Positions 1-25,339 of a stretch of DNA of 25,339 nt are shown piece by piece. The stretch's first letter is position 1, and the number at the start of each line of letters is the position of its first letter. The stretch covers positions 1 to 25,339 of the forward strand of contig LUZL01000227.1 of assembly GCA_001603615.1 (NCBI GenBank). The letters are read 5' to 3'. The translations under genes and the position numbers were made by a program. The notes beneath the pieces are model-generated. The model was not told where the DNA came from. It was given only the letters and a program-made list of their open reading frames with translations, and made no database searches. The stretch comes from Bacteroidales bacterium Bact_20 (GTDB lineage Bacteria; Bacteroidota; Bacteroidia; Bacteroidales; DTU049).

Positions 1-120
1 AATAATTTATTTTATATAAATATTTCTTGAATTTGTCTATAAATAGCTTATACATAAGATAAAAATCTATTTATTAGTCTATTTATTAATAAAATTTTAT
101 GTATATATATAATTATTTTG

Positions 121-128
121 TAATTTTG
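121..128 (+). promoter_or_regulatory. Bacteroidota primary-sigma -7 promoter element (TAATTTTG)
   Basis: Exact match to TAnnTTTG, 24 nt upstream of the ATG at 153. Confidence 0.7.
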
Positions 129-152
129 TCGAAAAATTAAAAATATAGTGTT

Positions 153-905
153 ATGGCAAAGACAAAAATTTTAATAGTAGAAGATGAAGCTATTATTGCA
201 AAAGACATAGAAAATGTTTTAACAAAGGCTGGTTATAAAGTAGTAGGTACCTTTTCTAATGGAGAAGCTGCTGTAGAGAATGTAGACGATTTAAATCCAG
301 ATATTATTTTAATGGATATAATGCTAAAAGGAGATATGTCTGGTATACAAGCTGCAGAAATTATTAGAGAAAAATCTAATATACCTGTAGTCTTTTTGAC
401 AGCTTATGCAGATGAAAATACTATTGATAAAGCTAGATCTGCAGTTCCCTATGGATACATTGTTAAACCTTTCAAAGAAAATGAAGTGATAGCTACTATA
501 GAGATAGCTCTTAATAAATATAAAGAAGATCAAGAGCTTTTAAAAGAACGTGATATGCTAAAAAATATGGTAATAGAAAAAAGTGATTCTGATAGCATAT
601 TTGTACGTGCTGATTATAGACTAAATCGTATTAAATTTTCAGATATTTACTATGTAGAAGCTTTGAAAGATTATGTAGTTATCAATACTGCTGATAATAT
701 TTATACTACTCATTCTACTATGAAAGAAATGCAACGTATTTTACCCGCTAAAGATTTCGTACGTGTTCATAGAAGCTATATCGTACGTATAGATAAGATA
801 TTTAGTATTAAATATCCTGATCTAGTAATAGAAGGTAAAATGAAAGTAATACCTATAGGTGGTATGTATCGCAAAGAACTATTTAGTAGATTAAATCTTG
901 TATAA
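153..905 (+). CDS. LytTR-family response regulator (REC + LytTR DNA-binding domain)
   Basis: Receiver motifs ILIVEDE, DIILMDI (phospho-Asp), FLTAY and YIVKPF. C-terminal LytTR motifs IYYVEALKDYV and FVRVHRSYIV. Confidence 0.93.
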   Translation: MAKTKILIVEDEAIIAKDIENVLTKAGYKVVGTFSNGEAAVENVDDLNPDIILMDIMLKGDMSGIQAAEIIREKSNIPVVFLTAYADENTIDKARSAVPYGYIVKPFKENEVIATIEIALNKYKEDQELLKERDMLKNMVIEKSDSDSIFVRADYRLNRIKFSDIYYVEALKDYVVINTADNIYTTHSTMKEMQRILPAKDFVRVHRSYIVRIDKIFSIKYPDLVIEGKMKVIPIGGMYRKELFSRLNLV

Positions 906-925
906 TCTTTTTTAAGTTATATTTT

Positions 926-958
926 AAAAAAGGGGAATAAAATCATTCCCCTTTTTTT
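926..958 (+). terminator. Intrinsic terminator after the response regulator
   Basis: aaaaaaggggaat (926-938) pairs with attcccctttttt (945-957) around a 6-nt loop, followed by a T run; 20 nt after the stop codon. Confidence 0.88.
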
Positions 959-961
959 ATG

Positions 962-969
962 TAATTTTG
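962..969 (+). promoter_or_regulatory. -7 promoter element (TAATTTTG) for the rluB operon
   Basis: TAnnTTTG match 21 nt upstream of ATG 991, directly after the terminator. Confidence 0.7.
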
Positions 970-990
970 TAAATATGAAATATTTTAAGT

Positions 991-1860
991 ATGTATAATT
1001 ATAAAACGAAAAATTCAAAATCTTTAAATAATAAAACTAAAGTAGATAAAAAAGAATTTAGTAATAAAAAAGAATTTAATAATAAAAGAGAATTTAATAA
1101 AAAAGAATTTATTAAAAAAAAGGATTTTAGTAAAAAAGATTTTAATGATAAAAAAGAAGGTATAAGGTTAAATAAATATATAGCTAATTGTGGCTATTGT
1201 TCTAGAAGAGAAGCTGATGAGTTGATTTTAACTGGTAGTGTAACTGTAAATGGTAAAATAGTTACACAGTTAGGTACTAGGATCGCTGAGAATGATAAAG
1301 TAATGATAGGAGATGCACCTATACAACCTGAAAAAAAGATATACATTTTAATGAATAAACCTAAGGATTATATTACTACATCTAAAGATCCTCAAAATCG
1401 TAAAACTGTCATGAATTTATTAGGCGATTTGAAATTTCGTGTTTATCCTGTTGGTAGGTTAGATAGGAATACTACAGGGATTTTATTATTTACTAATGAT
1501 GGCGAGCTTGCTCGTAAACTTACTCATCCTTCATCAAATATTTTAAAGATTTATGAAGTAAAACTTGATAAAAATTTAAAAACAAATGATCTGCAAAAAA
1601 TTATTGAAGGAGTTTATATAGATGGACATAGAATAAAAGTAGATGAAATTAGTTATATAGATGATAAACCACATAATTACGTTGGCATAGCTATTCATTC
1701 TGGACAATATCATATTGTTAAAAGAATATTTGAATCTTTAGGATACAAAGTATTGATGCTTGATAGAACAATGTTTGGACCTTTAACTAAGAAAAATGTT
1801 CCACGTGGAACATGGCGTTATTTAAGTGATAGCGAAGTTAGATTATTAATGAATTTGTGA
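991..1860 (+). CDS. rluB: rRNA pseudouridine synthase, RsuA/RluB/RluE/RluF family, with S4 domain
   Basis: S4 domain RLNKYIANCGYCSRREADELI; motif I LMNKPKDY; catalytic motif YPVGRLDRNTTG. The exact paralog (RluB versus RluF-like) cannot be fixed from sequence alone. Confidence 0.88.
   Translation: MYNYKTKNSKSLNNKTKVDKKEFSNKKEFNNKREFNKKEFIKKKDFSKKDFNDKKEGIRLNKYIANCGYCSRREADELILTGSVTVNGKIVTQLGTRIAENDKVMIGDAPIQPEKKIYILMNKPKDYITTSKDPQNRKTVMNLLGDLKFRVYPVGRLDRNTTGILLFTNDGELARKLTHPSSNILKIYEVKLDKNLKTNDLQKIIEGVYIDGHRIKVDEISYIDDKPHNYVGIAIHSGQYHIVKRIFESLGYKVLMLDRTMFGPLTKKNVPRGTWRYLSDSEVRLLMNL
1048..1149 (+). repeat. In-frame degenerate tandem repeat (6 units of 15-18 bp, K[KR][ED]F core) in the RluB N-terminal extension
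   Basis: Units KKEFSN, KKEFNN, KREFN, KKEFIK, KKDFS, KKDFND; DNA core aaa aaa gaa ttt. Confidence 0.85.
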
Positions 1861-2432
1861 TGAAAAAAAACATTATTTATATAATTGTCATAATTTTTTT
1901 ATTTATCATTTTAATTATATTAGGCATATTTTTTTCTAAATCTTCTAATATAGAAAATAAAGGAGTTTTTATTAAATCTCTTTCTAAAAATAATATTTTA
2001 CAATTAGATAATTTGTTTACTGATAGTATAAATATTGAAACATTTTCAGATAATTATTCTTCAGGTATAAAAATTGAAAATTTTTATAAAAATTTAAAAT
2101 CAGAATTATTTATAGACTCTGTTTTACTCAATAAAAATGATACTAATTTTATTAAATTTTATCCTGCAACTGTTCCAGAATATTTATTTAGATTTGTTTT
2201 GATATCTATAGATTCTATTAATAAAACCACTCATTATCAAAATGTAATTTTATGTAATTTAGATTCAGCTAATTTACAATTTATTAACTCTAATGATTCA
2301 CTTATAATAAATGGTAATTTATTTTTTAATGTTAAAGACTCTTTAGCTCAATCTGATTATGTATTATATTTTAATAATATTAAATCAAAAATTATTAAAA
2401 GATGGAAAGGTCAAGTAACAATAGAATTATAA
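1860..2432 (+). CDS. Hypothetical N-terminally membrane-anchored protein rich in D(S/T)x O-glycosylation sequons
   Basis: The ATG at 1860 overlaps the rluB stop (TGATG); the ORF track start at 1857 is a GTG. Basic N-terminus MKK followed by about 20 hydrophobic residues. No recognised family. Confidence 0.72.
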   Translation: MKKNIIYIIVIIFLFIILIILGIFFSKSSNIENKGVFIKSLSKNNILQLDNLFTDSINIETFSDNYSSGIKIENFYKNLKSELFIDSVLLNKNDTNFIKFYPATVPEYLFRFVLISIDSINKTTHYQNVILCNLDSANLQFINSNDSLIINGNLFFNVKDSLAQSDYVLYFNNIKSKIIKRWKGQVTIEL

Positions 2433-5400
2433 ATATATTAGAAAAATTTGCAAAAAAATTTTATTTAAATAAACTTATTAAAGGTTTATTTTGGTTTATT
2501 TTATTTGCAGTATCTACATTATTTTTATTATCTACTATAGAAAATTTATTTTGGCTAAATTCTTCATTTAGATTAGTTTTGCTCATTTTATTAATAATTT
2601 CTTTATCAGCTTTTTTTATTTATTATGTAGCTATTCCAATATTTAGATATTTTGGATTGTTTAGAGATAAATCATATAAAGACTTCGCACTATTACTTGG
2701 CAACCATTCTAATACAGATGATAAAATTTTATCAGCATTAGAGTTATTTGAACTAAATAAGATTAATAATAATGAATTATTATTAAATGAACTATCAAGA
2801 CGTAGTGATGAATTATCAAAAATTAATTTAAAAAAATTTTTTAATATCAAAGTATATTATAAATGGATAATAGGTAATTTAGGTATTCTTACTATTTTTA
2901 TAATTCTATCTTTTACTTTTCCTAATCAATTTATGGCACCTTTAGTTAGAATTTCTAATTATAATACTGTGTTTCCAAAGGACTATGGCTTTAAAGTTAA
3001 TATTTTAAATGATAACTTTTATACAGAATCTGGGAAAAATTTTATATTAAATTTTGAAATTACTGGAGATAAACTTCCTAAAAATATCTATATTTTATCT
3101 AATGGTAATAAATATATACCCAGAAAGACTGTAGGTAATAATTATGAATATGTTTTTGAAAATTTAGCTAAAAATACAATTTTCCAAATAGTAGCTGAGG
3201 ATTGGATATCTGATGAATATGAAATTAAAATTTATAAAAAACCATCTATATATAAATTGATAGCAAATGTCATATATCCAAAATATACTAAATTATCTAA
3301 TGAACAATTAGTAAATATTTTTTCATATAATGTTCCACGTGGAACCCAAATTGTTTTTTCAATATATACAAAAGATGCAGATAGCTTAATAATATTAAAT
3401 AATCAAGTATCTCAAAAATTTGAGATTATAAATAAATTAGATTATAAATTGCAAATTTTAAAAAATGAAAATTTACAAATAATAACTAAAAGCAGTTATT
3501 CTCCTATACTAGATACTACAAATATTTACATTACAGAGATACCTGATGCATATCCTAAAATTTTGGTACAACTACAAAAAGACACATTTTCTATAATGCA
3601 TTATTATGTTTCTGGCTCTATATCTGATGATTATGGTTTTACTAAGCTTATTGCTGTATATAAACTTAATCGTAAAGATACTACTATAAATGGTAAAATA
3701 CCAATTAATATTTCAAATGACGATTTAATTCAAAATTTTAATTTTGATATTGATTTTTCATTTTTAAATTTACAACCTTCCGATGTTGTAAATTTTTATT
3801 TAGAAATTTACGATAATGATGCTATAAATGGCCCTAAATCTACTAAATCTCGTGAATTTGAAATTAAAATTCCTACAAAACAAGAAATTCAATTAGAACA
3901 ATCTAAACAATTGCAAGCTGCTAATACTAAATTCGCAGCTATACAAAAAGAACTTTCTAATATTAGAAATGAACTACAGCAACTTGAAAATCAGTGGAAA
4001 CTAGAACGTAAATTTAATTATGAACAAAAACAAAAATGGGAAAATCTAATAAAAAGACAAAATGAGATCATTAATGAATTGCAAAATATAGAACAAAATT
4101 TACAACTTTCACCCTCCTATGATGAAAATTTAGAAATTTATAAAAAAATTCAACAAATAGATGAACTTATTAAATCTATAAATATAGAAGAATTGAATGA
4201 ATATTTAGAAAATTTGCAAAAATTAATGGAAAATAATCAATTAAAATCAGAAGATATAGAAGAGTTTAAATGGCAAAATGAGGAACTAAATAAAATGCTG
4301 GATAGACAAATAGATCTGTTAAAACGTCTAGATATTGAAAAAAATCTTAGAGAAACTTTCCAAGACCTTAAAGACCTCAGTAAACAATTTGATGATTTAT
4401 CTAAAAAACAAGATATAGATGAATTAGATAAACAAAACGAACTAAAAAATGAATTAATAAAACAGTTTGAAAAATATGATAGTTTGTTAAAGGAAAATGA
4501 AAAGCTCAGTGACCCATTTAAAATGGAAAATATAGAAACCGAAAAGCAAATTATTAATAATGAAATTCAACAATCAGAACAAAACTTACAAAAAAATAAT
4601 CATAAAAAAGCTAATGAAAATCAAAAAAATACTAGTCAGCAATTAAATGAATTAGCAAATAAATTAGAGCAAAACCTCAATAAGCAACTACAAGAAGAAA
4701 ATGCAGAAGATGCTACTATACTTAGACAACTACTAAAAAATGTTCTTTTATCATCTTTTGAACAAGAAAACTTAATAAAAAATATTTATAAACAAAACCC
4801 ACGATTAGCAAATTATCAAGATTATGTGAGAAAACAGTTTGAATTGCAAGAAGTAATGAAACGCACAAAGGATAGTCTATATATGGTGGGTAAACGCCAG
4901 CCTATGGTTTCTAATTTTATTTTTGATGAGATTAATAAAATAGAAAAAGAAAGTAAAAAAGCTATGAATAATTTGAATAATTGGGCACTGGGGCAGGCTG
5001 CTATTAATCAACAAAATTTGATGACCTCGCTTAATAATCTTGCGTTATTTCTCTCTGATATTTTGCAGCAAATGGAGCAGCAAAATAAAATGTCTCAAAT
5101 GAATAGCGATGGTGCTATGAAGTGTAATAATCCTAAAAATTCTAGCAACTCAAATAATACTAAACCTAGCATGAAAACACTTAGACAACTACAACAAGAT
5201 CTAAATAAACAAATGGAAGCCCTACAAAAAGAAATGCAAAACGGTAAAAAACAAGGGAAAGAAATTAGTGAAGCTCTAGCAAAGATGGCTGCTCAGCAAG
5301 AAGCCATTAGACGTGCTATGCAAGAAATTAAAGAACAGATCAGCAAAGAAGGTAACTTGAAAAATTCTTCCTTCATTCAACAGATGATAGAAGATATGGA

Positions 5401-5701
5401 AAAAACAGAAAAAGATCTTTATAATAAAAATCTTTCTTATGAAACTATAAAAAGACAAAAACAAATAGAAATTCGTATGCTAGAATCTGAAAAAGCTGAA
5501 CAACAACAAGAAACTGATAATACTCGTAAAAGTGAAACTGCAAAAAATGATTATAATAGTAACCTTATCAAAAATTTTCAGTATAATGTAATAAAAAATA
5601 ATAATATTGAATCCATGAATCGCGATAATTTAAACTTTAATATCTATTATCGTAAAAAAATTCAAGATTATTTTAATAATGTTAGCTATGAAAAAGATTG
5701 A
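2402..5701 (+). CDS. DUF4175-like large membrane-anchored coiled-coil protein
   Basis: Three N-terminal hydrophobic helices, a beta-rich middle region, the motif FYLEIYDNDAINGPKSTKS and a long Q/E/K/N coiled-coil C-terminus. This matches the Bacteroidota DUF4175-type architecture from recall. Confidence 0.75.
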   Translation: MERSSNNRIINILEKFAKKFYLNKLIKGLFWFILFAVSTLFLLSTIENLFWLNSSFRLVLLILLIISLSAFFIYYVAIPIFRYFGLFRDKSYKDFALLLGNHSNTDDKILSALELFELNKINNNELLLNELSRRSDELSKINLKKFFNIKVYYKWIIGNLGILTIFIILSFTFPNQFMAPLVRISNYNTVFPKDYGFKVNILNDNFYTESGKNFILNFEITGDKLPKNIYILSNGNKYIPRKTVGNNYEYVFENLAKNTIFQIVAEDWISDEYEIKIYKKPSIYKLIANVIYPKYTKLSNEQLVNIFSYNVPRGTQIVFSIYTKDADSLIILNNQVSQKFEIINKLDYKLQILKNENLQIITKSSYSPILDTTNIYITEIPDAYPKILVQLQKDTFSIMHYYVSGSISDDYGFTKLIAVYKLNRKDTTINGKIPINISNDDLIQNFNFDIDFSFLNLQPSDVVNFYLEIYDNDAINGPKSTKSREFEIKIPTKQEIQLEQSKQLQAANTKFAAIQKELSNIRNELQQLENQWKLERKFNYEQKQKWENLIKRQNEIINELQNIEQNLQLSPSYDENLEIYKKIQQIDELIKSINIEELNEYLENLQKLMENNQLKSEDIEEFKWQNEELNKMLDRQIDLLKRLDIEKNLRETFQDLKDLSKQFDDLSKKQDIDELDKQNELKNELIKQFEKYDSLLKENEKLSDPFKMENIETEKQIINNEIQQSEQNLQKNNHKKANENQKNTSQQLNELANKLEQNLNKQLQEENAEDATILRQLLKNVLLSSFEQENLIKNIYKQNPRLANYQDYVRKQFELQEVMKRTKDSLYMVGKRQPMVSNFIFDEINKIEKESKKAMNNLNNWALGQAAINQQNLMTSLNNLALFLSDILQQMEQQNKMSQMNSDGAMKCNNPKNSSNSNNTKPSMKTLRQLQQDLNKQMEALQKEMQNGKKQGKEISEALAKMAAQQEAIRRAMQEIKEQISKEGNLKNSSFIQQMIEDMEKTEKDLYNKNLSYETIKRQKQIEIRMLESEKAEQQQETDNTRKSETAKNDYNSNLIKNFQYNVIKNNNIESMNRDNLNFNIYYRKKIQDYFNNVSYEKD

Positions 5702-6140
5702 CCCTTTATATATTAAAAGTAATAATTATCAATTATCTCTTGATGATTATCTTAATAGATTTTTTCAACAAAATAATTTACCAGATGAAATTTATGCTAA
5801 TATCTATTTGACTATTTATGAATCTATAAAATTAATTATTTCAAAATTAATTATTTCCTCTAGCTCCATTATTGTAAAATTAGAATTAACTTTTGATAAT
5901 GGTAATCTATTTTGTAAGATATCTTGCAATAACTTAAAAAGTATTTGGCTAGATATAGTAAATAATAATCAAGACGAAATATTAGAAAGCTCTATAGTAT
6001 TGATAAATAAATTAAGTAATTCTCTTAAATTATTAAATGATGCTAGCATAGAAATAATGTTTGATGTTATCAAAATGCAGTATGAATTTGAACAAATAAA
6101 AAATGAAGATTTTCAAGAATATAAATTTTTGAAAAATTAA
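5688..6140 (+). CDS. Degenerate RsbW/HATPase_c_2-like (anti-sigma-type ATP-binding fold) protein, ATP-binding boxes lost
   Basis: Segment LPDEIYANIYLTIYES resembles the pre-N-box helix of the small HATPase protein that commonly follows DUF4175 genes in Bacteroidota. The second ATG (5688) is preferred over 5679. Confidence 0.55.
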   Translation: MKKIDPLYIKSNNYQLSLDDYLNRFFQQNNLPDEIYANIYLTIYESIKLIISKLIISSSSIIVKLELTFDNGNLFCKISCNNLKSIWLDIVNNNQDEILESSIVLINKLSNSLKLLNDASIEIMFDVIKMQYEFEQIKNEDFQEYKFLKN

Positions 6141-6161
6141 TATTTATTTATAATTTTTATT

Positions 6162-6169
6162 TATTTTTG
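6162..6169 (+). promoter_or_regulatory. -7 promoter element (TATTTTTG)
   Basis: TAnnTTTG match 11-17 nt upstream of the two candidate ATGs (6181, 6187). Confidence 0.65.
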
Positions 6170-6186
6170 TATAAATATTTATGCAT

Positions 6187-7524
6187 ATGAAATTAAAATA
6201 TTTATTATTTATTATTATTTTTTCTATATATAGCATTATTTTGAACAGTCAAGATAGGCTTTTAAACTTAAAAGATACTAAGATAACTATTAAAAATAAT
6301 GCTGTGTTGATAATAAACCAATCTAGTCCTAATGGCATCATAGCTACTGCTAATGGCGGTATAGTATCTGAAGGAGATCTGAATAGAGTTGTTTGGAAAA
6401 TAAACAATAGTACAGGTACCTACACAATACCATTTTGGAAAACAGGCAGAATAGATATGGTTTATCAAATAACTAGTGCTGGCAGTTCACCAGGAGCATT
6501 GATAGCTAGTACTCGTGCTACAGTAGCTGACAATACTCCATTACCTAGTGTAGCTCCTGCTGTTACACACTTAAATATGAGTGTGAGTCCATATGGTAAT
6601 GGGTCTTATTATGTAGTAGATAGATATTGGATCCTTAGAAAAGAAGGTTGGACTACAGAACCTACAGCTACTTTATCTTTTAAATATGAAGATGGAGAAA
6701 TTAACTCACCTAACACTATTACAGAAACTAATCTATCAGCACAATTGTGGGGGCAAGATCCATATGCATCTCCTGGTACTTATAGTTGGGTACCCGATGC
6801 TTTTGATGTTTTTCAAGGTTACTCTACTACACTTGGTACAGCAGATGCTAGTAATAATAGAGTTTATAATATTACTCCACCCACAGCTTATAAAAGTGGT
6901 TTATATACATGGATTTTAGTTGATAAATCACACCCTTTACCAGTAACATTATTGTATTATAAATTATATTGTGTAGGTAAATATGCTGCTCTTAAATGGG
7001 AAACTGCTTCAGAAATAAATTGTGATTATTATTTAGTAGAACGTAGCTCAGATGGCATATCATGGGAGTCAGTAGCTTATATACAAGGAGCAGGTAATAG
7101 TAATGAAATATCTACATATTCCTGGGTAGATAACTTCTATAGTAATGGTGCTACATTATACTATAGATTGACTCAGTTTGATTATAATGGCGATTATCAG
7201 ATATTAGGTATTCAATCAATTATTTGTAATTCTAATAATGATTCTTGGATTACTATTAATACAGATATTTTTAATAATATTTTAATAAATTTCACTGCTA
7301 CTGAAGGTGAGCCTTATGAAATTAAAGTTTTTAATTTATTGGGAGAATTAATTTATTATCAAGCAGGAACAGTAGAGAAAACTATAGAACAGTTTGTGAT
7401 ACCTACATATGGATTAGCTAGTAGCATATACATTGTAGATGTACATTCTTCATTAGTAAATAAAACTCAAAAAATAAATTTAATAAAAACTCAAAAAGTT
7501 CACATTAACGAAATGAATTATTGA
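6187..7524 (+). CDS. Type IX secretion system (T9SS) cargo protein with type A C-terminal sorting domain
   Basis: Signal peptide MKLKYLLFIIIFSIYSIILNS|Q. Ig-like module PLPVTLL...WETASEINCDYYLVERSSDG...YYRLTQFDYNG. CTD-like IKVFNLLGELI...GLASSIYIV...TQKINLIK. The start could be 6181. Confidence 0.85.
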   Translation: MKLKYLLFIIIFSIYSIILNSQDRLLNLKDTKITIKNNAVLIINQSSPNGIIATANGGIVSEGDLNRVVWKINNSTGTYTIPFWKTGRIDMVYQITSAGSSPGALIASTRATVADNTPLPSVAPAVTHLNMSVSPYGNGSYYVVDRYWILRKEGWTTEPTATLSFKYEDGEINSPNTITETNLSAQLWGQDPYASPGTYSWVPDAFDVFQGYSTTLGTADASNNRVYNITPPTAYKSGLYTWILVDKSHPLPVTLLYYKLYCVGKYAALKWETASEINCDYYLVERSSDGISWESVAYIQGAGNSNEISTYSWVDNFYSNGATLYYRLTQFDYNGDYQILGIQSIICNSNNDSWITINTDIFNNILINFTATEGEPYEIKVFNLLGELIYYQAGTVEKTIEQFVIPTYGLASSIYIVDVHSSLVNKTQKINLIKTQKVHINEMNY

Positions 7525-7649
7525 TAGTATTGAAATAGAAAAATACAGAATAGTAGCTGGTTACTATTGTTATAAAAATAGTATATTTTATGACTAATTT
7601 CCCTAAATCATTATAAAAAATGAATATATCTTAATTCATTAATTTATGA

Positions 7650-7657
7650 TATTTTTG
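7650..7657 (+). promoter_or_regulatory. -7 promoter element (TATTTTTG) for the DUF4199-GT operon
   Basis: TAnnTTTG match only 9 nt upstream of ATG 7667. Confidence 0.65.
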
Positions 7658-7666
7658 TAAAAAAAA

Positions 7667-8203
7667 ATGAAAACAAAAGAACTATTAAATCATGCATCTA
7701 AATATACGCTATTTGCTGCAGCTATCATGGTTGTATATTTGCTATTAATGTGGATAGTCGGAGGTAATATTTTAACGCTAAATAATATAACTTTTATTAT
7801 TCAAGCTTTTGCTATTATCTTTTTCAGTGTAAAAGCTATTAATATAGCACGTAAGGACTATGGAGAAGGATACATTAGCTATTTTAATGCTTTCTTTTTG
7901 TGTTTTATTATTTCTTTTTTTAGTTTATTAATTTTTTTACTTGTTAAATTATTAATATTTTATGTATTAGACCCTAATTATCTGAATAATATGTTAACTA
8001 CTATGGTGATAAATCTAGAAATGCAAAAAGAAATGATACCAGAACGATGGCAATCTTATATGGAACCTGATAACATATATCAAGCATACACCTTTAAATA
8101 TCAATTAGGTGTAGCTTTAACATATTTAATAGAGTCTGCTATTCTAGCTTTGATATTGGCTGGGATTATTAAAAAGAGCCCATCTATTAATGAAAATATG
8201 TAA
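7667..8203 (+). CDS. DUF4199-family 4-TM membrane protein
   Basis: Four hydrophobic segments, motif RKDYGEGYISYFNAF and YVLDPNY loop; position directly upstream of a GT2 gene is typical of Bacteroidota. Confidence 0.75.
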   Translation: MKTKELLNHASKYTLFAAAIMVVYLLLMWIVGGNILTLNNITFIIQAFAIIFFSVKAINIARKDYGEGYISYFNAFFLCFIISFFSLLIFLLVKLLIFYVLDPNYLNNMLTTMVINLEMQKEMIPERWQSYMEPDNIYQAYTFKYQLGVALTYLIESAILALILAGIIKKSPSINENM

Positions 8204-8249
8204 TTTTATAAAAATCTAATTTTTTTAAAAAAAGCAATAAACAAATACT

Positions 8250-9212
8250 ATGGATATATCAGTTGTGATCCCATTATATAACGAGAAAGAATCATTACCG
8301 GAGCTCACAGAATGGATCAGAAGGGTGATGAAAGATAATAATTTCACCTACGAAATTATTTTTGTAGATGATGGTAGTACAGATGGATCTTGGGATGAGA
8401 TTAAAAAATTAGCAGAACATCATAATGATATAAATGCTATAAGGTTTAGACGTAATTTCGGTAAATCTGCGGCATTACATGTAGGATTTCAAAAGGCCCA
8501 GGGTAATGTAGTTATCACTATGGATGCAGATTTACAAGATAGCCCTGATGAGATACCAGAACTGTATAAAATGATTACAGAGCAAGATTATGATTTGGTA
8601 TCTGGATGGAAAAAGAAAAGATATGACCCATTATCAAAAACATTACCTACAAAACTTTTTAACTGGGGAACCCGTATGGTGTCTGGCATAAAGCTGCATG
8701 ATTTCAATTGTGGATTAAAAGCATATAAACATGATGTAGTGAAAAGCGTAGATGTATATGGAGAGATGCACAGATATATTCCTATTATGGCTAAGTGGGC
8801 AGGTTTCAATAAAATAGGAGAAAAAGTAGTGCATCATTATCCACGTAAGTATGGAACTACTAAATTTGGTATGTCTCGTTTCATTCGTGGTCCCTTAGAT
8901 TTACTTACAATAAATTTTGTAACTAAATTTGGTAAAAGACCAATGCACTTTTTTGGAACTATGGGATTAGTAGTATTTATTATTGGATTTATAATAGCTT
9001 TATATTTAGCTATAGCTAAAATCATGTATCAGCAATATAAAATGACTGAAAGACCGCTTTTCTATCTTGGTATTTTATTTATGATAATAGGTACTATGCT
9101 TTTCATAGGTGGCTTTATAGCAGAATTAATCCAAAGAAATAATCCTGATAAAAATAAATATGATATAAAGGAAGAAATAACCATTGAAGAAGGAGAAAAT
9201 AAAGGGTTATGA
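8250..9212 (+). CDS. Glycosyltransferase family 2, polyprenol-phosphate glycosyltransferase type (ArnC/GtrB/DPM-like)
   Basis: ISVVIPLYNE, VDDGSTD, RRNFGKSAAL, DXD motif TMDADLQD, HDFNCGLKAY; two C-terminal TM helices. Confidence 0.92.
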   Translation: MDISVVIPLYNEKESLPELTEWIRRVMKDNNFTYEIIFVDDGSTDGSWDEIKKLAEHHNDINAIRFRRNFGKSAALHVGFQKAQGNVVITMDADLQDSPDEIPELYKMITEQDYDLVSGWKKKRYDPLSKTLPTKLFNWGTRMVSGIKLHDFNCGLKAYKHDVVKSVDVYGEMHRYIPIMAKWAGFNKIGEKVVHHYPRKYGTTKFGMSRFIRGPLDLLTINFVTKFGKRPMHFFGTMGLVVFIIGFIIALYLAIAKIMYQQYKMTERPLFYLGILFMIIGTMLFIGGFIAELIQRNNPDKNKYDIKEEITIEEGENKGL

Positions 9213-10414
9213 GTAGAGATTGGCAACGGGTAGCTATGGTTGGCCTAGCTTTTCCGTTTAAAGGTGGCATGGCTGCTTTAAAAAGTAGATTGGCTATAGA
9301 ACTGCAAAAAGCAGGGAAAGATGTTGAAATTTTCGGTTTTAAACGATTATATCCTTATATTGTTTTTCGTAAAGACGAAAAAATTACTGACAAAGCTCAA
9401 ATAGAGGAATTTATTGATAAATATAAATTAACAATTCACAATTTTCTAAAGTCGTGGAATCCAGCTACCTGGCATTTCACTGCTAAACTAATCTCATCTA
9501 GAAATCCAGATATAGTTATTTTCCAATATTGGGTGGCTTTTTTAGGTATTATTTATAGACATATAGCTAAATATCTTAAAAAAAACAATAAAGATATAGT
9601 AACCATAGCTATTGTAAATAGCATCTATGGGAAACATAAATTTAGCCAAAAAAAATCTTTTAAATATTTTGCAAAATATATAGATGCTTTTATATTTTTA
9701 TCTGAAAAAGTAGCCGATGAGTTTAATGAACTAAATATTAATAAACATTATTTAATAGTTCATCACCCATTATATGATCAATATGGAGAGCTTTTACCTA
9801 AAGAGGAAGCACTTAAAAAACTTAATCTTCCTGCTAAAACTGTTATAAACAACAAAGAAGTTAATATAAAATATATTTTGTTTTTTGGACAGGTAAAAGA
9901 ATATAAAGGTCTCGATTTGTTATTAGAAGCTCTACCAGACACAGATCCTTCTATTCATTTAATTATAGCAGGAGATTTTTTCCAGTCTAAAGATATATTT
10001 ATTGATATGATCAAAAGACTCAATGTGGAAGAGAGAGTATATATTTATGATAGGTACATCCCAGATAGCGAAGTTCCTATATTTTTCTCTGCTGCAGATC
10101 TGATAGTAATGCCATATAAATTGGTCAAACAAAGTGGTATCACGAGAATAGCTTTGCGTTATGATAAACCTTTCATTACTACAGATACTGATATATTAGA
10201 TATCTTATCAAATAAATGTTGCGATACAGATTTTATAATCACTAGTGAATCTCCAGAAATTGCTAAAGCTATTTCTATATTTTTTAGTGATAAACCTGAA
10301 GACAAAAATAAAGTAAAACGTTGGCTGCAAGCACAGAAGACATTAGCGAATATTCTGTCTTGGAATAAAATGATTACTGCTATAGACGATCTTTATAAAT
10401 TAAGTAAAAATTAA
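9209..10414 (+). CDS. Glycosyltransferase family 4 (GT-B, retaining)
   Basis: AFPFKGGMA N-terminal loop, ILFFGQVKEYKGLDLLL, FSAADLIVMPY, QSGI; ATGA overlap with the GT2 stop. Confidence 0.87.
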   Translation: MSRDWQRVAMVGLAFPFKGGMAALKSRLAIELQKAGKDVEIFGFKRLYPYIVFRKDEKITDKAQIEEFIDKYKLTIHNFLKSWNPATWHFTAKLISSRNPDIVIFQYWVAFLGIIYRHIAKYLKKNNKDIVTIAIVNSIYGKHKFSQKKSFKYFAKYIDAFIFLSEKVADEFNELNINKHYLIVHHPLYDQYGELLPKEEALKKLNLPAKTVINNKEVNIKYILFFGQVKEYKGLDLLLEALPDTDPSIHLIIAGDFFQSKDIFIDMIKRLNVEERVYIYDRYIPDSEVPIFFSAADLIVMPYKLVKQSGITRIALRYDKPFITTDTDILDILSNKCCDTDFIITSESPEIAKAISIFFSDKPEDKNKVKRWLQAQKTLANILSWNKMITAIDDLYKLSKN

Positions 10415-10431
10415 TTTTTTAAATTTTTTTC

Positions 10432-11454
10432 ATGCAGAAATCAAAGAATAGATATTTACTTATTCAGACTGCTAGTATAGGTGATGTGATACTAATGACA
10501 CCAGTGATGGAGTCACTACACAAAGATAATCCTGAAGCCGAAATTTTTGTCCTGGTTAATCATAGAGCTGCAGAGCTTTTTGATAATCATCCTTTTATTA
10601 CAAAAGTCATTATTTGGAATAAAAAAAATAAAAAATATAGAAATCTTTGGCATTTAATATTAAAATTAAGACATTATAATTTCACTGCTGTGATTAACTT
10701 TCAGCGATATTTATCTACAGGATTTCTGATGTGGTGCATGCATAGTAAAAAAAAGATAACTTTCAAACAAAGTACATTGTCTTGTTTATTTGCTAATGAG
10801 ACTTATGAGCATTTATGGAATCAGAAGCACGAAGTTGATAGGAATTTAACGTTAATACAAAATCTAGTATCTAGTGATTCTCTAATCAGACGCCCACATC
10901 TTTACATCGCAGAGAATGTAAAAGTTCTACTACCACCTACTCCTTATATTTGCATTTCACCATACTCTCTCTGGAATACTAAACAAATGGTTATCTGGAG
11001 GTGGATAGACCTTTGTGAAAATTTAATTAAATCAGGTTATAATGTTGCTGTTTTAGGTGGTAAAGAGGATATAAATAAAAATAATCTTTTTTTTAAAGAA
11101 TTTGAAAATGATGAACATCTATATGATTTTGTTGGTAAATTATCATTGTTAGAAACCTTATATGTTATAAAGCATGCATTTATCACATATTCTAATGATA
11201 GTGCTATCACACATTTAGCTTCGTCTATTAATGCCCCAATTGCAACTATTTTCTGCTCTACTGTGCCCTCCTTTGGTTTCACACCATTAAGTGATAAATC
11301 TTTTATTATAGAACCTAACATCGAACTATTATGCCGTCCATGTGGCATGCATGGTTATCAAAAATGCCCTAAAAATTTATTTATTTGTGGAAATAGTTTT
11401 AATATAGATCAATTATTGGAACCTATAAAAATATTACAATCAGATGCACAATAA
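10432..11454 (+). CDS. Glycosyltransferase family 9 (LPS/LOS core heptosyltransferase-like)
   Basis: QTASIGDVILMTP, WNTKQM, GKLSL, SNDSAITHLASS, and C-terminal CRPCGMHGYQKCP. Confidence 0.88.
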   Translation: MQKSKNRYLLIQTASIGDVILMTPVMESLHKDNPEAEIFVLVNHRAAELFDNHPFITKVIIWNKKNKKYRNLWHLILKLRHYNFTAVINFQRYLSTGFLMWCMHSKKKITFKQSTLSCLFANETYEHLWNQKHEVDRNLTLIQNLVSSDSLIRRPHLYIAENVKVLLPPTPYICISPYSLWNTKQMVIWRWIDLCENLIKSGYNVAVLGGKEDINKNNLFFKEFENDEHLYDFVGKLSLLETLYVIKHAFITYSNDSAITHLASSINAPIATIFCSTVPSFGFTPLSDKSFIIEPNIELLCRPCGMHGYQKCPKNLFICGNSFNIDQLLEPIKILQSDAQ

Positions 11455-12010
11455 AGATGTAATAGAAGCAGTAGATTATTTGAAACATGGCAAGGTGATT
11501 TTATGCCCTACAGATACCATTTGGGGACTAAGCTGTAATGCATTAGATGAGCATGCAATAAAAAAAATTATTGAGATAAAACATCGGCCAGATAATAAAA
11601 GTTTTATTATCCTAGTTTCATCTTTTGATATGCTAAAAATTTTTGTAAAAAAAATACCTGAAATAGCTTATAAGATAGAACAAGAAAGTGATAGACCTAT
11701 TACAATAATTTATCCAGATCCTGTAAATTTACCTGATATCCTTGTGAATGATGATAATTCTATTGCAGTGAGATTGGTAAGAAATGATTTTTGTAAGAAT
11801 GTGATTAACTTATTAGGTGGTCCTATTGTTTCTACTTCGGCTAATATTTCTGGTAGTGCTGCACCAATTAATTTTGAAAGTATTGATATTGAAATTAAAA
11901 ATGCAGTAGATTATATTGTCCCTATAAAATATGAAAATATTGTTTCCCATCAAGCCTCTAGAATTGTTAAGATAATTAATGAGAATGAGTATACTATCAT
12001 TAGAGAATAA
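11444..12010 (+). CDS. tsaC: L-threonylcarbamoyladenylate synthase (TsaC/Sua5/YrdC)
   Basis: PTDTIWGL, KHRP, IAVR and STSANISG motifs. Confidence 0.93.
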   Translation: MHNKDVIEAVDYLKHGKVILCPTDTIWGLSCNALDEHAIKKIIEIKHRPDNKSFIILVSSFDMLKIFVKKIPEIAYKIEQESDRPITIIYPDPVNLPDILVNDDNSIAVRLVRNDFCKNVINLLGGPIVSTSANISGSAAPINFESIDIEIKNAVDYIVPIKYENIVSHQASRIVKIINENEYTIIRE

Positions 12011-12040
12011 TTTTATTTATTAGTTTTCATTTTTCCTTGT

Positions 12041-12048
12041 TATTTTTG
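12041..12048 (+). promoter_or_regulatory. -7 promoter element (TATTTTTG)
   Basis: TAnnTTTG match 19 nt upstream of ATG 12068. Confidence 0.68.
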
Positions 12049-12067
12049 CAATAATTTATTAAATATT

Positions 12068-13354
12068 ATGTTAGATTTATCGCAAAGACAAGAGATAATA
12101 GAACTAATGCACAAAGAAATAGTACCTGCTATAGGCTGCACTGAGCCAATAGCGGTAGCTCTTTGCGTAGCTAAAGCTAGAGAGATTTTAGGAGAAATAC
12201 CTGAAAAGATAGATGTATTATTGAGCAAAAATATTATTAAAAATGCTATGGGAGTGGGAATACCTGGCACTGGTATGATAGGGTTGCCTATTGCTATCGC
12301 TTTAGGAGCTACTATAGGTAAATCTGATTATAAACTACAAGTACTTAAAGATCTTACTCAAAATGATGTAGAAAATGCTAAGACATATATTGATAAAGGG
12401 AGAATAAATATTTCCCTAAAAGAAAATTGTCCAAATAATTTATACATAGAAGTTCATTGCTATTATAAAGAAAATCAATCAATTGCTATTATTCAAGGTG
12501 CACATGATAATTTCACTTATATAGAAAAAAATAATAAAATTATTTATAAACAAGATTATAGTGAAAATGATGATAATGTATCAAACATAGATTTAAACTT
12601 TGACAAAGTTTATGAATTTAGTACAGAAACTCCATTAGAAGAGATAAAATTCATTTTAGATGCTGCAGAAATGAATAAAAATGCTTCAATTATTTCAATG
12701 AATGGAGATTATGGTCATCAGATAAAAAATATTCTTTCTACTCAAAAAGCTAAGGAAATAATAGGAGATAACATATTAAATACAATTATAGCTGCTACAG
12801 CAGGAGCTTGTGATTTACGAATGGATGGGGCTATGGTACCAGTAATGAGTACAGCTGGTAGTGGTAATCAAGGAATAGCTGCAACTCTTCCAGTAACACT
12901 TTTTGCTCAATCTTTTAAATGTGATACTGAGCAATTATTACGTGCTCTCACATTAAGTAATTTAATGGTTATTTATATTAAACAGAAATTAGGTAAATTA
13001 TCTCCCTTATGTGGATGTGTAGTAGCTTCTACAGGCTCCAGCTGCGGAATTACTTATCTACTAGGTGGTAGCAAATCTCAAATTTCATTTGCGGCTAAAA
13101 ATATGATAGCCTCTATAACAGGTATGATATGCGATGGTGCTAAGCCAAGCTGTTCATTAAAAATAGCAACTAGTATTTATACAGCAGCATTGTCAGCTTT
13201 AATGGCAATAGACAATAATGTAGTTTCTCACCATGAGGGTATCATTGATGATGATATTGAAAAAACCATAGAAAATTTGGCAGATATTGGTAAGAGGGGG
13301 ATGAGAGAAACAGATAATGTAATTTTAGAAATTATGACTAACAAAAACATATAA
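12068..13354 (+). CDS. cyuA: UPF0597/YhaM-family L-cysteine desulfidase (serine dehydratase alpha-like, Fe-S)
   Basis: PAIGCTEP, KNAMGVGIPG, MSTAGSGNQG, LCGC and CDGAKPSC motifs. Confidence 0.87.
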   Translation: MLDLSQRQEIIELMHKEIVPAIGCTEPIAVALCVAKAREILGEIPEKIDVLLSKNIIKNAMGVGIPGTGMIGLPIAIALGATIGKSDYKLQVLKDLTQNDVENAKTYIDKGRINISLKENCPNNLYIEVHCYYKENQSIAIIQGAHDNFTYIEKNNKIIYKQDYSENDDNVSNIDLNFDKVYEFSTETPLEEIKFILDAAEMNKNASIISMNGDYGHQIKNILSTQKAKEIIGDNILNTIIAATAGACDLRMDGAMVPVMSTAGSGNQGIAATLPVTLFAQSFKCDTEQLLRALTLSNLMVIYIKQKLGKLSPLCGCVVASTGSSCGITYLLGGSKSQISFAAKNMIASITGMICDGAKPSCSLKIATSIYTAALSALMAIDNNVVSHHEGIIDDDIEKTIENLADIGKRGMRETDNVILEIMTNKNI

Positions 13355-13381
13355 TTTTAAAAAAAATTATATGTTTTTGTT
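13340..13381. repeat. Perfect 19-bp inverted repeat with 4-nt spacer between convergent cyuA and transposase genes (possible bidirectional terminator)
   Basis: aacaaaaacatataatttt (13340-13358), spacer aaaa, aaaattatatgtttttgtt (13363-13381); overlaps the cyuA stop codon. Confidence 0.85.
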
Positions 13382-13401
13382 GAAGTTATAAAAATAATAA
13401 T

Positions 13402-13425
13402 ATGTTATACTTAAAAGTTGTTATT
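13402..13425 (+). repeat. Putative IS terminal inverted repeat (downstream end)
   Basis: atgttatacttaaaagttgttatt; overlaps the transposase stop codon; 20/24 identical to the reverse complement of 14456-14479. Confidence 0.62.
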
Positions 13426-14413
13426 TATATCTTTGATTTACTAATCCTCTGTACTTGTCCCACGCCCATCTATCATGCGATGACAAGTTTAGTAATCTTC
13501 CAATGTCTGGTTCTATCAAATCTTTTAAATATTTATTCGTTATTACAAACCACATCAAGTAGCTCTGCAGGTATTTAGTAGCTACCCCATGAAATCTACA
13601 CAACCACACCTTGAAATCTTTTATCTTTTCCTCTACTATTTTTACACTATAAATGCCACGTTTTACTTGTCTTTTGTTTACTATCACCTTTTTACTTTTT
13701 AGACTCTTAACTCCTTTTTTGAACTCTTTCTTTGGTTTTACACATACTAGATTCTTCTCTGATATTCTATTCTTTAGTTCGTCTTTTAATTGCTCATTTT
13801 TTACTTTTTTCTCTCCAACTTGTTTAAAAAGTAAATTACCTTCACGGTCAGTAACTACTAATACAGCTACTTTGGGATGTTTTTTCTTACGTGCTCGCTC
13901 ATATTCTTCTAGACTTTTGAATTTCCTACCTTTTTCTGAGTAATTCATTAGCAGCTCATCAGCTTCTACTATACCTGAGAAGCTTATTCCTCCTTCAAAA
14001 GACCTCAATGCTGCTAATATTTTATGTCGCCATTGGAAGCTAGTTTTCAGACATATTCCAACCTCACTAGCACAAGCTCTCAAACTTTTACCATCTAGCA
14101 TACATCTCATATAGTCAAGCATCAATGGATATTTTCTCATTCGGTAGACAAAGGTGCGAGCGGTTTCTCGGAATTGATAACCACAAGTCTTGCATTTGTA
14201 AACTTGTCTGCCGTTTTGTTTACCAGCTCTGATGACGTCTTCACTTTTGCAGTTAGGGCAGATGGCAGCAGTAGATTGTATTTTTACTTTTTGGTAGTCT
14301 ACAGCATTAGCATTGCTATCAACTAGATATTGGTAAAGCTGATCTAGAAAGTCTCTCTTGTGATCTTTAGGCAGAGCTAAATATTCATCGGTATTTTGGA
14401 ATAAATCTTTCAT
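13421..14413 (-). CDS. IS1595-family transposase, second catalytic Asp substituted
   Basis: Zn ribbon CPNC..CKTC, HTH (SLRACASEVGICLKTSFQWRHKIL), GIVEADE, and WLCRFHGVATKYLQSYLMWF. The ATG at 14413 is preferred because the track start at 14434 is a TTG lying inside the promoter motif. Confidence 0.85.
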   Translation of the reverse strand: MKDLFQNTDEYLALPKDHKRDFLDQLYQYLVDSNANAVDYQKVKIQSTAAICPNCKSEDVIRAGKQNGRQVYKCKTCGYQFRETARTFVYRMRKYPLMLDYMRCMLDGKSLRACASEVGICLKTSFQWRHKILAALRSFEGGISFSGIVEADELLMNYSEKGRKFKSLEEYERARKKKHPKVAVLVVTDREGNLLFKQVGEKKVKNEQLKDELKNRISEKNLVCVKPKKEFKKGVKSLKSKKVIVNKRQVKRGIYSVKIVEEKIKDFKVWLCRFHGVATKYLQSYLMWFVITNKYLKDLIEPDIGRLLNLSSHDRWAWDKYRGLVNQRYK

Positions 14414-14431
14414 AAATTTGAAAATTTGGGA

Positions 14432-14439
14432 CAAAAATA
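14432..14439 (-). promoter_or_regulatory. -7 promoter element (TATTTTTG) driving the transposase
   Basis: The plus strand reads caaaaata, the reverse complement of a TAnnTTTG match, 18 nt upstream of ATG 14413 and inside the element. Confidence 0.6.
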
Positions 14440-14455
14440 ATTATTTTATTTGAAT

Positions 14456-14479
14456 AATAAAATATTTTAAATATAACAT
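14456..14479 (-). repeat. Putative IS terminal inverted repeat (upstream end)
   Basis: Reverse complement atgttatatttaaaatattttatt; 20/24 match to 13402-13425. Confidence 0.62.
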
Positions 14480-14487
14480 TAAAATGA

Positions 14488-14520
14488 TATTAACCTTATT
14501 ACTTTGTAATAAGGTTAATA
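14488..14520. repeat. Perfect 15-bp inverted repeat with 3-nt spacer (possible terminator of efp-lpxD)
   Basis: tattaaccttattac, spacer ttt, gtaataaggttaata; 52 nt downstream of the lpxD stop and 8 nt outside the IS end. Confidence 0.82.
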
Positions 14521-14572
14521 AGCTTATAAAAGTCTAAATTTTTGTTTTAATATTAAATACTGAACTCCTCTA

Positions 14573-15577
14573 TTAGAAATTATTAATATCTTTATTGTTA
14601 ATTTCTAAATCAGATGCTATACCATGATTTTTTGTCAATTTATTCACTGCATCAAATAATTCTGGTAATTTCTTTAATAAAGCTATTTCTCTCATTTTAT
14701 CTGAAGCTTCGCGTGCTGGACTACCAAAATATACTTTACCACCTTCTAGAGATTTAGCTACTCCAGATTGTCCTAATACTATTGCACCCTTACCTATAGT
14801 AAGATCTTTTTGTACACCCACTTGTCCCCATAAGATTACATTATCCTCCAAATTTACTACACCAGCTATGCCTGCTTGAGCAGCTATTAAGCAATTTTTC
14901 CCTATGATAGTATCGTGTCCTATTTGTATTAAATTATCTAGTTTACTCCCTTTACCTATAATAGTATCGGATGATACTCCTCTATCTATAGTACAGCATG
15001 AACCTATTTCTACATCATCTTCTATGATCACTCTACCACATCCTTCTAATTTATCTAAATAATCAGGACGTCTTTTAAAATAGAATGCTTCACCTCCGAT
15101 AACGGTTCCACTGTTTATAATTACATTATTCCCTATAATGGTATTGGCATGAATTGTAACGTTAGGATGAATAATGCAATTTTTACCAATTTTAACGTTA
15201 GGACCAATAAATACTAATGGTTGTATGATAGTACCTTCACCAATTTCAGCACTTGGATGTATAGGCATCTCTTGTGGTTGAAAAGGAGCAAAAAATTTTA
15301 CTAATTTTATATAATCTCTAAAAGGATCATCTGTGTAGATTAATGTTTTCCCTATTGGAGCTTCTACTTCTTTATTAATCAATATTATAGAAGCTGCACA
15401 AGTGAGAGCACGATTAAAATATTTTTCATTATCTACAAATGTGATATCTCCTGGTACAACTCTATGTATCTCATTGATGCCTGTGGCTTTTATATCTTTG
15501 TCACCTATTACTTTAGCATTTGGATTATTTATAATAGTGACAAGCTCTTTTATATTATATGGTCGCTCTAAGTTCAT
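14573..15577 (-). CDS. lpxD: UDP-3-O-acylglucosamine N-acyltransferase (LpxD family)
   Basis: N-terminal [12 protein letters not shown] domain, hexapeptide repeats, TIDRG and [11 protein letters not shown] (catalytic His). It may be one of two LpxD paralogs. Confidence 0.88.
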
Positions 15578-15618
15578 TCTTTTAGTATTTTTTGTTAAAA
15601 ATTTTAATTTTTATTATT

Positions 15619-16188
15619 TTAATCTTTATTAACTCTTTCACCGTATTCGCCAGTCAGAGTATTAACTTTAATTCTATCTCCAACATTAATAAAAAGTGGT
15701 ACTCTTATTTCAGCTCCAGTTTCTAAAATAGCTGGTTTCATAGCATTAGTAGCAGTATCTCCTCTCACACCAGGCTCGCTGTATGTAACCTGTAAAACTA
15801 CATATGTAGGTAATTCGCAAAATAATGGTGTTTCGCTATCTGCATGAAAAACTATTTCTACTTCTTGCCCATCTTTTAGAAATTGTGGAGCATTAATCAA
15901 TGATTCTGGTATCATAATTTGTTCAAAAGTCTCTACATGCATAAAGTGATAATCTTCATTATCCTTGTATAAAAATTGATATGGACGTCTTTCTATCCTT
16001 TGGATATTTATTTTAGCTCCTGATGTGAAAGTATTTTGTAGAATCCTACCACTAGGTATATGTTTTAGTTTTGTTCTCACAAATGCACCACCCTTGCCTG
16101 GCTTTACATGTTGAAATTCTACAATTGTGTATAGCTCTCCATTAAACTCTATACAAATCCCGTTACTTATATCTGCTGTTGTTGCCAT
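15619..16188 (-). CDS. efp: Elongation factor P
   Basis: [22 protein letters not shown] and VPLFINVGD motifs. Confidence 0.98.
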
Positions 16189-16200
16189 TTAAATTTTTAG

Positions 16201-16208
16201 CAAAATTA
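16201..16208 (-). promoter_or_regulatory. -7 promoter element (TAATTTTG) for efp-lpxD
   Basis: The plus strand reads caaaatta, 12 nt upstream of the efp ATG. Confidence 0.7.
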
Positions 16209-16264
16209 TATTATTTTTTTCAATTATCATAAAACAAATTTCAAAATAGTTTGTGTATTTTTAT

Positions 16265-17332
16265 TTATAAAACAAGGATATTGTTAATTTTATCCTTATT
16301 AATTCTCTCCATATCGGTATCTGTAATAAAAATTTGTGTTAAGTTAAAATTTAATAATTGATCTAGCAGTTTATGAGTTCTGTATTGATCTAATTTATCA
16401 AAAATATCATCCAAAAGCAAAATAGCATGTTCATTATAATGATTGCTTAACCATTGATACATAGAGAGCTTGAGAGCTATAATAAATAATTTTTGCTGTC
16501 CTTGTGATGCTATCTGTGATATGTCATCATTATTAAATAAAAAATACAATTTATCTCTATGTATACCTATAGTAGTATGTGTCAGGCGAATATCATTCCC
16601 TCTATTATCATAAATAATATTTTCAAGATTTGAAGGATCTATATTTGATTCATAATTAATAGAGATAGGTATATTAATGTTTGAAATAGAATAAAAAATA
16701 TCATTTATAGATCTATTAATATCATTTATTAAGCTAGTTCTATATTTATAAATTTGTTCATTAAGTGGTATTATATTGATATCAATAGCATTTAGCATAT
16801 TAGAAAAATCCTTGCCAAACAAACTTTGTTGTTTCAATAGATGGTTTCTTTGTTGTAATAGTTTTTGATAATTTTGCAAAGCATTTAGATAATTACTATT
16901 TTGTTGTGATAAAATCTGATCTATAAGTTTACGTCTATTCTCTTGGCTATAAACTAACTCGTAAATATCGGATGGGCAAATAAAAACTATTGGAATCAAT
17001 CCTAAATGTGATGAAAATCTTTTATACAACTTTTCATTCCTGCACACTTTTTTACCATTAATATTGTGATATTGAATTTCTATGTTTTCTGGACTATCAT
17101 TATCTGAATAGAAGAATCCTTTTATTAAAAAGAAATCTTTGTCAAACTGAACAAATTTGCTATCAGGGATATTATATGGATTGCGTGTAAGTCCTAAATA
17201 AAAAATGCTATCTAGAATAGATGTCTTACCTACTCCGTTATCTCCCACTATGTAATTAACTCCTTCAGAAAACTCTAATTCTAAGTAATTATGTATTTTA
17301 AAATTTGTAAGCTCTAATCTTTTTAGTAACAT
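16265..17332 (-). CDS. recF: DNA replication and repair protein RecF
   Basis: Walker A GDNGVGKT, GIHRD, signature SQGQQK, Walker B LLLDDIFDKLD. Confidence 0.93.
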   Translation of the reverse strand: MLLKRLELTNFKIHNYLELEFSEGVNYIVGDNGVGKTSILDSIFYLGLTRNPYNIPDSKFVQFDKDFFLIKGFFYSDNDSPENIEIQYHNINGKKVCRNEKLYKRFSSHLGLIPIVFICPSDIYELVYSQENRRKLIDQILSQQNSNYLNALQNYQKLLQQRNHLLKQQSLFGKDFSNMLNAIDINIIPLNEQIYKYRTSLINDINRSINDIFYSISNINIPISINYESNIDPSNLENIIYDNRGNDIRLTHTTIGIHRDKLYFLFNNDDISQIASQGQQKLFIIALKLSMYQWLSNHYNEHAILLLDDIFDKLDQYRTHKLLDQLLNFNLTQIFITDTDMERINKDKINNILVL

Positions 17333-17383
17333 AAATATATGGGGGAAGATTTATTTAAGTAAAATAAATAGCTAAGAATTAAT

Positions 17384-18268
17384 TTAAGTTATATTAAATC
17401 TTCGTTTATAAGCCTTTAGTGTATTCATTAGTAGACTGACTATAGTCATAGGACCTACTCCACCGGGGACAGGTGTTATCCATGAAGCTTTTTTAGAAAC
17501 TTCGTCAAAATCTACATCTCCTACACTTCTGAAACCACTCTTTTTAGTTTCGTCTGGTATAGCATTTATCCCCACGTCTATGACCACAGCTCCTTCTTTT
17601 ACCATATCAGCAGTTACAAAAGCAGGTCTGCCAATAGCTGCTATCAAAATATCAGCTTGTAGAGAAAACTCCTTAATATCTGGTGTATATGAGTGGCAAA
17701 TAGTAACTGTGCAATTAGCATGCTCATTTTTTCTGGAAAGTAAAATAGACAATGGTGTGCCTACTATATTAGATCTGCCTATTACTACAGCATGTTTACC
17801 TGCTGTTTGTATATTATAACGTTTCAGAAGCTCTATAATGCCACTGGGAGTAGCAGGTAAGAAAGTATCTAAATCTAACACCATTTTTCCAATATTTATT
17901 GGATGAAATCCATCAACATCTTTTTCTGGATTTATATTATTAATAATTCTTTCTTCATTTATATGTTGAGGCAGTGGTAGCTGCACGATAAATCCATCTA
18001 CTTCAGAATCCTCATTCAAAAATTGCACTACATTTAGTAATTCTGACTCAGATGTATCAGCAGGTAGATGATAAACAGTAGAAGTGAATCCCACGAGTTT
18101 ACTATTTTTTTCTTTGTTTTTTATATAGGTTTCGCTAGCAGGATTATTGCCGACAATGACTGCTGCTAAATGAGGTGGTCTATTACCATCATCTATATAT
18201 TGAGCTACTTGTAATTTTATTTCTTCTTTTATTTGCTCTGCTATGGCTTTACCATCTAAAATTTTCAT
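17384..18268 (-). CDS. folD: Bifunctional methylenetetrahydrofolate dehydrogenase/cyclohydrolase
   Basis: [21 protein letters not shown] and [10 protein letters not shown] motifs. Confidence 0.97.
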
Positions 18269-19605
18269 GAAAATAAATTTTTATTTAATTGTTCCATTCT
18301 TTTTAATTGCTTAGGATCAGCATTTAATACTTTTTTCATCATTTTTCTCATCTCTTCAAATTGTTTCAAAAAAGTATTAACATCTTGTACAGTAGTTCCA
18401 CTACCTTTAGCTATTCTAGATTTTCTAGATCCATTCAGGATTTCTGGATGTTCACGTTCATAAGGTGTCATAGAATGAATAATAGCCTCTATTTGTTTGA
18501 ATGCATCATCATCAATGTCAATATCTCTAATAGCTTTATTCATCCCTGGTATCATTCCCATAAGATTTTTAAGATTTCCCATTTTTTTGATTTGCTGCAC
18601 TTGGTCTAGGAAATCATTAAAATCAAATTTATTTTTTTTAATTTTTTTCTCTACTTCACGAGCTTTTTGTTCATCTACCTGCTGCTGGGCACGTTCTACA
18701 AAAGATACTATATCTCCCATTCCGAGAATTCTACTAGCCATTCTATCTGGATGAAAGACATCTAAATCATCTAATTTTTCACCGATGCTACTAAATTTAA
18801 TAGGTTTATTGACAGTGGCTTTAATGGAGATGGCAGCACCACCGCGAGTATCTCCATCTAATTTTGTAAGTACTACACCATCATAGTCCAGGACATCATT
18901 AAAGGCTTTAGCAGTGTTCACAGCGTCTTGTCCAGTCATAGCATCTACTACAAAAAGTGTTTCATCTGGTTTCAGAGCTTCATAGAGCATTCTGATTTCT
19001 TTCATCATATCTTCATCTATAGCCAAACGGCCAGCAGTATCTACTATTAAAGTATTAATATCATTATCTTTAGCGTATTTCAGAGCTTCTAGAGCAATTT
19101 TTATGGGATTTTTTTCTTCTTCTCTAGCAAATACAGGTACACTTGCTTGTTCACCAAGTGTTTTTAATTGCTCAATAGCTGCTGGACGATAGACATCGCA
19201 AGCTACCAGCATCACATTACGTTTTTTATTATTTTTTAAATAAAGAGCTAGCTTAGCAGCGAAAGTAGTTTTACCACTACCTTGTAATCCTGCTAAAAGG
19301 ATTACTGCTGGTTTACTCTTCAAATTTATCTCGCTAGCTTTACCTCCCATCAGATCTACTAACTCATCATAAACAATCTTGACCATCATCTGCCCAGGAG
19401 ATACACTCTTGATCACTTGTTGCCCTATAGCTTTATTTTTAACGCCCTCAGTGAAAGATTTAGCAATTTTATAATTAACATCTGCATCTACTAAAGCACG
19501 TCTGATCTCTTTTAGTGTCTCAGAAATATTAATTTCTGAAATGCGTCCCTGTCCTCTTAATTTTTTAAATGCTTGTTCGAGCCTATCACTTAGATTATCA
19601 AACAT
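18265..19605 (-). CDS. ffh: Signal recognition particle protein Ffh
   Basis: [27 protein letters not shown] and a Met-rich M domain. Confidence 0.98.
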
Positions 19606-19618
19606 ACAATATTTTTTA

Positions 19619-19626
19619 CAAAATTA
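19619..19626 (-). promoter_or_regulatory. -7 promoter element (TAATTTTG) for ffh-folD-recF
   Basis: The plus strand reads caaaatta, 13 nt upstream of the ffh ATG. Confidence 0.7.
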
Positions 19627-19730
19627 CAAAATAATGTTTAATAATACAAAGAGTAAACATATAATTACTTAATTTTTAATAAAATATTAAAGGTAAATAA
19701 AAAAAATTATAATTATTATAGCTTCTTATT

Positions 19731-20432
19731 TTATAATTTTTCAAAAGCAATTTTAGAAGCTTCTTTTTCCCCTTGTTTAATAGTAGCTGCTATAGATTCT
19801 CCTTTTAATTTGTTATTTATAAATATTTTGATTTTGAAGTCATTGCTATTCTCTAATTTTTCTGAAAAATATTCAATATTTAGCTTATTTTTTTGGCAAT
19901 ATTCTATTAATTTACTTTTGTAGTTTTGTTTTTCCTCAATAATATTTTCTATATCAAAAGTTTTATTTGCTATAAACTTAAGAAAAAAGTTATAACAAAA
20001 GTTATAACCTTTATCTAAAAACATTGCACCTATAAATGCTTCAAACACATTTCCTAACCAATTTTTTGGTGGAGTCTGATGATATGTTGGGATATACTTT
20101 TCTACAATTTCTGAGAGTTGTATTTCTTTAGCAATAGTACTTAAATATTGTGTGTTTACTATACGAGAACGTATTTCTGTTAGAAATCCTTCATCTTTGT
20201 ATGGGAACTTACAAAATAAATATTGACCGACAATAAGATCTATCACGGCATCTCCTAAAAATTCTAATCTTTCGTTAGAAATTTTTTCACCATTAAAAAA
20301 AGCCTCGACAAAACGTGGTGTCAAGGCTAATAGATACAAAGATATATTTTTAGTATTAAAACCAAAAATATCTTTAATATTTTTCTTTAATGATTTTAAT
20401 TCATCACTATTTTTTTCTAATGTTAAGTTCAA
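19731..20432 (-). CDS. rnc: Ribonuclease III
   Basis: Signature NERLEFLGDAV, second motif GNVFEAFIGA, and C-terminal dsRBD (NYKSKLIEYCQK...EKEASK). TTG start 2 nt after the fabF stop. Confidence 0.94.
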   Translation of the reverse strand: MNLTLEKNSDELKSLKKNIKDIFGFNTKNISLYLLALTPRFVEAFFNGEKISNERLEFLGDAVIDLIVGQYLFCKFPYKDEGFLTEIRSRIVNTQYLSTIAKEIQLSEIVEKYIPTYHQTPPKNWLGNVFEAFIGAMFLDKGYNFCYNFFLKFIANKTFDIENIIEEKQNYKSKLIEYCQKNKLNIEYFSEKLENSNDFKIKIFINNKLKGESIAATIKQGEKEASKIAFEKL

Positions 20433-20434
20433 AA

Positions 20435-21685
20435 CTATTCATTATATTTTGCGAAAAGTAAAGAAACATTATGTCCACCAAAACCAAAAGTGTTACTAAT
20501 GGCATAATTTACGACACGTTCTTTTTTATGATTAAAAGTGTAATCTAATTGAGGTAGCTCTGGATCATCTGTGAAGTGATTAATAGTAGGAGGTACTACA
20601 TCATTTTTAATACTTAATATAGTAGCTAAAGACTCAATAGCACCTGCAGCACCTAAAAGATGTCCATGCATAGATTTGGTAGAATTGATAGAAATATTTT
20701 TAGCATGTTCACCAAAAACACCAACAATAGCTTTAGCTTCAGCTACATCACCTACAGGGGTAGAAGTACCATGAGTATTGATATGATCTATTTTAGTTTT
20801 ATCAATACCAGCATCATTAAGAGCGAAACTCATAGCATGCTTAGCACCCTCTCCTTCAGGATGTGGGGCAGTAATATGATAGGCATCAGCACTAAGTCCG
20901 AAGCCTAATATTTCAGCATAAATTTTAGCGCCACGTTTTTTAGCATGTTCTAATTCTTCTATTATAAGTCCTGCAGCTCCTTCGCCCATTACAAAACCGT
21001 CACGATCTTTGTCAAATGGTCTAGATGCAGTTTTAGGGTCATCATTTCTGACAGATATAGCATTCATTGAGTTGAAGCCTCCCATACCTGGTTCAGTAAT
21101 AGCAGCTTCACAACCACCTGCTACGATAATGTCTGCATAGCCATGACGAATTAATAATACAGCATCAGCTATAGCATTAGCTGATGAAGCACATGCAGAT
21201 ACGGTCGCATAGTTGGGTCCTTTGAACCCATGTGCCATACTAATATGACCAGCAGTAATATCTATAATCATTTTTGGAACAAAAAATGGATTATAGCGTG
21301 GTGTACCATCCCCTTCTACGAAGCTTTTGATTTCTTGATAAAAGGTTTGAATACCACCAATACCGCTACTCCACACTACTCCAACTCTGTATGGATCAAC
21401 ATCAGCTATATTTATGTTAGCATCTGCAATGGCTTGATTAGCAGCTACTATACCATATGTAGACACAAGGTCGTATTTACGTAGTTCTTTTCTGTCAAAG
21501 TAATCTGTAGGATCGAAATTTTTTACTTCACAAGCAAATTTTGTTTTAAATTTAGAAACATCAAAATGAGTAATGAAGTCAGCGCCACTAACTCCTTCTA
21601 GAAGAGATTTCCAAAAATCATCTACATTATTTCCTAAAGGAGTAATGGCACCGGCTCCAGTTATAACTACTCGTCTGCGATCCAT
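20435..21685 (-). CDS. fabF: 3-oxoacyl-ACP synthase II
   Basis: Catalytic SACASS (Cys), HGTST and HGHLLG (His-His), and NTFGFGG. Confidence 0.97.
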   Translation of the reverse strand: MDRRRVVITGAGAITPLGNNVDDFWKSLLEGVSGADFITHFDVSKFKTKFACEVKNFDPTDYFDRKELRKYDLVSTYGIVAANQAIADANINIADVDPYRVGVVWSSGIGGIQTFYQEIKSFVEGDGTPRYNPFFVPKMIIDITAGHISMAHGFKGPNYATVSACASSANAIADAVLLIRHGYADIIVAGGCEAAITEPGMGGFNSMNAISVRNDDPKTASRPFDKDRDGFVMGEGAAGLIIEELEHAKKRGAKIYAEILGFGLSADAYHITAPHPEGEGAKHAMSFALNDAGIDKTKIDHINTHGTSTPVGDVAEAKAIVGVFGEHAKNISINSTKSMHGHLLGAAGAIESLATILSIKNDVVPPTINHFTDDPELPQLDYTFNHKKERVVNYAISNTFGFGGHNVSLLFAKYNE

Positions 21686-21697
21686 TGTCTTAGCTTT

Positions 21698-21937
21698 TTA
21701 CTTTTGTATGTGCTGATTGATATAATCAATAGCTTCACCTACAGTTGTGATCTTTTCTGCATCTTCGTCTGGAATACTCAGACCAAACTCTTTTTCGAAT
21801 TCCATAATTAATTCTACTGTATCAAGAGAATCTGCTCCTAGATCATTAGTAAAACTTGCTTCTGGAGTTACTTCATTTTCATTTACTCCTAATTTGTCTA
21901 CGATGATAGCTTTTACTTTTTCTTCAATTTGACTCAT
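21698..21937 (-). CDS. acpP: Acyl carrier protein
   Basis: [12 protein letters not shown] phosphopantetheine site; 79 aa, acidic. Confidence 0.98.
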
Positions 21938-21964
21938 AGTTTTATTTTTTTAAATTTGGTTTGG

Positions 21965-21972
21965 CAAAATTA
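21965..21972 (-). promoter_or_regulatory. -7 promoter element P1 (TAATTTTG) for acpP-fabF-rnc
   Basis: The plus strand reads caaaatta, 27 nt upstream of the acpP ATG. Confidence 0.68.
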
Positions 21973-21996
21973 TATATTTTTTTTTAAATGAAAAAT

Positions 21997-22004
21997 CAAA
22001 ATTA
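21997..22004 (-). promoter_or_regulatory. Possible second -7 element P2 (TAATTTTG) for acpP
   Basis: Second caaaattatat copy, 32 bp from the first. Confidence 0.4.
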
Positions 22005-22276
22005 TATTTTTCTTTTTATCTATTATTTTTGGCAAATTAACTATAATTAATACAGTTGTCTATAACAAATATTATGTTTTTATTTAAAAATTTTTTTATT
22101 TTAATAATTTCATAAAGCATATTAAATATGACCAGGTTTTTAATGTTGTATATAGTTATTTTTATTGTCATATATTTATACTTTAAAATACTTTTATACC
22201 TTATTTAATATTTAATCTTGTAAATTTCTTACTAGTAAAAAATTATTTAATTTTTTAATTATTTTTTAAATATTTG

Positions 22277-22284
22277 TATTTTTG
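22277..22284 (+). promoter_or_regulatory. -7 promoter element (TATTTTTG) for the holA operon
   Basis: TAnnTTTG match 32 nt upstream of ATG 22317. Confidence 0.62.
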
Positions 22285-22316
22285 TTTTTTGAAAATAAAA
22301 ATATTGTTAAATATTA

Positions 22317-23363
22317 ATGACTACTACAATAAAATCTGATTTTATACAACAATTTGATAAGATCAAATTTGACATACAATCAAAAAATTATGCAAATATT
22401 TATTTTGCTTATGGAAAGGAGTCTTTTTTTATAGATCAATTGCAGCATACTATAGAAAATGATATACTAGATACAGCAGAGAAAGATTTTAATCTATATA
22501 TATTATATGGTAAAGATGCTACTATACCAGAAATTATAAATATTGCAGAGAGTTATTCTTTTTTTGGTAATTACAAAGTCATCTCTATCAGAGAAGCACA
22601 GGAGCTAAGTTTAGCTAATTTTGATCTTTTTGAAAAATATTTTCAAAAACCAATGCCACAAACCATTTTATTTTTTGCTTATAAAGATGAAAAGTTAAAT
22701 AGTAAATGGCAAACTTTACTTAATAAGAAAACATCTAAGGTTATTAAATTTAATAGTAAGGGATTATATAATTATCAAATACCTAATTTCATAGAAGATT
22801 TTGCAAAACAAAAAGGATATAAAATAAATCCTCATATCACAAAAATATTAGCTGATAATTTAGGTACTAACCTATCAGTAGTTACTAATGAATTAGAAAA
22901 ATTGTTTATTCTTGTGCCAGCTGGAGGAGAGATAACTATGCAAGTAGTAGAAGATTTGACAGGTATCAATAGGCAATATAATGTTTATGAATTGCAAAAT
23001 TCTCTAGCACAAAAAGACATTAAATCTGTACAAAATATTACTTTATATTTAGCATCTAGCGACGAGAGAAGTTCATTATTGATGGTTATTCAAAATTTAT
23101 TTAATTTTTTCACACAATTGCTAATATATAAACAAAATAGTAAAGGGAAAACAGAAGCCGAATTACTGAAATTAATGCACTTATCTCATGCTTTTTTTCT
23201 CAAACAATTTCAACAAGCAGATAAAAATTATCCTATATCATCTGTTATAAATATTATATCTTTGCTACGAGAATATGATATGAAAGCTAAAGGAGTAGGT
23301 AATCGCTCTTTTGAACAACAAGAATTATTAAAAGAATTAATTGTAAGAATTTTAAAATCATGA
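22317..23363 (+). CDS. holA: DNA polymerase III delta subunit
   Basis: YFAYGKESFFID, EKDFNLYILYG, IREAQ, NELEKL, YNVYELQ and EYDMKAKG; about 350 aa. Confidence 0.93.
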   Translation: MTTTIKSDFIQQFDKIKFDIQSKNYANIYFAYGKESFFIDQLQHTIENDILDTAEKDFNLYILYGKDATIPEIINIAESYSFFGNYKVISIREAQELSLANFDLFEKYFQKPMPQTILFFAYKDEKLNSKWQTLLNKKTSKVIKFNSKGLYNYQIPNFIEDFAKQKGYKINPHITKILADNLGTNLSVVTNELEKLFILVPAGGEITMQVVEDLTGINRQYNVYELQNSLAQKDIKSVQNITLYLASSDERSSLLMVIQNLFNFFTQLLIYKQNSKGKTEAELLKLMHLSHAFFLKQFQQADKNYPISSVINIISLLREYDMKAKGVGNRSFEQQELLKELIVRILKS

Positions 23364-24481
23364 TAGAAATTTTAGAAGTAAAAACTCCAAAAGACATCAA
23401 AGAATTTATTGATTTGCCTTATAAAATTTATAAAGGTGATAAATACTGGATACCACCTCTGAAAAATGATGAGAAAAAAATGTTTTCTCCAGATACTAAT
23501 CCAGAATTAGAATACTGCGATACGCAATTTTGGTTAGCCAAAGACAATGGCAAAACAGTGGGGCGTATAATTACTATGATTAATAAAAAATATAATGAGA
23601 AAGTTAATAAAGCTTATTCAAGATTTTTTAAATTTGAATGTGTAAATGAAGAAGCTGGAGAGCAATTATTACTTTTTGCAGAGAATTGGGCAAAAAAGCG
23701 AGGAGCTACTCATATACATGGTCCTCTTGGATTCTCTAATCTAGATAATCAAGGATTACTTATTGAGGGTTTTGAATTTTTACCTTCTATAGCTTCTACT
23801 TATAATAAAAAATTTTATATTAACGTTTTTGATAAGTTAGGTTATCAAAAAGAAAATGATTGGGTAGAGTTTATCCTATATCCAGAACAACAAATAGAAG
23901 ATAGAGTACTCAAACTAAATGAAACTATTAAAAAAAGATATAATTTAATAGTGAATTCCTTCAAAAAACGTAAAGAGCTGCAACTATACATACCGCAAGT
24001 ATTAAAAGTTTTGAATGAAGCATTTGCAGAATTGCCTTATGTGGTACCCTTTGATGATAAAACAGGTAGCTATTACATAGAGAAATATTTTTCATTATTA
24101 AATCCAAATTTAGTAAAAATAATAACTAATGGAGAAGGAGAAGCAGTAGCATTTATTGTGGGGCTACCTTCACTATCTAAAGCCATGCAAAAAGCTAATG
24201 GGAGACTAAGCCCATGGGGTATCTATCATATTTTAAGGTCAATAAATCATCCTAAAGTAGTCGATTTAGCATTGACAGCTGTATTGCCTCAATTACAAAG
24301 ACAAGGGATAGCTGCAGTTTTAATAACAGAGCTACAAAAAGAATTAATTCGCTACGGTGTTAAGGAAGTAGAGACTACAGGGATTTTTGAAATTAATACT
24401 CAAGCTATTCAAACATGGAAAAATTTCAGACATATTCAACATAAACGCAGAAGATGTTATGTGAAAGAGCTTAATATATAA
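23360..24481 (+). CDS. YghO-like double-GNAT acyltransferase; candidate bacterial ceramide synthase
   Basis: FIDLPYKIY, WIPPL, VGRI, FECVN, GPLGFSNLD..GLLIEGFE and PQLQRQGIA (acyl-CoA-binding-type loop). ATGA overlap with holA. Confidence 0.7.
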   Translation: MIEILEVKTPKDIKEFIDLPYKIYKGDKYWIPPLKNDEKKMFSPDTNPELEYCDTQFWLAKDNGKTVGRIITMINKKYNEKVNKAYSRFFKFECVNEEAGEQLLLFAENWAKKRGATHIHGPLGFSNLDNQGLLIEGFEFLPSIASTYNKKFYINVFDKLGYQKENDWVEFILYPEQQIEDRVLKLNETIKKRYNLIVNSFKKRKELQLYIPQVLKVLNEAFAELPYVVPFDDKTGSYYIEKYFSLLNPNLVKIITNGEGEAVAFIVGLPSLSKAMQKANGRLSPWGIYHILRSINHPKVVDLALTAVLPQLQRQGIAAVLITELQKELIRYGVKEVETTGIFEINTQAIQTWKNFRHIQHKRRRCYVKELNI

Positions 24482-24494
24482 TTAAAATATTTTA

Positions 24495-24502
24495 TAACTT
24501 TG
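24495..24502 (+). promoter_or_regulatory. -7 promoter element (TAACTTTG) for yebC
   Basis: TAnnTTTG match 15 nt upstream of ATG 24518. Confidence 0.68.
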
Positions 24503-24517
24503 TAAAAAAGATATTGT

Positions 24518-25267
24518 ATGTCAGGGCATAATAAGTGGTCAACAATTAAAAGAAAAAAAGAAGCGAACGATGCAAAACGTTCTAAGATGTTTACTAAAAT
24601 CATTAAAGATATTACTATAGCTGTGAGAGAAGGAGGACCTGATCCAGATTCTAATCCTAGACTTAGATTAGCTATAGCTAATGCTCGCGGTGTAAACATG
24701 CCAAAAGATAATATTCAGAGAGCTATAAATAAAGCTAATGAAAAAGATTCTGCTAACTACATAGAAATAGTTTATGAAGGATATGCCCCACATGGAGTCG
24801 CTATCATAGTAGAATGTGCTACTGATAACCAACAAAGAACTATTTCTAATATACGTAGCTATTTTAATAAACATGGAGGTAGTTTATCTACCAGTGGATC
24901 TCTGAATTTCATTTTCGATCAAAAAGGTGTTTTTCGTATTAATCGTGAACATATTCCTAATTTTGATGATTTTATGCTCGAGATAATAGATGCTGGTGCT
25001 GAGGATGTAGTAGAGGAAGATGATATGGTAATCATCTATACTCCAAGAGAAAATTTCGGTACCATGCAAAAAACCCTTGAAAAATTAAATATTGAAGCAG
25101 ATTCTTCTAAGCTTGAACGCATACCTAACACTTTTGTTAAAGTAGAGAAAGATCAAGCCATTAAAATACTCAAACTAATAGACTTGCTTGAAGATGATGA
25201 CGATGTACAAGAGGTTTATCATAATATGGAACTTCCTGAAGAATTATTAGAAGAGATAGATGAATAA
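24518..25267 (+). CDS. yebC: YebC/PmpR-family protein (TACO1 homolog)
   Basis: MSGHNKWSTIKRKK, NPRLR, YEGYAPHG, and LEDDDDVQEVYHN. Confidence 0.96.
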   Translation: MSGHNKWSTIKRKKEANDAKRSKMFTKIIKDITIAVREGGPDPDSNPRLRLAIANARGVNMPKDNIQRAINKANEKDSANYIEIVYEGYAPHGVAIIVECATDNQQRTISNIRSYFNKHGGSLSTSGSLNFIFDQKGVFRINREHIPNFDDFMLEIIDAGAEDVVEEDDMVIIYTPRENFGTMQKTLEKLNIEADSSKLERIPNTFVKVEKDQAIKILKLIDLLEDDDDVQEVYHNMELPEELLEEIDE

Positions 25268-25290
25268 TATCCTGTTTAATTTCAAATTCT

Positions 25291-25317
25291 AATTTAATAT
25301 TTTAAAAATATTAAATT
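25291..25317. repeat. Perfect 13-bp A/T-only inverted repeat downstream of yebC
   Basis: aatttaatatttt, 1-nt spacer, aaaatattaaatt; 23 nt after the stop codon. Confidence 0.65.
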
Positions 25318-25339
25318 CAATATTTGACAAATAATCATT

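Follow-up and report, generated by a model that had tools for sequence, protein, structure and literature searches.

A multi-copy IS1595-descended family without the canonical catalytic set, held under purifying selection in the Bacteroidales genus DTU049

The transposase-like gene on the minus strand of a 25,339-nucleotide contig of Bacteroidales bacterium Bact_20 (LUZL01000227.1 of assembly GCA_001603615.1; this whole stretch is referred to as the window) belongs to a copy, old and fixed, of an insertion sequence that descends from the IS1595 family. As judged from alignments, none of the element's seven subfamilies in the source genome keeps all three canonical catalytic residues, and this copy reads D-K-E at the respective columns. 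The original prediction had put the gene forward as a transposase with a broken catalytic triad that had been domesticated by its host. The outcome is less unusual than that proposal in that there is no unique host gene, and more unusual in that a whole multi-copy, site-stable and individually selected family lacks the triad. The explanation we favor, and to which we give an even chance, is that the proteins form an IS1595-derived, end-binding family devoid of ordinary DDE chemistry, in which selection keeps each copy.

The gene, its product and the ends of the element

The minus-strand reading frame (13421-14434) comprises 337 codons counted from a TTG and is free of stops and frameshifts, as had been noted before. 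The product of 337 residues assumed in the original prediction had to be shortened, since the ATG at 14413 is common to all sister copies; the likely product therefore has 330 residues. The positions of the catalytic columns and of the Lys-rich segment are given below in the numbering of the 337-residue frame. The protein scores above the cut-off with the NCBIfam profile NF033547, 'IS1595 family transposase' (123.3 bits, cut-off 75), with NF050000, the IS1/IS1595 Zn-binding domain (45 bits, cut-off 28), and with the Pfam profile PF12762, DDE_Tnp_IS1595 (36.5 bits, cut-off 27). The predicted Zn ribbon is borne out by the NF050000 match and by its four Cys residues, which are invariant in 16 of 16 sequences. 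The helix-turn-helix that was likewise predicted to be kept is a candidate, known here solely as conserved columns of the profile. The segment 233-272 is indeed rich in Lys, counting 14 Lys and 2 Arg among its 40 residues; the protein as a whole has a pI of 9.76. Two weak PADLOC matches to Cas5 on this stretch (20 and 18 bits) were taken as compositional. A sequence search of the PDB returned Zn-ribbon matches only and no structure of an IS1595-type transposase.

The neighbors of the gene, both pointing their 3' ends towards it, are a cyuA-like gene (12068-13354, plus strand) and lpxD (14573-15577, minus strand), putative names that were taken over from the original prediction. A comparison of the region 13200-14700 with Rfam gave no match at E-values up to 0.1. 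The features of the element and its borders are collected in Table 1.

Table 1. Features of the element and its borders, with positions in the window
Feature	Position	Strand	Content or basis
Transposase-derived ORF, 330 aa from the conserved ATG	13421..14413	-	Zn ribbon C52/C55/C74/C77 (330-aa numbering), putative HTH region, RNase-H-like core, C-terminal GVATKYLQSYLMWF block
GAT codon, D159 (337-aa numbering), first catalytic Asp, retained	13958..13960	-	Alignment and profile
AAA codon, K233, column of the second catalytic Asp	13736..13738	-	Lys in 121/121 proteins of subfamilies 1 and 2
GAG codon, E268, third catalytic position, where the family has a conserved Asn	13631..13633	-	Alignment and profile
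TAnnTTTG promoter-like motif, 18 nt upstream of the ATG	14432..14439	-	Sequence; recurs in 52/54 subfamily copies
Left end: core inverted repeat ATGTTATAYTTAA at 14467-14479 and outer part to a degenerate G-run (GG 14494-14495)	14467..14496	-	Comparison of ends
Right end: core inverted repeat at 13402-13414 and outer part	13381..13414	-	Comparison of ends; a congener copy is alignable from 13382
Terminator-like hairpin, 15 pairs, 3' of lpxD; 3' arm overlapping the element's outer left end	14488..14520	-	Sequence
Palindrome 3' of the cyuA-like gene, abutting the right end of the element	13332..13391	+	Sequence

The unit itself spans about 13381-14496 and thus reaches beyond the gene, 13421-14413, to which it had been confined in the original prediction. 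The core ATGTTATAYTTAA occurs at both ends and the similarity between them extends to about 30 nt. These are terminal inverted repeats; left and right match within a subfamily, and each subfamily has a pair of its own. The ends of all subfamilies have an ATGTT core in common, and outside this short core they differ by subfamily; the subfamily-specific pairs imply that the ends and the protein changed together. Out of 32 ends that were extracted from six genomes, one (the left end of copy C64) proved to be a false motif match. The core TGTTATAC is conserved in the 31 true ends, which come from genomes with saturation at synonymous sites, and beyond the core the similarity runs some 12 nt further, up to a G-run at about -21 to -23.

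The motif TAnnTTTG, a putative Bacteroidetes -7 promoter element, is found 15-18 nt upstream of the ATG in 52 of 54 copies of the subfamily, taken from the source genome and six congeners; of random 90-nt windows, 9% contain it. The promoter-like motif that had been pointed out 18 nt ahead of the present ATG is thus a regular part of the element. The 66 nt of 5' non-coding sequence have a median ungapped identity of 0.55, a figure that is spoiled by indels and was not used as evidence.

Direct repeats flanking the copies do not exceed chance in any of the 13 copies compared, the longest being equalled in at least 62 of 300 shuffles, for insertions that are old and whose exact tips are uncertain. 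Given that age, any target-site duplication could have decayed.

The catalytic columns and the wider tree

A search among 1.84 billion representative proteins gave 3249 relatives at E-values up to 0.001 and 46 at E-values up to 1e-30. The protein was aligned by MAFFT (--auto) with 129 full-length representatives (290-400 residues) from the best 150 matches, and an HMM was built solely from the 94 relatives that carry D-D-N. The consensus of the family reads IVEADET ... lC(T/S)D..sY ... YHIQ(N/H)VN.yHS.LK.W...F.GVATKYL.NYL.WF. Asp, Asp and Asn occupy the three catalytic columns in 94 of the 130 aligned sequences, while at least one of the canonical residues is missing in 36 and all three are missing in 20.

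MAFFT and the HMM agree on the placement of the query, which the model of 94 canonical sequences aligns with top posterior marks. D159 (VEADE) stands at the first Asp and K233 (VCVKP) at the second. In the YH.Q.VN block, here YSVKIVE, S263 takes the position of the His and E268 that of the Asn, and K287 is found in GVATKYL. The residues that had been predicted as kept, D159 and K287, and those predicted as lost, the second Asp and the His, are therefore placed correctly, including the Glu at the third position. A profile alignment, of the kind that had been suggested as a check, shows Lys, and no acid, at the second catalytic site. At the level of alignment, the replacement of the second catalytic Asp is thereby confirmed. 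The third catalytic position is known to vary (N, E or H) between groups of the IS1595 family.

The subfamilies of the source genome, read by profile alignment at the columns of the first Asp, the second Asp and the Asn, have D, K and E (subfamilies 1 and 2), D, S and K (subfamily 3), E, S and N (subfamily 4), E, E and N (subfamily 5), D, S with an Asp one residue later, and K (subfamily 6), and K, D and D (subfamily 7). Pooled, the proteins of subfamilies 1 and 2 show D, K and E without exception (121 of 121), and all but one (120 of 121) also carry a Glu four residues after the Lys. In subfamilies 3 and 4 neither the column of the second Asp nor the position four residues further is occupied by an acid. 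Across the seven subfamilies only 2 of the 50 positions in residues 201-250, the segment that holds the second Asp, are invariant, versus 18-33% in the other segments.

In a tree of the 130 sequences (FastTree, midpoint root) the non-canonical proteins fall into at least four separate clades. The clade of the query consists of 19 representatives, all non-canonical, and is sister to a canonical protein; its members have unrelated residues in the three columns, hydrophobic ones included (among others Gly, His, Cys, Gln, Lys, Thr and Ile). The single-copy degenerate relatives P0128, P0132 and P0133 belong to clusters of 1-3 members and are encoded on contigs of 58-97 kb. Among the ISPna2-like relatives, loss of the triad followed by long persistence seems to have occurred at least four times.

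Copies, selection and sites

The source genome (G000) is represented by an assembly of 1.50 Mb in 269 contigs, with 29% G+C and a completeness of 72%. It contains about 65 matches to the query protein, 59 of which are without a stop. They form seven subfamilies, the proteins of which are 42-64% identical to that of the query's subfamily. The canonical D-D-N set was found in none of 64 tblastn matches and in none of the seven subfamilies (one representative each). When the canonical relative P0123 was used as query, the same subfamilies were all that it retrieved (31-38% identity, five DTU049 genomes). Clustering of all ORFs of the source genome revealed no other multi-copy mobile gene family; the next-largest ORF families were ORFs on the antisense strand of these elements and a group of 20 large proteins. 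By simple arithmetic, the family is estimated to take up 4-9% of a genome of 1.5-2.5 Mb.

The subfamily of the query has seven full and four partial copies in the source genome, the latter at contig ends, with a unit of about 1.09 kb and a nucleotide identity of 90-93%. Identity among full-length pairs does not surpass 96%, for an assembly from short reads that would collapse near-identical copies and in which many contigs end inside copies, so that recent copies may be hidden. The original prediction had named many near-identical copies with target-site duplications as a sign of mobility. Many copies are indeed present, but no full-length pair exceeds 96% identity and a duplication beyond chance was found in none of the 13 copies.

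The family is expanded only in one Bacteroidales genus, DTU049 in GTDB. All six congeners, which come from anaerobic digesters, carry it, with 35 to at least 70 matches each and up to 206 candidates. Only 2 of 12 genomes from other genera of the same bacterial family have a match, one each, and 2 of 12 genomes from other families of the order have one or two.

The copies are old, and each is under purifying selection as strong as that on lpxD. Between the seven full copies of the source genome dS is 0.31-0.54 and dN 0.010-0.024, with an omega (dN/dS) of 0.024-0.067 and a median of 0.043. Relative to the majority-codon consensus, the individual copies have 33.5-48 synonymous and 4.5-12 non-synonymous changes (omega 0.030-0.071), and codon changes found in a single copy number 60 synonymous versus 9 non-synonymous. 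Subfamilies 2, 3 and 4 have a median omega of 0.064, 0.045 and 0.068, respectively. As controls, lpxD compared with its congener counterparts gave an omega of 0.049-0.052 at a dS of 0.78-0.79, and cyuA 0.11-0.12 at a dS of 0.80-0.84. The earlier claim that the gene has been preserved is thus upheld, with a dN/dS of 0.02-0.07. A turnover model, in which intactness results from replacement by active copies, was rejected by reasoning. Replacement would have to far outpace inactivating mutation, so almost no private synonymous change should be expected, whereas the private dS is about 0.2 per copy. Moreover, unbiased conversion leaves dN/dS unlowered, and gene conversion alone can therefore not explain the omega values.

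The place of the copies in the genome has been stable between species. A flank was counted as shared when another species had a copy no more than 450 nt from it, with side and orientation matching. By this measure 56 of the 91 flanks (62%) of the fetched copies of the query's subfamily in six genomes, in 22 groups, are common to at least two species; another copy of the family lay within the flank in 1 of the 91. Pairs at the same site in different species have a dS of 1.08-1.40 and an omega of 0.057-0.080.

At the locus of the window itself, G002 has an element beside cyuA and also matches on the lpxD side, where one alignment covers 14084-16100 at 82.6%. In G003 the element follows cyuA in the same orientation. 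As to the suggested check for orthologs at the cyuA-lpxD locus of relatives, a copy is thus seen in that neighborhood on both sides in G002 and on the cyuA side in G003 (dN/dS against the G003 copy 0.057), but not in G005 and G004, where the two genes are found on other contigs, this element is not beside them and there is no clean empty site. The spacers beside the element are not alignable between the source genome and G002 or G003, the one between cyuA and the element measuring 46 nt in the former versus about 140-190 nt in the latter, so the identity of the insertion is judged from neighborhood and orientation only. Contigs from four metagenome studies enter the element from both flanks and none joins across it, contigs being assemblies that drop rare variants.

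Despite the shared sites, the coding sequences of one genome always cluster together irrespective of site, and this combination implies gene conversion. The simplest reading of these patterns is that the copies would be old, vertically inherited insertions that have slowly been homogenized within each genome by gene conversion.

The family has nevertheless continued to add copies. The comparison of two copies of the sister D-K-E subfamily in the source genome takes in those congeners whose fetched flank reached far enough: next to the same flank as that of copy C192 there is no element in G001, G002, G004, G005 and G006, and next to that of C246 none in G002, G003, G004, G005 and G006. The flanks of C192 are adjacent in G004, where they are 44 nt apart in the alignment versus 1.76 kb in the source genome. 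None of the 10 flanks of this subfamily in the source genome is shared, as against eight shared groups among the other genomes, and its copies form a clade beside a single orthologous pair in G002 and G003. Thus, this clade arose in the lineage of the source genome by amplification of a copy of which G002 and G003 have just one ortholog. As it has the same D-K-E and gained sites, the spread went on after the loss of the Asp.

Explanations and relation to known systems

On the favored explanation of end-binding proteins, the protein would no longer perform ordinary two-metal DDE chemistry. Instead it would bind the ends of its own element in a sequence-specific manner, via the Zn ribbon, the putative HTH and the remaining RNase-H-like scaffold. 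It would probably act chiefly in cis and serve the element as autoregulator or guardian, and such action on its own ends would cause each copy to be selected separately. Gene conversion would slowly homogenize the copies inside one genome, and the occasional new copies, as in the sister subfamily, would need residual non-canonical catalysis or an unseen helper. The conserved parts are the Zn ribbon, the HTH columns, the GVATKYL block at the C-terminus and the first three strands, which contain YSEKG and DR.GN; their persistence long after the loss of the triad suggests a non-catalytic role. The earlier statement that the protein can no longer cut DNA is likely for canonical chemistry, given the lost second Asp, the scant conservation of the segment around it and the subfamilies 3 and 4 that are multi-copy and constrained without an acid there, but a subfamily with the same D-K-E did gain sites.

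That gain of sites is a reason to consider an autonomous transposase with a rewired active site, in which D159 and E268 would be joined by, for instance, the Glu four residues after K233, and which would make the element an ordinary, slowly transposing insertion sequence. The many copies with intact reading frames, the subfamily-specific inverted repeats and the promoter-like motif are in line with it, as are the invariance or near-invariance of the D, K, E and following Glu and the variation of the third position (N, E or H) among IS1595 groups. However, subfamilies 3 and 4 are free of acids at the second Asp and four residues on, and subfamily 4 has a Glu at the first Asp, yet they are equally multi-copy and constrained. 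In the wider clade all three columns carry unrelated, even hydrophobic, residues. In addition, selfish selection through transposition cannot hold resident copies at an omega of about 0.05 over a terminal dS of about 0.2 with 62% of the flanks shared, and the 13 copies lack target-site duplications beyond chance, old and uncertain at the tips as they are. We therefore regard a rewired transposase as rather unlikely.

A non-autonomous element, whose protein recognizes and pairs the ends while a helper encoded elsewhere does the cutting, would reconcile the lost Asp with the new insertions. The helper might be subfamily 5, which has Glu, Glu and Asn at the three columns, or an unrelated host nuclease or recombinase, and the ends of all subfamilies do have the ATGTT core in common. 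Against this, the ends differ between subfamilies outside that short core, and no canonical relative was found, the search with P0123 yielding the same subfamilies only (31-38% identity, five genomes). There is no second co-expanded gene family in the source genome either, in a search that a single-copy helper would escape. Taken together this makes a helper improbable.

The domestication of a single host regulator gene at the cyuA-lpxD locus would fit the loss of catalytic residues, the intact frame, the promoter-like motif and the low dN/dS, as well as the occupation of the same neighborhood in G002 and G003. It is contradicted by the copy number, with 11 copies of the subfamily and about 65 matches to the family in one genome, and further by the fact that same-site copies from different species group by genome and not with each other, and by the absence of this element beside cyuA and lpxD (on other contigs) in G005 and G004. 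It is thus very hard to maintain. A dead insertion sequence that decays neutrally and is intact by chance or by gene conversion alone, for which the lost residue, the missing duplication, the eroded tips and the conversion that keeps non-functional copies alike in Wolbachia wBm (as cited in PMC3196728) could be adduced, is contradicted by an omega of 0.03-0.07 on every copy, the 60 synonymous versus 9 non-synonymous single-copy changes and the 59 of 65 stop-free matches, and is scarcely credible.

By descent the elements belong to the IS1595 family, as far as profiles and alignments tell, and the D-D-(N/E/H) catalytic set that is conserved there is absent. The groups of this family are IS1016, ISPna2, ISH4, IS1595, ISSod11, ISNwi and ISNha5 (Siguier, Gagnevin and Chandler 2009, as given in PMC8101967), and an 8-bp target-site duplication is among its features (PMC8101967). 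The original prediction puts the present protein with the ISPna2 group, a putative assignment. Like other IS1595 elements, the present ones consist of one ORF of about 1 kb between terminal inverted repeats, encode a protein with a Zn finger at its N-terminus and a DDE_Tnp_IS1595 domain at its C-terminus, and occur in many copies. They are set apart by the D-K-E set and the other losses in six sister subfamilies, by sites that are stable between species and by strong purifying selection per copy. In addition, the 8-bp duplication was not found around these old insertions, the exact tips of which are uncertain.

A transposon protein that binds DNA without cutting it, as we propose here, has precedents. 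IS1, an active element, encodes in InsA a short N-terminal product that acts as an end-binding repressor, and TldR is a nuclease-dead derivative of TnpB that is RNA-guided and usually single-copy. Unlike these, the present proteins are full-length and form a multi-copy family.

Other likenesses concern behavior. RAYTs are single-copy genes that replicate separate non-coding REPINs (Bertels et al., bioRxiv 10.1101/119735 and 10.1101/2021.07.10.451892). As described in these preprints, they share with the present family the long vertical inheritance and the purifying selection on a transposase-derived gene, but here there are dozens of gene copies, each inside its own repeat-bounded unit, and the catalytic residues are lost. 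The nearest analogue in behavior, among the systems described in the literature consulted, would be the TBE transposons of Oxytricha, where genome-wide purifying selection on a high-copy transposase was read as use by the host (PMC4724952). According to that account the TBE elements differ in their ciliate host, in being of the Tc1/mariner type and in their role in programmed genome rearrangement, and in the DTU049 family the triad is degenerate. A high load of insertion sequences in a Bacteroidota genome is also known from Amoebophilus asiaticus, with very many copies, little sign of recent transposition and a discussion of gene conversion (PMC3196728). Its elements have typical DDE motifs and variable pseudogenization, and the available text of that study contains no selection analysis. 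Our search of the literature, covering article texts, returned no IS1595-type family that lacks the triad and is under purifying selection, and no such pattern in bacteria.

The significance of the family lies in its persistence. Insertion sequences are expected to survive only by ongoing transposition and horizontal transfer, and immobile copies should decay. In fact, long vertical persistence has been said to be something that 'should not exist' apart from REPIN-RAYT systems (bioRxiv 10.1101/2021.07.10.451892). Here, a family without the canonical set is kept at a dN/dS of about 0.05, at the same sites across species whose host genes have a dS of about 0.8. If the proteins are non-catalytic, this would be a new way of retaining a transposase in bacteria; if they are active, it would change what transposition by an RNase-H fold is thought to need. 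Somewhat short of an even chance, in our judgment, is the full picture of a triad-less insertion sequence family of 50-200 vertically inherited, site-stable and individually selected copies that has been carried through the radiation of a genus while still adding copies, whether as 'multi-copy domestication' or by RNase-H-fold chemistry without the second Asp.

DTU049 makes up as much as 15% of some biogas communities (PMC11932165, PMC10608942), so transcripts and proteins of the family should be measurable. The 20 sequencing runs, from nine studies, in which the sequence was located include no RNA run; they are metagenomes of digesters, bioreactors, wastewater, biofilm, sludge or oil facilities.

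Composition and hairpins outside the element termini

The flanks of the IS1595-derived elements revealed an asymmetry in base composition. Across 19 full copies in the genome of Bact_20, taken from all subfamilies (e.g. those on contigs C38, C179, C192 and C10), the strand is rich in G and nearly devoid of C over some 80-100 nt beyond the left end, i.e. the terminus on the ATG side of the ORF (G 0.18-0.26, C 0.03-0.05), and turns C-rich and G-poor beyond the right end (C 0.15-0.26, G 0.04-0.08). Genome-wide, G and C each average 0.145. The copies are set in what is, in compositional terms, an inverted frame, within which no alignable sequence is found. At the window copy this frame is missing or eroded (13300-13380 and 14500-14580).

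In addition, strong hairpins of -14 to -25 kcal/mol, the stems of which differ between copies, are located 7-20 nt beyond the left end. They accompany four of the five copies of subfamily 2 (the sister subfamily, with the same D-K-E residues as the window copy) and three of the four of subfamily 4, and one of the six copies of subfamily 1, to which the window copy belongs. These structures could be the terminators of the upstream genes, which would imply a site preference or survivorship, or they could be part of the element unit itself.

Location of the left-end hairpins and of the antisense ORF in the window
Feature	Location	Strand	Remark
Hairpins beside left end, subfamily 2	contigs C192, C230, C246, C18		
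Hairpins beside left end, subfamily 4	contigs C10, C224, C186		
Hairpin beside left end, window copy	14488-14520		
Antisense ORF	window 13653-13943	+	matching stretch in other copies

Gene order and site occupancy among congeners

Rearrangements appear to have occurred at the element copies. More specifically, breaks in gene order coincide exactly with copies in two congeners (G003, contig C73, locus L031; G002, contig C30, locus L041) and on contig C246 of Bact_20 itself. For C246, the sequence on the far side of the copy is unmatched beside the near-side flank in five congeners, those for which the retrieved flank was long enough. What lies to the right of the C38 copy in Bact_20 is found elsewhere in G002, and in G003 the copy on the cyuA side is not followed by lpxD.

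One site also has different occupants. The C179 site carries a subfamily-1 copy in Bact_20 and in the congeners G001 and G002, and at the same site in G005 (contig C1, locus L062) the copy is one of subfamily 6, which is inverted relative to the others and lies some 1.3 kb away from the common flank. No copy was found within 1.5 kb of this site in G003 and G004.

Copy number, possible single-copy relatives and antisense ORFs

The copies on C147 (4195-5289) and C259 (287-1373) of Bact_20 have both flanks in common and are therefore one locus, present twice in one bin. Despite the common flanks their dS is 0.33, and the pair represents a duplicated segment or, alternatively, the binning together of two related populations. 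Across four metagenomes, contig depth for window positions 13417-14445, summed at 90% likeness, was 20-100 times that of the flanks, a figure that includes other organisms and thus cannot be read as a copy number, although it suggests that the copies are more numerous than the 11 assembled.

Three relatives of the same clade that lack the D-D-N catalytic set (P0128, P0132 and P0133) lie on contigs of 58-97 kb and form clusters of one to three members; these may be single-copy genes in other organisms.

The ORFs antisense to the transposase-derived frame rank second in size among the 'families' of the genome (27 members, median 122 aa). They are rich in Phe and Leu, mirroring the Lys-rich frame on the sense strand, and probably do not represent genes.
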